A stretch of DNA of 64,000 bases from a virus (IMGVR_UViG_3300004807_000021:10712-74711); one strand, 5' to 3'. Shown: positions 1 through 64,000, numbered from the stretch's first letter. Numbers and translations: made by a program. Notes: generated by a model not told the origin, from the sequence alone.

Positions 1-340
1 TATACATATAAAGATCGCCACCGTAACGCACTATGTCGCCATACACATAAACTCTGTGAGGCGCCCAACCACGTTTGAACTGATTACCACGTACAATCAA
101 ACGGAAATATTGTGTTTCTAGATCAGGACGCTTGTCTACAAAATAAATTTCAGGAGTTCCAGTGTAAGAGGATTGTGTATTAACATCCTTTTCCATGGCA
201 ATTTTCCACTCGTCTTGAACGTCTTGCAAGCAAACATAAGCGGCATTGTTATATTGTACTATATCGTTCTTTTTGTACAGTGTAGATGATTGCCATTGGC
301 CTCTGTAGCTAAATTTGAATTGAGAAACGGTTAATCCCAT
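1..340 (-). CDS. Tail-fibre/RBP-cassette protein with W/Y repeat N-terminus (partial, runs off window start)
   Basis: Not in the ORF track. Hand translation from ATG at 340 (AGGA upstream) gives MGLTVSQFKFSYRGQWQSSTLYKKNDIVQYNNAAYVCLQD...RGWAPHRVYVYGDIVRYGGDLYMY, open to position 1. Same N-terminal motif as the three neighbouring fibre genes. Confidence 0.8.
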   Translation of the reverse strand, partial: MGLTVSQFKFSYRGQWQSSTLYKKNDIVQYNNAAYVCLQDVQDEWKIAMEKDVNTQSSYTGTPEIYFVDKRPDLETQYFRLIVRGNQFKRGWAPHRVYVYGDIVRYGGDLYMY

Positions 341-352
341 GATGTTGTCCTG

Positions 353-754
353 TTAAAATCCTAGATTACTTAGGTAATCGTCGTGTTCTTTTTTAAGTGC
401 TGTTAGTGTATCTATAGTATATTTATCGCCAACTGCTAAGTTGGTTAATACTGTAAATAGATCCATGGTCAGCTTGCTTTTAATATCTTGTAATTCTTCT
501 CTTACTACCCATAGTTTGTCTTTTACTGAATCAAGGTAGGCTTTGTCTGCTGGATCAGTGACATCGTATATTTTCATTTGAAATTTTTCATCGTTGTCAG
601 CTGGTATTACCACAGCAGTATCAAAACTATAAAACTCCTTGTCGTCCACAGTGCCAAGCAATTTATAACTGACTTTAGGAATAAATCCGTCAAGATGTTC
701 AGCATCTTGAAAGCCAGTTAAATCTCCAGTAATGTGACTAAGAATTTTTCTCAT
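353..754 (-). CDS. Hypothetical protein, possibly a tail-fibre assembly/chaperone-like protein
   Basis: ORF track gives 353..766. ATG at 754 (MRKILSH) sits just after the upstream stop and is the likelier start. Small acidic protein between fibre genes; function inferred from position only. Confidence 0.55.
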   Translation of the reverse strand: MRKILSHITGDLTGFQDAEHLDGFIPKVSYKLLGTVDDKEFYSFDTAVVIPADNDEKFQMKIYDVTDPADKAYLDSVKDKLWVVREELQDIKSKLTMDLFTVLTNLAVGDKYTIDTLTALKKEHDDYLSNLGF

Positions 755-755
755 G

Positions 756-3206
756 TTACCTTGCATATTGTATGTTAGTTGGCATGAATACGCCTAGGCC
801 TTGTGTGCCGCCGCTAACGTTCAATAGGAATCCTGTAAAAGACATACTATCTGCTGTAGTTACAGCCACGTTACCGTTGCCTTCGCCCCAAGCAAATACT
901 TGGCCACTATCAGCTATAGCAAACATGGCATGTGGATAACTTTGATCAGTGTTGCCCCAACCGCTAGGCATAAGTTGTACTAGCTTGGTTCCAGGTGGAA
1001 CATAAGTTGATACTGGATAGTATGTGCTACCACTTTCGTCAACTGGATTAGATGTACCGCCAGGAACGCCAGGGTTGCCTAGTTCGCCATAGTAATTATA
1101 GCCTTGGCTGAATACTTTGCCGGAAGCAGTTAAAAATGTAATGGTTCTGTAAGCGCCTGAACTGGCAAGATGTATAAACACATCTACCACGTTTACAATT
1201 CCTTGACTGCTACCTAATGTTAATGCTAGAGGATTATTTGTTGATGTTATCAACTGTCCAGTAGCAGGTGTAGTAGCACTGCTATAACCCAGTGTGTTAT
1301 TTCCAGAAGTTAAAGTAGAACTAGCGCCACAGATATAAGTTTGGCCGTTTACAGCTCTTACAACGTTTTGTACAAACGCAGAGTTATCACTACTCCATAA
1401 TAGCCAAAAGTTTGTGATAGAACCGTTGATACCAATTGTTGATTTAGTTAATTGTGTTCTGGTAGAAGCAATAGCATTACCAGAAGCTCCGTATGCATCT
1501 GCACCAGTTTGCCACAAGAAACCTTGACCATCTAGTAACATAAACGTAGCATTAGAACCTACGTTGGCTGCTTGCCATTTGGTAATACCAAGACTAGTAG
1601 TCGGTGTCCAGTTTGTCATTTGTGTTGGACGATATCTAGTGTTAGTATCGTTAGTACCCAATTGGCTTGCGGCATTATAGCCCCATGCATACAAGTTGTT
1701 CTGAGCTGTACGTGCATAACTAACGCCTGAACCTGCTGGGCCCATTGCCAATATGTCTATCACACGCTCGTTATTGAAATATGTACGTGGCAAACGTTGT
1801 GCGGTCCACATATCACTTGTGGTACCTAATCCCAATTGACCTACGTTGTTTGCACCCCAAGTCCATACGTTACCTTGATCATCTAATGCTAATACATGGT
1901 GTGCATCACTAGCTGGGCCATAAGGAGCTGAAATTTTAATAATTTTTACATCGTTAAGACCAATTACACGCTTAGGCATACCAATATTAGTGTTATCACC
2001 TGTACCCAAGTATCCTTGTGAATTGTTTCCGTTGCCCCAAACTTCACCGTTATTAAACAAATAGTGAGCCCACTGATATCCAGCTTCGATTTGGATGCAA
2101 CGTGGCGGCATACCATCTGGGGTAACTAGACGGCCTGGACCGCCATTATCACGACTGTTCCACCAATCAGCATGATTGAATGTTATTTCTTGCGGGAAAC
2201 TAATTTGTATAGGAGCAGTACCGTTACCGCCGTTAGCTGTGTTATTTAATCCGTTATTATAAGTATCGCCAGTGCCGTGTTGATACACGCGACCAGAACG
2301 ACTGATCCACTTCATACTTTTACTATGATTACCGTTACCGCTGTTTCCGTGTGGATAAGGCCAGTTGATTGGTCCTTTGTTCATAAACCAGCCCACACTA
2401 TTGTGTTCTGTTCTACGATCTCCGTTAACCAATAGCATCCAGTTATGCCCAGCACTGCCAGTTATAGGATTAGTTGGGAATGATCCAATTGAATCTGCAA
2501 GAGCTAGATAAGTTGCTCCTTGATATTCTACTATATCGTTATAGTAGTACTGTGTAATTGCATTATAGGCTCCTTGGAATCTATAGCCAGAAGTCAACTG
2601 ATCCCAATACTGATATCCTCTAAATGACGGAGTCACAGTAATTGCTGGTTTAGGAGTTAAAGCGGCTCCGCCATATCCTGTATCAGTAGCTGAGAAATAA
2701 TATAAAGTACCAACCAAAGAGCTAGGTAAAATTACATCTAATACACCATCAATGCCAGGAGTTCCATTATATTGATATGTATAAGTTGTAGAACTAGTGC
2801 TTAGTTCTACACCGTTAGTTCCAAAATAACCATCTGCTGTAGTTGATAAAGCAAATCTGTGTGTAAGATTGCTGTTATCTTTCTGATAAAATCTATAGTG
2901 AACGTTAGCATATAATGTTAAACTTGGGTAAGCTCTACCGTCTATAAAAAAGTAGTTAACGTTACTGACGGTTCCTACAGTTACATAAAACACGTTGATT
3001 TCATTTGCATCCACTGTTTTTGACAAAACATTTGAACGATCTCTTTTACCTGGGCTAAATTCAGTGCTTGTGCCAACACCGTGACCTTGGGTACAAATCC
3101 AAACAGCGCCGTTGTATGCCACAATATCGTTGGGCAAATAGCTGTTGCTAGGACTCCAAGTACCTCTCCAAAGTTGTTTAATTTTTCCTAAATCTAATGT
3201 TGACAT
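756..3206 (-). CDS. Tail-associated receptor-binding protein with RCC1/BLIP-II-like beta-propeller
   Basis: 816 aa. N-terminal LGKIKQLWRGTW..Y..NDIV.YNGAVWIC module, then repeated G.VW.WG.N..GQLG.G motifs typical of RCC1 repeats. Confidence 0.75.
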   Translation of the reverse strand: MSTLDLGKIKQLWRGTWSPSNSYLPNDIVAYNGAVWICTQGHGVGTSTEFSPGKRDRSNVLSKTVDANEINVFYVTVGTVSNVNYFFIDGRAYPSLTLYANVHYRFYQKDNSNLTHRFALSTTADGYFGTNGVELSTSSTTYTYQYNGTPGIDGVLDVILPSSLVGTLYYFSATDTGYGGAALTPKPAITVTPSFRGYQYWDQLTSGYRFQGAYNAITQYYYNDIVEYQGATYLALADSIGSFPTNPITGSAGHNWMLLVNGDRRTEHNSVGWFMNKGPINWPYPHGNSGNGNHSKSMKWISRSGRVYQHGTGDTYNNGLNNTANGGNGTAPIQISFPQEITFNHADWWNSRDNGGPGRLVTPDGMPPRCIQIEAGYQWAHYLFNNGEVWGNGNNSQGYLGTGDNTNIGMPKRVIGLNDVKIIKISAPYGPASDAHHVLALDDQGNVWTWGANNVGQLGLGTTSDMWTAQRLPRTYFNNERVIDILAMGPAGSGVSYARTAQNNLYAWGYNAASQLGTNDTNTRYRPTQMTNWTPTTSLGITKWQAANVGSNATFMLLDGQGFLWQTGADAYGASGNAIASTRTQLTKSTIGINGSITNFWLLWSSDNSAFVQNVVRAVNGQTYICGASSTLTSGNNTLGYSSATTPATGQLITSTNNPLALTLGSSQGIVNVVDVFIHLASSGAYRTITFLTASGKVFSQGYNYYGELGNPGVPGGTSNPVDESGSTYYPVSTYVPPGTKLVQLMPSGWGNTDQSYPHAMFAIADSGQVFAWGEGNGNVAVTTADSMSFTGFLLNVSGGTQGLGVFMPTNIQYAR

Positions 3207-3217
3207 TTTTATTTTCC

Positions 3218-6200
3218 TTAATCAGTCAGTGGTATAGTCATGGATTCTGCGTTGGCAAAGTTACTAGCATAGGTAGTGTACACTTGTCCGAACACGTTTA
3301 CAGTAGTACCAGTTGCCGCACTGGCTGCCGATCCAGACAACATCAATCTTCCATCTTTATTAACCCATACTAACCATTTGTATGCATCGCCTGGGCCTGC
3401 ATATCCCATGCAATTATCCATGTAGCCCTGCATGCCTGGAGCACTACGCAGTGGCTGCCATGCAAATGAGTTTACAATTTCAATACCGTTGGCATCACTA
3501 CCATTGGTACCGCCAAATGATGCTACGTTGGGTGCAGTTGATATTGCGCCGTATGATGCGTTTGGACCACTTCCGCTAAATCCAGTACTACATTGTCCGT
3601 AAAAATTATTACCTATACTAAAACTCATACCGTTGTCTAGTACTATGGTTGCTGAAACATAACTGTTCCAAGCACTAAACGCCAGTTGTTTTACGTTTGT
3701 AAGATTATAAAAACTTCCAGCAATATTAATTTTGCTAACTGTTGCTGTGCTGTTATTTGAAGTTACTAGACCAGTAGCTCCTAATTGTCCTTGTCCGTTA
3801 TATCCGCAAGTATAGCAAAGTCCTGTATTTTTATCACGTTGCATCATTGTAGTATAAGAACCGCCTGATCCGTATAACCACATGTCAACGCATGCACTGT
3901 TGGCCACAGTACCTGGGCCGCTACCTACTGGAGACCATTGAGGATTAGCTACAGTACCACTTCCTGCCCAGCCACTTGCATTGTTACCTGCTATGTAAAC
4001 TTGACCTGTACTGGTTAAAACAGCCGAGCAAGCATTTGTGGCTGCACTACCGGTAAAGTTGTCTGACACTTGTATTTTTACTATGGAACCTACTGCACCA
4101 CCACCAAACGGTGTGCTTGGAGCACCGGCTGTTGTAACTTGCACTGGTTGGAATCTGTTGGTTGTATCATTTAATCCTAATTGTCCACTTCCATTTGCGC
4201 CCCACGCCCACAAGTTGCCGTCCGCGGTTACAGCAAAACTCCAACCGTTAGTAGAAGCTCCACATGCCCAAATAGCTACAACCGATTGTCCTGGTCCAAC
4301 ACCGCCCACTGCAAATGCTGTTCTTGGCAACTGTTGTGGTATGCTATAGTTGGTTGTATTATTTGTTCCTGTAATGAAACCCACGCCCAACTGTCCGTTG
4401 TTGTTTGATCCCCATACCCACACGTTACCGTTCTCGTCAATTGCCATGCAATGACGTCTGCTATCAGCAAATCCGCAACCACCGCTCATACTGATACGTT
4501 TGATACGCACATTGCTAAACGCATGTCCAGCAGTTAAAATAGTACCAGTAGAATAAGTAGTTCCAGTTGCAGTTGTGTTAGCATTGACACTAACTAAAGA
4601 TCCGCCTACACGCACTGGATATGCTCTATTATTAGTAGATGCGTCTCCGTTTTCACCGCCTGTAGCACTGCCCCATGCAAATACTTCACCCGAATTCATT
4701 AATACTAGATTACCGTCATAACTTTTTTCCCACTGTATTACACGAGGTAAATTGTTATCTGGTGTTGAATGTACACCGTTTCCGCTATTACTAGCTGAAC
4801 GCCAGTAATCATAGAATGGAAATGATAATGCAGTTAATGCAAAAGCACTAGCACCGCTAGTTGCTTGTCCGCCTTGTGGAACACCTACGCTTCCGTTAAC
4901 ATCTAATCCCCATGACATAGCTTGACCATTGTAAGCTACGTATCCAAAACTAGGACTATCTGTAGTATTTTTAGTTGAACCATTATAATAGTTAGGACTG
5001 TTATCAAATGCAATGCCCCTGTTAGGCTGTACTAGTACTTGATAATTGTTGTTACCATACACACCAAGATTATAACCGCCCTGTGTACTGCTTGGTGCAA
5101 TTTGTGTACCCAACAATCCTCTACGTGTTACAGGAGTCCAATAAGCTGAATCTATAGGAGTGATAACTGGAGATGTTAAACTGGCAGTATGTGCTTGAAT
5201 ACAATAATATGCCTGTGTTACGGTTCTGCTTAAACTATAGTTACCAGCAATACTAGTCGGTACTGTTAACAAACTTGTAGGAGTAGCATAAACTACTGTG
5301 TCTCCTACGGAATAAGTTTGTCCGTTTGTCCATGTACCGTTGTTATTGAATAATTGTGTAAATGAAGTCCAGTATGCACTTCCTACTGCTGGAACTCCTG
5401 GTGCAACTGTTGTGTAAGTCAAATTGTTGGTAGGAGTAACTACTAACGAACTTAGTGTATAAACACCAGTTCCATTACCAGCGGCTGCCGCTGTAATGGT
5501 AGTAACGTTAGATGTGCTTGAAACTGTTCCTAAACTTCCGCTTTGCATGCTAAGTGTTGTAGTATTAGCATACGTCACTGTAGTAGAAGTACTAGTCAAT
5601 ACTACAAATGTTCCGTTGTAGCCTAATGGAGTAATACCTTGCACAACAATGGTAGAACCGCTAGCAAATGGAGTGCCTGTTGATTGAATTGGAAATGTTA
5701 GTGTAGCAACTGAACCAGTGCCAGTTGCATTGGTTACAACTAACGGTGTTGTAGAACCTGCTATTACCTGGCCTACTGCTAAAGATCCGTATGCAACAAA
5801 AGATGTGCCTGTAATCAGTGCAGATCCTGAACTTACTGATCCAAATGTATAAGCTGTAAATGTTATGTAAGTGCCTGCTATAGCATTGGCGTAACTTGTT
5901 GATAGAGTTAATGTTGTTGCAGAAAGTACGTTACCAACAAAATATGTAGTTGCTGTTAACCCGCCACCAGCGTTTCCACTTACAACAAATCTGTTACCAG
6001 TTTGCAACCCTGCTGTACTGGCTACTGTTACAGTAGTTCCAGCTGATGTAGAAATAATGCTAGTTCCAGTCGATAGTGTGATTGGATTTAGTGATGTTAC
6101 TGTTAGGGTATAGTTAGTTTGACTACCTACAAACGATGCAGTTTGTGTTGGCTGTGTACATACCCATTGTTGTTGACGATATGTCACAATATCGTTTGCA

Positions 6201-6274
6201 ACATAGGCAGTAGACGGATTGAAATCACCTCTCCAATCCAGTCTTAATTTTCCTAAATTTATTGTTTGTGCCAT
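3218..6274 (-). CDS. Tail-associated receptor-binding protein with RCC1-like beta-propeller (paralog of 756..3206)
   Basis: 1018 aa. Same N-terminal module (LGKLRLDWRGDF..Y..NDIV.Y), Thr/Ser/Gly-rich stalk, RCC1 motifs GNVWVWGSNNNGQLG and GNLWAWGANGSGQLG. Confidence 0.75.
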   Translation of the reverse strand: MAQTINLGKLRLDWRGDFNPSTAYVANDIVTYRQQQWVCTQPTQTASFVGSQTNYTLTVTSLNPITLSTGTSIISTSAGTTVTVASTAGLQTGNRFVVSGNAGGGLTATTYFVGNVLSATTLTLSTSYANAIAGTYITFTAYTFGSVSSGSALITGTSFVAYGSLAVGQVIAGSTTPLVVTNATGTGSVATLTFPIQSTGTPFASGSTIVVQGITPLGYNGTFVVLTSTSTTVTYANTTTLSMQSGSLGTVSSTSNVTTITAAAAGNGTGVYTLSSLVVTPTNNLTYTTVAPGVPAVGSAYWTSFTQLFNNNGTWTNGQTYSVGDTVVYATPTSLLTVPTSIAGNYSLSRTVTQAYYCIQAHTASLTSPVITPIDSAYWTPVTRRGLLGTQIAPSSTQGGYNLGVYGNNNYQVLVQPNRGIAFDNSPNYYNGSTKNTTDSPSFGYVAYNGQAMSWGLDVNGSVGVPQGGQATSGASAFALTALSFPFYDYWRSASNSGNGVHSTPDNNLPRVIQWEKSYDGNLVLMNSGEVFAWGSATGGENGDASTNNRAYPVRVGGSLVSVNANTTATGTTYSTGTILTAGHAFSNVRIKRISMSGGCGFADSRRHCMAIDENGNVWVWGSNNNGQLGVGFITGTNNTTNYSIPQQLPRTAFAVGGVGPGQSVVAIWACGASTNGWSFAVTADGNLWAWGANGSGQLGLNDTTNRFQPVQVTTAGAPSTPFGGGAVGSIVKIQVSDNFTGSAATNACSAVLTSTGQVYIAGNNASGWAGSGTVANPQWSPVGSGPGTVANSACVDMWLYGSGGSYTTMMQRDKNTGLCYTCGYNGQGQLGATGLVTSNNSTATVSKINIAGSFYNLTNVKQLAFSAWNSYVSATIVLDNGMSFSIGNNFYGQCSTGFSGSGPNASYGAISTAPNVASFGGTNGSDANGIEIVNSFAWQPLRSAPGMQGYMDNCMGYAGPGDAYKWLVWVNKDGRLMLSGSAASAATGTTVNVFGQVYTTYASNFANAESMTIPLTD

Positions 6275-6287
6275 GCTATTATCCTAA

Positions 6288-9200
6288 TTAGTATGTGAGT
6301 TGTAAGTTACCAGTCGCGTTATTTATTAACAAGTTTGTTCCACGAGACACCATTGCATAATCAACATACGATGATGCATCTACTAGAGATGCGGTACCTC
6401 CAGCATCATTAACCCATATCAAGTTGCCGTTTACATCCACTGCTAGTGAATGTACGTTTTCTCTAGTACCTTGATCCACATAGTCTTTATTAGCCAATAC
6501 TGCATAAGACTGTGTTTGAATTTGAGCATTAGTGTAGTTGTAGTTAGTTAAACTATTAAATTGTACCGCTCCCACTCCGTCTGGTGCAAATACAATGTCT
6601 GAACCAGTGCCCGGTGAACTACTGATAATGTTATTTTGAATATAAACCTTACCAGCTGTCAACACGTTAACTTGTAAATTGTTACTACCAGAACCTAACT
6701 GGCTACTGATGTATGTTCTGATTGCTTTTTGTGTTGGTACTATGGCATCGCTGTTTGCACTTAGTGTTCCGTCTGTTGAGAACTGGCTTACAAATGCTCC
6801 AGTTGTACCCAACTGCAAACTGTTCAAACCTGCCAAATTAAACGCACTTACGTTCAATGTAGCTTGTCCAGTTGCTTGGTTAATCTTAAACAAATCACCA
6901 ACGCTAAAGTTACCGTCTTGGTCAGTACTGGTGTAGAACACACGACCATTATTTTGTCCCAAGTGCTGATTAGCTGTAATATACGAAGCTGTGTTTACAC
7001 TAGGATATGCTGTGCTGGCAAAGTTACCAGTACCAATAGCCAGATAATCATGTCCTGTCAAACGTATTTGACTGAATTTTTGGTATACTGTAGCAGTTGC
7101 GCCTTGTGTTAGTGGATTTGTAGTTGAAACTGATGAACCAACTGTTACATTACACTTACCAGTTCCTGCTGTATAGCTGTTAGTTGATACAACTAGGAAC
7201 GGAGCTGCCTGACCGCTGATAATAATAATGCTTCCAACACGCGGTGCTTGACTGAATCCTAAGAAATTCAATACATTTCCAGTTTGTGCAATATTTGCAT
7301 AACCTGTAGCATCTGATATACTTGTAGCTAGACCAACTTGGTTGAATACAATATATCCAGCTCCTCTGTTTGTATACGTTACACTACTAATTGCTCCACT
7401 TAGAATTTGTGGAGTAAATGTTGCACCAGAACCTTGTGGGTCTGTGACTGTAAATGTTGGAGTACCGGTATAACCAGCACCACCATTAAGAATATAAACA
7501 CCTGCAAAAGTAAATGTACTTGGATCAATATTAGCTCTTACCACAGCTTGAGTGCTATATCCACCACCGACTATAGTAACTTCAGGAAGAATAGTATACT
7601 GACTAGAAGCATCTAGTGCTGTAACAATGCCAGCGCCAGTTACTAGTGTTTCCCATCCTTGCGCACCAGCAGTTGTTTGAACATACACTACTTTAGTGGT
7701 GCCGCTTGGAGTATCTACCAAATAGCTATTGGCAATAATACCTGTTTGCCCTGCACCTGTACCACTAACGATAGTGATACGCATGCCTTGATATTGATTA
7801 TTTGCTGTTGCTTTGTCTGTTGCGGCTAGTGCAAACCACACACCGCTTGAACTTGTTCCGCCGTTACGTCCTGTACCAGCAACAAATTGATATCCAGAAC
7901 CTGGACTTGTTACAACCACGTGGCTAAGTGCATTGCTAGTAATAACACCTGATACACTGGCATTGGTACCGTTTGTAGGAGCCGAGTCTAAACTGATTGT
8001 TGGATTTGTGTAGGCTTGTCCACAGTAGTTCCAATAGATAGCTAGAATTTGTCCATTACCTACTAGAATGTTTCCAATTTGTGCGCTGTTGGCCAAGTTG
8101 TTAACTGTACCTGGGTATCCAACATCGGTTGGATCTGTGTCGGCAGCAACATCACCATAAGTACCATAACTGTTATTACCGTTAGTAGCACGTAGTACAC
8201 CACCTGACTGGCAAAGATAACCAATGTAAGCATAATAAGTGAACACGCTAACTGCTTCGCAACGGCCGCCATTAAGACACATGATACCGATACCGTCATC
8301 GATGACTTGTGTGAAATCGTTACATACCATAGAAATAGTACCAGTACGATTTTGATCTAATCCGTTAATATATAATCCTACTGCCTTGCTTCCAAATGTT
8401 GAACAATTTTGAATATAAGGACTCTTGCTAGTGATAGATCCGTTTGGATCTAGTGCGCAATAAGCACCACTGGCTGTTGCACTAGGCCATGTACCAACTG
8501 TCAAACGTTGAATACCTGATCCGCCTGTTGTATCGCCTGCAAGATATGGAGTACCTGTAAATTGACCTGTCAATCCGCCCATTGTCATATTACGAAGTAC
8601 GCAGGCTTGATTTAGCAAGAACATTCTTGAACGGTTATTTGGAGTAACCCCATCTGAACTTAGACCAGCGGCTGGCTGTACAATGGTTGTACGCAATTCG
8701 TCGCCTACTAAACTAACGTATGCTGGCACTGTGATTGGCAATAGTTCGCTGTATGTACCTGTTTTGATAAAAATAGTAACTGGCGAAGTACTAGTTGCTA
8801 CACTGGCAGCTTGAATACAAGCGTAACGAATAGTTGCAAAAGGTCTATCTATTGTGCGACCATAACTAGTTCCGTCTGATCCCGATGTGGCGCTAACATA
8901 AAAAATGTTGCTGATATATCCATACTCGCCCCAACGCGGTTGCATTGTGGTATCGCCCTGTGTACGAGCTTTTAATACATAACCGTCTAATACTGCACTA
9001 CCTGATTGTGTACCGTTGGCCATGTGTAGGCCAGTAACTGTACCATCGCTATAGCGATAGGCCAAGTCACCAATTTCAGTTAGTGTTGCACCAACACCGC
9101 CTTGACCAATAATTTGCCAATAAACTGAATTAGGAGGAGATACGTTACTGCTGATACCAGTAGCCACGTATGTAGAACTAGTATTAAGAACTACGTCACC

Positions 9201-10283
9201 TGGATAGTAAATGCCTGCCACAGTACCTGTACTTGAAGTATATGTACCAGGTGTGCTTGATATTTGATATTGAACTTGTGTATTTGAACCTGTACCTGAA
9301 ACTACGAATACACCGTTATATGATCCTGTTGTACTAGATACACCAGTAACTACAATGTTAGTTCCTACAGTAAATGGTGTGCTAGATTGTGTAGCAAATG
9401 TCAAAGTAACTGTGCTACCACTGCGAGTTGCATTGGTAACAGTTAGTGCTTTTGCATAAGCACCGCGATGGTTGAAACCTTTTACAATTAATGACCAGTA
9501 AGCAGAATTAACGCCAGTTCCTTGAACATATGGTTGTTGATTTGTACAATCTTGTACGCAAACATAAGTCCAGCCACCAAATGTAACTACATGACCTGTT
9601 TTATAAGCAGTTGCTAAATTCCAATCACCTTGTTGGCTGTAGCCTGTTGTAACCACACTCCAATATGATACTGCTGTACTAGGAGTTTGATTTACGTTAA
9701 CTGATATTGCGTTGTAAACATAACCGCCATAAGTAACTTGGTCACCAATTGCGTATGTTGTTGAACTATTCCAAGTGTTAACGTACTCTAAGCCTTGAAC
9801 AAAAATTGTCCAGTTAGATAAGTCTGAACTAAAAGCAGAACTAGAAAGATTAGCTGTAGTACAAATATAAATGTCAGCACCATACTTAACTAAATCGTTA
9901 ATATAATATTGTGTGCTGGCAGTCCATGTATTACGGAATTTAACACCTGGGCTATATAGTACCCAGTTGCTGATGTCACTTAACCAAGTACTGGCACTGG
10001 TATGTGCAGTTGTACAATAGTAAACGTTTCCGTTAACTGTGACAAGATCACCAGGATTAAACCCTGTGCTAGCGGACCAACCACCTGTAACAAAATTTGT
10101 ACCACCGGCCATTTTTTGCCAGTTAGCTTGATCTGTTGCAAATGATGAACTGCTGGTGTATGCGTTGATACACATGTAGCTAACGCCACCAACAATGACC
10201 ACGTCATCTTTGTAGTATGGTGTACTAGCCTGCCATGGGCCTTTCCATACAAATTTGATCCTACCTAGTTTGAATTCTGCCAT
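6288..10283 (-). CDS. Large tail-fibre/tailspike-like structural protein
   Basis: 1331 aa. About six tandem W.....Y..GD.V..GG..Y.C repeats (CBM5/12-like), a FYVS...GSD...G....PF.TI..A / IFIKTGTYSE motif typical of beta-helix tailspike starts, and G.GY...P beta modules. Confidence 0.7.
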   Translation of the reverse strand: MAEFKLGRIKFVWKGPWQASTPYYKDDVVIVGGVSYMCINAYTSSSSFATDQANWQKMAGGTNFVTGGWSASTGFNPGDLVTVNGNVYYCTTAHTSASTWLSDISNWVLYSPGVKFRNTWTASTQYYINDLVKYGADIYICTTANLSSSAFSSDLSNWTIFVQGLEYVNTWNSSTTYAIGDQVTYGGYVYNAISVNVNQTPSTAVSYWSVVTTGYSQQGDWNLATAYKTGHVVTFGGWTYVCVQDCTNQQPYVQGTGVNSAYWSLIVKGFNHRGAYAKALTVTNATRSGSTVTLTFATQSSTPFTVGTNIVVTGVSSTTGSYNGVFVVSGTGSNTQVQYQISSTPGTYTSSTGTVAGIYYPGDVVLNTSSTYVATGISSNVSPPNSVYWQIIGQGGVGATLTEIGDLAYRYSDGTVTGLHMANGTQSGSAVLDGYVLKARTQGDTTMQPRWGEYGYISNIFYVSATSGSDGTSYGRTIDRPFATIRYACIQAASVATSTSPVTIFIKTGTYSELLPITVPAYVSLVGDELRTTIVQPAAGLSSDGVTPNNRSRMFLLNQACVLRNMTMGGLTGQFTGTPYLAGDTTGGSGIQRLTVGTWPSATASGAYCALDPNGSITSKSPYIQNCSTFGSKAVGLYINGLDQNRTGTISMVCNDFTQVIDDGIGIMCLNGGRCEAVSVFTYYAYIGYLCQSGGVLRATNGNNSYGTYGDVAADTDPTDVGYPGTVNNLANSAQIGNILVGNGQILAIYWNYCGQAYTNPTISLDSAPTNGTNASVSGVITSNALSHVVVTSPGSGYQFVAGTGRNGGTSSSGVWFALAATDKATANNQYQGMRITIVSGTGAGQTGIIANSYLVDTPSGTTKVVYVQTTAGAQGWETLVTGAGIVTALDASSQYTILPEVTIVGGGYSTQAVVRANIDPSTFTFAGVYILNGGAGYTGTPTFTVTDPQGSGATFTPQILSGAISSVTYTNRGAGYIVFNQVGLATSISDATGYANIAQTGNVLNFLGFSQAPRVGSIIIISGQAAPFLVVSTNSYTAGTGKCNVTVGSSVSTTNPLTQGATATVYQKFSQIRLTGHDYLAIGTGNFASTAYPSVNTASYITANQHLGQNNGRVFYTSTDQDGNFSVGDLFKINQATGQATLNVSAFNLAGLNSLQLGTTGAFVSQFSTDGTLSANSDAIVPTQKAIRTYISSQLGSGSNNLQVNVLTAGKVYIQNNIISSSPGTGSDIVFAPDGVGAVQFNSLTNYNYTNAQIQTQSYAVLANKDYVDQGTRENVHSLAVDVNGNLIWVNDAGGTASLVDASSYVDYAMVSRGTNLLINNATGNLQLTY

Positions 10284-10302
10284 TTTTTATTCCTCGATGT
10301 CT

Positions 10303-10308
10303 TATTTA
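10303..10308 (-). promoter_or_regulatory. T4-type late promoter core TAAATA
   Basis: Minus-strand AATAAATA about 20 nt upstream of the 10283 start, with a GAGGA RBS in between. Confidence 0.65.
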
Positions 10309-10333
10309 TTCATACTTAATGAACTAAATTAGC

Positions 10334-10903
10334 TTATGCTATGGTCCCCATATCTATTGCGTACAATGTACCTTCTATGTCACTTACTGTGCTAAGATTG
10401 CTGGCGTTAATATTTTCTAAAGGATTGCCAGTACCAATTATAGTACCAAACGAATAGCCGTTAGCCAAAATATGTGCTACCGGATTGGCAGCCGCTGTGC
10501 TACCAGTTAACAATGTTTCTGCTAGAACTTGTGTAGTTACTCCAAACGCATAGTTATATGGAACATCAACTCTTACACTAAGTACTCCGTTGGCGTCAAC
10601 ATAATAATATAAATCGTCTGGGCTCCATTTATACTGTTCAAAGTTAAGTCCAGAATAGTTAGGCATATGAGTTGTGCCGTCTACTCCTTCAAAGAAATCC
10701 ACACCTTGCTCAAGATTGTCATAAAATCCAGTGGTGTTTAAGGTAGTTAAGTCTTCTAGGCTAACTGGATCAGGATCTGAGTCTAGATTAATCTTGGTAA
10801 CTTTTAAGAAACCATCAGCTGTTCTATTCATGCCATAGAAGTATCTAGCAGTCTGATTAAAGAACTCTTCTGGTGTTTGACCTAGATAAAAATTATTTGC
10901 CAT
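10334..10903 (-). CDS. Hypothetical virion structural protein
   Basis: 189-aa ORF with AGGA RBS, inside the tightly packed structural operon. Confidence 0.55.
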   Translation of the reverse strand: MANNFYLGQTPEEFFNQTARYFYGMNRTADGFLKVTKINLDSDPDPVSLEDLTTLNTTGFYDNLEQGVDFFEGVDGTTHMPNYSGLNFEQYKWSPDDLYYYVDANGVLSVRVDVPYNYAFGVTTQVLAETLLTGSTAAANPVAHILANGYSFGTIIGTGNPLENINASNLSTVSDIEGTLYAIDMGTIA

Positions 10904-10912
10904 ATACTATCC

Positions 10913-11278
10913 TTAACTTATACTCACGTAACTGACAACAGCATCTATACTGTTATTGGCATTAGAATTGATTAATACTGCATTGTTGCCTGCAAGAATC
11001 AATTTTTCACTGTTGGTTATTAATTTCAAACTGCTTTGTGGTGCCATCATAATATTTTTAGCAATAAATGCTTGACTGATCACATTGCTAGTATTGTTTG
11101 TACCATCCCCGTTGGCACCATAGGTGAATAATTGAACACTGATCTGTACCATAGCGTTAGTAGTATTGGCTAAGTTTAAGCCAATAACTGTGTATGATCC
11201 AACGTTGTTGGTAGACAGCACAGCAACTGGTGTTATTCCTATATTTTGAGAGATACTGTTTAAGAATTGCGTTGCCAT
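10913..11278 (-). CDS. Small beta-rich virion protein (paralog of 15403..15747)
   Basis: 121 aa. Shares the pattern ..N......P....L....EKL.L.....L.......VS with the 114-aa ORF. Confidence 0.6.
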   Translation of the reverse strand: MATQFLNSISQNIGITPVAVLSTNNVGSYTVIGLNLANTTNAMVQISVQLFTYGANGDGTNNTSNVISQAFIAKNIMMAPQSSLKLITNSEKLILAGNNAVLINSNANNSIDAVVSYVSIS

Positions 11279-11281
11279 GTT

Positions 11282-12337
11282 TTATCCAAATATTAATGCC
11301 GCTGTGATGCTTAAATTTTGTACTTGTGTCAAAGTTAATCCACCACTGGTAGTTCCTGCAGGTTGCCATGCGGCTGTTGCTGTATTGTAGTTTTCTAAAT
11401 ATTGTAAATCTGTATTGTATCTAATCATACCAGCAGTTCCAACTGGACGCTGTAGAGTTGTTCCGCTAGGAATAACAACACCATTTGTACCTTGTAGCAC
11501 TACATAGCCAGTACCTGATTCTGTAAACACAGTGTTAGAATTGGCCACTGTGTTTGTTATTGTGTTGTTATAAATTCTAAAATTACCTAGAAAAACACCA
11601 CCAGCTCCGCTAGTTGTTAGATTAATATCTGTATCTGCACTAGCAGTTGTAATTGTGTTTCCGCTTAGAACCAAATTGCCCACATTTAATGTAGTAGCGT
11701 TCAAAGTAGGCAATGTTAATGCATTACTGATGTTTAGTGTGTTGGCATACAAACTATTCCACTGTAGTGCATTGCTACCTAAGTTATAAGTGTTAGTTGC
11801 GCTGGGAATAATATCACTGTTTACTTCACCAGTAAAAGTAATAGTGTCAGTTGTTTGATTACCTAGGCTGATATTACCATCAGCTGTAATGGTGCCAGTG
11901 GCATGCAAATTACCATTAATCAGTGTATTACTATTGATAATAGTAGTACCTGTACCTGTTGGGGTTATATTAATGTTGGTATTTGTACCAGTAGCACTGA
12001 TTGTGCTTCCTGCAATGCTAAACTGACCAACTGTGATAGTTCCTTGGTAAACTACACCGTTACCATTATTTGGAACAAGATTGATTGTATTGCTTGTGCT
12101 GGCAATAGTGCTGCCAGATATAGTAAACGAAGCCAATTGGGCCTGTGTGTTTACTGTTAAATTTGTTGTTCTTGTAGTTCCGACTACTTGTAGGTCATTG
12201 GAAGGCGTTGTTGTATTAATGCCCACGCGGCTGTTTACAACATCTAGATAAAGTAAGTTCGTCTCAAAAGCTAAATTTACTCCGTTGCGAAGCAAATTAT
12301 CTTTTAAGAGCGGACCCGAAATTCGACCAACAGCCAT
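11282..12337 (-). CDS. Fibre-like virion structural protein
   Basis: 351 aa. GRISGPLL..NLLRNG N-terminus, Thr/Asn/Gly-rich beta repeats, C-terminal IPSGTT.QRP...GMIRYNT motif common in phage fibres. Confidence 0.65.
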   Translation of the reverse strand: MAVGRISGPLLKDNLLRNGVNLAFETNLLYLDVVNSRVGINTTTPSNDLQVVGTTRTTNLTVNTQAQLASFTISGSTIASTSNTINLVPNNGNGVVYQGTITVGQFSIAGSTISATGTNTNINITPTGTGTTIINSNTLINGNLHATGTITADGNISLGNQTTDTITFTGEVNSDIIPSATNTYNLGSNALQWNSLYANTLNISNALTLPTLNATTLNVGNLVLSGNTITTASADTDINLTTSGAGGVFLGNFRIYNNTITNTVANSNTVFTESGTGYVVLQGTNGVVIPSGTTLQRPVGTAGMIRYNTDLQYLENYNTATAAWQPAGTTSGGLTLTQVQNLSITAALIFG

Positions 12338-12342
12338 TTACG

Positions 12343-12457
12343 CTCCTTTGACCCCGTGTTTCACGGTTAACCACTTTTTCAGCTGGACGCTCTTAGCGGG
12401 TTTACCACTGTTTAATATCGTAGAACCTTTGGTCAAGCTCTACAGTAATAGTATTTA
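12343..12457 (-). promoter_or_regulatory. Late promoter plus structured 5' leader (candidate cis-regulatory RNA)
   Basis: TAAATA at 12452-12457. Hairpin at 12420-12443 has loop UUGACC, complementary to GGUCAA (12348-12353) abutting the AGGAG RBS. Tandem GUGGUWAACC boxes are each followed by a small hairpin. Confidence 0.6.
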
Positions 12458-12471
12458 GCTGTTTGGACTTT

Positions 12472-14373
12472 TTAGCCTAGTATTAGGCTCCAAATTGTGG
12501 TCTGGTCGCTTTCTACACTAGAGCTGGCACTGACGCCTGCAAGATTTTGCCAGCTGGTTCCATTCCATATTTCATTGGTTTGGATGGTAGTATTATAACG
12601 AGTCATTCCAAGTTGAGGGCTTGCAGGTTGCTCTGCTGTAGAGCCTGCCGGTATTTCTATAGCACCGGTACCGCTGAATACAGTATAACCAATACCAGTG
12701 TTGATAATTTCTAAAGGAAGTGCTGTAACTTCTGCGGCTATGATAACAGAATTTTCTGCAACAATAATATAAGACCCAGATTCAGCAGTAAAGTAAGGAC
12801 TGCTAAAACTTGGATTGTTGATCGTGTTGCCAGAAAATAATGCAGAACCATTGATTTTAACTTGCCCAATACCTAGGGTGGACAGATTCAAATCTGCTGT
12901 ACCATCTCCTATCTTATTGCTCGATATGCTGATATTTCCAGCAGTCAATGCAGTTGTAGTAACAGTATTCGAAGTTAGTGCAGACGATAAGTTTGCATTT
13001 TTAAGCCATACATTATTCCACTCAAGTGCGCTGGAACCAAGATTATAGCTGGCGCTTTGAGTATAAGACGCACCTGGATTAGTGAATAAGCCAATGCTAG
13101 TTTGAGTTGTTAGTGCATTGCCCAGTTGATCGGTTATTGCTACAGTTACCGGTGTAATTGTAGTTGTTCCTGCTAAGGGAATAATGTCACTGGCTACTTC
13201 TGCTGGAATCGAAATCCTGTCGGTAACTGCATCGCCCAACTGAATATTTCCATCAAAGGTAATGTCACCGGTAGCATGGAGAGCACCATTTACTAGAGTA
13301 TTTGAATTAATCTGAGTAATACCGCCAGTAGTTCCTTGTAGTATAGTTGAAACACTGTCTAAATAAAATATAGCGTTGTCATTTCTCAAACTAAAAGTCA
13401 GTACATCTGATCCAGAAGCTGTGACAGTAAATGAATATTTGGTATATTCCCAATAGCTAGATGCCGGTGAGCTGTAGGGTAAGCTGGGCCCAGTTCCAAC
13501 AGGGCTTCCACCTGTTAATGCAACACCATTCCATAAAACTGAAAAATCTGCTTGTCCAGAATTTGTTGCTGGAACTACTGAAAGGATGTTATTTGCATCT
13601 TCAGTGGTCATTATTGAACTGCTATCTTCTGTAGTTAAAAACAGATTAATGGTGTTTTTTAGAGCAAAAGTTATTATATAGGTCTGACCAACAGCCGTTG
13701 CAAGTGTCTGCGATACTGTAGATTTTGTTATGTAAGAACTTGCAGATAATGCATAGTTGCCTGTAGCGGCATTTGTGCTATCTGCTATCGTAATAGTTGA
13801 AACAGATCCTAGTACAGTCCAGCCAGACAATGTTCCAGTTTCAAAATCTCCATTTGTTACATAATTTGGATTCTGAAACGGTGTAATGTTTATATTAGCA
13901 TTGGCTGTGCCTGTTATGGTATTGGTTGCAAAATTTAAGTTGGCAGTATTAAGTCCGCCGTTAACAGCTATCGTTGGATTACTAGACTGATTAGGATATA
14001 GAGTAATCGGAAGATTATAAGTGTTAAAAATTTGATTGGTAGTTATTTGAAATCCAACACCCAGATCTGCTTCTGTATCTACAATAAGATTATCTGTTGT
14101 GGCAGAGCCGCCCATGTCAAGCGCACGAACTGGTGTGCTATTTTTAATACCAACAAATCCACTGTTAACACTTAGATACAGTAAATCAGTTTCAAAAGAT
14201 AAATCGTGTCCGTTACGTAGTAAATTAGCTGACAACAAAGGTCCGCTGATTCTTCCAAACTCACGACCAGCTTGGCCAAAGGGGTTATTTTGCGGCAAGA
14301 CTGCCGCAGGAGAGACTGCTTGTGGTAGACTTACGCTTTTTGCGCTTATCTTTGGAGATATTTTATGGGCCAT
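12472..14373 (-). CDS. Fibre-like virion protein with inserted carbohydrate-binding-like module (paralog of 11282..12337)
   Basis: 633 aa. Same GRISGPLL/NLLRNG/FET.LLYL head and IP.G....P.....GM.RYNT tail, plus an internal NGDFETGTLSGWT...SQTL...LTF.LRND jelly-roll-like insert. Confidence 0.65.
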   Translation of the reverse strand: MAHKISPKISAKSVSLPQAVSPAAVLPQNNPFGQAGREFGRISGPLLSANLLRNGHDLSFETDLLYLSVNSGFVGIKNSTPVRALDMGGSATTDNLIVDTEADLGVGFQITTNQIFNTYNLPITLYPNQSSNPTIAVNGGLNTANLNFATNTITGTANANINITPFQNPNYVTNGDFETGTLSGWTVLGSVSTITIADSTNAATGNYALSASSYITKSTVSQTLATAVGQTYIITFALKNTINLFLTTEDSSSIMTTEDANNILSVVPATNSGQADFSVLWNGVALTGGSPVGTGPSLPYSSPASSYWEYTKYSFTVTASGSDVLTFSLRNDNAIFYLDSVSTILQGTTGGITQINSNTLVNGALHATGDITFDGNIQLGDAVTDRISIPAEVASDIIPLAGTTTITPVTVAITDQLGNALTTQTSIGLFTNPGASYTQSASYNLGSSALEWNNVWLKNANLSSALTSNTVTTTALTAGNISISSNKIGDGTADLNLSTLGIGQVKINGSALFSGNTINNPSFSSPYFTAESGSYIIVAENSVIIAAEVTALPLEIINTGIGYTVFSGTGAIEIPAGSTAEQPASPQLGMTRYNTTIQTNEIWNGTSWQNLAGVSASSSVESDQTTIWSLILG

Positions 14374-14383
14374 AATTGACCTC

Positions 14384-15403
14384 TTATTGATCGAATCCGA
14401 TCAAGACCGTAACAACTTTTCCTATTGGTACAGGAGTTGTAAATTGTAAGTAGTATTCACCAGTGGCTACAGTTCTAGTAGACTCTACTAGAGTTAGTCC
14501 GGTATTTGTGGCTATTGTTGCGTTTGTTGTTTTGTTAAGAGTAATACTAGTTAACGCATCTGTTACAGAATCTATAGTATAGCTAGATACCGTAGTAGCT
14601 GATTGTATACCAGTTCCTGATACTGTTGATCCTACTAGATTAATAGTTGGGAATGTTGCAGTTTTACTAGTAATATTACCAGGAAAAGTCATAGTTGTGT
14701 TAAATGTACTATTATAAGTTACAGAGTTGGTAGTACAAGAAACAACAGTATAATTGCCATTGTAGCCTTGAGGAATAAATCCAGTCACTACAATAATTGA
14801 ACCTACTGCAAAAGGTGCGGCACTTTGAGTAGGAAATGTTAAAGTCACTAGTGAACCACTGCCGCTTGCACCAGTTGCTGTTAAACTGCTGTTCAAATAA
14901 AGCACGTTTGATCCGCTCGAAGTTGCTATACTGGTTGTAACAGTATAGGTTTCACTAGAAAATGTTGGATTTTGAACAACTGTATAGTTGATATTGTTTA
15001 ACTGAATAACGTTTTCAACTACAACAATTAAATTTTGTCCGCCCCATGTACTGTTGCTGGATACTATACTAGGTGGGCGAGGGCTTAATGGTCCAAAGAT
15101 TGTATTAACATCATCGCCAGCACCGAGATTTTGTTGTGTTATTCCAGTTGACTCTTTGAATCTCAAACTTCTCCAAGCATTGTTTTGATAAATTTCTACT
15201 TCGCCGCCTGTATCAACATCTGTATTGTAACGCATCATACCATTAATTGGACTGCTAGGACGTTGTGCGCTAGTTCCAGAAGGTAACACTACACTACCTA
15301 GATTGACTGGACTTAAAATCACATTCGTGTCAGTATAATCCACATACACACTGGTGTGATTAGCTGTTCTACGATTTAAGTTTTGTTGTTTTAAGTATCT
15401 CAT
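14384..15403 (-). CDS. Virion structural protein
   Basis: 339 aa. LPSGTSAQRP...GMMRYNT motif and a beta module shared with two fibre genes. Confidence 0.6.
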   Translation of the reverse strand: MRYLKQQNLNRRTANHTSVYVDYTDTNVILSPVNLGSVVLPSGTSAQRPSSPINGMMRYNTDVDTGGEVEIYQNNAWRSLRFKESTGITQQNLGAGDDVNTIFGPLSPRPPSIVSSNSTWGGQNLIVVVENVIQLNNINYTVVQNPTFSSETYTVTTSIATSSGSNVLYLNSSLTATGASGSGSLVTLTFPTQSAAPFAVGSIIVVTGFIPQGYNGNYTVVSCTTNSVTYNSTFNTTMTFPGNITSKTATFPTINLVGSTVSGTGIQSATTVSSYTIDSVTDALTSITLNKTTNATIATNTGLTLVESTRTVATGEYYLQFTTPVPIGKVVTVLIGFDQ

Positions 15404-15747
15404 TATACGGCCAAAGTGCTCACTGTCACTGTTAAAATATTTGCCACACTGGCTTTTGCCACTAGCAGATCATTGTTGCCTAATACTAATTTTTCTTGAT
15501 CTAAACTTACAGTTTCTGTTGGCGGAATAGTAATAGCGTTAATAATCATATTATTAACACCAGCCGTTCCTTGAGATCCTCCTGCATTTGGTACTGCATA
15601 TAAAGTAAATGTTGCAGACGTGCTTGAACTAGTATTACAAATCATTATAGTTGTAATGGCATTTCCCAGCACTGGAGAAACTGCTGTGCTAGTAAACACT
15701 GTAGTGTTTGTATTTGCTGTTGAAATTAAAGTCGATGTTAGTGCCAT
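15403..15747 (-). CDS. Small beta-rich virion protein
   Basis: 114 aa, AGGA RBS, stop overlaps the next start; paralog of 10913..11278. Confidence 0.6.
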   Translation of the reverse strand: MALTSTLISTANTNTTVFTSTAVSPVLGNAITTIMICNTSSSTSATFTLYAVPNAGGSQGTAGVNNMIINAITIPPTETVSLDQEKLVLGNNDLLVAKASVANILTVTVSTLAV

Positions 15748-15756
15748 TGCTATTCC

Positions 15757-16743
15757 TTATAATAAAATACTTAGTGCTACAGCTCGACTTCTGCTGACTA
15801 ATTCGTCTGGAGTTTGTGACGCATTGTTATTGTTAAAAAACAATCCTGTTTTTCCTGGTCCAGGAGTGGCTTTAGAATATAAATTAGTAGTACCTGCAAC
15901 TATGCTTGGGTCTGCTCCTTGATCGTTTAATGTAAGAACACCGTTCAATTCTATTTTTCCAGTATTGGCTTGTAGAACTAAATTGTTGCTGTTACTTCCA
16001 GTATTACTAATGCTGTTTTGATATACAGTAATATTGCCCATGGTAAAACCACCGCTGGCCAATGTTGCCTGTGTAATACCGCCCAATTGAAAAACAATAC
16101 TAGAAGCAAATGCCTGTACACTTGCAGTTGCATCAACTAGTGGTGTTACTGTAGGATACCATAATGCACTAACTGCAATAGTTCCTGCGGCATTTTGTAC
16201 ATACTGTTGTACATATTTTCTGTTAGGAATATCATTATCGTTAAGCACACGAGCTTCATAACTGCCGCCGTTGGCTATTCTAAGTACATAGGGATTATTT
16301 TGAAAATCAAAAACAAAGTTGCTGGTACTTGGAGTTACCAATGTAGCTAATTGTAATCCAGATGGAATTCCATCTGCGGTCTTAGCTGTAAACGTACCTG
16401 CTAGATTTGTGCTAGTGCTTGGATTGTAGTGACTGACATTTTCGTCGAATAAAAATGTTGCTGTGCTACGACTTCCTCGCCAAATAGATAATCCAGCTTG
16501 TCCATTAATTGGACTTGCTGTGGGAATACCATCACCGTTGTAAACATTATTAGGATCGTAATTGATCTGTATAAGATTGTCTTGTATAATTGCTGTAGTG
16601 CTTTCAATATTAGTTTGAGCACCCATTACATCAAGATTGCCCGTGATGGTCACTGTACCAGTAGTACCTGGATCGAGAATAATGTTCCCGCCAGACAATA
16701 CTCTGATTCGATAATCACCACTGAGGTTTAAGACTCTTGACAT
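15757..16743 (-). CDS. Fibre-like virion structural protein
   Basis: 328 aa. VTITGNLDVMG..T.IEST...I.DN.I.IN motif typical of phage fibre shafts; hydrophobic C-terminus AVALSILL. Confidence 0.6.
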   Translation of the reverse strand: MSRVLNLSGDYRIRVLSGGNIILDPGTTGTVTITGNLDVMGAQTNIESTTAIIQDNLIQINYDPNNVYNGDGIPTASPINGQAGLSIWRGSRSTATFLFDENVSHYNPSTSTNLAGTFTAKTADGIPSGLQLATLVTPSTSNFVFDFQNNPYVLRIANGGSYEARVLNDNDIPNRKYVQQYVQNAAGTIAVSALWYPTVTPLVDATASVQAFASSIVFQLGGITQATLASGGFTMGNITVYQNSISNTGSNSNNLVLQANTGKIELNGVLTLNDQGADPSIVAGTTNLYSKATPGPGKTGLFFNNNNASQTPDELVSRSRAVALSILL

Positions 16744-16757
16744 TGTGTATCCTTAAG

Positions 16758-16775
16758 TAGGAGCCGAAGCCCCTA
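16758..16775 (-). other. UUCG-capped RNA hairpin (mRNA stabiliser or weak terminator)
   Basis: Minus strand UAGGGGC-UUCG-GCUCCUA just after the 589-aa gene stop; no U-tract follows. Confidence 0.6.
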
Positions 16776-16782
16776 TTGGTTA

Positions 16783-18552
16783 TTAAGCGTTGTCGATCTT
16801 AACAGAAACGTTGGCTGTTGGTGCACCAAATGTCCAGTTAACTGTTGATCCATCTGTAAACTGTGTACCTGTATTACGAGTTACACGGCAACGACGATTA
16901 GTAATCTTAGTTACCCAATATGTACCACCAGCGGAATCAGTAGCGTTGATAGCCATTGTTCCACCAACTGTTGGGAAAGTGTTAACTAATTTAGCGTAGA
17001 ATACACCGTCAGAACTTTCAACACGGAAACGTTGTGTGTTTTCTTGTTTGATAATGTCTGTATCTTGACGAACAACACCGCCTGTTGTAATTAATGACTG
17101 TGCTTGGATAGCGGCATAGTTACCAGTATAACCAGTTGTTACCTGTGCGGCAAATGTCATTGTTGCAACTGCGACACCTGAACCAAATGTGATTGCTGTG
17201 TTACCACTTACTACTGTAGTAATTGTCAAACTTGATGCTGAAGTTACCACTGCGGCACTACCACCTACTGAGCTACTTAGAACAATTTCAGTTGATCCGT
17301 TAACTGCAATAATGTAGTATGTACCAGCCGTCAAGCTACCGCCTGAACCAGTTGTAACAACCTTCATACCTGGAACTAATTGGTCTGTGGAACTTACTGT
17401 TTCTTTGTACAATACAATTGATAAACCAGTTACTGCACCTGCGGCACCACCTGATAGTGCTGTACCGTCAAGTTTTGTCAATGTTAAAGTACTTGTACCA
17501 TTAGTAGCACTGACCAAATAACTGTTGCCAGATGCAAAGCCGCTGTCGATGAATGCTGTGTTGCCGCCTGGTGTGCCAGTAAACGAAACAACTTGACCAA
17601 CATAGAATGTATTAGCAGATTGTGCTGTACCCAATGTGATTGAGTTGAAAGGTGTAGCACCAACTGTGATTGTACCATAAGTACCACTAGCAATAGTTGT
17701 TGCAGTTGTAGCACTAATACCAGGAGTTACTGGAACTGTGTTGATATAGCCGTTACCAGCATTAGAATATGACACACCATTAACACCAAATGTTGCTGGG
17801 GCGATTGTCAAACCAGAACCAAATGCGGCTGTAGTTGCTTGAGCGGCAGCTAGACCAGATGTAACACCTGACTGAGCGTATGTACCGCCCGATACTACTG
17901 CTACAGAAGCTACTGATGCATAAGTTGTACCAATTGTTAGTGTTAGAGTACCTGTTGGTGTACCACCAGCAATACTAATTGCGGCGCCACCGTAAGATGC
18001 ACTTAGAGTCACTGTTGAACTTGATGTTACACTTGTTGTAATGTAATATGTTGAGCCAGCTGTTAGACCAGTTGAGCCAGTCAAACCAGCGTTAAATATA
18101 ACGCTTGTTCCAGCCAAAGCTGTAATTGTACCACCAGATAATGTCATTACACCGCCCGATGTAATACTAGCAATGCTAAAACCACTGTAAGTTGTTAGTG
18201 TTGGAGTATATGTGCTTGTAACACCACCATACGTAACCGAAATGCTACCAGCTGTTGGGGCATAAGCTGTTGTTTGTGAACCAACTGCGTTAGTTGTACC
18301 AGTTAAAATAGTAAATGTTGGTGTACCAACTGCTGTTACAGCACCTTCGCCAGATAGTGCTGGCTTTGGAAATGTTGTTGTTAGAGCGGCAGCCTGCGAT
18401 TGAGTATAAGAACCAGCTGTTGTAACGTTTGCGTTAAGAGCTTTTAGACCACCTAAGTCGTAGTCTGTTGGCAACAAGTTTGTGTTACCAAATGTGCCTG
18501 CGGCACCTGTATTACGTTTACCAATATATTTTTTATTTAAGGGACGTCCCAT
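16783..18552 (-). CDS. Virion structural protein, candidate capsid decoration/head fibre
   Basis: 589 aa, rich in Thr/Gly/Ser/Ala. Has its own late promoter, strong AGGAG RBS and a 3' hairpin, and lies just downstream of the capsid gene. Role inferred. Confidence 0.55.
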   Translation of the reverse strand: MGRPLNKKYIGKRNTGAAGTFGNTNLLPTDYDLGGLKALNANVTTAGSYTQSQAAALTTTFPKPALSGEGAVTAVGTPTFTILTGTTNAVGSQTTAYAPTAGSISVTYGGVTSTYTPTLTTYSGFSIASITSGGVMTLSGGTITALAGTSVIFNAGLTGSTGLTAGSTYYITTSVTSSSTVTLSASYGGAAISIAGGTPTGTLTLTIGTTYASVASVAVVSGGTYAQSGVTSGLAAAQATTAAFGSGLTIAPATFGVNGVSYSNAGNGYINTVPVTPGISATTATTIASGTYGTITVGATPFNSITLGTAQSANTFYVGQVVSFTGTPGGNTAFIDSGFASGNSYLVSATNGTSTLTLTKLDGTALSGGAAGAVTGLSIVLYKETVSSTDQLVPGMKVVTTGSGGSLTAGTYYIIAVNGSTEIVLSSSVGGSAAVVTSASSLTITTVVSGNTAITFGSGVAVATMTFAAQVTTGYTGNYAAIQAQSLITTGGVVRQDTDIIKQENTQRFRVESSDGVFYAKLVNTFPTVGGTMAINATDSAGGTYWVTKITNRRCRVTRNTGTQFTDGSTVNWTFGAPTANVSVKIDNA

Positions 18553-18559
18553 TTTGTTT

Positions 18560-18645
18560 TCTCCTGTAGAAAAACGGCGTTCTAGGCCGTACGCAGTTGG
18601 ATTTCTGCATAAAACTCACCCCATGTGAGTCGTACATTGTATTTA
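18560..18645 (-). promoter_or_regulatory. Late promoter plus three-hairpin 5' leader
   Basis: TAAATA at 18640-18645, then ACUCAC/GUGAGU, UAUGCAG/CUGCGUA and ACGGC/GCCGU stems before the AGGAG RBS. Confidence 0.6.
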
Positions 18646-19698
18646 TGCGTAGGTGATTCTTAAGCCTGCTTGATGTATATAAGCAAAATCGCTATGAGGA
18701 AGTACTTGATTACTTCTAAAACTTAACACTACGCCAAACGTTGAATTGGTAATTTGATCTTCGGCTAGACCTAAAAAAGTAGGAATATTTGTAATTATTC
18801 TCACGTTTCCTATGTAAACATAACTAGGATCTTCACGTAGTCCAAAAGTCAATGTTGTAGTGGTATCAGTTGTAGTTACGTGAAATTCATGATATTGCCA
18901 AGTATTAAGTAATACATTATTTTCGTCCAATAAAACTTGATTGCCCTGTATGTTGGTCATTGTGACCTTGAGTTCTTCTGGAGCATTGAAATTATAACTG
19001 TAAAAACTAACAACTAAATTGTCTCCAAAATTACAACTGACTGTTTGGCTTATGAGTCCCAATTGACTCACTCGGCCTCCTCCAATTACATATTGTGCGC
19101 TGAGAGTTGGTACCCCTGACAACGCCGAAACAAGATCTATATTAATTCCGGCACTGATACCAAGAGTCCACCCGGTGAAATCTCCTGTACCAAAATCTCC
19201 GTTTGTTAATAATTCTGTTGGAGTAAATGTGGTTAAGGGTGCATCTAAACCCCATACATCTGAACCGCTTCCATATATATGATAATCACCAACTGGTTGT
19301 GGAAGGTCTATAGCATTACCGGTATAGATATCTGTTTGAGCTGGATTAACTGTGGATGCTTTGTTATTGCCTATTAGGGATCCACTATAGGTAAGTTGTA
19401 TAATCAAATCTTCAATTCTAGCATTTCGTTGCATGTCCAGTATCAGCTCTATGCCTAAAATTTTCTTACCTGTACTGGGTATATTATAACCAGTACACCA
19501 CAATTGGCTTGTGTTAGATAGATATTTTTCCATCCATATGCCTGATATAGTATATAATGGTTTGTTGCTTACCGCATAAACATTAGGTACTAATGCTGTT
19601 GGATTGAATTTCCAATCTATACTAGGTATGTTGGTTATTGCATTAAGTATATTAACATTGGCCAACTGCGTGGGATTGTAAACAATAGAAGTAGTCAT
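18643..19698 (-). CDS. Structural protein with inserted carbohydrate-binding-like module
   Basis: The ORF-track start at 19725 lies inside the capsid terminator; ATG 19698 (MTTSIVY) follows TAAATA. Contains an NGDFGTGDFTGWT...SQTV...LTFGLRED insert. Confidence 0.6.
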   Translation of the reverse strand: MTTSIVYNPTQLANVNILNAITNIPSIDWKFNPTALVPNVYAVSNKPLYTISGIWMEKYLSNTSQLWCTGYNIPSTGKKILGIELILDMQRNARIEDLIIQLTYSGSLIGNNKASTVNPAQTDIYTGNAIDLPQPVGDYHIYGSGSDVWGLDAPLTTFTPTELLTNGDFGTGDFTGWTLGISAGINIDLVSALSGVPTLSAQYVIGGGRVSQLGLISQTVSCNFGDNLVVSFYSYNFNAPEELKVTMTNIQGNQVLLDENNVLLNTWQYHEFHVTTTDTTTTLTFGLREDPSYVYIGNVRIITNIPTFLGLAEDQITNSTFGVVLSFRSNQVLPHSDFAYIHQAGLRITYA

Positions 19699-19711
19699 AT
19701 TATATTTACCC

Positions 19712-19744
19712 AAACAAAAAGGCATCCGAAGATGCCCTTTGTTT
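19712..19744 (-). terminator. Rho-independent terminator after the major capsid gene
   Basis: Minus strand GGCAUC-UUCG-GAUGCC followed by UUUUUGUUU. Confidence 0.85.
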
Positions 19745-19772
19745 TATTACAATAATCGCTAGGATTATCAGA

Positions 19773-20948
19773 TTAGCTGAACTTAACGTTAGCTGAAGTG
19801 ATAGCTACTAGACCTAAATAGTCAGCGGCGTTACCTAGTGATGATGCTGTGTTTGTCAACTCAACATAACCATAACGTGTCATGAATGATACGACTGGTT
19901 CAAATGTTGATGGATCCAATACAACACCACTGCTCATCAATGGGATATATGGGCAATAGAAAGCAGGAGCATCGCTCTCGCTTGAGCCTTTGTATCCAAT
20001 TAGAATTGGAGCATTGTCATATGCATAGCTGTTAACATAAATCTTCATAGCACCGTTCAATGTACCAACGAATTTTGTATTTGTTGGAGCTTCGAATGTA
20101 CCTTCTGTTGTACGAGCAAAAGCTGAAGTAGTAGCAGATTGTAGAATTGTTAAAGCAAATGGGCTTACAACAGCGTAGTTACCAGCACCACGACGTGTAC
20201 GTTGAGCGATCAAGTTGCTTACGCGATTGATCTGAACTGCCAATGCGGCATGCTCATCACCAACGAATGTTGCTGTACCAGATACTGCTGATTGATCATA
20301 AGTTTGTGTAGCTGTACCAGCTAGACTTGTTAATGATGCAATAATTTCTTGGTCGATTTCAGCTGTAATTTCTTGAGCCAAAGCAGCCATAACTTCTGCT
20401 TCAACGTCAATACCTTGTTGGGCTTGAGCGTCTTGAGCGGCTTCAAATGTCCAACGAGCAGACAATTTACGAGTTTTAGCTTCAACTGTTTGTTTCAAGA
20501 TTTGAATTGACATACGGTTACCAGCTTGACCTTCTAAAGAAGCTGTAGTAGCTGCCTTAGGTAAAGTCTCAACTTGGTTACCTGAGTATGAAGACGCAAT
20601 CTTGAATGGGCTTAATGCCTCTTCACCAGCTAGGATGCTAGCACCTGATGATGAATCTGCATAACGCACACGCAATGTGTGGATTTGACCGACTGGGCCA
20701 GTCATTGGTTGTACACCAACTAACTCGTTAGCGATAACGGTTGGCATAACGCGACGGATCACTGGAAGGATCACGCGATTTAGTGTTGCAACGTTGCCAG
20801 CAGAAGTAGCACCAGCAGTTGGAGATTCCATCAAATACTTGCGAGTATTTTCTAGAGTTACACCCATTACTGATTTTTTAGTGCCTTGTAAGCCTTCTAA
20901 TAGGGCTTCCTTAGTTTCTGCCCAACGTCCGTTTAATAGTTCTGACAT
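19773..20948 (-). CDS. gp23: Major capsid protein, T4 gp23 family
   Basis: VIRRVMP..IA.ELVGVQPMTGPVGQI..LR..Y, VEAKTRKL.ARWT.E.AQD, LA.EI..EID.EII, FYCPYIPL and TRYG motifs. Confidence 0.95.
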   Translation of the reverse strand: MSELLNGRWAETKEALLEGLQGTKKSVMGVTLENTRKYLMESPTAGATSAGNVATLNRVILPVIRRVMPTVIANELVGVQPMTGPVGQIHTLRVRYADSSSGASILAGEEALSPFKIASSYSGNQVETLPKAATTASLEGQAGNRMSIQILKQTVEAKTRKLSARWTFEAAQDAQAQQGIDVEAEVMAALAQEITAEIDQEIIASLTSLAGTATQTYDQSAVSGTATFVGDEHAALAVQINRVSNLIAQRTRRGAGNYAVVSPFALTILQSATTSAFARTTEGTFEAPTNTKFVGTLNGAMKIYVNSYAYDNAPILIGYKGSSESDAPAFYCPYIPLMSSGVVLDPSTFEPVVSFMTRYGYVELTNTASSLGNAADYLGLVAITSANVKFS

Positions 20949-20960
20949 TTAATATTCTCC

Positions 20961-22052
20961 TTAGAATTTTAGTCCAGCGAGTTTGCGGATATCGACGATA
21001 TCAGCCGTTTCGCTACTACGGGTTGTGTTGGAAATTTTATTTCCGGTTATTTCTTTAGCCTCTACTAGTGCCTGTTTCTTCTGCGGAGCCTTACCATTCA
21101 ATACTGATGGCAAGTACTTTTCAAAACTTTCGTTAAGACGTTCTGTTTTCACAGACTCCATTAACTCGCTCATGATTTCACGTTGCTCACTGTTAAGTGG
21201 GCTCAGTAACTCGCTCATGATTTCTTTTCTTGTTTGACTCTCTTTAAGAGCACGGACTTGAGCTTCTTTACTTTCTAATAGTTTCTCAGCATCTGCAACA
21301 GCTTTGGCGGCTTCTTGCATTGCTAGATCTTTCAAGTCTATGACTTTGAGTAATTTTGCTGTTTCCGATTTTTCATTTAGGTAACTTGCTTGATACTCTG
21401 AAGCAAAAGCTTCAAATAACTTGCGACCAAAATCTTGACGACGAGCGGCTTCGATGTCTTCTTTCAAGCTGTGAATTTCAGAAGTTAAATTCTCAGTCAC
21501 TACTTGATCAACCATCTTAGCGGCACGTTCAACAAATTGTTGTTTTACCTTCTTGATTTCTTGACGACCTTCGCGAACTAGGCGTACCTTAGTTTCAGCT
21601 AGATCCTTTTTGTCTTGCATAAACTCTGTAATTTCTTGAGCAAGAGCCTCAACTACAAAATGTTCTAACTTACCAAACTTGTTGGCCATAGTAACTTGAT
21701 CTTCGTGCAATTCTTTAACTTCAGAAGCCAATTGACGTGTAACAAATTCCTTCATTACAGCGGCATCTTGCTTCATCTTTTTAGCATACTTGACTTTCAT
21801 CTCAGCTAATTGCTTACGATCATCTGCAAACTCAACAAGCTCTGTAGAAAGTTGCTCGCTGATCATGCGATCAACAGCTTCAATCATTGTATTCTTGTCG
21901 TGTTCGTATTTTTGTGCGAATTCTTCGCGTAGTTGTTGAGTTAGTACTTCACGTGACTCGCTGATGCGAGCTTCGAAAGCCTGTTCAATTGACTCTTTGA
22001 TCTCTTCAGAAATCACATTGTTTTCAAATAACTGTTTTAGCGCATCCAACAT
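20961..22052 (-). CDS. gp22: Prohead core scaffolding protein (gp22-like)
   Basis: 363-aa Glu/Lys coiled-coil protein between protease and capsid genes, the T4 gene 22 position. Confidence 0.8.
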   Translation of the reverse strand: MLDALKQLFENNVISEEIKESIEQAFEARISESREVLTQQLREEFAQKYEHDKNTMIEAVDRMISEQLSTELVEFADDRKQLAEMKVKYAKKMKQDAAVMKEFVTRQLASEVKELHEDQVTMANKFGKLEHFVVEALAQEITEFMQDKKDLAETKVRLVREGRQEIKKVKQQFVERAAKMVDQVVTENLTSEIHSLKEDIEAARRQDFGRKLFEAFASEYQASYLNEKSETAKLLKVIDLKDLAMQEAAKAVADAEKLLESKEAQVRALKESQTRKEIMSELLSPLNSEQREIMSELMESVKTERLNESFEKYLPSVLNGKAPQKKQALVEAKEITGNKISNTTRSSETADIVDIRKLAGLKF

Positions 22053-22067
22053 ATATGATTCTCCTTG

Positions 22068-22703
22068 TTATTGGAGTTTGCTTATTATTGATAATAAGCT
22101 CTCTTTGAGATATTTCTGTGCTTTAGGATCTCCCTTGACCTCTTGCGCTATACGCAAGGCATTTAGACCACCGCGATTATTCATCAAGTGTTCGTAAATT
22201 GGTGTAGGATATGCTCCTGGAGCACTGGGTTGAGCTACCATATCTACTGTGATAATCTCAAAATCTGATACTTCACCGGATCCGTCATCTCTGACGTTTC
22301 CGGATCCGCGACTTGAAACACCTAGCTTGACTCCGCTTTCCAGCATTGTCTTGATAAGCTGTCCCATAGGGGTTGGTAAAATTTTCAGTTTACCGTAACC
22401 ATTAGGACCGTCCATCCACATATTAACTATCATGTGACTTACACGATCCAGGTTAATTTTTAGATCATCTGGATGATCTACTTCTCCGAGAACTGAATAA
22501 CCGTTCTGAATCTGATCGTTAAGGGTCTTAACAGCCTTGCCAATCTCATTAACAGGGTAAACACGCTGGTTAGCGTTACGTATACCGCCCTGGATACAAA
22601 TCCCGGACATGTACAAGTTCTTACCGTCTTTGTCATCAGATTCAACGATCATTTTTGCTTCGTTGAAACTGAGATTCTCTCGGAGGTATAACATATTTTT
22701 CAA
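22068..22703 (-). CDS. gp21: Prohead protease, T4 gp21 family
   Basis: GI.IQ....N.N.RVYP, LGEVDHP, INLDRVSH, GVSSRGSG and D.VAQPSAP.AY motifs. Confidence 0.95.
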   Translation of the reverse strand: MKNMLYLRENLSFNEAKMIVESDDKDGKNLYMSGICIQGGIRNANQRVYPVNEIGKAVKTLNDQIQNGYSVLGEVDHPDDLKINLDRVSHMIVNMWMDGPNGYGKLKILPTPMGQLIKTMLESGVKLGVSSRGSGNVRDDGSGEVSDFEIITVDMVAQPSAPGAYPTPIYEHLMNNRGGLNALRIAQEVKGDPKAQKYLKESLLSIISKLQ

Positions 22704-22715
22704 TGTCGTCTCTTA

Positions 22716-23549
22716 TTACTTACGTGCTTTCAAGATGCTCTGCTTGTTATCAGCAGTTTCTTTCTTGCCAGCTTTTTCTGGACCATGACCTGGTTCATGC
22801 TTCTTAAATGCTGTTTTACCTGCATTTGATTGTACACGATTGTGTACGTTCATGCCTTTAGTCAAGTCGTCTGGTGTATTCTTAGCTAGTCCGCCAGTTG
22901 TTCCACCGCTTGTTGTGCTGAAGTTCTTAGCGATATTAGCAGTTGTTCCACCCATATCGTTCTTCATGTTGTCAATTGTTGACTTTGTATTTTGTCCATT
23001 GTCACCATGTGTTACGGATACTTTCTTGTAGTATTCCATCATTGGCTCTGGACTACCCATACCATCTTCTTCGTCCATGCCCATGTCCATGTCATGTCCT
23101 GCGTCATGGATTGCGTCCATGTCGTGATGTCCTTCTTCGCCTTCTTGTGACAATAGTTGTTCAAATTCTGCTTTTAGGTCTTCCAATGCATCTTCTAGAT
23201 CCATTACGCGATCTTCGATATCACCGTCTTCACCCTCTTCGTCACCAAAATCTGGCTCTTCTTCGCCGTCATCTTCTGGATCTTCACCATCATCTTCTGG
23301 CTCTTCACCATCATCTTCTGGTTCTTCGGATTCTTCCTCGTCACCTACAGATTCTTCTTCTTCCTCTTCTTCCTCTTCTTCCTTAGCATAAGGATTGCCT
23401 TTGTCTTGTTCAAAGTCTTCGGCTAGTAGTTCTTCGTAAATTTCACGTGATTTAGAAACTACGATATTGTGGAATATTTCTTTAGCTTGGTCAGTATCAT
23501 CATTGATTAAAGCTTCAAGCATTGCTTCGAATTGAGCGCGGTCAGTCAT
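22716..23549 (-). CDS. Acidic prohead core protein (gp67-like position)
   Basis: 277 aa with Glu/Asp tracts and EEPEDDG repeats, between portal and protease. Confidence 0.6.
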   Translation of the reverse strand: MTDRAQFEAMLEALINDDTDQAKEIFHNIVVSKSREIYEELLAEDFEQDKGNPYAKEEEEEEEEEESVGDEEESEEPEDDGEEPEDDGEDPEDDGEEEPDFGDEEGEDGDIEDRVMDLEDALEDLKAEFEQLLSQEGEEGHHDMDAIHDAGHDMDMGMDEEDGMGSPEPMMEYYKKVSVTHGDNGQNTKSTIDNMKNDMGGTTANIAKNFSTTSGGTTGGLAKNTPDDLTKGMNVHNRVQSNAGKTAFKKHEPGHGPEKAGKKETADNKQSILKARK

Positions 23550-23587
23550 GTTAAATTCTCCTGTTGTTGTGATACAAGGCTGTCTAT

Positions 23588-23593
23588 TATTTA
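23588..23593 (-). promoter_or_regulatory. Late promoter core TAAATA for the core/protease/scaffold/capsid operon
   Basis: GTAAATA upstream of the AGGAG RBS of the 23549 start. Confidence 0.65.
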
Positions 23594-23627
23594 CACTAAA
23601 TGAGAATATTAGTGCATATAAAGGCTG

Positions 23628-23652
23628 AAAATAGTCAGTTTTTGACTATTTT
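23628..23652 (-). terminator. AT-rich hairpin, possible terminator after the portal operon
   Basis: AAAATAGTCA / TGACTATTTT perfect 10-bp inverted repeat just downstream of the 80-aa gene. Confidence 0.5.
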
Positions 23653-23663
23653 TACTTATTTTG

Positions 23664-23906
23664 TTAGGCACCAGCTGGAGCTGGTGGTGTGGCGTACATT
23701 GAATGTATAAATTCTAATTCGCTTTCCTGTTCCAATATGTGAGCTTCCGTACTCTTACGTAGCTCGTTAATTTGTTTAAGAGTTAATCTTGTTTTACGAG
23801 TATCACTTCTATGCACCATATCGCCATCGCGATTAGGTTCGTAGCGCAGATCATTAGCCACATGGCGTGTGTCTGGATCGATGTAAAACAATTCTCTAAG
23901 TATCAT
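23664..23906 (-). CDS. Small head-module protein
   Basis: 80 aa (RKTRLTLKQINELRK) between portal and core genes, preceded by TAAATA. Confidence 0.65.
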   Translation of the reverse strand: MILRELFYIDPDTRHVANDLRYEPNRDGDMVHRSDTRKTRLTLKQINELRKSTEAHILEQESELEFIHSMYATPPAPAGA

Positions 23907-23913
23907 ATTGTAT

Positions 23914-25641
23914 TTATGCGGCTGGTGCGGCGCCAGCGGCTGGAGGAGCTGCCGCGGCTCCTGGACTTGGTGTAGCTTCGTCGGAACTCATATCATCTGG
24001 TGCTGACAAGTCTCCTGCGGCATCTGCATCGCCTGCCATACCTGCGGCACTAAGTCCTGCGCTACGCAATTCACCTGCGGCGTCAGTACTTGTAGGTTGT
24101 CCCTTGCCATTTTCTTCTGCCCAGAAACGTTCGTTTTCTGCTACTTCTTCGTCTGTCAAACCCAAGAAACGTTTCAATGCAAAACGCTTTGACATGAAAG
24201 GAACTGCTTGAATTGTATTAAATGTGTTGATACGCTCTGCATCTATGGCCGCTTGACGACTACTTGCAAAGTTCATTGGAGGATTAAACTCTACTTCAAA
24301 CAATGCTGGATCAATGTTCATGCCTTTACTGCTCATGAACATCTTAAATTCTTCGTCAAATACTGTGGTAATTAAACTTTGTAAGCGTTCGCAATACTTG
24401 TTGAAGCGCAGTTCCTGTATGTAAGCTGTGCCCACACGACCGTCATTAAAGTTACTTTGACTGTCGTCTTGCCCTGTTGGCAAGTAACTGCTAGGTATAC
24501 GTAATCCACGGAATAACTTGTTAGTAAAGTACTTCAAGTCATCAATTTCGCCTATATTCTTACCGCCTTCTAGCATCTTGACGTCTGATCCTTTGCCGTC
24601 TGCTGTTTTAGGGAAGAAGTAATCTTCATTGATGCTGAGAGGGTTGTATGCAGAGTCTATGACGTTCTGTCCGCCTCCTGTTTGTGACGGAATACGACGT
24701 TGGTGGATTTCGTTTTTAACACGCTCAACAAAGGCCATGGCCAAATGACTGGGCATATTACCCACGTCAATGGTAAACACACGACGTTCTGGAGCACGAC
24801 TTATACGATAGATAAGAATCGCATCTTCTAATAATTCTTTTTGTTTGTAAACTTTGTAGACATTTTCTAATAAACTATTGCCAAATGGATAGTTATTGTC
24901 TAACCCTTCACTCAAACTTAAATGCACTACATGTTCTGCGTTTATAGCATGTTCTGTCATTTGTAAACCAAAACGACTGCTACTGCTAGAACCTGCACTG
25001 CCTTTAGCTCCACCGCTTTGTCCTGAGTAACCGCCTACAGACTGTGGGCCACCTCCACCTTGTCGTGGATTAATATTAGGAGTGATTTGTGTAGCAACTA
25101 GATTAACAAAATTAGGTGCTAGGTCTTTAATAATGTACTGCTCTGGCTTTTTGCCTTCGCTTTCGTTAACAATAACTTTGATAATTTGACTTGTCTCAAC
25201 CCATGACCATTTTTGATTTTCTGGATCACGAATAAAGAAAGCATCACCATACTTAAAAGTATTACGTACAATACGGAATATACGTTTATCAAAGTCTTGC
25301 AAGCGATTCCACTGCTGTAGATACTCGCCTACAATTTTAATTTCAGCATTAGTGGCCTTTTGTCGCCACTTGACAGCAAAGGCACTTTTACCATCTTTGA
25401 GTTTTTGTGTACAGAATTCGGCCAAAATATCCAATGCGGCATTGACTTCTGGATCTGAGTCCATAACTTCATATTGTTGATAGCGTTCAACACGATTTGG
25501 ACTGCCTGTGTATACATCAGGAAGATAACTGGAGTAATTAGTACGTGCAGGTCCTGGTCGGCCGCCACTGCCATTAAGTCCGCTGATTGGGCTTAATTGA
25601 CTATCAACCGTTACAGGTTGGAAATACTTTTTCCATGTCAT
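23914..25641 (-). CDS. gp20: Portal vertex protein, T4 gp20 family
   Basis: LLEDAILIYRISRAPERRVF.IDVGNMP...A, EDYFFP....KGS.V..L.GG.N.GEIDD..YF..KL...L.IP.S motifs. Confidence 0.95.
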   Translation of the reverse strand: MTWKKYFQPVTVDSQLSPISGLNGSGGRPGPARTNYSSYLPDVYTGSPNRVERYQQYEVMDSDPEVNAALDILAEFCTQKLKDGKSAFAVKWRQKATNAEIKIVGEYLQQWNRLQDFDKRIFRIVRNTFKYGDAFFIRDPENQKWSWVETSQIIKVIVNESEGKKPEQYIIKDLAPNFVNLVATQITPNINPRQGGGGPQSVGGYSGQSGGAKGSAGSSSSSRFGLQMTEHAINAEHVVHLSLSEGLDNNYPFGNSLLENVYKVYKQKELLEDAILIYRISRAPERRVFTIDVGNMPSHLAMAFVERVKNEIHQRRIPSQTGGGQNVIDSAYNPLSINEDYFFPKTADGKGSDVKMLEGGKNIGEIDDLKYFTNKLFRGLRIPSSYLPTGQDDSQSNFNDGRVGTAYIQELRFNKYCERLQSLITTVFDEEFKMFMSSKGMNIDPALFEVEFNPPMNFASSRQAAIDAERINTFNTIQAVPFMSKRFALKRFLGLTDEEVAENERFWAEENGKGQPTSTDAAGELRSAGLSAAGMAGDADAAGDLSAPDDMSSDEATPSPGAAAAPPAAGAAPAA

Positions 25642-25653
25642 CGTATGTTATCC

Positions 25654-27939
25654 TTAGGTGGCAAACTTGTTGCCTGACAAACTCTTAGTGGCCTTAACTT
25701 GGGCTTGGGCTGCCGTAGCAGTCTGTTGTGTATAAGTCAGCACTTGCTTCATAGTTATATTTAACTGATGTAAGCTGGCATTGAGATCTTTCATGGATAT
25801 TTCTCCAACAGCAGGCGCAGTTTTTTGATCTGCAGGCTGTTCTTTAGCAGTCTTAGCTTTGGCTTCTGCATCAGCTTTGGCCTTAGTTTCTGCATCAGCT
25901 TTGTTGTCAACTTTGGGAGGACTAATTTTAGTTGCTGTCTTTTCAATTTCATCAAAGTTTGGTAATTTTATTCCGCCAAATCCTTCTATGCCTTTTGGTA
26001 ATGCTTCTGTTATTTTGTCGGCGCCGGATGCTTTAACTAATTTATTGCTTTCCTCACTTGCTTTTTTCTTGGCAGCTTCTAATCCACCTCCTGCATCTAG
26101 TTTAGGTATATCTTCTATCTTAAGGCTTTCAAACCTACGTTTGGCTTCCTCCATTATTTCTTTTGGATCTTTGCCTCCTGGTCCGCCTGCACTGCTAATA
26201 GTAGTCTGAACCATTTTACTCATTTCAGACATCTTAAGACCCATGTTTTGCACAGCTTCGGGTTTTAGCACAGCTTCACCTTTGTGAATTTTTGCAATCA
26301 CGTCAGCAGGTTCTACAGGACTTCCAGTTTTTTCCAGTGTACCACCGTCTCGTTGTTCTTTAGGTTGTGTGCCATTGATTGCTTCTTTACCAAAATCTAC
26401 AACCTTGCCTACACCTTTAGCAACAGTTTCTGCTCCTTTGCCTACAGCTCCTACTGTACTCAATGCTTTACTGCCTAAATCTGTAGGTGTAGGACTTTTA
26501 CCATCGTAGCCTTTATATCCTTGTGTAACTCCTAGTTCAAATGCTTGAGGTTTAGTTACTACTTGTCCATTGCTGAGTTTAGTTTGTGCTCCTAGTGCAG
26601 TATCTGCAAATTTATTAATAGAAGGTCCTGCTTTTTCATTTAGCGGATTTACCAACTTGTTCATTACTGCCGAGCCAGCATCATTCATGCGTTGTTCAAT
26701 GTTTAATGCGGCTTTAGTAGTTGCGGCGCCTTCTTTATCTGTACCATCTTTCTTTTTGGCGGCAGCATCTTCAGCAACTTGTTTGTCAATTGCGGCTAGT
26801 TTTTGTTGATCACTTAGTTTAGCAAAATTAGCATCTTGTTCTAATTTCTTACGTGCATCGTATACTGCTTGATCGTTTTTTAATTGTTGCTGTGCTTGTT
26901 TGTTGTATGCTCCGCCTACATCACCATACAGGGCCGCAGTCATTATGGAAGTATTTTTACTGTTGGCTAGTTGTTCAACACGGGCTTGTTCATTAAATTT
27001 ACTAGCGGCTTCGTGGTCGCCTCTTGCTGTGGCCTTAGCTTGTTCAGCTGTAGCAATAGCTTGTTTGCCCAACATTGCACTTTGAGTTGCGGCTTCTTGA
27101 CTGATGGCATGACCTGTAGCAAATACTTCTTTGAAGAACTGACCTTGACCACGTGCTTCAGCCTGTTGCATTTGAATAGCGAATTCTTTACGTGCTTTGG
27201 CTTCTGCTTCAGGACCTTGTTGTGCGCCCAGTAATCTAAACTTGGCTTCAACCATCGAGTCTGCTTGTGCTTTCTTCAAAGCATCTTCTTGTTCTTGACG
27301 ACTCTTACCTGTCAAGATAGCAGTTTTATTCATTTGATCCGCTAGTTCCGTAGCGGCTTTGATACTTTCTTCGTGACCTTCTTTATTATCTTTGAAACTT
27401 CCTCGTTGGAAACTGATTTGTAATGCTAGAGTATCGTTAAGTTCTTTGTTGGTAATACCCATTGAGCGCAGTCTATCTGTCTCAACGGCATTGTTATCAT
27501 ACATTTCTTTTGTAAGTTTAGCAAAGTTTTCTGCTCCCTTACTGACGTTACCACCTAAGCCAACAAACGCTGTATTGTTTTTTTGTATGGTATCTGTAAA
27601 TTCACCTAGACTGACTCGACTGCCTGCTTGAGCGGCTCGCATGCCCACTAGGTCGTTGCTGAAATTTGCACCAGATTTACTTAGATTCTGAAAAGCACCT
27701 ATGTTTTCTTGAGTGGCAGCCTTTAGATCACTCAGACCTTTACCGGCCGCGTCCGCTCCTACACCTAATCTTTCTTTTAGTTTGTCACCAACTGATCCAG
27801 CATAAGAGTCTGCTTTTTCAAATCCAGTTGTTACTGGGCCTGTGCTTTTAGGAGCCGAGTTACCACCTTGGTTCTTGGCAATAGCATCAGCAATCAGCTT
27901 GGCACCGCGTTCGTCAATTGGTGGTGGAGTGTCGGCCAT
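25654..27939 (-). CDS. Probable tape-measure protein
   Basis: 761-aa Ala/Lys/Gln-rich helical protein with an IHKGEAVL motif near the C-terminal third, close to the gp26/51-like gene. No diagnostic catalytic motif. Confidence 0.6.
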   Translation of the reverse strand: MADTPPPIDERGAKLIADAIAKNQGGNSAPKSTGPVTTGFEKADSYAGSVGDKLKERLGVGADAAGKGLSDLKAATQENIGAFQNLSKSGANFSNDLVGMRAAQAGSRVSLGEFTDTIQKNNTAFVGLGGNVSKGAENFAKLTKEMYDNNAVETDRLRSMGITNKELNDTLALQISFQRGSFKDNKEGHEESIKAATELADQMNKTAILTGKSRQEQEDALKKAQADSMVEAKFRLLGAQQGPEAEAKARKEFAIQMQQAEARGQGQFFKEVFATGHAISQEAATQSAMLGKQAIATAEQAKATARGDHEAASKFNEQARVEQLANSKNTSIMTAALYGDVGGAYNKQAQQQLKNDQAVYDARKKLEQDANFAKLSDQQKLAAIDKQVAEDAAAKKKDGTDKEGAATTKAALNIEQRMNDAGSAVMNKLVNPLNEKAGPSINKFADTALGAQTKLSNGQVVTKPQAFELGVTQGYKGYDGKSPTPTDLGSKALSTVGAVGKGAETVAKGVGKVVDFGKEAINGTQPKEQRDGGTLEKTGSPVEPADVIAKIHKGEAVLKPEAVQNMGLKMSEMSKMVQTTISSAGGPGGKDPKEIMEEAKRRFESLKIEDIPKLDAGGGLEAAKKKASEESNKLVKASGADKITEALPKGIEGFGGIKLPNFDEIEKTATKISPPKVDNKADAETKAKADAEAKAKTAKEQPADQKTAPAVGEISMKDLNASLHQLNITMKQVLTYTQQTATAAQAQVKATKSLSGNKFAT

Positions 27940-27963
27940 AAAAAATCCTAGAAATATATTTTA

Positions 27964-27969
27964 TATTTA
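27964..27969 (-). promoter_or_regulatory. Late promoter TATAAATA for the tape-measure/portal transcript
   Basis: Minus strand reads CCTATAAATAT, a full T4 late consensus, upstream of the 27939 start. Confidence 0.7.
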
Positions 27970-28004
27970 TAGGATTGAATTAACTGCTAGTTTAACCAAC
28001 TGTG

Positions 28005-29117
28005 CTACATGCTGTCAAAACTTCCATATCCGGGTTGTTTTTCTGCGGCAGTTGCTGGTGGTTTGCCCTTGGCCACAACAGCATCATACTTGGCTTTTTC
28101 TTTGGGATCATATTGTATAGCATACTTGACCTGTCCCCAGCTGTCTGCATAGGGCAAGAGATAGCCATCCTTGTCTGTAATGCGCACTCCGCCCACTACC
28201 ACAGAGTTAGTGCCAGATTGTACATTATCTGCATTGCCCAGTTCGGCATCTCGTTTGGCCAGCCTAGGATCTTTATCTCTTTCAGCTTTGGTAACATCAT
28301 AGTAGTTGTCGCCCTTGGCTAGATCTGACATGTCGCCACTCTTCATGGCTTTCTTAAATCCACTTACACCTTTGTAGAATATTAGCCAAGCGTCTTCACC
28401 CACTTCACCAGCAAGTGTTAACGGACCAAATAAATTTTTCACAGCCCATTCTTGTCCTTGTGGACTCATTAACCACCACTGCACTGCCTGTGTCAATACT
28501 TCAAAACTGACAAATCCTAGAAATGCTCCGCCAAATGTGGCCAAGCTGCCAGCAACACTGAGTATGCCCACTATGGCTCTAGTGAGCATGAACACATTGC
28601 TGATCTTTTTGATCATGCCAACTATCAAAGGCAGTGCCACTTGTGCTTCCCATAGACCAATATAGAATCTGCGCCATTCTTTGTATTCGCCTTCGTTGAA
28701 TTCCATGGAAGCATCGCCAGGCATGTCTTTGACCAGTCCTGTTGGATCTGGATTTTTCTGTCCACGCTGTCCTGCACGATAGTCTGCTTCCACTGCGGCC
28801 AAGTGTGCCCACAGTTCATAACAGGCAGTGGCAAAACCAATGGCCTTGAACACTCCCCACCAAGTCATGCCCATGCGACTAGTGCCTGCGCTCTTGGCCG
28901 CTTCAATGTCCTTGGCAAACTCGCCTGCTTCAATACGCTTGTTAATTACTTTTAAGTAGGCTGCTGGATCTTTTTTGATGTTTTTCAAGGCCGCCGCCAT
29001 TTCTTTAGGCGTAACAGCGGCCACTGCCTTGGTCACAGGATTTACTGTTGGAGCGGCTGACTGTCCCCAAGTCAAGGGATTGTACCAAGTTTCAGATATA
29101 ATTTCGTAGACTTTCAT
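28005..29117 (-). CDS. Hypothetical late protein with hydrophobic/amphipathic helices
   Basis: 370 aa. Segments WWGVFKAIGFATACYELWAHL and AIVGILSVAGSLATFGGAFLGFVSF; TAAATA 6 nt upstream of the ATG. Confidence 0.6.
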   Translation of the reverse strand: MKVYEIISETWYNPLTWGQSAAPTVNPVTKAVAAVTPKEMAAALKNIKKDPAAYLKVINKRIEAGEFAKDIEAAKSAGTSRMGMTWWGVFKAIGFATACYELWAHLAAVEADYRAGQRGQKNPDPTGLVKDMPGDASMEFNEGEYKEWRRFYIGLWEAQVALPLIVGMIKKISNVFMLTRAIVGILSVAGSLATFGGAFLGFVSFEVLTQAVQWWLMSPQGQEWAVKNLFGPLTLAGEVGEDAWLIFYKGVSGFKKAMKSGDMSDLAKGDNYYDVTKAERDKDPRLAKRDAELGNADNVQSGTNSVVVGGVRITDKDGYLLPYADSWGQVKYAIQYDPKEKAKYDAVVAKGKPPATAAEKQPGYGSFDSM

Positions 29118-29123
29118 ATCGTA

Positions 29124-29180
29124 TATTTACCTGTTAGACTGTTTGAATAAAAAATACACCAAAAAATACGCATATAAATA
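29124..29180. promoter_or_regulatory. Divergent late promoters
   Basis: Minus-strand TAAATA at 29124-29129 and plus-strand TATAAATA at 29173-29180. Confidence 0.7.
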
Positions 29181-29205
29181 ACACATAATCCCATTTGGAG
29201 ACAGC

Positions 29206-30030
29206 ATGAATAACCCCTTACAAAAGTATTTTAGACAACCCAAAATTTTTATTCGCCTGCCCAGCGGAGGAGTTTTCAATCAGCCTGGTGCTATTCAGGG
29301 CGATCCTGAACACATTCCTGTCTATGGCATGACTGGCATGGACGAAATTATAATTAAAACGCCCGACAGCCTGTTGACAGGAGAAAGTACGGCAGCCATT
29401 GTGGCCAGTTGCTGTCCCACTATTAAAGATCCATGGGATGTCAGCAACATTGACCTGCCCATTATCATGGCAGCCATACGCATTGCCACATTTGGTCCCG
29501 AGCTGGGCGTTAGTCACAAGTGTGACAACTGCGGTACTGTAAACGAATATGACTTGGAACTCAATAAAATCATTGAATACTACATGACCACACAGTTTGA
29601 CAATCAATTGATTGTGGGCGAGCTGGCAGTTAAACTGCGCCCTTTGAACTATAAAGAAAGCACAGACGTCAGTATTAAAAACTTCAAGATACAACAACAG
29701 ATTTCACAAGTGGAAGCCATTGAAGATGCTGACCAACGTCAAACTGTATTGAATAGACTGTTTGTTGAACTGGCACAGGTCAACAATGAAATATTCAAAA
29801 TGGTAGTGGAAAGCGTTGAGATTGACAATCAAGTGGTAACTGAACGCAGATTCCTAGAAGAGTGGATTGACAACTGCGAAAAACATGTGTTTGATCAAAT
29901 CAGAGATCACAACAAGGGCAATGCAGATCGCTTTAGCATGCCCTTGTTTCCTGTCAAGTGTGACAACTGCGGAACCGAAGTCAAACTGTCTGTGGATCTA
30001 GATCAAAGCAGTTTTTTCGTTCAAGCCTAA
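29206..30030 (+). CDS. Baseplate hub assembly protein, T4 gp26/gp51-like
   Basis: NPL..YFRQPK..I.LPS.G, MT..DE...K.PD.LL.G, D...I..AIRIAT.G motifs and two CxxC pairs; GGAG RBS. Confidence 0.75.
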   Translation: MNNPLQKYFRQPKIFIRLPSGGVFNQPGAIQGDPEHIPVYGMTGMDEIIIKTPDSLLTGESTAAIVASCCPTIKDPWDVSNIDLPIIMAAIRIATFGPELGVSHKCDNCGTVNEYDLELNKIIEYYMTTQFDNQLIVGELAVKLRPLNYKESTDVSIKNFKIQQQISQVEAIEDADQRQTVLNRLFVELAQVNNEIFKMVVESVEIDNQVVTERRFLEEWIDNCEKHVFDQIRDHNKGNADRFSMPLFPVKCDNCGTEVKLSVDLDQSSFFVQA

Positions 30031-30251
30031 TTAGTCTCTCACCCCAAGAGATTGAACAGAAATTAATTAGGCTAGACAATCAAGTTAAAGAATTCAAACA
30101 AGACTTATTTAGAATCAGTTGGTATATGCGAGGGGGTGTAACTGTTAATGATCTACTACAGACCTACAGTTACGAAGATCGTGAAATGATATACAACATT
30201 ATCAACGACAATATCAAAGCCACTCAAGACACGCGAATGCCATTACTGTAA
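30018..30251 (+). CDS. -1 frame extension of the gp26/51-like gene (77 codons), probably reached by ribosomal frameshift
   Basis: Open frame RSSLISLSPQEIEQKLIRLDNQVKEFKQDLFRISWYMRGGVTVNDLLQTYSYEDREMIYNIINDNIKATQDTRMPLL*. It begins at the slippery T TTT TTC and has no ATG/GTG/TTG until 30126. Confidence 0.75.
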   Translation, partial: RSSLISLSPQEIEQKLIRLDNQVKEFKQDLFRISWYMRGGVTVNDLLQTYSYEDREMIYNIINDNIKATQDTRMPLL

Positions 30252-30684
30252 AGAAGAACTGCGTTCTTCTGTTCTTCGCTTTCGCTCGAACTATTCTAGC
30301 TTCACAATTAAACGCGAAGCGTTAAGATATTATCTAGATCGTTCAGTCACACTTTGCCCTAGCGGGCAAAGCGAATGGACATTATCTGAGTCGAACAATA
30401 TCACTTAGCGTTAGCACTAGAACGTAGGCGGTCATCCGGTACCTACTCATGCTGTCTTTATATGACGGCGGGCTTGTTGCATACGCTAACACACAACAAA
30501 CCGTGGGGCTACAACCCCTCTTTTAGCCTTTTGAAATCTTTCTAAACAGCAAAACCAGTTGTATGAAGGCATATCTGATCCACGTCCTGTCAAGGATAGT
30601 TGCTGAGTACTCCTACGGCTGGAGAATTCCGTCCCTCTTATTATCGAGTTGTCATGGGCGCATGATGTTGGCCTGCGCTAGCTT
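30252..30684 (-). ncRNA. Candidate large structured non-coding RNA (~430 nt) downstream of the GIY-YIG gene
   Basis: More than ten hairpins and long-range helices in an ORF-free gap of an otherwise gap-free region. Most imperfect pairs are G-U on the minus strand (A-C on plus). No family recognised. Confidence 0.65.
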
Positions 30685-31122
30685 TTAACCGTTTAACTGT
30701 TTGCCTTTGATGTGGGAGCCGTGGACACGAACAGATATCTGACCATTGTAATAGTCGTCAGATTCCAATACCCTGCGTGTAAATTGTTCTCGTGCCTCTA
30801 TGTATGACGTTTCGGCTTTACTGGTACAGTAAAATAATATTTCTCGCCGAAAGTTTTCTTGACCTAACTGCGCGACATCCTTGAGTAGTTCGTCTGAAGA
30901 TCCATAATAGTCTCTCCAGTCTGAATCAATTTTGCCACGGATTTTCTTTTTTTTCTTAGTGCCGTTCTTTAATTTAACTACTTTGTATGTGGTTTTAGAA
31001 AATTTAGCTAGTTTTTTGCCTATGTACATACGCCCTGTGACTGTATTTGTTATAAGATATACAAACCCAACACAGGTTTCGGGCAATTCTGTTATTAATT
31101 GATTTTCATAGTACCAGGACAT
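30685..31122 (-). CDS. Stand-alone GIY-YIG family endonuclease
   Basis: GFVYLITN...GRMYIGKK, Y.GSS, F.REIL..C, E...Q and YYN motifs; 145 aa with no separate C-terminal DNA-binding domain. Confidence 0.85.
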   Translation of the reverse strand: MSWYYENQLITELPETCVGFVYLITNTVTGRMYIGKKLAKFSKTTYKVVKLKNGTKKKKKIRGKIDSDWRDYYGSSDELLKDVAQLGQENFRREILFYCTSKAETSYIEAREQFTRRVLESDDYYNGQISVRVHGSHIKGKQLNG

Positions 31123-31134
31123 TAACTATGTAGT

Positions 31135-31404
31135 TTATTCTGTCCCAGAGTCCTTGTCATTTTGGTTTGCCTTGCGTTCAGCCTTAGATTGATCTAGATA
31201 CACACGATACTGCTGTACGTGTTCTCTACGTTGTCGTGCTATAATACGGATCTGCGCTAGCCAGTAGCGCATGTTTTCGCCTGCTCGTCTTGTGCCTTTG
31301 CGTTGCCAATCCTGATTGGCCTTAAAGTATTCTCTAAAGGCCGCCATGAGTTGCTCATGCGACTCTTCATTTTGATAGGGACTGGGCTCAACGTGCTTAC
31401 TCAT
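31135..31404 (-). CDS. Small basic helical protein, Hc1-like putative nucleic-acid-binding protein
   Basis: 89 aa. KGTRRAGENMRYWLAQIRIIARQRR resembles the KG.KAAG.RARK.L...RR pattern of Hc1-like proteins. Confidence 0.5.
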   Translation of the reverse strand: MSKHVEPSPYQNEESHEQLMAAFREYFKANQDWQRKGTRRAGENMRYWLAQIRIIARQRREHVQQYRVYLDQSKAERKANQNDKDSGTE

Positions 31405-33178
31405 TTACTTCTAGATCATTGGCATACGAAGTATAGCCATTCTCTTTGATAACTTTGAGCACGTTGTTGACACGGCCAATCAGTTCATCACGGTGCGATA
31501 TCAAGAAAATATTCTTTTTACGTTCACGCGACATCTTTTTAAGCACTGCCAGTGCGCCTTCAACACCCGACGCATCGAGTCCGTTGTCAATAAGCTCGTC
31601 CACAAACAGCAAGTTAATGGGCTGATATAGACTTTCCCACACATCTCTAAAGGCCCATGACAGGGACAGTATCAAGCGATTACGCTCGCCACGGCTCAAG
31701 TTATCAAAGTCTAGGTCCTGACCCAGCTGAGTAATCAGCACACTTAGGTCGTTTTGGAACATGACAGTATGTGGCAAGCCCATCTTATCAAGATAATAAG
31801 TCAATCGATTGTTTAGATAGGCCAAGTTTTGATCAATAATCTTCTTACGAATAAAGCTATCCTTGCTGGTTAGTAGTTTAAGCAAGAACTCTTGATGATC
31901 TTTCAGCTGTGTAAGCGTGTTGACTGTGTCCCAAGTGACTTCTTGTATGGCAGTATTGGTCAATTCATCAATCTGTTCCTGGTAAGGATCGGACTCGCCC
32001 GCCTTGATCTGTAGCTGTGTTTCAAGAGTTTTAAGATTGTTTTGATGTTTAAGCGCCTGTTCAACGCTGTCATAGTAGGTAGTGGGCTTGCGAGGAACGT
32101 CTCCAATGGCGGCAATTTCTTTTTGTATTTTGTTGAAATCTTTTGTGACCTTGTCCAAATATTTTCGGGCCTCATCAAGGTGCTGTTGTGCCGTAGCAGT
32201 CATTTCTTCATGTTTATGGTCATGGAGAGTTTGTTCACAAGCGTGACAGGTCTTGTTAGCCAACTTGGCGAGCTCGCCGTCATACTTTGTGACGCTTCGC
32301 TCCGCTTGCGCTATCGCGCTATTTAACGTAGCTTGTTCCTTTTCTAGGCTTTTTAGCTTTGCTGATTTCTCAGCAAACTCCTTGAGCTCCGTATGCTTCG
32401 CAAGCTCAGCTTCAATATCTACGCCCTCAAGTTCTACAATAGCCCTGCCAATCTTTTCAACTTCGGTGGCATGTTGATTGCGCCAAGCACTTTGCCTAGT
32501 TAGAATGCCATCAATACTCTTTTGAATGTTTTCATTGCTACGTTTGATAGCTTCTATGTTGGCTGATTCTTGTGTAATATTGTCTTTAGTTTGTCTAATT
32601 TGTTCTTTAAGAGCTTCAGCTTTCTCACTTAACAGAGTAATACCTAGAAGTTGTTCAATGATCACTCGCTGATCATTGGCCCGCATACTTAAAAACGGTT
32701 CTGTATATGTGTTTAATGCAACAATGTGCTTGAACATGTCGTGACTCATGCCCAGAAGATCGTCTAAATCCTTCTGAGTTTCACGCATGTCGCCCTGACT
32801 GTCATCTGTTTCTTCAACATCTTGTGCTTGATCGTTGACAAAAAATTGCATGACAGTGGGTTTGCGTCCACGTTCAATACGATAATCTATTCCGTCTTTT
32901 TCAAAAGACAGAGTAACCAACATGTTTTTGTTGTTAATCTTGTTGATTAAGTTGTCTTTCTTGATATTAGTAAGTGCATTACCAAATAAAGCAAAACTCA
33001 ATGCGTTGACAATAGTAGTCTTACCCGTACCATTACGGCTTCCGCTGTCGTCGCCGCCTTGATCTAAGTTTTCGCCTAGTACAAGTGTTAAATTTTCTTG
33101 TGCAAAGTTTACAGCCTGGGTTTGATTACCCACACTCATAAAGTTTTTAACTGTTAATTCTTTTAATTTTATTGTCAT
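31397..33178 (-). CDS. gp46: Recombination endonuclease ATPase subunit (SbcC/Rad50-like)
   Basis: KNFMSVGN, Walker A NGTGKTT, zinc hook CHAC, signature LSRGE, Walker B LLFVDE, ISH. Confidence 0.95.
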   Translation of the reverse strand: MTIKLKELTVKNFMSVGNQTQAVNFAQENLTLVLGENLDQGGDDSGSRNGTGKTTIVNALSFALFGNALTNIKKDNLINKINNKNMLVTLSFEKDGIDYRIERGRKPTVMQFFVNDQAQDVEETDDSQGDMRETQKDLDDLLGMSHDMFKHIVALNTYTEPFLSMRANDQRVIIEQLLGITLLSEKAEALKEQIRQTKDNITQESANIEAIKRSNENIQKSIDGILTRQSAWRNQHATEVEKIGRAIVELEGVDIEAELAKHTELKEFAEKSAKLKSLEKEQATLNSAIAQAERSVTKYDGELAKLANKTCHACEQTLHDHKHEEMTATAQQHLDEARKYLDKVTKDFNKIQKEIAAIGDVPRKPTTYYDSVEQALKHQNNLKTLETQLQIKAGESDPYQEQIDELTNTAIQEVTWDTVNTLTQLKDHQEFLLKLLTSKDSFIRKKIIDQNLAYLNNRLTYYLDKMGLPHTVMFQNDLSVLITQLGQDLDFDNLSRGERNRLILSLSWAFRDVWESLYQPINLLFVDELIDNGLDASGVEGALAVLKKMSRERKKNIFLISHRDELIGRVNNVLKVIKENGYTSYANDLEVNE

Positions 33179-34188
33179 AGGCTGTTATAAATTGCTAGTA
33201 ATGTATTTTTGTCGTAAGTATCACTGTCAATATTGACAATTTGACTAGATACAATTTGATCTACACTTTCAAATGCTTGTACATCTATGTTGGTATTGAT
33301 TTCAACATCTTTCTTTTCAGCAATAAGTGTAAGTTCTCTAATGTCATAGTCTGCTACAAACTTTTCTTTGATAAAACTAGCTTCTTCATATGTGATATCT
33401 ATGTCTAGTGTAACACGTAAATGTTGCTTGGGCAATATTATTTTGTCCGCTTCATCAATTAGTTGACTTAATTTAATAGTTCTAAAGGTAGGTTGTCCTG
33501 GCCAACTATGATATTCTGGAGTTCCTCCCCATTCTAAAGTCATCATTCCACGCTCGTCGTCCCATGCATCTGCATAATTGTGCGGAAATGCATTGCCAAT
33601 ATAGATCATATTGCCTTTTTGTTGACGTTTATGAAAGTGTCCGCTAAATCCTAGCTCATATTGTTTGAAACTATCTAACTGAATCTCTCCGTGATCCGGC
33701 ATTTGCACCATTGCATTCATGAAGAAGCTGGGGAGTTCGAAGTGTCCGAAGATGTATTTTCCGCCTTTTTTGCTAATGGATCTCCACTCTTCGCCAACCA
33801 ACCACGGACAAAGGGTGACATCTCCAATAGTAGTAGGCTCGTGTACGACAGTGACACCAGGAATATACTTTCCAAATTCCACACTGTGTATGTCCCGCTT
33901 ATCCTTGTAATATAAATCATGATTACCAGGAAAGAAATAGAAGTTATCAAACGCCTGCCCCAGCTTTTCCAGGGCCCTAAGGCTATAATCCATTGTAGTA
34001 ATGTTAAGGCTATTACGATTATGATGCCAATCGCCCATAAAGATACCTGTATCACAACCTTCCTCCTTTGCTTTTGCAATGTACCAATCTACAAAGTCTT
34101 CACAGTCTTGGTTGTGTACACTACTGTTAGACTTTAATCCGAAATGAATGTCCGTAAAACAAGCTACTTTCTTAAACAACTGTGTCAT
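33175..34188 (-). CDS. gp47: Recombination endonuclease nuclease subunit (SbcD/Mre11-like)
   Basis: TDIHFG, GDWHH, GNHD, GHFE and SGHFH metallophosphoesterase motifs. Confidence 0.95.
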   Translation of the reverse strand: MTQLFKKVACFTDIHFGLKSNSSVHNQDCEDFVDWYIAKAKEEGCDTGIFMGDWHHNRNSLNITTMDYSLRALEKLGQAFDNFYFFPGNHDLYYKDKRDIHSVEFGKYIPGVTVVHEPTTIGDVTLCPWLVGEEWRSISKKGGKYIFGHFELPSFFMNAMVQMPDHGEIQLDSFKQYELGFSGHFHKRQQKGNMIYIGNAFPHNYADAWDDERGMMTLEWGGTPEYHSWPGQPTFRTIKLSQLIDEADKIILPKQHLRVTLDIDITYEEASFIKEKFVADYDIRELTLIAEKKDVEINTNIDVQAFESVDQIVSSQIVNIDSDTYDKNTLLAIYNSL

Positions 34189-35018
34189 TCTGTGTCCTCT
34201 GAATAACGTTTCAATGCCGCCGCATGTTCTCCAGCACCAGTTCTACTGTAGCTAGGATTCATACCATTAATTTCTAAGATATCGTCACGTATGTTTTGAT
34301 TACGTTTTTCTGTGTTGATAACACGGACAAAACTATTAGTTACTGCCGCAGTAAAATAAGCAAAGGGGTTATCGCTTTTACTTTCATCAAATTGCAATCC
34401 GATCTGTGTTAATTGCAATATAGCCATACCTTTCATCTCATCGTTATAAGTATAACCTCGCACATTACCGCGAGTAGCATAGCGTTCGCATAGTTTAATC
34501 ATCATACGTGCCAGGGTATTAGTGATTTGTCCAGCATCTTTATCAAACTTGCCCTTTTCTAAATCACCTTTCCAATGGCTTTTGCCTACACATATGAGTT
34601 TTTCTGGATCTTTATCATCAAACTTCCAATGTTGAAATGGTGGAAAGTTAACTTTGTCTCTATGATCAGCAAGACTTTTAGGATTTTTCTTACGTGTTCC
34701 ATTTAATGGAATATGATCAAATGTCATAACACGGAATACAACACTGGTCTTTGCTATCTTTTTATAGTCAATTTCACAATCAGCTAATTTAATCTTTTCG
34801 CCAGCTTTCTTTCTTTGTTCAAAATCTTGTTGTCCCAGTCGTTTAGCCTGTACACGTTTGGCTTCTGCAATAGTTCTAACATTAATTTTGTCTAAACTGG
34901 GTACAATCAAATCATATTGATGATATTCTGGTTTGGTGAAACTACAATATGATGTTTTTGATCTATGTATTTCTAACAACATATCCTTGTTGTTTAAGTA
35001 ATTTACTTTTGCTGTCAT
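34185..35018 (-). CDS. gp55: Sigma factor for late transcription, T4 gp55 family (enlarged)
   Basis: NYLNNKDML N-terminus; GYTY.DEM...A, FD..KS.NPFAYFT....NSF.R.I..EK motifs; adjacent to gp47/gp46. Confidence 0.9.
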   Translation of the reverse strand: MTAKVNYLNNKDMLLEIHRSKTSYCSFTKPEYHQYDLIVPSLDKINVRTIAEAKRVQAKRLGQQDFEQRKKAGEKIKLADCEIDYKKIAKTSVVFRVMTFDHIPLNGTRKKNPKSLADHRDKVNFPPFQHWKFDDKDPEKLICVGKSHWKGDLEKGKFDKDAGQITNTLARMMIKLCERYATRGNVRGYTYNDEMKGMAILQLTQIGLQFDESKSDNPFAYFTAAVTNSFVRVINTEKRNQNIRDDILEINGMNPSYSRTGAGEHAAALKRYSEDTE

Positions 35019-35041
35019 CCGGTAGAGTCCTCTAATAAGTT

Positions 35042-35070
35042 ATTATAAACTACGCACATAATAAAGTCAA
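35042..35070 (-). promoter_or_regulatory. Host sigma70-type promoter for the gp55-gp47-gp46 operon
   Basis: Minus strand TTGACT (35070-35065), 17-nt spacer, TATAAT (35047-35042). Confidence 0.85.
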
Positions 35071-35077
35071 ATAAATA
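35054..35077 (+). promoter_or_regulatory. Late promoter GCAC-N14-TAAATA for the baseplate operon
   Basis: TAAATA at 35072-35077 upstream of the AGGAG RBS; GCAC at 35054-35057. Confidence 0.7.
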
Positions 35078-35101
35078 ATACATCAAAAGGAGTATTTTAT
35101 T

Positions 35102-36088
35102 ATGGCATTGGGTGATAGTCTTTCTCAATCGATTTCTAGCGCATCTGGTTTAATTGGAGCCGCGTCATCGGGCCTAAATACGCTTAGTGATTTATCGGGT
35201 TCTTTTAATCTAGCAGATAGCCTGTTAAACGGCACTGGACTAGCCGCGGGCGCAGAAGCAATTGGAGATATTGCAGGTGCTGTTTCAAGTTTTGGGGGCG
35301 ATGCGGCCGCCAATGACTGGCGTGTAAGATTAAGTTTGGCCAACTGGACTAGCTTCAAAGGTAGCCCTGTGTTAAAACCATTAAAAGACGCTGGTGGACT
35401 CATTTTCCCTTATACTCCAGAAATAACAATACAAAGTAGTGCTTCATATAGCAAAATTGATACGGTACACAACAACTATACCTTTCAATCATTCAAAAGT
35501 AGCGACCCTGGATCGATAACAATTACTGCACCATTCAACGTTGAAGATGCTACACAAGGATTATACTGGATTGCCGCGGTTCATTATTTACGTAGCCTTA
35601 CCAAAATGTTTGTTGGAAATGATCCAAAGGCTGGAAATCCTCCTCCTGTGGTATTCTTAAACGGGTATGGTAACTATGTTTTTAAGAATGTTCCAGTAGT
35701 AGTAACACAAATGTCAGTGTCATTAAATTCACAATGCGATTACATTGGCGTTAATGTAGTAGGAAGTGCCGCAGGAGAAATACAAGGTATTGCAGGAGGC
35801 ATAGGCGGCCTTGCAGATACCATAGGCGGATTTGGAGATCCAGGAGGACTACTGTCCAGTGTAGCTGGTGGTATAAGTAGTGTAGCTGGAGCAGTTGGTA
35901 ATATTGCTGGAGTTGCAGGATCGCTAGGCCTAGGAGGGCAAACTAGTGGTGGTGTAACACACGTACCAACTAAAAGTAGCTTTACTGTAACACTAGCACC
36001 TATCTATAGTAGAAATAGTGCTAAGAATTTTAGTCTTGATAGATTTGTTCAAGGCGGTTATCTAAACAGCCCATTCGGATACATTTAA
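35102..36088 (+). CDS. Baseplate/tail-tube initiator (gp48/gp54-like)
   Basis: GLIFPYTP.I, HNNY, LRS.TKMF.G, GNPPP...L.GYG...F..VPVVV motifs of tube-initiator-type proteins; Gly-rich inserts. Confidence 0.6.
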   Translation: MALGDSLSQSISSASGLIGAASSGLNTLSDLSGSFNLADSLLNGTGLAAGAEAIGDIAGAVSSFGGDAAANDWRVRLSLANWTSFKGSPVLKPLKDAGGLIFPYTPEITIQSSASYSKIDTVHNNYTFQSFKSSDPGSITITAPFNVEDATQGLYWIAAVHYLRSLTKMFVGNDPKAGNPPPVVFLNGYGNYVFKNVPVVVTQMSVSLNSQCDYIGVNVVGSAAGEIQGIAGGIGGLADTIGGFGDPGGLLSSVAGGISSVAGAVGNIAGVAGSLGLGGQTSGGVTHVPTKSSFTVTLAPIYSRNSAKNFSLDRFVQGGYLNSPFGYI

Positions 36089-36089
36089 C

Positions 36090-36389
36090 ATGGCCAACTA
36101 TTCAAACACAAGTCCTTGGTATACTACAGAAGTCACAAATAATTATTTGGACGTACTGGCTATTCGACCTGTCAGTGCATCTGCAGACGATATTTTATAT
36201 ACAATAGATGCAAAATTTGCCTATCGCCCAGATTTATTAGCATTTGCTTTGTACGGAAATTCTAGCCTATGGTGGGTCTTTATGCAACGTAATATGGACG
36301 TACTTCAAGATCCTGTTTTAGATTTTGCTCCAGGCACACAAATTTATCTTTGCAAACTAAGTGAATTAACATCTGCGTTAGGACTATAA
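36090..36389 (+). CDS. gp53: Baseplate wedge protein, gp53/LysM-like
   Basis: YRPDLLAF.LYG...LWWVF..RN motif. Confidence 0.75.
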   Translation: MANYSNTSPWYTTEVTNNYLDVLAIRPVSASADDILYTIDAKFAYRPDLLAFALYGNSSLWWVFMQRNMDVLQDPVLDFAPGTQIYLCKLSELTSALGL

Positions 36390-36390
36390 C

Positions 36391-38613
36391 ATGAGTGACT
36401 TTTCAAACCTAGTTGACTCTGCAACTACTTCAGTATCTAATGCCGCATCATCTGCTGTAGATTTTGTTAGTTCTGGAGTAGCAGGTGGATTATCTGCCAT
36501 AGCAGGCGCTGCCGGTGGACTTGTTTCCTCGCTTACGTCAGGCATTAAACCATTAAGTGGAATCAAATTACCTTTAGCTAATCCTTTATTTGCCTATGCT
36601 AGTTACGATTATATTTTAGGCATTGCATCTATTACTAATGAACAGTTGAATAATCCAGATAAAGGTTATATGGGTAACACTTCCAAGTTTGATTGGATTT
36701 GTAAATCAGCTAACATAGATCCCGGCAACCGAGTACAAACTGCCTTTGGAAAATTTGATTTCTATATAGACAAATTAGAAATTAATTCTAGCATGGGCAT
36801 GGAGGGTAACAGTTCGTCAAACATGCTGAACATGTCGTTTGATATCATCGAGCCTTACAGTATGGGTATTTTTTTAATGGCAATTGAAGAAGCCGCTTGG
36901 AAAAATAAGCATGACAATTATACAATGGCTCCGTATTTGTTAACTATTGATTTTAGAGGCAACACAGAAACAGGAAAAATTTCCACTATACCTCAAACTA
37001 GTAGAAAGATTCCTTTCAAATTTTTGAATATCGAAATGACAGTGAACGAACACGGGTCAGTTTATCATTGCGAATGTACAGCAGCCAACGGAGAAGCACA
37101 CAGCGCACACAACAGTGAAATAAAAACTGATGTAAGTGTAAAAGGTATTACTGTACAAGAAGTTTTGCAAACAGGAGAAAAAAGTTTGCAAGTGGTTATC
37201 AATCAACGACTAAAAGATCAAGTAAAAAAAGGTATTGTAAAAACTCCTGATCAAATTTTTATTCTTTTTCCCAAAGATATTTCTTCTTCGGCAGCTGGAT
37301 CAACACAGTCAAAGGGTGAAAATTCGTCTGGAGCAACTATATCTACATCAACAATGTCTGCAATCACACAGCAATTACATTTGGTGCAAAGCAAAGTTCC
37401 AGGCAACAATACATTTGTACAAGATCCTGCCAATGTGAACGAACTTGGCAAAGCCAAAATGGGATTTAGCGACACTAGAAAAGGTGATGCACCTGTGGGC
37501 AAAGACAACAAGGTAATTGACAGTAAAGGCAATGTTATACGCAGTAACAATACTGTAGATCCTAAAATTAGTGACATTAGGTTTAGCCAAGATACTGATA
37601 TACCAACAGCAATAAATCAAGTATTGTTAAACAGCGAATATGCATCCAGCGCACTAGGCGAAGCACAAGTAACTAAAGACGGTATGAAAGTGTGGTGGAG
37701 AATTGACACACAAGTTTTTATTGTCAGCGATAATTCTAATGAAAAAACTACAGGTAGACAACCTAGAATTATAGTGTACAGGGTAGTGCCCTATGAAGTA
37801 CATTCTACTAAACTTATGGCACCTAATACAAAAGCTTCAGGGTTTACTGAACTTAAAAAACAAATTGTTAAAGAATACAATTACATCTATACTGGAAAAA
37901 ACGTTGATGTTATAAGATTTAATTTAAGTTTCAAAACTTCTTTTGCAGCCATAATGGGAGCAACGGCAATAGATCAAACAGCCGATGCAAAATTAGCCGA
38001 CTCAGACAGTGCCGCAGAACCTAAATTAAATAATTCTAATCCTTTGCCAGATGGACAAAAAGCTCAAAAAGGAACAGTTCCGTCACAAGTTAGATATACT
38101 GGCACTAAAACAAAATCAGATAACAAAGGCGGCGGTGGACTTGAAACTCCTAATACCCGTGCGGCTAGACTATTTCACGATGCTGTAAATGATCAGTCAG
38201 CCATGCAACAGTTAGAGATGGACATAATAGGCGATCCTTACTATATTGCACAAAGTGGCAACGGCAATTATACAGCTAAACCAAGTCAATACAAAAATCT
38301 CAATAGTGATATGACTATTAATCATCAAAATGGAGAAGTGCATATCGTTATTAATTTTAGAACACCAGTTGATTTGAATCAAGCTACTGGTTTATATGAC
38401 TTTGGAAAAAGTACAAAGAGCGCACCTGTATTAATGTGGAGTGGATTTTATCATCTATTAACTGTTACAAGCAAATTTGCTGGCGGACAATTTACACAAA
38501 CGCTTAAAGGCAATCGTGTACCAAGTCAGGAATTCAAAGGTACCGGTTCTGCATCAAATACATTTAACGTTAACGTTCCAGAAAAAGCCAAAGTACAGGA
38601 ACCATCTAAATGA
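36391..38613 (+). CDS. Baseplate hub protein (gp27/gpD-like)
   Basis: 740 aa between gp53 and gp5; C-terminal M.IIGDP.Y and SG.Y....V.S.F..GQFTQ.L motifs of hub proteins. Confidence 0.6.
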   Translation: MSDFSNLVDSATTSVSNAASSAVDFVSSGVAGGLSAIAGAAGGLVSSLTSGIKPLSGIKLPLANPLFAYASYDYILGIASITNEQLNNPDKGYMGNTSKFDWICKSANIDPGNRVQTAFGKFDFYIDKLEINSSMGMEGNSSSNMLNMSFDIIEPYSMGIFLMAIEEAAWKNKHDNYTMAPYLLTIDFRGNTETGKISTIPQTSRKIPFKFLNIEMTVNEHGSVYHCECTAANGEAHSAHNSEIKTDVSVKGITVQEVLQTGEKSLQVVINQRLKDQVKKGIVKTPDQIFILFPKDISSSAAGSTQSKGENSSGATISTSTMSAITQQLHLVQSKVPGNNTFVQDPANVNELGKAKMGFSDTRKGDAPVGKDNKVIDSKGNVIRSNNTVDPKISDIRFSQDTDIPTAINQVLLNSEYASSALGEAQVTKDGMKVWWRIDTQVFIVSDNSNEKTTGRQPRIIVYRVVPYEVHSTKLMAPNTKASGFTELKKQIVKEYNYIYTGKNVDVIRFNLSFKTSFAAIMGATAIDQTADAKLADSDSAAEPKLNNSNPLPDGQKAQKGTVPSQVRYTGTKTKSDNKGGGGLETPNTRAARLFHDAVNDQSAMQQLEMDIIGDPYYIAQSGNGNYTAKPSQYKNLNSDMTINHQNGEVHIVINFRTPVDLNQATGLYDFGKSTKSAPVLMWSGFYHLLTVTSKFAGGQFTQTLKGNRVPSQEFKGTGSASNTFNVNVPEKAKVQEPSK

Positions 38614-40130
38614 TGAATGAAGATTATTCCTCACAAGGAACGGAACCAAAACCAGGCCCGTTTTTAGCAAAGGTTGTCAGCAATCTTGATCCTACCTACA
38701 TGGGTATCCTTGAAGTTGAAATTTTAAGACCCGTAGGATCAACTGATAGTGAAACACAACTACATCAAGTAAAATATCTAAGTCCTTTTTATGGCGTAAC
38801 CAGTGTAGATTTTACTGGACCTAATAATGATTATCAGGATACACAAAAAAGTTACGGCATGTGGATGGTACCACCTGATGTAGGTACTATTGTCATGATA
38901 ATGTTTGTCAACGGAGATCCTAAGCGAGGTTACTGGTTAGGGTGTGTAATTGATGACACAATGAATTTTATGATTCCAGGTTTGGCTGCCACACAACAAG
39001 TAGTGGGCGGTGCAATAGACACCAATTACGGCAGTGCTAGTCGAGTGCCAACTTCTGAATATAACAAAGCGGCTCCAGACAGTGCCACTACAGGAGATCC
39101 TGAAAAAAATCTCAAACCCGTTCATCCCTTTGCACAGATACTAAAAAACCAAGGATTGTTGTTAGATGACATTCGTGGAATTACTACCAGCAGTGCTAGA
39201 AGAGAAAGTCCTAGTATGGTATTTGGTATTAGCACTCCTGGCCCAACAGATAAGCAAACAGATGCAAAACGTGCAGACGTTGGTAAAGCAGAGTGGAAAA
39301 GATTAAATGCTCCAGTAAGTAGGCTGGGCGGTAGTACATTTGTTATGGATGATGGAGATGCCAACTGGCTTAGAAAAAAAGCTCCTACGGATGGTCCTCC
39401 AGAATACGCCAGTATTGATAATGGTGATACAGACGGCGATGTTACAAAACCTGCCAACGAACTAATTAGGTTACGTACAAGAACTGGTCATCAGATATTA
39501 ATGCATAATACTGAGGATTTAATTTATATTACCAATAGTCGAGGCACTGCTTGGATAGAATTAACCAGTGATGGTAAAATAGATATCTATGCTCAGGACA
39601 GCGTAAGTGTTCATTCTAGTAACGACTTAAATTTTTATGCTGATCGAGACATTAATTTTGAAGCAGGCCGCAACGTTAATATCAAAGCCGCAGAAAGATT
39701 TCAATCAGAGTCGGGCAAAGATTATAATGTGATTGTCGGAGGCGATGGCAAACTTACTATTACTGGAAAATATGATGTTCATACTGGCTCTAGTAACAAA
39801 TTTACATCAGGCGGAGATACGCATATCATGGCAGCCAATACTGCCATCGATGGCGGTAACATTAATTTTAATTCAGGTGTTGCAACCAGCGCAGCCAGTG
39901 CAACTGCATTGTCTACCATAGACAATCCAACAGAAACTGACGGTACAACAATTACAAGTATAATGGCTCGAATACCAACTACAGAACCTTATCCGCACCA
40001 TGAAAATCTAGATGGGTCTTTGTTTAAGCCTGATGCTACTGATAGGGAAAAAGCCTCAGCTATCAGTGTTCCAAAATCTTGGAAAACATATACATCTTCG
40101 TCAGATACCTTCTTAAAAGGAAACAATTGA
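38610..40130 (+). CDS. gp5: Baseplate central spike, gp5/VgrG-like, without lysozyme domain
   Basis: OB-fold DP..MG.L.V...SYGMW.VPPD.G..V...F.NGD....YW.G, RTRTGHQI..H, then beta-helix repeats. Confidence 0.8.
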   Translation: MMNEDYSSQGTEPKPGPFLAKVVSNLDPTYMGILEVEILRPVGSTDSETQLHQVKYLSPFYGVTSVDFTGPNNDYQDTQKSYGMWMVPPDVGTIVMIMFVNGDPKRGYWLGCVIDDTMNFMIPGLAATQQVVGGAIDTNYGSASRVPTSEYNKAAPDSATTGDPEKNLKPVHPFAQILKNQGLLLDDIRGITTSSARRESPSMVFGISTPGPTDKQTDAKRADVGKAEWKRLNAPVSRLGGSTFVMDDGDANWLRKKAPTDGPPEYASIDNGDTDGDVTKPANELIRLRTRTGHQILMHNTEDLIYITNSRGTAWIELTSDGKIDIYAQDSVSVHSSNDLNFYADRDINFEAGRNVNIKAAERFQSESGKDYNVIVGGDGKLTITGKYDVHTGSSNKFTSGGDTHIMAANTAIDGGNINFNSGVATSAASATALSTIDNPTETDGTTITSIMARIPTTEPYPHHENLDGSLFKPDATDREKASAISVPKSWKTYTSSSDTFLKGNN

Positions 40131-40131
40131 T

Positions 40132-40566
40132 ATGACCATTTATACTGTTCCACAATTACCACAAAATCAACCTAACAGCCCTGTCAAAACACAGTTCTAC
40201 AGGGGCTTCAGTACTGTTAGCAAAGATACACAAAATTATGCACTATACGATTTTGCACTTATCAAGCAAGACTTGTTGAATAATTTCTTTGTAAGAAAAG
40301 GTGAACGTTTGATGCAACCTGAGTTTGGATCTATAATCTGGGATCTACTGTTTGAGCCATTGACACCTGATGTACAAAATGCAATATTAGAAAATGTTAA
40401 CGAGATTTTTAACAGTGATCCTCGTGTTCAGGCAACAAATATTTTAGTTACACCTTATGATAATGGCATACAAATACAATGTGATTTGAAATATTTTCTA
40501 TACAATTTGCAAGAATCTATACAATTGAAATTTGATCAAGACAACGGTCTGCTAGGTCCGGCATAA
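40132..40566 (+). CDS. gp25: Baseplate wedge subunit gp25
   Basis: IKQDLLN.F..RKGER.M.PEFGS.IWDLLFEP and DPRV motifs. Confidence 0.9.
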   Translation: MTIYTVPQLPQNQPNSPVKTQFYRGFSTVSKDTQNYALYDFALIKQDLLNNFFVRKGERLMQPEFGSIIWDLLFEPLTPDVQNAILENVNEIFNSDPRVQATNILVTPYDNGIQIQCDLKYFLYNLQESIQLKFDQDNGLLGPA

Positions 40567-40571
40567 AATAC

Positions 40572-40595
40572 GCACTTAATTTGTTTCAATAAATA
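40572..40595 (+). promoter_or_regulatory. Late promoter GCAC-N14-TAAATA for gp6
   Basis: GCAC at 40572-40575, TAAATA at 40590-40595, AGGA RBS downstream. Confidence 0.7.
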
Positions 40596-40614
40596 CAAGT
40601 ACTAGGAAAAAATA

Positions 40615-43600
40615 ATGAGTTCAACGGACAGACAAAATAATTTATTAGTGTCAGAAAATTGGCAAAAAATCTATCAATCTTTCAAGAATGCCGATTTTCA
40701 AAGCTATGACTTTGAAAATTTACGTCGTACAATGATTGAATATGTCCGTACAAATTTTCCTGAAGATTTTAATGACTATATTGAGTCTAGTGAATACCTT
40801 GCCCTAATAGATCTTATAGCATTTGTTGGTCAAAGTATAGCGTTCCGTGTGGACTTGAACGCCCGCGAGAACTTTTTAGAGTTAGCAGAACGCAGAGAAA
40901 GTGTACTACGCTTATCTCGTATGATTAACTACACTGCCCATAGAAACGTTCCAGCAAACGGCCTACTAAAATTCAGTGCAATCAGCACAACAGAAACAGT
41001 GTTTGATAGCAATGGCAGGAATCTATCAGGACAATATGTTACTTGGAATGATCCTAGTAATTCTAATTGGCACAATCAGTTTATTTCAGTATTAAATGCC
41101 GCATTGCCATCTACTCATCAATTTGGAAATCCTATAGATTCTGCTACGATTTACGGAGTTCCTACAGCACAATATAGATTTAATTCTAATCCAACAGAAG
41201 TGCCTGTTTATCCTTTTACAAAAAATATTGCTGGTCGTAGTATGAATTTTGAAATCACCAGTACTACATTCAAAAATCAAACTTACATATACGAAGAGCC
41301 TCCTAAAATAGGAAACGCCTTGGCATTTATATACTCTGATGACGGACATAGTGCAAGTAGTCCAGGCACTGGATTCTTTTTTAATTTTGTGCAGGGTACT
41401 CTAAATCAAAGTACATTTACAATAACAAATCCAACAGCCAATCAAACCATAGATATTAACACACAACAAATTAATGATACAGATGTGTGGTTATATTCAT
41501 TAAATCAACAAACTGGTTTAGAAGACACATTGTGGACACAGGTTCCTTCTACATCAGGTAGCAACTCAATCTATAATAGTATTAACAATTCTATTAAAAA
41601 TATTTTTAGTATAATAACTAAAGCACAAGATGCAATAAGTCTTTCTTTTAGCGACGGTACATTTGGTAATTTACCAATTGGAAATTTTAGAGTTTATTAT
41701 AGAACCAGTAATGGATTAAACTATACTATCAATGCCAATGATATTGTAAATGTTTTGTTCAGCGTGCCTTATACATCGGCAAGCAACCAAACAGAAACGT
41801 TAACAATTAGTTTAAGTCTAGCAACCAGTGTAATAAATTCAGCACCTTCAGAGTCAAACGCCAGTATTAAGACAAATGCTCCACAGACATATTATACTCA
41901 AAATCGTATGATTACTGGCGAAGATTATAATATTAGTCCGTTGAGTGCTAATTTACAAATTGCAAAAGTCAAAGCAGTCAACAGAACTAGTAGTGGTATA
42001 AGTAGATATTTTGACTTGCTTGACCCTACAGGAAAATATAGCACAACTAATTTGTTTGGTGATGACGGGATCATATATCAAGAAACATACACCTATTCAA
42101 CAAATTTTTCCTATGTAACTGATTTAGATATTCAAGGTGTAATTGATAATACAATTTATGATATATTAAATTCTCCTGATTTAAGAAATTTTTATTACGC
42201 AAATTTTTTAGATTATCTTAGTGTTAGTATCAATGCTGCCTGGACTAGCGTTACTATTGACAGTAATACAGTTAGCGGATTTATTAATGCCCCAGGACAA
42301 ACTATTCCATATATTGTAGGATCATCTACTGCTACAGATTTGAAATATATTACTCCAGGATCTTTGATTAAATTTATAGCCCCTGCAGGACAATGTTTTA
42401 ATTTAACTACAAACACATTGATAACATCTACAGTAAATTTTGTAGGAAATATTTCTGGTAATACGTTAGTTATAACTAATGTAACTGGTAATGTTGTTAC
42501 CGGCATGTCTTTAAGCGGTGGAACAGTTGCCGCTGGAACATATATTGTTTCAGGATCTGGAACAACATGGATAGTAAACAAGTCTCAAACAGCAACAGCA
42601 ACAACTGGATCAATATCAGCAGATAACACAGCCAATTATATATGGGCGCAAGTTGTTAAAGTAACTGACGATGGTACTGCTGGCGGTAGCGGAGTGTTGA
42701 CTGACGGATCAGGACCAATCGTATTAGATAAAGTTATTCCATCGAAAGCAATTTTATCTCAGATAATGCCGCAATTTAATAGAACATTAACCCCGTCTAT
42801 TATAACAGCAATGATTGATTTAATTAAGGCAAATGATAATTTTGGTTTGCGATACGATGCATTAACAACTACGTGGCAAATTGTCTATGCAAATAATTTG
42901 AATTCTGTTAACGCATTTAGTCTTGCTAACCAAGGCGATACAACGTTACAAAATTTAGATTCAAGCTGGATTTTATTGTTTACATCCAACACAGTACAAT
43001 ATACAATTAACACAAGAAAATTGCGTTATATATTTGAAAGCGATGCAGAACTGACATTCTATTTTGACTCTAATGTGCCAGTATACGATAGTACTTCTAG
43101 TTCTACAGTATTAGATACTGTTAAAATTCTTAGTGTTAATCCACAACCTGATTTGCCAACTCCTTTCACACAGGATCTTACTTGGCAAATTGTATCCGAA
43201 TATTATGGACAAGATGGCTACATTGATCCTAAGAAGATTGTAGTTACCTTTGCAGATTCAACAGGCAGTGGAGTAGTAGATAATCCTCAGTTGTTTGTGG
43301 ATATTGTAAGTCCATTAACAGGTGATGTTACAACCAAATATATTGTAGAAGAAAGATATACAATTTCTTCTGGCCAAGAAGATTACAGATATGTAGCCAA
43401 TGATCCAATATTGGGACCTGTGATAGTATTGCCTTCACAAGGCAATGCTTCTTTTGCATCTTATGCGGACGGTACATATTTTTATTTTATAGATACTGCT
43501 ACAGTTGTTAAACTAAATCTGTCAGGTGTACTAAAATTAGTTCCAACACTTGATTATAAAGTATATGTTGGTCGTTCTAAATTAAAATTTCAATATGTAC

Positions 43601-44256
43601 ACAGTGCAGACTACGACAGTAGAATAGATCCAGGATCTAGTAATATCATGGATGTGTATGTATTAACAAAAAATTACGATATTGCATTCAGACAATGGTT
43701 GTCATCAGGCGGCACGTTACCGTTACCACCAAGCTCTGATGAATTACATTCGTTGTTATCAACAAATTTAGATTTAATTAAATCTATATCAGATGAAATT
43801 ATATATCATCCAGTCAGTTACAAATTATTATTTGGATCAAATGCAGATCCTAGTGTACAAGCTACCTTCAATGTTATGATCAACCCATCGGGTACTGCAT
43901 CCAACTCTGATATTAAAGCAAGAATACTCACAGCTATAAACACATTTTTTAGTTTAGATAACTGGAACTTTGGCGACTCTTTTTATTTTACAGAATTATC
44001 TACTTACGTTATGAATCAATTAACACCTGACATTATTAATTTTGCTATTGTTCCAACACAGCCAGGATTATATTTTGGCAATTTGTTTGAAATCCAATGT
44101 CCTAGCGATCAGATTTTAATAAGCTCAGCTACTACAGATAATATAGTTGTGGTGTCTGGCTTTACTGGATCTAATCTAAAAACAGTAACACCTCAAAATA
44201 CAAATTTTTCAAATAATCAATCGGTTACTAGCACAGCGTATGGGGGCAATTTGTAA
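40615..44256 (+). CDS. gp6: Baseplate wedge subunit gp6 (enlarged)
   Basis: DFE.LR..MI.Y, DF.DY.ESS, E.FL..A.RR.SV.RL, FSDG.FG..P and ES...IK..AP..Y..QNRMIT.EDY motifs. Confidence 0.85.
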   Translation: MSSTDRQNNLLVSENWQKIYQSFKNADFQSYDFENLRRTMIEYVRTNFPEDFNDYIESSEYLALIDLIAFVGQSIAFRVDLNARENFLELAERRESVLRLSRMINYTAHRNVPANGLLKFSAISTTETVFDSNGRNLSGQYVTWNDPSNSNWHNQFISVLNAALPSTHQFGNPIDSATIYGVPTAQYRFNSNPTEVPVYPFTKNIAGRSMNFEITSTTFKNQTYIYEEPPKIGNALAFIYSDDGHSASSPGTGFFFNFVQGTLNQSTFTITNPTANQTIDINTQQINDTDVWLYSLNQQTGLEDTLWTQVPSTSGSNSIYNSINNSIKNIFSIITKAQDAISLSFSDGTFGNLPIGNFRVYYRTSNGLNYTINANDIVNVLFSVPYTSASNQTETLTISLSLATSVINSAPSESNASIKTNAPQTYYTQNRMITGEDYNISPLSANLQIAKVKAVNRTSSGISRYFDLLDPTGKYSTTNLFGDDGIIYQETYTYSTNFSYVTDLDIQGVIDNTIYDILNSPDLRNFYYANFLDYLSVSINAAWTSVTIDSNTVSGFINAPGQTIPYIVGSSTATDLKYITPGSLIKFIAPAGQCFNLTTNTLITSTVNFVGNISGNTLVITNVTGNVVTGMSLSGGTVAAGTYIVSGSGTTWIVNKSQTATATTGSISADNTANYIWAQVVKVTDDGTAGGSGVLTDGSGPIVLDKVIPSKAILSQIMPQFNRTLTPSIITAMIDLIKANDNFGLRYDALTTTWQIVYANNLNSVNAFSLANQGDTTLQNLDSSWILLFTSNTVQYTINTRKLRYIFESDAELTFYFDSNVPVYDSTSSSTVLDTVKILSVNPQPDLPTPFTQDLTWQIVSEYYGQDGYIDPKKIVVTFADSTGSGVVDNPQLFVDIVSPLTGDVTTKYIVEERYTISSGQEDYRYVANDPILGPVIVLPSQGNASFASYADGTYFYFIDTATVVKLNLSGVLKLVPTLDYKVYVGRSKLKFQYVHSADYDSRIDPGSSNIMDVYVLTKNYDIAFRQWLSSGGTLPLPPSSDELHSLLSTNLDLIKSISDEIIYHPVSYKLLFGSNADPSVQATFNVMINPSGTASNSDIKARILTAINTFFSLDNWNFGDSFYFTELSTYVMNQLTPDIINFAIVPTQPGLYFGNLFEIQCPSDQILISSATTDNIVVVSGFTGSNLKTVTPQNTNFSNNQSVTSTAYGGNL

Positions 44257-47200
44257 TGGCTATACCTTCTAAAAGAAATGGATTTAGTGTAAATTTATTA
44301 CCTAAATTTTATCAGACCGACGCTAATAAAAAGTTTTTACAATCGACAGTTGATCAATTATACCGTCCAGGTACACTGACAAAAACTAGCGGATATATTG
44401 GCCGAAAAAATGCTAAGGCCAGTACAGGTGAAGATGTTTATGTCAAGGCTGCTGATTCAGTAAGACAAAATTATCAATTAGAACCTGCAATCACTATTAA
44501 AGATAATTTAGACAATGTAGTATTTTATAAAGATTATATTGATTATATTAATCAACTTTCAGTATTTGGTGGCAATACTAGTAACCACACTCGCTTAAAC
44601 AACCAAGAAATGTATTCTTGGGATCCACATATTGACTGGGATAAATTTGTTAATTTTCAAAACTATTACTGGTTGCCTTATGGCCCTGAAACCATCACGG
44701 TATACGGGCATGAAATTCCATTAGAAAGTTCTTTTTCAGTTCAAGTACAAGCAGAAGGTTCCAACAACCAATACATTTTTACCCCAGATGGATTAACACC
44801 TAACCCAGTATTGCGACTATACAAAGGTCAAACATACACATTTTATATTGATAGTATTGGTAATCCTTTCAGTATTAAAACTCTAAGATCAACAGGCACA
44901 ACCGATCGTTATATATTTCCAAATGCTATAGACAACTATGCAGTTGAATCAGGAACAATAACATTTGTGGTTCCAATTGATGCTCCATCAATACTTTATT
45001 ATCAAAGTGAAACTGATATTAATCTTGGCGGAACCATACAAATATATGCCGCATCAGATGCTACATCTATCAATGTTGAATCTGAAATACTAGGAAAAGT
45101 TAATTATACGTTGTCTAACGGAACTCCGTTGAGCAATGGAATGAAATTAAATTTCAAAGGACAAGTATATCCAACAAGTTATGCTACGGGTGAATACTAT
45201 GTAGAGGGCGTAGGCACTGCTATTAAACTAATCGATTCTAATACTTTAGAAATTATTGGAGCTTATACAACATCTATTAATGTAGAATTTGATCAAACAC
45301 CGTTTGATCAAGAACCATTTGATACTGCTAGAGGATACGCAGGCAATTTAGATTATATATTAGTTAATCGAGCCAGTAAGGATCACAATCCGTGGAGTCG
45401 TTATAATCGATGGTTTCATAAAGATGTAATTTCTACAAGTGCTATGTATAATGGCAATAATCCGTCGTTAGATCAAACACTTAGAGCAAAAAGACCTATC
45501 ATAGAGTTTTCAGCAGATCTACGACTTTTCAATTTTGGCACAGTTGCAACTGTGGATGTTGATTTAGTTGACAGCTTCACTACAACAGCGTTTGCAACTA
45601 TAGAAGGTGCCGCTGGATATAACATCGACGGAGTTACAGTACAAGCAGGTATGCTGATATTATTTACAGCAGACACTGATCCACTAGTTGCTGGTAAAAT
45701 TTTTCAAGTAGAATACATTGATGTGTTACATTTAGATACCGGAAGCAATCAATTGCATCTAGTAGAAGTAGCATCTCCAATGAAAGATCGAGTGGTGTTA
45801 GCACGTCAAGGCATTACTAATCAAGGAAGCATGTACTGGTACAATGGTACCAACTGGACAAAAGCACAACAAAAAACGTCAGCTAATCAGCCGCCACTAT
45901 TTGATATTTACGATTCTAACGGATTTAGTTACGGCGACTCATCTGTTTATTCTGGATCAACATTTAAGGGAACTGCGTTGTTCAGTTATGCTACTGGTTC
46001 GGGTACTAACGATTTAGTTCTAGGATTTCCTTTACAATATCAAAATGTAAGTAATATAGGTGATATTGTTTTTAATTTTAACCTAGCAATAGATACTTTT
46101 CAATATAAAAATCTAAACACTAATTCACTAGAATCTAAAGCCATCGATGTAGGATTTTTATCCAGTTTAGATTATTCTAACAATACTATCTATTTGAACG
46201 GCTGGCAATTGTGCAAGACTAAAAATCTACAAGCCGCAATTAGAATCTATGATAATTCTGGATTAGTAAATAATTTTCCAGTTGATATCTATGACAATAT
46301 AAACAATTTAACAGATCTCGAAGTTAAAATTTATGTAAACGGACAGAGACTTGATAAATCTTTATGGTCAATAGTTGCTAAAAACACATACTATCAGGTA
46401 GTATTAAACAAAGATCTAGCACCAACTGACATACTAACAATTAGAGCTTTTTCAGATCAACCAATAAATTCAAACGGATTTTATGAAATTCCGTTAAATC
46501 TACAAAACAATCCGTTGAATGATGATATTGGTAATTTTACACTAGGTGAAGTAATTGACCATGTCAACAGTATTGTTGATAATACAGCATCATTTTCTGG
46601 AAATTTTCCAGGAGCAAGCAATCTTCGCGATTTAGGAAACATAACACAATACGGTACAAAGTTTGTTCAACACAGTGGTCCTTTAAGTCTTGCAGTATAT
46701 CATATTACAACAGAATCAAACAATGTTGTCAAAGCGTTGACACAAGCCAAAACTGATTATAGTGATTTCAAAAGACTTTTTATAAACACTGCCAGTTCTT
46801 TAGGTGTACATACTGATCCTGTACAATTTGTAGAATTAATAATGACAAAAATTAATTCTAACAAACCTAAAGTGGCTCCTTACTATTTCAGCGATATGGT
46901 TCCGTACGGCGCCAATGTTAAAACTGACCTGTCTGTAGTTGATTATAGAATTAAAAAATATCCGTTAAACAACACATTTAATTTAACAACGCTTTCAAAT
47001 AAAGCAGTTGGGGTATATCTAAACAATTCACAATTATTATATGGAACTCAATATATATTTGATGACCAAGGCTTCATTGAAATATCATCGAGCGTGTCAT
47101 TAAGTAACGGTGATATTATTACAACTATAGAATATGATAGTACAGACGGTAGTTTTGTTCCAGCCACTCCAACTAAATTAGGGTTATGGCCAAAGTTTGA

Positions 47201-50200
47201 ACCAAGAAAATATCTTGATACAACACTGATTTCTCCACAAAATGTAATACAAGGTCATGATGGCAGTATTGTCTTGGCTTACAATGACTACCGAGATGAT
47301 ATACTATTAGAATTAGAAAAAAGAATTTTTAATAACATTAAAGTTGAATACGATCCAACAATCTTTGATCTTACAGATATTATTCCTAGTTACAATAGAG
47401 ATACACCTTATTCTAAAAAAGAATTTGATAGTGTGTTATCTACTAATTTTTATAGTTGGATTGGGTTAGTCGGTAAGGATTTATCAACTCCATTGAATTA
47501 CGATAGAACAAATAGTTTTACTTATAATTACTCGCTAAACTCTGCTCCCAACGGTACTTCTTTACCAGGCTACTGGAGAGGTGTGTATAAATGGTTGTTG
47601 GACACAGATAGACCTCATTTGTGCCCTTGGGAAATGCTAGGATTTTCAGTAAGACCGACTTGGTGGACAAAGTTATATGGAGACGCTCCTTATACTAGCG
47701 ATAACATTCCTATGTGGACTGATATTGCAAACGGCGTAATAAAAGCACCGGGAGTTCCAGCAACTGTAAATGCAAAATATGTAAAACCATTTTTAATCAA
47801 ACACATACCAGTAGATAGCTCTGGAAACTTAATTAGTCCACAGGCTTCCGGTTTAGCATCGGGCCTTGTGCAACCAAACATTGATAATAATTTTGTGTTT
47901 GGAGACGTGAGTCCTGTAGAAAATGCTTGGACCCGTAGTAGTTATTATCCTTTTAGTGTAATTTCAACTGCAATATTACTTAATCCTGCAAAAACTTTTG
48001 GATTGATATTAGACAGACATAATATTATTCGAAATCTAGCCAATCAATTGATTTATAAGCCAACTGGATTACGTATCAAACCAGCAGATATTATTTTACC
48101 ATCAATTTATTCTAGTATTACTCGTGTACAAACAGCCGGCCTCGTTAACTATGTTGTAGATTTAATTTTTAATTATATTTTTAGTAATGACATAGCAGGG
48201 TATAATAGCTATTTGTTTGATTTGCAAAACATGACTCCTCGACTTGGATATCGTGTAGGAGCATTTACAAATCAGGCTCAATTTAATATATTATTAGAAT
48301 CTAAAACTCCTAGTAGTACTGGTAACGTGTTTATACCAGTAGAAAATTATAAAGTTTTTCTTAATAAATCATCAACTGTAAAAAAATTAGTTTATAGTGG
48401 AGTTATTATTACCAAACTATCTACTGGTTTTGAAATTAAAGGATATAGTTTAACACAACCTTACTTTAATTATTATCAATATAATGGTTCAGGAGCCACC
48501 ATAAATGTAGGCGGAATCAGCGAAAGTTATGCAGAGTGGACTGTTGGTCAACAATACATTGCAGGTACCGTAATATTATACAATGGAAAGTACTACAGAG
48601 CATTAGCTAATTTCACAGCATTAAGTACATTTAATTCTCAAGTACTAGCATCATTACCTTCATTGCCTATGACTGGAGGAGCTACAGCAACTTTGCGCAA
48701 TTCATGGGATAAAGAAACAACTACAGTTGCTCCTTATGGTACATTATTTGCCACCGTGCAACAAGTAGTAGACTTTTTGTTAGGCTACGGTGAGTGGTTA
48801 AAAGATCAGGGATTTGTATTTGATAATTTTAATAACAACTTAGGCACTGTGTCTAACTGGGAAACAAGTGCAAGAGAATTTATGTTCTGGACTACACAAA
48901 ACTGGAGTACAGGACACGACAAGTGGGAAGACTGGGAACCAAATAAATCTTACAAATACGCAACTATTGTTCGATATGACGGTGATTATTATAGTGCTTT
49001 ACAAAATATCCCATTAACTAACGAATTTGAATTCACAAAATGGAATTTATTATCGGGCCTCAACGTAGAAGGCGCAAGTGTAATTAGTTTAAGCCCTAGT
49101 GCAAATACTATTAATTTTAATACAGTATTATCTGTAGTGGACAGTATTACTAACGGTTTTAATTCATACGAGATTGTTAAAGTTAATGGAACACCGTTTG
49201 ATGTACAAAATCTTGATAGTTATAGACAAGAAAATACTGTAAGTTATACTCCAAGAAACAGTGACGGCATCTATGGTGCAAGTTTTTATCTAGTACAAAA
49301 TGAACACGTAATTGTTATAGATAATAAAACAATTTTTAATGATGTCATTTATAGTCCAACAACTGGTTACAGACAAGAAAGATTAAAAATATCAGGCTAC
49401 ACCACAACCGATTGGTATGGTGGTCTTGATATCCCAGGATTTATTTTTGATAGTGCTGTTGTAAAAGAATGGCAACCTTGGCAAGATTATAATATTGGGG
49501 ATATTGTAAACCATCACAGTTATTATTATTCTGCAAATGCGTTCATAGCTGGATCCGCTGTTTTCAATTCTTCAAATTGGAAAAAATTAGATAAAAAACC
49601 AACACCGGCTATTATTCCTAACTGGACTAATATTGCTACACAGTTTACAGATTTTTATAGCCTAGAAGTTGATAGTTTCGATGCTCCTCAACAACAAATG
49701 GCTCAGCACTTAATAGGATATCAAAAACGTCAATACTTGAATAATATTATTCAAGACGATGTTAGTGAATTCAAATTTTATCAAGGCATGATCCGAGACA
49801 AAGGTACTCAGAATGTTCTTAATAAATTGTTTGGTGTCTTAAATTCTGAAAATAAAGAAAGTCTAACTTTTTATGAAGAGTGGGCTATTCGAGTATCGCA
49901 ATACGGTGCTAGTAAAGCATTTGAGGATATTGAATTTGTATTAGATCAGGCAAAATACAATATTAATAATCCTCAAGGAACAGTACTGATAAAACGAGTT
50001 GATCCTACAATAAATCCATTTATTATTCAACTTACTCCTAATGACATTTACGTCAAGCCTCACGGATATAATTCAAGACCTTTCTTAGAATTAAAGACAA
50101 CAGTAGATTCTGAAAACGGTCCAGTTGCTATTAATCAGTTTTTAAGAAGTGCAGGTTACGTTGATAATACAGATGTATTTGTATCTATTGGCCAGTTAAA

Positions 50201-53200
50201 AGATCTAACAGGGCAGTCGGCATCTTCAATTGTTGTTGGATTAAGTTATAAAATTTCAACAGTTGGTACAACCGATTTTACACAAATAGGTGCTAGTGCT
50301 AGTACAGTTGGCACTACATTTGTTGCTACTGGAACTGGAACTGGAACTGGAACAGTGGTTTTAGATATTTCACAAATAAATGAAGGTGCATATTTCTGGT
50401 GTGCATTTGATGGTGCAAATAGTTGGAACGTTTATAGATTTACAGATATAAATTTGAATGTAACAAATGTAACTTACAACAAAACCACGCATACTCTTAC
50501 ACTAACAACACAATATGAGACATCATTGAAGGTTGGGACTTATATAGGCATAGGACAGTCTGAATCTATTCAGGGCTTTTATAAAATTGACAGTATTACA
50601 TTAAACAACATTAATATTATAGCCCCTGGATTATCGGTACCTTCGCCTTTTACTGATTTAGATAATTTAACAGTCTATACATTGTTATCTCAACGTACTG
50701 GGTATATTGATACTATAGATAATATTCTTCCTGCTAGATTAGAAGATGGCAATATTGTATGGACTGATTATGCTAGTTCTGATATCAATAGCGGTTGGGC
50801 AACTTGGAAATATAAAAAAGTTTATCAATCTACTACGAAAAATTCACCTGTAGTTGGTGCCGGAATAAATTTTGCTCAGTTTATTGCTGTAAGTAAAAAC
50901 GGAAATACAGCCGCGGTGTCTGTTGGAACATCGCAAATTGCCACTTATGACAAAGTGTCAACAGCAGTTCCTTGGACACAGCGACAGTTAATACAACCGC
51001 CATTCAACAGTGTAGGTTCACCAGCATCAGCAACCGTAATTAGTACCGCGGCAGTTAGTCCTGATGGAACATGGTTGGCTACTGGAAGTCCTACATCGGG
51101 TTCTTCTAGCACATACTATATTGGAGTATATTCTCCTGCAACTGTATATGCTGTTAACACTATCGTGTCTTACAACAGTATACTTTATCAAGCATTGTTC
51201 CCAGTGCCTGCCGGAAATACACCAAATCAAAACAGTGTTTTCTGGAATCAAATTTTTTACACACCTATATCTGATACATCCACTTACAATACTGGAGTAA
51301 CAGCAAATGGTATGATAACGCTGTATCAAAAAGATGCAAACAATATCTATCAGATAGTTGATTCTATTCTAAGTCCAGTTATTTCAAATGAAAAATTTGG
51401 ATCTGCTATTGTATTTGATTCAAGCAATATGTATGTAAGTGCTCCTGCCTATAACAATAACACTGGAAGAGTTTATCAATTTTCGTATACAACTACCCCG
51501 CAAGTAACGTCAATTTACGACGAAGTTAATAGTACAGGCACTGTATTAAAATTACAATCTACTGCTGGAATATCTGCTGGAATGATAATTTCTGGTAATG
51601 ATATCTTTGGAAATTCTGCTTTTAATTCCGATCAAGTAGTTGAATATGTTCTTACAAGATTATTGTTTTCACCAGCTATAGACACAACTGGGAAAGAAGT
51701 AATTAATACTGTTTATAATACTAGTTCAACACAAATAAATGTTTCTAGTATCCTATCAGGCGCTACTGTTTCTCTATATAATAGTTCATATGCTTACAGT
51801 ATTCCAAACTTAACAGTATCGTCAACAGGATTGACGTCAATTAACCAGTTGGTCACTACACATACGTTGTCTAGCGGTGGCGTTACTGGCACAAATACAT
51901 TTATTTTAACAACAACTGTATCTGACATAGCTGTTGGATATCTCATTGTTGGTTATGGATTACCGCCAAGCAGTTATGTTGGCGCAATATCAAGTGTCGG
52001 TGCGCCCGCCAAAACACAAATTACTGTAGTAGATTCGCAAGGTGCATCTAGGGCTATACAAAATTTTATAGCAACAGGTACTGGAACGTATGCTTTTTAT
52101 AAAATTATAAATTACAATTTTGTTGAAATAAAAGGTCAAAAAGATCTTGTAACTAATTCATCGACCTTACCAATTACTCGAGTAACATTTGGTAGTACAA
52201 GTTTTCCTAACGGAGATCCTACTTTAACCTTTAATATAAGTTCTACATACGTTCAGAGTAGTAAAGCTGTAATTTTATCATCTGCACCTGATTTAACTCC
52301 AAATGGAAGTTTAACATTCTCATCAGTTGGATGGTCATATACTCGATCATTTGCTGGCGATACAGTTAATAGTTATTTTGGATCTCAGTTAGCATTGAGT
52401 CGAGATGGTAGCACATTAGCAGTGTCAGCAATAGGCGGTTCTGTAGGAAAAGTTTATGTGTATCAAGCAGGAGTCTTAATACAGACCTTGACAGGATTTT
52501 TACCAACATTCGGTCAAGGAATTACAGTATCAGATGATGGAACATATATTGCTGTAAGCGATAACACCACTGGAGTTTCTAATATAAATCAACGAGGCAG
52601 TGTTGGTGTTTATCAACTGTCATCAAACAACACGTATCAATTAGTTTCAAACCTAGTACCGCACACTCCTGAAACAAATGGAGAATTTGGTACTTCGATC
52701 TCCTTCATGAATGACTACAAGACACTAGCAGTTTATAGTCGTTATGGATCTAGTACAACAACAACTACTTTTGATAAAACTTCTGTAGCAACTACTTTTG
52801 ATAAAAAATCTACCAATTTTATTACCACACAGATTGCCAGCGGACGGGTCGATGTGTATGATAGATATAATGTAAATTGGGTTTACAGTGAAAGTTTACC
52901 TCACACATTTGATTTTACTAGCGGCTATGGCCAAGGATTGTCAGTGGGCGCAAATAATATATTTGTTGGGGCACCACTATTAACAGTTGGTACAGCAGGA
53001 GCTCAGGGACTATTAACAATTTATTCAAAAGATCCAAATGCAGTATCGTGGACTATAGATAAAACACCTGTGCCTATAGCCGATGTATCAAAAATTAAGA
53101 AAGCATTTTTGTATAGCAGATCAACAAATAAATTATTAACTTATATTGATATAATTGATCCTTTACAGGGAAAAATTGCTGGACCTGCTGAGGAAGAATT

Positions 53201-56200
53201 AAAATATAAAACATTTTACGATCCAGCAACATATTCATACAGTAATGGATCTGCATCCGTAACAGTTAATTCTAGCGGATTCTGGTCTACAGAACAACAG
53301 GGACAACTATGGTGGAATCTGTCTACAACAAAATTTGTAGTTCCATATTTTCCAAATCCAATATATAGAAATAACACTTGGAATACATTGGCCACTGGCG
53401 CGAGTGTGGATATTTACGAATGGGTTACTACACCTTTATTACCAAGTCAGTGGGATGCACAATCATCTACACCTGCTGGACAATCACAAGGTATAACTGG
53501 AACAACGCTATACGGCGATAGTGCATATTCTGTAACTAAAACATATAATAGTGTAACTAAAACATTTAAGAATACCTATTACTATTGGGTTAAAAATAAA
53601 ACCACAGTTCCAGATGTTCCAGGACGACACATTTCTGCTCAAGATGTTTCAAGTTTAATTTCTAATCCAAGGGGGCAAGGTTATACCTATCTAGCGTTGA
53701 TGGGCACAGATTCTTTCAGTCTTGTAAATGTGTACGGTTATCTAAAATCAACAGATACTGTACTAGCAGTAGAATATTGGACTACAGATAAAATACATCA
53801 AAATATCCATAGTCAATGGAAACTAATCAGTGCAGATACTATTGTACAACTGCCAAAAACAATTAAAGAAAAATGGATCGACAGTCTATGCGGAGTCGAT
53901 GTAACAGGACGAGCAGTTCCTGATGTACTGTTACCTCCGAAATTAAAATACGGTGTTGAAAATAGACCACGCCAAGGTATGTTTGTAAATCGTGTTGAAG
54001 CATTGAAACAATTTATAGAAGCAGTAAATTTGATTTTATTAAAAAATCAAATCGTCGATAATTATAATATTGAAGATTTGTATAAAGTAGATCCACCGCC
54101 AAACATTATATCTGGGTCGTATGACAAAATAGTAGATACAGATGCAGATTTGTCATACTCGATCAATTTGTTTATAAGACCCGAGTTGGCTCCTATCATA
54201 GTTAATGGTAGAATTACTGGTATTACTATTATTTCAACAGGGCGTGGTTATATTCAACCGCCTTATATAACTATTTCTGGTTCAGGTAAAGATGCTCTAG
54301 TAAGAGCTAATATTGATACTAATGGAAGAATACAATCTGTAACTGTGCTAGCAGGCGGAATAGGCTATGATGATTCGACAGTTGCCACTGTTCGAGACTA
54401 TTCTGTACTTGTACGCAGTGATAGTCAAGCTAGTAATTCTTGGAGCATTTATTCTTTTGATCCTACCTATAAAGATATGACTGGTAGTATTGTAGGACGT
54501 TGGAGTCGATCAGCAACACAAGCATATGATGTAACGCAGTACTGGACTAAAGTTGATTGGTATGCCAGCGGATACAATCAGTTTACTGCGGCAGATTATT
54601 CTGTTCAATTATTTGTGGATTTGAATTTCTTAAATGCTCAGATTGGTAACATTGTAAAAGTTTCAATGGCAACATCGACACAGTGGATGTTGTTAGAAAA
54701 ATATGCAAATTCTAACTCTGTAGATTGGACACAATCTTATCGAGTCGTTGGAATTCAAGCTGGTACAATTCAGTTCAATTCTACAGTATATCAAACAAGT
54801 TTCTCCGCAGTTGGCTATGATGCAGATACGTATGATACTGGTGCATACGATATCAAAGCCGGTACTGAATTGCGAATTATTCTTAGTACTTTACAAGATA
54901 AAATCCTAATTGGGGATCTATATAAAAATTATTTAGATTTATTTTTTAGAAGTATACGTTATGCACATAGTGAACAGCCTTATATTGACTGGGCGTTCAA
55001 AACTAGTTTTGTCAGAGCCACTCATAATGTTGGCGGATTTACACAACCTGTTTATTATCCTGTAGATAATCTTAGCAATTTCCAAGACTACATAGCTGAA
55101 GTTAAGCCCTATAGAACAAAAATTAGAGAGTATATAAGTCAATATACAAATACTAATACTCCTGATGTTAGTTCTACAGCAGTCACTGACTTTGATTTAC
55201 CTGCTGATATTAAAAATAGTTCATTAAGTATTATTAATTCATTTGTGGTTGATGGAAAAATATCTTCAGATTCTCCAGAAGTTCAAGTGTACCCTTGGAA
55301 ATTCTGGTTAGACAATGTTGGATTCCAAGTTATTGATTTGAAAATTGTTTCAGGTGGTAGCGGATATGTAACACAACCCCAGGTGATATTTACAAGTACA
55401 AGTGGCAGTGGAGCATCTGCGCAGGCGTTTTTTACAAATGGCGTTGTTAACAGAATTATACTGCTTACTAAGGGATCTGGATATTTAGAAGCTCCAACAG
55501 TATCTATAGTTGGAGGATTGAGTACGACCGGAACACCTGCAACAGTAGTGGCCATATTAGGCAATAGTGTTGTTAGATCCAACTTAACTGGAATTAAATT
55601 CGATCGTATCAGTTACAAGCCTTATATTTCTAAAATTGAAGAAACTATTGAATTACCGGGATCTGGATCTTTGTTATCGTATGAGTTACCGTGGCCACCA
55701 GATTTGCGTACTAACAAGTCTTCGATAACAGTATTGAATAAAAATACTAATCAAAGCTATCCTTTGCTACCAGAAGATTATTCGTTGTCTCAAATTAAAA
55801 ATAAAATAAATGGTGAAACACAATACTCGGGAATTATAACTTTTGTAAAACCTCTTGCGGCAAATGTAATTGCTACCTTATCTTATGTAAAAGATACATC
55901 TGTATTAAATTCTATTGACAGGATCAATTTTAATTATAATCCTATCAGCGGAATGGTAGGTAAAGAATATAATCAACTAATGTTAGGTGTTGACTACGGC
56001 GGAACCATTGTTGGCAATTTAGGATTTACTGCTGGCGGTGGATGGAGTGAACAACCATACGGTACAGACAAGTGGGATTCATTTGATCCAACTTTTACTG
56101 ATTATACAGTTACTGAACCCGCAGTTCCTACGACTTCAAATCCTATTAAAACAACATGGACGTTGCCATATGTTCCGGCTAGCGGAACTGCTATTAACGT

Positions 56201-59200
56201 TTACTGGGGTCAGTATACAGAAATTGTTGAATACGGCGACGGAGTGAATAAAATATTTCCGTTTAATTTCTTTTTATATCCAACAGTTTTCTTGGCAAAC
56301 AATGCATCTGCACAAAGTTCAACAGTTCAAACAAAATATTCTGCAAATGCTAATGGTACTAATTATCCTATAAGCACCACAACTGTAGCTGTAGCAACGG
56401 GTGTAGGCGGAGCTTCCGGACAGTCTACTATAATAGTTGATTTTCCTTCTAATATTTTTGCCGGACAATTTGTATCAGGTATTGGTGTTCCTTATAACAC
56501 TACAGTTGTATCAGTTACCGGAACTCAAATTATTCTAAGTAATAATCTTACTGTAGCCGCAGTTGGCCAATCCTACTCTTTCTTTGTATTAGGAACGGTT
56601 CTAACGCTTGGATCTACTTCTGGATTAACTGTTGGACTTGGACTTGTAGGCACAGCATTTAATACACAAACAATATCTAAAATAATAGATGCAACTACAA
56701 TTATTCTCAATCGTGCTCCTGACATTATTCCAGTTGCCGGTGATGTTATTGCGTTTGTTACCAACGCTGCCGGAAGTAGTATATTAACAGTTAATAACAC
56801 TTCGTTGATACAAGTAGGCGATTCAGTTTATACAACAAACACAAACTATCTAACGGCATTTGGAATTACAGTTAAAGTAAAAAGTATAGATTCAGCCACT
56901 CAACTGACACTTGATCAAATTTTATATCTAAATATTGCAGATGGTATTAACATAGTTTTTAGACGAGACCAATCAATTCCAAAAGATTTTACAAGTCCAA
57001 CTAATGTTATTCAATTTGCTATTGCTCCATCTAGCGGTACAGAAGTGCATATAATTGGCCAATTTGATCCTATAAGAATAGATGCGGGGGATTATGATGA
57101 TGTTTCTGGATCTAGTCCTACTAATCCTTATGCGGTTATGCAAACTATCTATGCTAACGGTCACGATGGTGTAGTATCAGTGCCGGCAGGTATAGCACAC
57201 GCTAGTGATAGTTTTATATTTAGACAAGAAACTAGCGACGGTTCTATTGCTCCTGCAGATAGAGACACAGATATTTCTGGAGGAGATTTAGCTTATACCA
57301 CAGCTAGTGGAATAGCGGCAGATGATATTATATTAGACGGTGACGGCCTAGTTACTCCAACAAGTAGTCCTGCTCCTGAAGAAGTTGTACCAGGACAAGT
57401 TGTTGATACTCTTGCTATTAAAGTTTTTGACAGACCATCACAGGGTTCTGCTCGCATAAAAGTAGACAATTATATTGCTGACGGATCTAGAACAAACTAT
57501 ACAATTGGTCAACAACCAGTTACAGTTAATAGCATTTTGGTTAAAGTTACCGGTACAAATGGTAATTTGGGTATTCAAACATTGAATACCGACTATACAA
57601 TTGACTATGAAAACAGTGCCATTAATTTTGCAGTAGCACCTTCTAATAGCTCTATAGTAACAATCTTTAATATAGGATATGCTGGAGAAAATATTTTAGA
57701 TTTAGATTATTTTATCGGCGACGGAATAACAACAGAATTTATTACCCAAGCACCGTGGCTTGATAATTTTACTGCTACTGTGTTTGTTGATGGTGTGCCA
57801 GCGCAAGTTCAGTATTTCCAAACAGACAGCAATTATGTATTAGTTAAATCTGTAGGAATTAGATTTATTAATCCGCCTGCGCTTAATACTGTAATCAATT
57901 ATATTGTTGTTAGCGGATCAGAACAGACATTTGCCATCACAAATACTGAAAGGATTAGTACAAACGGATCGACTACATATCAATTGCAAAATTTAATTGG
58001 CAATTTATTACCAAATGAAACTTACATGATTGTAAGGGTTGACCAGCAGATTCTACCAGCCCCAGTTAATAGTTATTTTACAGTAGGAAGTAACCAATTT
58101 ACTTATACGTTAAATTCAAATAAAATTCCTCCCTATTCAATCAATGCATCTAGCATATCAGTTTTGGTAGGAAATAATTTATTATTAGCAGGAAGAGATT
58201 ATACTGTAGATTTAAGTGTAGTTAGCATCACAATTACAACTACCGCCTATACAGTGTATCAAGGAAAAACACTTGTAGTTAGTGTGCTATTACCAAACGG
58301 CTACACATACAATGCTAGTACAAGACAAATTACTTTTGCGCAATCCTATGATAGTTCTCATATCGTAGAAGTATTAACATCATATGAACATGATTCAGTT
58401 GACCTTGAAAGAACAGAAGTTATTGTTGAAAGTAATTCAACACTAGTAGCTAACAGTCCAGTCTATTACTCTATAACTGGAGTTTCGGGAGGATTAATTA
58501 CACTTGAAAGATCTGTTATAGATGAAAATTATATATGGGTTACAAAAAATTCAACACTTCTAGTTCCAGGAGTAGACTACAGATTAAATGACGATAGAAT
58601 TACAGTTCAACTGGCAATTATTCCTACTTTATCCGATGTGTTTGAAGTGTTAACTTATGGCACTAATGTGTTAACAACAGGAATTGCCTACGTACAATTC
58701 AAAGATATGACTAACAAAACATCGTTTACTCGATTAAGTTTGAAGAAACGAACAACATTGGCACAAGATTTATTATGGACAGACACTAGTATAGTACTGA
58801 CAGATGCATCCAACTTCCAAGTTCCAAGTACAGATAATAAAATTCCAGGTATTATTGAAATACAGGGCGAACGTATACAATATTACGCAAAAAATGGTAA
58901 TGTATTAAGTCAATTACGCAGAGGCATTTTAGGAACTGGAATTGCAAAATCAAATCCTGCTGGAACGTATGTTCAAGATATAAGTTCTAGTGAGACTATT
59001 CCTTATAAAGATACAATCACTGTTCAGACAATTATTGCTGACGGATCAAATTTTGTTTCTGTAGATTTTGTGCCAGTGCGCGGATCTACAACAGACACTA
59101 CAGGAATATTAGAATGGTTTGCTCAGCGAGGTTATACATATATTGGTACATTTAATAATTCACAATCATACAATATCAATGATGTAGTAGTGTACAATGG

Positions 59201-59945
59201 CCAATATTATTATTGTACAACATTCGTCCCGCAAACATCGCTCAGAAGTGCAACCATCGATTACACTCCTGCAAATACAACCGTGAAAACTTGTTGGTCA
59301 CTGTATGATACTATAATTCCTCCAAATTTTGGTCAATCAGACCAAATAGAAGTTTTTGTTGGAGGTTACAAAGACACTGCCGATTGGTCTAGCGGATCTT
59401 CATATGCGGTTGGAGATATTGTCAATGTTGGAAGTTATACATATCAATGTCAAGAAGCACATACAAGTGGCGCAACTTTCTTTGATGACATTACAGTAAC
59501 CAACTTAGACGGCACAACAACAATAGAAAATTATTTGTATTTTTGGAAATTCTTTATTGGAAATATACGTTTGAAAAAACAACCATACAGTGTACATAAT
59601 GTTAATATTGCCCCTTATAGTCCTGCGGGCGATGTTAGATTTGACGCAGATTTTGCAGTTGACGGCTCTAGTGCTCGTGTAAGATTGACTAATAAAGTAG
59701 ACTTGGGCACAAGAGTCACTGTATATCAACGTACAGGAACAGATTGGGACGGAAAATACTCTCCAAATATTTTAGTAGATACTAGTGAAATAGCTCAATT
59801 TATTAAAGCTGAGCCGGGTATTTGGTATGCAGAGTATAATCAAATAAGTAATAAGACACTGGGTGCAAAGAGAGCTGTTGCTTTAACATTTGATGCACCT
59901 AGCACATCGTTCGATCAGGGCGATTTAACAATGGATCAAGGATAA
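44256..59945 (+). CDS. Giant (5229 aa) baseplate wedge/structural protein, gp7-like position
   Basis: Uninterrupted ORF coupled to gp6 (TAATG). N-terminal LLP.FYQT..NKKFL, YQ..I..KGT motif, FG-GAP-like propeller repeats, GDG...F repeats and W/Y modules. Confidence 0.75.
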   Translation: MAIPSKRNGFSVNLLPKFYQTDANKKFLQSTVDQLYRPGTLTKTSGYIGRKNAKASTGEDVYVKAADSVRQNYQLEPAITIKDNLDNVVFYKDYIDYINQLSVFGGNTSNHTRLNNQEMYSWDPHIDWDKFVNFQNYYWLPYGPETITVYGHEIPLESSFSVQVQAEGSNNQYIFTPDGLTPNPVLRLYKGQTYTFYIDSIGNPFSIKTLRSTGTTDRYIFPNAIDNYAVESGTITFVVPIDAPSILYYQSETDINLGGTIQIYAASDATSINVESEILGKVNYTLSNGTPLSNGMKLNFKGQVYPTSYATGEYYVEGVGTAIKLIDSNTLEIIGAYTTSINVEFDQTPFDQEPFDTARGYAGNLDYILVNRASKDHNPWSRYNRWFHKDVISTSAMYNGNNPSLDQTLRAKRPIIEFSADLRLFNFGTVATVDVDLVDSFTTTAFATIEGAAGYNIDGVTVQAGMLILFTADTDPLVAGKIFQVEYIDVLHLDTGSNQLHLVEVASPMKDRVVLARQGITNQGSMYWYNGTNWTKAQQKTSANQPPLFDIYDSNGFSYGDSSVYSGSTFKGTALFSYATGSGTNDLVLGFPLQYQNVSNIGDIVFNFNLAIDTFQYKNLNTNSLESKAIDVGFLSSLDYSNNTIYLNGWQLCKTKNLQAAIRIYDNSGLVNNFPVDIYDNINNLTDLEVKIYVNGQRLDKSLWSIVAKNTYYQVVLNKDLAPTDILTIRAFSDQPINSNGFYEIPLNLQNNPLNDDIGNFTLGEVIDHVNSIVDNTASFSGNFPGASNLRDLGNITQYGTKFVQHSGPLSLAVYHITTESNNVVKALTQAKTDYSDFKRLFINTASSLGVHTDPVQFVELIMTKINSNKPKVAPYYFSDMVPYGANVKTDLSVVDYRIKKYPLNNTFNLTTLSNKAVGVYLNNSQLLYGTQYIFDDQGFIEISSSVSLSNGDIITTIEYDSTDGSFVPATPTKLGLWPKFEPRKYLDTTLISPQNVIQGHDGSIVLAYNDYRDDILLELEKRIFNNIKVEYDPTIFDLTDIIPSYNRDTPYSKKEFDSVLSTNFYSWIGLVGKDLSTPLNYDRTNSFTYNYSLNSAPNGTSLPGYWRGVYKWLLDTDRPHLCPWEMLGFSVRPTWWTKLYGDAPYTSDNIPMWTDIANGVIKAPGVPATVNAKYVKPFLIKHIPVDSSGNLISPQASGLASGLVQPNIDNNFVFGDVSPVENAWTRSSYYPFSVISTAILLNPAKTFGLILDRHNIIRNLANQLIYKPTGLRIKPADIILPSIYSSITRVQTAGLVNYVVDLIFNYIFSNDIAGYNSYLFDLQNMTPRLGYRVGAFTNQAQFNILLESKTPSSTGNVFIPVENYKVFLNKSSTVKKLVYSGVIITKLSTGFEIKGYSLTQPYFNYYQYNGSGATINVGGISESYAEWTVGQQYIAGTVILYNGKYYRALANFTALSTFNSQVLASLPSLPMTGGATATLRNSWDKETTTVAPYGTLFATVQQVVDFLLGYGEWLKDQGFVFDNFNNNLGTVSNWETSAREFMFWTTQNWSTGHDKWEDWEPNKSYKYATIVRYDGDYYSALQNIPLTNEFEFTKWNLLSGLNVEGASVISLSPSANTINFNTVLSVVDSITNGFNSYEIVKVNGTPFDVQNLDSYRQENTVSYTPRNSDGIYGASFYLVQNEHVIVIDNKTIFNDVIYSPTTGYRQERLKISGYTTTDWYGGLDIPGFIFDSAVVKEWQPWQDYNIGDIVNHHSYYYSANAFIAGSAVFNSSNWKKLDKKPTPAIIPNWTNIATQFTDFYSLEVDSFDAPQQQMAQHLIGYQKRQYLNNIIQDDVSEFKFYQGMIRDKGTQNVLNKLFGVLNSENKESLTFYEEWAIRVSQYGASKAFEDIEFVLDQAKYNINNPQGTVLIKRVDPTINPFIIQLTPNDIYVKPHGYNSRPFLELKTTVDSENGPVAINQFLRSAGYVDNTDVFVSIGQLKDLTGQSASSIVVGLSYKISTVGTTDFTQIGASASTVGTTFVATGTGTGTGTVVLDISQINEGAYFWCAFDGANSWNVYRFTDINLNVTNVTYNKTTHTLTLTTQYETSLKVGTYIGIGQSESIQGFYKIDSITLNNINIIAPGLSVPSPFTDLDNLTVYTLLSQRTGYIDTIDNILPARLEDGNIVWTDYASSDINSGWATWKYKKVYQSTTKNSPVVGAGINFAQFIAVSKNGNTAAVSVGTSQIATYDKVSTAVPWTQRQLIQPPFNSVGSPASATVISTAAVSPDGTWLATGSPTSGSSSTYYIGVYSPATVYAVNTIVSYNSILYQALFPVPAGNTPNQNSVFWNQIFYTPISDTSTYNTGVTANGMITLYQKDANNIYQIVDSILSPVISNEKFGSAIVFDSSNMYVSAPAYNNNTGRVYQFSYTTTPQVTSIYDEVNSTGTVLKLQSTAGISAGMIISGNDIFGNSAFNSDQVVEYVLTRLLFSPAIDTTGKEVINTVYNTSSTQINVSSILSGATVSLYNSSYAYSIPNLTVSSTGLTSINQLVTTHTLSSGGVTGTNTFILTTTVSDIAVGYLIVGYGLPPSSYVGAISSVGAPAKTQITVVDSQGASRAIQNFIATGTGTYAFYKIINYNFVEIKGQKDLVTNSSTLPITRVTFGSTSFPNGDPTLTFNISSTYVQSSKAVILSSAPDLTPNGSLTFSSVGWSYTRSFAGDTVNSYFGSQLALSRDGSTLAVSAIGGSVGKVYVYQAGVLIQTLTGFLPTFGQGITVSDDGTYIAVSDNTTGVSNINQRGSVGVYQLSSNNTYQLVSNLVPHTPETNGEFGTSISFMNDYKTLAVYSRYGSSTTTTTFDKTSVATTFDKKSTNFITTQIASGRVDVYDRYNVNWVYSESLPHTFDFTSGYGQGLSVGANNIFVGAPLLTVGTAGAQGLLTIYSKDPNAVSWTIDKTPVPIADVSKIKKAFLYSRSTNKLLTYIDIIDPLQGKIAGPAEEELKYKTFYDPATYSYSNGSASVTVNSSGFWSTEQQGQLWWNLSTTKFVVPYFPNPIYRNNTWNTLATGASVDIYEWVTTPLLPSQWDAQSSTPAGQSQGITGTTLYGDSAYSVTKTYNSVTKTFKNTYYYWVKNKTTVPDVPGRHISAQDVSSLISNPRGQGYTYLALMGTDSFSLVNVYGYLKSTDTVLAVEYWTTDKIHQNIHSQWKLISADTIVQLPKTIKEKWIDSLCGVDVTGRAVPDVLLPPKLKYGVENRPRQGMFVNRVEALKQFIEAVNLILLKNQIVDNYNIEDLYKVDPPPNIISGSYDKIVDTDADLSYSINLFIRPELAPIIVNGRITGITIISTGRGYIQPPYITISGSGKDALVRANIDTNGRIQSVTVLAGGIGYDDSTVATVRDYSVLVRSDSQASNSWSIYSFDPTYKDMTGSIVGRWSRSATQAYDVTQYWTKVDWYASGYNQFTAADYSVQLFVDLNFLNAQIGNIVKVSMATSTQWMLLEKYANSNSVDWTQSYRVVGIQAGTIQFNSTVYQTSFSAVGYDADTYDTGAYDIKAGTELRIILSTLQDKILIGDLYKNYLDLFFRSIRYAHSEQPYIDWAFKTSFVRATHNVGGFTQPVYYPVDNLSNFQDYIAEVKPYRTKIREYISQYTNTNTPDVSSTAVTDFDLPADIKNSSLSIINSFVVDGKISSDSPEVQVYPWKFWLDNVGFQVIDLKIVSGGSGYVTQPQVIFTSTSGSGASAQAFFTNGVVNRIILLTKGSGYLEAPTVSIVGGLSTTGTPATVVAILGNSVVRSNLTGIKFDRISYKPYISKIEETIELPGSGSLLSYELPWPPDLRTNKSSITVLNKNTNQSYPLLPEDYSLSQIKNKINGETQYSGIITFVKPLAANVIATLSYVKDTSVLNSIDRINFNYNPISGMVGKEYNQLMLGVDYGGTIVGNLGFTAGGGWSEQPYGTDKWDSFDPTFTDYTVTEPAVPTTSNPIKTTWTLPYVPASGTAINVYWGQYTEIVEYGDGVNKIFPFNFFLYPTVFLANNASAQSSTVQTKYSANANGTNYPISTTTVAVATGVGGASGQSTIIVDFPSNIFAGQFVSGIGVPYNTTVVSVTGTQIILSNNLTVAAVGQSYSFFVLGTVLTLGSTSGLTVGLGLVGTAFNTQTISKIIDATTIILNRAPDIIPVAGDVIAFVTNAAGSSILTVNNTSLIQVGDSVYTTNTNYLTAFGITVKVKSIDSATQLTLDQILYLNIADGINIVFRRDQSIPKDFTSPTNVIQFAIAPSSGTEVHIIGQFDPIRIDAGDYDDVSGSSPTNPYAVMQTIYANGHDGVVSVPAGIAHASDSFIFRQETSDGSIAPADRDTDISGGDLAYTTASGIAADDIILDGDGLVTPTSSPAPEEVVPGQVVDTLAIKVFDRPSQGSARIKVDNYIADGSRTNYTIGQQPVTVNSILVKVTGTNGNLGIQTLNTDYTIDYENSAINFAVAPSNSSIVTIFNIGYAGENILDLDYFIGDGITTEFITQAPWLDNFTATVFVDGVPAQVQYFQTDSNYVLVKSVGIRFINPPALNTVINYIVVSGSEQTFAITNTERISTNGSTTYQLQNLIGNLLPNETYMIVRVDQQILPAPVNSYFTVGSNQFTYTLNSNKIPPYSINASSISVLVGNNLLLAGRDYTVDLSVVSITITTTAYTVYQGKTLVVSVLLPNGYTYNASTRQITFAQSYDSSHIVEVLTSYEHDSVDLERTEVIVESNSTLVANSPVYYSITGVSGGLITLERSVIDENYIWVTKNSTLLVPGVDYRLNDDRITVQLAIIPTLSDVFEVLTYGTNVLTTGIAYVQFKDMTNKTSFTRLSLKKRTTLAQDLLWTDTSIVLTDASNFQVPSTDNKIPGIIEIQGERIQYYAKNGNVLSQLRRGILGTGIAKSNPAGTYVQDISSSETIPYKDTITVQTIIADGSNFVSVDFVPVRGSTTDTTGILEWFAQRGYTYIGTFNNSQSYNINDVVVYNGQYYYCTTFVPQTSLRSATIDYTPANTTVKTCWSLYDTIIPPNFGQSDQIEVFVGGYKDTADWSSGSSYAVGDIVNVGSYTYQCQEAHTSGATFFDDITVTNLDGTTTIENYLYFWKFFIGNIRLKKQPYSVHNVNIAPYSPAGDVRFDADFAVDGSSARVRLTNKVDLGTRVTVYQRTGTDWDGKYSPNILVDTSEIAQFIKAEPGIWYAEYNQISNKTLGAKRAVALTFDAPSTSFDQGDLTMDQG

Positions 59946-59949
59946 TAAC

Positions 59950-62607
59950 ATGGCTTTACAACTGATAAACACCGGAACAACCGTTGGAGATAAGACTGGA
60001 GATACATTACGTACCGCCGGCCTTAAAATAAATTCAAATTTTACTGAGCTGTATGCTAGTTTAGTAAATTCTTATACATTGCCAGTGGCATCGGGATCCA
60101 GACTAGGTGGTGTTAAGATTGATGGTACAACTATATCTATCAATGCTGGTGGTGTAATTAGTGCTAATTTTTCTAGTTACACCTTGCCAACCGCAAGTAC
60201 AAGTGTACTAGGAGGAGTCAAAGTTGACGGATCAACAGTTATAGTAAACGGCGGAGTTATAAGTGCTCCTTACTCGTATGCTCTTCCTCCTGCGACTACT
60301 ACTACATTAGGCGGAGTTAAAGTTGACGGATCAACCATTATAGTTAATCCTACAACTGGCGTCATAAGCGGAATTAGTAATTATTCACTACCAACCGCAA
60401 GTACAAGTGTACTAGGTGGAGTTAAAGTCGACGGATCAACAATTACTATTAGCAACGGTGTTATCAGTAGTTCGGGGAATAATTATACATTACCTACTGC
60501 AACAACTAGTGTATTAGGTGGAGTTAAGATTGATGGGTCAACGGTCACTATAAACAACGGAATTATTAGTTCAAATTATTCTTTACCTCAAGCAACAACA
60601 AGCACACTAGGCGGAGTTACTGTTGACGGTACTACAATTTCTGCAAGTGGCGGAAACATTTCTGCACTAGCATCTAATATTAGAGCTGTGGCTGCCGCTA
60701 TGTTTACAGGTGGAACTCAAACCGGATTAACTTTTTCTTATAATTCTGGAACAGGATTGATGACATCCATCAACACAAACGGTGCCGGCGGATCTGGTAT
60801 TACTGGTGTGACTGTTCAAAATTCGGGAACTACACAAGGTGTAGCAAGTGCAGTTACAACATTGAATTTTACAGGTACTGGAGTGACCGCAGGTGTATCA
60901 GGCGGTGTAGCTACATTAACAATTAATACAGGTAGTTATACATTACCTCAAGCAACAACTACAGTACTTGGTGGTGTAAAACCTGACGGTACAACAATAA
61001 CTGCAACAAGTGGAGTTATTAGTAGCGTATTACCTACAGCAACAACAAGTGTGTTAGGTGGAGTCAAAATTGATGGCTCAACAATTACTATCAGTAACGG
61101 TGTAATTACAGCACCACAATACACACTACCCACAGCAACAACAAGTGTGCTTGGTGGAGTCAAAGTCGATGGCTCAACAATTACTATCAGTAATGGTGTT
61201 ATCACATCTAATTATACAAATTATACTTTACCAACTGCAAGTACAAGTGTGTTAGGTGGAGTTAAGGTTGACGGATCGACCATTAGCATTGTTAATGGAA
61301 CCATTACTGCTAATTATACAAATTATACTTTACCGATTGCAACAGCTACTTCATTAGGTGGTGTAAAACCTGACGGTACAACAATTATAATCAATCCTGT
61401 AACAGGGATTATTAGTAGTGCCAGTGCATACTCATTGCCAACTGCAACAACAAGTACCCTAGGTGGTGTTAAGATAGATGGAACCACGGTCACAATTAAT
61501 AATGGTGTAATTAGTGCTGTACAGTCGTCTTATACTTTGCCAACTGCAAGTACAAGTGTGTTAGGTGGAGTTAAAGTTGATGGCTCAACAATTAGTATCG
61601 TTAGCGGTACAATTACAGCAAACTATACAAACTATACATTACCAACAGCAACAACTAGTATATTGGGTGGTGTCAAAGTTGACGGCACTAGTATTACAAT
61701 TAACAACGGTGTTATTAGTAGTGCCAGTGCATACTCATTGCCAACTGCAAGTACAAGTGTACTAGGTGGAGTTAAAGTTGACGGAACCACGATATCAATA
61801 TCAAATGGTATCATAAGCTCAACGCAATATACTTTACCAACTTCAAGTCCTACAGTATTGGGCGGAGTTAAAATAGATGGAACTACCGTTACAATTAATA
61901 ACGGAATTATTAGCGCACCTTACACATACTCATTGCCATCAGCTAGTCCAACTACTCTAGGCGGAGTTTATATTCCGGTAAGTACTACTAGCGGTATCCT
62001 AAACACTAGCGGTACAATTGGTCTTGCCACTGCTAGTACTACACAGTTAGGCGGAGTCAAAGTTGATGGATCAACTATTACTATCAGTAACGGAGTAATT
62101 AGTAATGCGTATTCATACACATTGCCAACTGCAACTACAAGTGTGTTGGGTGGTGTTAAAATTGACGGAACTACAGTTACTATCAATAATGGAGTAATTA
62201 GCGCCGCACCAACATTTGGTGGAGCATTGAGTAGTAGAGCAACAGTAGCAACTACAACGTCAAGTTTGGCTGCCAATGCCGCTGCCACTGCAACAGTTAC
62301 GGCCGCAAAAGGATATGCATTGTATAGTATTCAGGTAAGTGCAGGAGCCTGGGTATCAATTTACACTAGTTCTACAGCACAGTCAAGTGACAGTAGCAGA
62401 ACAATCACAACAGATCCAACACCAGGTAGTGGTGTTGTAGCAGAAGCAATAACAACTACTGCAACTACAACTTATTTTACTCCTGCGGTATATGGTTACA
62501 ATGCTGATGGAACTCCTAGCACAAACATGTATTTGAGAATTACAAATAATAGCGGATCAACACAGGCTATTACAGTGACTATAACATACTTAAAATTAGA
62601 AAATTAA
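59950..62607 (+). CDS. Repeat-rich fibre protein
   Basis: N-terminal INTG....D.TGD.LR.A..KIN.NF.ELY baseplate-attachment-type motif (as in T4 gp9/gp10 N-termini), followed by 19 LGGV repeats. Confidence 0.75.
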   Translation: MALQLINTGTTVGDKTGDTLRTAGLKINSNFTELYASLVNSYTLPVASGSRLGGVKIDGTTISINAGGVISANFSSYTLPTASTSVLGGVKVDGSTVIVNGGVISAPYSYALPPATTTTLGGVKVDGSTIIVNPTTGVISGISNYSLPTASTSVLGGVKVDGSTITISNGVISSSGNNYTLPTATTSVLGGVKIDGSTVTINNGIISSNYSLPQATTSTLGGVTVDGTTISASGGNISALASNIRAVAAAMFTGGTQTGLTFSYNSGTGLMTSINTNGAGGSGITGVTVQNSGTTQGVASAVTTLNFTGTGVTAGVSGGVATLTINTGSYTLPQATTTVLGGVKPDGTTITATSGVISSVLPTATTSVLGGVKIDGSTITISNGVITAPQYTLPTATTSVLGGVKVDGSTITISNGVITSNYTNYTLPTASTSVLGGVKVDGSTISIVNGTITANYTNYTLPIATATSLGGVKPDGTTIIINPVTGIISSASAYSLPTATTSTLGGVKIDGTTVTINNGVISAVQSSYTLPTASTSVLGGVKVDGSTISIVSGTITANYTNYTLPTATTSILGGVKVDGTSITINNGVISSASAYSLPTASTSVLGGVKVDGTTISISNGIISSTQYTLPTSSPTVLGGVKIDGTTVTINNGIISAPYTYSLPSASPTTLGGVYIPVSTTSGILNTSGTIGLATASTTQLGGVKVDGSTITISNGVISNAYSYTLPTATTSVLGGVKIDGTTVTINNGVISAAPTFGGALSSRATVATTTSSLAANAAATATVTAAKGYALYSIQVSAGAWVSIYTSSTAQSSDSSRTITTDPTPGSGVVAEAITTTATTTYFTPAVYGYNADGTPSTNMYLRITNNSGSTQAITVTITYLKLEN
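60073..62205 (+). repeat. Coding tandem repeat, 19 copies of ~33 aa (YTLPTATTSVLGGVKVDGSTITI.NGVIS) in blocks of 6 and 13
   Basis: Counted directly in the translation; ~100-nt units with synonymous divergence. Confidence 0.9.
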
Positions 62608-62608
62608 T

Positions 62609-63838
62609 ATGACGTACACTCCTGCACATTTAATTCCTGAAACAGTAATAGATCCAGACACTGGCCAAACGCCATATGCTATTCCTGTCAATGGGTATCT
62701 TACCCCACCGCAAATAGCAACAGCATACAGTATTCCTACTGCTACTGGTTTAGGAGTTAAGATTGGAATTTTTAGTTTTGGCGGCGGGTTCCTTCAAAGT
62801 GATTTGAACAAGTCATTTAGTGATTTACAAACTGCTGGACTAATCAGTAGTAGTTATACAGTTCCTACAGTTAGACAAGTGCTGTTAGATGGTCAGACCG
62901 GTACTTTCAGTGTAAGTCCAGATACAGGCAGCGGAGAAAACACAGTGGATATCTATTGTGCGGCCTGTATGGCACCTCAAGCACAGATCACAATTTATAT
63001 AGGCAATTACCTTTCTAGCATGGTGTCAGCCGCTATTGCCGATGGTATACATATTGTTACTATCAGCTGGGGAGGCAACGAATATAATAGTGACGAACAG
63101 TATCTTCAACAGTTGGCAACTGCAAAAATTACCTGCTTGGCGTCATCTGGAGATTACGGCAGTGTAGTAAGTCCTACATCGAATGCATTAGGAGTAGTTT
63201 ATCCCAGTGCTAGTCCTTATGTGATATCCGCAGGTGGTACAAAACTAACACTCAATTCAGGCACTAATACTCGAGCTAGCGAAACAGATGACAATAGAGA
63301 CGCAGGGTTTGGCACTACATGGGGTGGCGGTGGTGGTTTAAGCGTGTTGTTTAATTTGCCTAGTTGGCAAACAGGATTATACTATACCCCAATTACTAAT
63401 GGTGTAACAGGCAGTCCAACAGCACTAAATGCTCGAGGACTACCAGATTTTTCAGCTCCCATGAATGCCTATGCAGTTTATGTAAACGGATCAATCAGCG
63501 GATATGGCGGAACCAGCTTATCTTGTCCAACTTTGGCAGGCATACTTGCTAGATACTTACAATTAACAGGAGTAAAAAGATCTGCTCCTGATTGGAATAC
63601 TATTGCCTATGCCAACCCCAGCGCATTTTATGATATAACTGTGGGAACTAACAATACAAAAATAACCAGCGGCTATGCTGGAACTAGCGGATGGGATCCA
63701 GTAACCGGTCTTGGACCACCAATTGGAACTGCTTTATACAAAACAATACGAACAGGTACAGTATTTCCTAAACGTAATTATGGATTTAGATCTTCAACAG
63801 GGCCCACATATCCTAGACAGACTACCATTGCTAGATAA
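62609..63838 (+). CDS. S53 (sedolisin/kumamolisin) family serine protease, catalytic domain only
   Basis: E-x3-D (GENTVD), ISWG, oxyanion SSGD.G, YPSASPYV...GGT, catalytic GGTSLSCP, FYDIT.G.N and GWDPVTGLG motifs. Confidence 0.9.
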   Translation: MTYTPAHLIPETVIDPDTGQTPYAIPVNGYLTPPQIATAYSIPTATGLGVKIGIFSFGGGFLQSDLNKSFSDLQTAGLISSSYTVPTVRQVLLDGQTGTFSVSPDTGSGENTVDIYCAACMAPQAQITIYIGNYLSSMVSAAIADGIHIVTISWGGNEYNSDEQYLQQLATAKITCLASSGDYGSVVSPTSNALGVVYPSASPYVISAGGTKLTLNSGTNTRASETDDNRDAGFGTTWGGGGGLSVLFNLPSWQTGLYYTPITNGVTGSPTALNARGLPDFSAPMNAYAVYVNGSISGYGGTSLSCPTLAGILARYLQLTGVKRSAPDWNTIAYANPSAFYDITVGTNNTKITSGYAGTSGWDPVTGLGPPIGTALYKTIRTGTVFPKRNYGFRSSTGPTYPRQTTIAR

Positions 63839-63843
63839 AACTA

Positions 63844-63867
63844 GCACATTATAAACATTGATAAATA
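63844..63867 (+). promoter_or_regulatory. Late promoter GCAC-N14-TAAATA
   Basis: GCAC at 63844-63847 and TAAATA at 63862-63867, upstream of ATG 63888. Confidence 0.7.
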
Positions 63868-63887
63868 CAAGATAAAGAGAGATCACT

Positions 63888-64000
63888 ATGCACAAGGACG
63901 CAACAGGAATTCATATAGAAGGGCACATTCATATATTTGACCCTACCACTAAAGAAACCTTCGTGAACAAACGTAACGCTATTCACTATGAGAACATGAG
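63888..64000 (+). CDS. Late (probably structural) protein, partial
   Basis: Hand translation MHKDATGIHIEGHIHIFDPTTKETFVNKRNAIHYENM, open to the window end and preceded by a late promoter. Confidence 0.65.
   Translation, partial: MHKDATGIHIEGHIHIFDPTTKETFVNKRNAIHYENM

Follow-up and report, generated by a model that had tools for sequence, protein, structure and literature searches.

The 64,000-nt stretch of DNA analysed here, hereafter the window, belongs to a 74.7-kb IMG/VR viral contig with T4-like genes and derives from an uncultured freshwater phage. On its minus strand, a gp47-like gene (33175-34188) is followed by a gp46-like gene (31397-33178), an 89-aa highly basic ORF (31135-31404) and the gene of a 145-aa GIY-YIG nuclease (30685-31122), a homologue of PSSM2_218 of cyanophage P-SSM2. 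From the other side, a baseplate-hub-like gene (29206-30030) and a 41-aa ORF (30126-30251) converge on them on the plus strand. Between the stop codon of the nuclease at 30685 and that of the 41-aa ORF at 30251 lies a gap of 433 nt, which holds only chance ORFs of 35-41 aa. The basic ORF between gp46 and the nuclease is kept in most related loci (35-90% identity), and neither Pfam nor PHROG has a family for it. No tRNA genes (0) were found in the 64-kb window. The order gp47, gp46, small ORF, nuclease, RNA and convergent baseplate genes is constant among relatives in which gp46 is only 50-60% identical, and by this gene order the locus reads as syntenic, not mobile.

The gap is occupied by a structured non-coding RNA of about 435 nt on the minus strand (30250-30684), as indicated by end-to-end nhmmer matches and by covariation. 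When viral contigs were searched with the nuclease, more than 600 places matched, and in more than 50 of the 80 loci taken for examination, nhmmer found the full ~435 nt conserved on the same strand behind the nuclease. Its 5' end lies 1 nt past the nuclease stop codon in the window and 1-48 nt past it across loci, while sequence conservation falls off past about 30250. Single-sequence folding did not discriminate the strands (z of -2.5 on minus and -2.25 on plus). For covariation, 44 full-length copies were aligned with MAFFT and fitted to no structure (alignment A1), and on this alignment RNAalifold returned 62 pairs, 43 of them with compensatory changes. A consensus of 70 pairs in 13 helices was assembled from the RNAalifold result and two pseudoknots. 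In A1 this structure has 96.2% of its cells paired, against 78.7% after shuffling and 35-44% with the partners displaced by 1-3 columns; both-sided changes occur in 52 of the 70 pairs, and none of 500 shuffles reached any of five covariation measures. Since there is an Rfam match on the minus strand and G-U pairs are many, the RNA is assigned to that strand. The initial annotation had proposed a large structured RNA on the strand of the nuclease, and both parts of that proposal, the RNA and its strand, are borne out by the end-to-end conservation and covariation of these 44 sequences and by the Rfam match with its G-U pairs. On these comparisons, the identity and extent of a conserved structured RNA at 30250-30684 are nearly certain. 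BLASTN of the gap and gene against 50,697 phage records gave no match. Two runs labelled 'metatranscriptomic', probably DNA, and one DNA run yielded only contigs of relatives; one of these, of 260 nt, spans 30260-30509, and contig depth can neither rank genes nor show ends.

The 5' third of the RNA is already on record. By cmscan, positions 30544-30683 on the minus strand match the Polynucleobacter-1 motif (Rfam RF01718) with 90.9 bits (E 4e-18; gathering score 37), over model positions 1-141 of 141. The motif was described by Weinberg et al. (2010, Genome Biol 11:R31; PMC2864571), whose supplement lists environmental samples and one Polynucleobacter genome as sources, with fresh water as the habitat, and places the motif downstream of GOS11034 or PSSM2_218-like genes; the authors report none in purified phage. 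This published context holds in the window, where a PSSM2_218-like gene lies upstream. As PSSM2_218 is homologous to the nuclease of the window, the pairing of motif and gene family has been on record since 2010, with the identity of the gene as a nuclease not given. The RNA had been taken in the initial annotation for one that could not be recognised; this holds for its remaining ~295 nt, and not for the first 140 nt or for the position behind a gene family known since 2010. No other Rfam family was found in the gap down to an E-value of 10, and a 23-bit match to a tracrRNA lies on the wrong strand and was discarded as noise. The RNA of the window is the full-length form of Polynucleobacter-1, about three times as long as the catalogued motif, the rest being uncatalogued. 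What is new against the public record is the full length, the 3' core with an alternative 5' domain, and the twin boxes described below. A second catalogued orphan motif of the same phage, freshwater-2 RNA (RF02980), is found at 18550-18630 on the minus strand (71.9 bits, gathering score 49.9), where it lies in the leader of a structural gene.

In the relatives, helices 1, 2 and 4 of the RF01718 domain show both-sided changes in 13 of 17 pairs. Past this domain stands a 12-bp hairpin (30471-30502; helix 5) in which all 12 pairs show compensatory changes, and its loop, UUAGCGU (30489-30483), pairs with ACGCUAA (30411-30405; helix 6) in a first pseudoknot, PK1, where 7/7 pairs change on both sides and 96.4% are paired. 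The second pseudoknot, Hx (30431-30466; helix 7), joins GUCAU (30466-30462) to AUGAC (30435-30431), the latter strand being the loop of an AGGU/GCCU hairpin. Hx is 98.6% paired, and two of its positions divide the alignment without a single exception into CG (25) or UA (19) and GC (25) or AU (19). Two identical heptamers follow, which we call twin boxes: box 1, AGAUAAU after ACUC (30381-30387), and box 2, AGAUAAU after AUCU (30329-30335), 52 nt farther on. Between them stands the hairpin CUUUGCCC-GCUA-GGGCAAAG (30351-30373; helix 10), whose GCC/GGC is replaced by AGCC/GGCU and CACC/GGUG in variants (alignment A2). Beyond box 2 come a small UUCG-loop hairpin (30311-30323; helix 11), missing from some homologues, and a variable A-rich linker. 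The next element is GUUC-GAGC-GAAA-GCGA-GAAC (30271-30291; helix 12), a hairpin with a GNRA loop and a tandem G.A/A.G that reads GA in 42 and AG in 44 of the 44 sequences; its inner GC/CG pairs are counted in helix 12, and covariation of its outer stem was judged by eye. The RNA closes with an 8-bp terminal hairpin (30252-30270; helix 13; compensatory changes in 7 of 8 pairs), which adjoins the stop codon of the convergent 41-aa ORF and is likely the 3' end of the RNA or a terminator.

Most of the stems in the fold first drawn from the single sequence are upheld by the alignment, namely GCGCA/UGCGC, CAGCAA/UUGCUG, UCC/GGA, the 12-bp hairpin at 30471-30502, GUAGG/CCUAC, the CUUUGCCC/GGGCAAAG hairpin, the UUCG hairpin, GC-GAAA-GC and the terminal AGAAGAAC/GUUCUUCU stem. 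Two proposed hairpins give way to the pseudoknots, both of which were absent from that fold: the loop AUGAC of CGG-AUGA-CCG pairs instead with GUCAU at 30466-30462, and the ACGCUAA of UAGUG-CUAA-CGCUA pairs instead with the hairpin loop UUAGCGU. In homologues, the bases of the long-range helix GUUCUAGU/GCUAGAAU are for the most part unpaired, and the helix GAUAUUGU/AUAAUAUC and a pseudoknot GCCUU/AAGGC are weak in the alignment. As a separate observation, a pair in the box-flanked hairpin covaries on each of its sides with a base in the AUAAAG loop (3'-core columns 30, 115 and 129; window ~30459, 30368 and 30356). This base is the same as one side and complementary to the other, a hint of a base triple or of alternative pairing.

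The two ends of the RNA differ in constancy. For nine loci, the match to the nhmmer profile was confined to the 3' half, and an RF01718 match was found in none of the nine (0/9); aligned together, these loci share a different conserved 5' domain before the same 3' core. In L047, L056, L059, L074, L049, L050, L053 and L077 this type B domain, which has no Rfam family, occupies about 200 nt before the core. From 101 sequences, a covariance model of the phage 3' core (model R1) was built; it gives the window 125 bits and retrieves cores missed by nhmmer in L078 (70 bits) and L072 (18.5 bits). Since the core is found without an RF01718 match (L078, 70 bits), we take it as the constant part of the RNA and the 5' domain as exchangeable.

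The strongest covariations among 148 distinct 3' cores join bases that are identical, not complementary, at a constant offset. These sites lie in two direct repeats of ~23 nt, GUGAC...A-CUC/UCU-RGAURAU, which contain the boxes. At the four variable positions, box 1 equals box 2 in 148/148 distinct RNAs. On a tree made from the remaining columns, parsimony counts ~43, 7, 23 and 14 changes at these positions, and in many pairs of nearest neighbours both boxes differ at once. Two of the positions, R1 and R2, are 4 nt apart and occur in all four combinations, and across 52 nt the two R1 sites are always the same. Because linkage cannot explain free mixing of R1 and R2 together with constant identity of R1 with R1, selection must keep the boxes alike. 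Outlying cores use other words under the same rule (AGACGAA in L078, ACAUGAA in L072).

Several local explanations for this identity were tried and rejected. A box is not the loop of a local hairpin, as the first closing pair is kept in 141/150 sequences and the next pairs in only 63-88/150, and an antiparallel duplex of box 1 with box 2 was ruled out by inspection. No third column that tracks the boxes was found in the RNA and its flanks, where the next-best mutual information is 0.21-0.32 against 0.95-1.0 for R1 and R2. Exact reverse complements of the box have no preferred place in flanks of up to ~10 kb, and the search for inverted-repeat targets of the box gave 1 chance match in 1.56 Mb. 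In its register, with a constant j minus i, the covariation is what parallel strands would give. Of the readings that fit, we infer two sites for one outside partner as more ordinary than direct homo-pairing of the boxes. Two sites 52 nt apart that have changed together dozens of times and never apart point, as an unusually precise hypothesis, to a single reader of both.

The 145-aa protein encoded by the adjoining gene matches Pfam PF19835 (SegE_GIY-YIG) with an E-value of 2.5e-33, falls into PHROG family phrog_447 and is 37% identical to the 145-aa PSSM2_218 of P-SSM2 (E 4e-20). Residues G19, Y22, Y33, G35, R93, E109 and N126 are invariant in 11 homologues. Its AlphaFold model (pLDDT 86) comprises the catalytic domain only, with an inserted basic beta-hairpin; the three best fold matches in the PDB are I-TevI catalytic domains (Foldseek probability 0.99, with weak E-values of 0.05-0.1), and a PDB search with the sequence gave no significant relative. 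The motifs, the Arg, Glu and Asn residues and the modelled fold place the protein in the GIY-YIG superfamily as a predicted nuclease.

An independent sample, drawn by scanning viral contigs with a DNA pattern of the 3' core alone, shows how common the RNA is (at least 120 contigs) and how closely the gene accompanies it. A GIY-YIG gene lies directly upstream of the RNA in ~70 of 80 loci examined, including nucleases only 39% identical. The association is not obligate in either direction. Behind nucleases 76-81% identical to that of the window, a membrane-protein gene comes next and neither nhmmer, Rfam nor the core model finds the RNA, and the nuclease occurs without the RNA in L066, L075, L081, L082, L087, Methylophilales phage Melnitz, Synechococcus phage S-SRM01 and P-SSM2, the last three of which (the named phages) have no such gap. 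Conversely, the RNA occurs without a GIY-YIG nuclease in L122, L140, G001, G142 and G189. It lies behind a MazG-like gene in another phage context in L122, and in L140 a 173-aa PDDEXK_15 endonuclease (3963-4484) takes the GIY-YIG place and ends ~16 nt before the RNA, a non-orthologous replacement of one small nuclease by another. The junction of nuclease and RNA is a hot spot of insertion, where L126, L127, L135, L160 and L161 carry unrelated cargo genes (257-356 aa) between the two and the RNA stays 3'-terminal. Cargo genes in L126 (4369-5259), L127 (8190-9017), L135 (10375-11148) and L160 (536-1606) have no Pfam match.

Copies of the RNA in bacteria widen this picture. Among 57 bacterial genomes searched, RF01718-positive RNAs of ~480-620 nt are present in three, all of one Burkholderiales genus, which hints at a possible host of the phage in that order. 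A fourth match, in G196:C3 (L105), lies on a 56.7-kb contig with gp47, gp46, the nuclease and the RNA, and is a T4-like phage contig binned with a bacterium. In the bacterial trio (L101 6706-8713; L102 9288-11564; L106 in G189), a divergent DUF6641 gene is followed by the RNA and then by a tyrosine recombinase of 188-221 aa on the RNA strand. The other flanking genes differ, with an IS30-like fragment or a second integrase nearby. A SegE-type GIY-YIG gene was found nowhere in the one trio genome searched. The model of the phage 3' core gave no significant match at the bacterial loci, where likeness is seen by eye only, in a twin CAGCGAAA/UAGCGAAA, a GAGC-GNNA-GCGAA hairpin and a terminal hairpin; by inspection, the bacterial 3' parts may be homologous to the phage core. 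Their boxes read AGCGAAA twice, and in one copy (G189) the two agree in 6/7 letters. DUF6641 does not serve as a marker of the RNA, as 25 copies in 13 of the 57 genomes include only three with twin boxes, those beside RF01718, and an invertible switch for the recombinase was set aside since no convincing flanking inverted repeats were found.

Taken together, we lean towards a free, independently folding RNA, the full-length Polynucleobacter-1, with two boxes for one partner and with the nuclease as a neighbour and not an obligate partner, a reading that we hold somewhat more probable than all others; its mode of action is much less certain than the identity and extent of the RNA. Under this reading, the RNA would be transcribed as the last element of a unit of gp47, gp46 and nuclease and would end at its own hairpin; transcription with the upstream unit is suggested because a separate promoter would not fit in front of the RNA, and simple scans showed none. 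It might then act as a scaffold or a decoy, presenting two identical boxes to one outside partner taken twice, perhaps a protein that dimerises or a nucleic-acid sequence present in two copies, and the nuclease would be a neighbour in a conserved gene order. Two points temper this reading. The identity of the boxes could have another cause, such as homo-pairing in parallel register, and a functional tie between RNA and nucleases may exist, given the adjacency in ~70 of 80 loci and the second nuclease in L140.

That adjacency could also arise from homing, in that a free-standing homing-type nuclease has settled beside an RNA gene and perhaps cuts within it in phages that lack the nuclease. RNA and nuclease would then travel together without working together, which would explain the adjacency and not the function of the RNA. 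The family is SegE-like, the RNA gene has long invariant runs, and SegB of T4 is located in the tRNA gene cluster and cuts there. Moreover, the nuclease is 72-75% identical in L041, L052 and L078, where gp46 is only 51-53% identical, and other nucleases are found at or near the site, PDDEXK_15 at the same place in L140 and a second GIY-YIG ORF near the L116 locus. However, the nuclease is almost always present at the locus and not sporadic, it has no separate DNA-binding domain, and its family is near-core in cyanophages with no RNA nearby, so that we consider homing an unlikely account.

A role in cis is slightly more doubtful. Here, the knotted fold and terminal hairpin would guard the mRNA upstream against 3' exonucleases or end transcription of the convergent units, in line with the terminal hairpin next to the stop codon of the convergent ORF and with the invariably 3'-terminal position of the RNA in its unit, which persists past inserted cargo genes. 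Protection or termination would nevertheless need far less than an RNA of 435 nt that has invariant runs, twin boxes and two pseudoknots, and the bacterial copies stand alone behind no gene, divergent from DUF6641.

The RNA as scaffold or guide of a catalytic-domain-only GIY-YIG enzyme, the nuclease-RNA system of the initial annotation, now appears improbable. Such a system would account for the close proximity of the two genes in most loci, which extends to nucleases of only 39% identity, for the missing DNA-binding domain and for the substitution by another small nuclease in L140. Against it, the family is widespread without the RNA, including the copies 76-81% identical, and the RNA occurs without the nuclease, so that linkage of the obligate kind seen in OMEGA systems is lacking. 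No hypervariable guide-like segment was found at either end of the RNA, both ends being conserved helices, and the variable stretches are covarying stems or A-rich linkers; a scaffold with a hypervariable guide at its end is thus absent as well. Behind homologous nucleases, the initial annotation had proposed to look for a conserved scaffold with covariation and for a variable guide segment, and the comparison yielded the former without the latter. Nor did any nuclease column follow R1, the fastest-changing box position, above a permutation null; some columns exceeded that null for R2, with relatedness uncontrolled. The PDDEXK swap and the bacterial recombinase leave slight room for a functional tie to DNA-cutting enzymes, and they fit a turnover of homing-type genes beside a conserved target equally well.

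Still harder to credit is direct pairing by the boxes themselves. In one form, the twin boxes would base-pair with a sequence present twice, as in an inverted repeat whose two arms are read from opposite strands of the DNA, and the RNA would aim small enzymes at a symmetric site, as an adaptor for proteins that lack a DNA-binding domain, GIY-YIG or PDDEXK in phages and the short tyrosine recombinase in bacteria. In the other, the boxes would pair mutually in parallel register through A.A, G.G, U.U and C.C, a homo-paired motif for which we know of no precedent in natural RNAs. Lastly, a ribozyme, which might for instance cleave itself off the mRNA immediately past the stop codon, is most improbable: the size, pseudoknots and invariant unpaired runs are within the range of ribozymes and the 5' end lies 1-48 nt past the stop, but no Rfam ribozyme or intron family matches at E-values up to 10, there are no flanking exons, and no conserved cleavage-site signature was recognised. 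A group I intron in particular was rejected, as there is no Intron_gpI match at E-values up to 10, the genes upstream are complete, a convergent gene lies downstream and the bacterial copies contain no ORF.

To our knowledge, large and intricately folded orphan RNAs are rare, and such RNAs have been a repeated source of new biochemistry. With the full length, two pseudoknots and an exchangeable 5' domain in hand, structural and genetic work on this RNA becomes feasible. The annotation as an RNA-guided GIY-YIG nuclease, tempting and unsupported, is now removed.

Compared with known systems, the closest relative is the catalogued Polynucleobacter-1, a motif of 141 nt without assigned function, phage source or 3' core, whereas the RNA of the window has ~435 nt, is carried on T4-like phage contigs and has a core that combines the twin boxes with two pseudoknots and a GNRA hairpin; like the catalogued motif, it also has bacterial copies (Burkholderiales). 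The nuclease resembles the Seg proteins of T4 and I-TevI in its SegE_GIY-YIG Pfam family, in the modelled fold of its catalytic domain and in its intergenic site in a T4-like genome. Unlike these, it has only 145 aa, without a linker and DNA-binding domain, and it is strongly conserved, with a near-constant place at a single locus. GOLLD and ROOL are large, elaborately folded RNAs of phages, prophages and mobile islands, first found in lake metagenomes. The RNA described here is likewise a large, intricately folded orphan carried by phages, but it is smaller and has no Rfam match to either, and we know of no twin boxes among the features described for them. OMEGA RNAs (HEARO/IscB, TnpB) and the IS110 bridge RNA are structured RNAs encoded beside a small enzyme that cuts or joins DNA, and our RNA likewise adjoins a small enzyme gene. 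In contrast to theirs, this enzyme is a GIY-YIG, a PDDEXK or a tyrosine recombinase and not RuvC/HNH or DEDD, the linkage is non-obligate both ways, and in place of a hypervariable guide there are two boxes that vary at four positions, always jointly.
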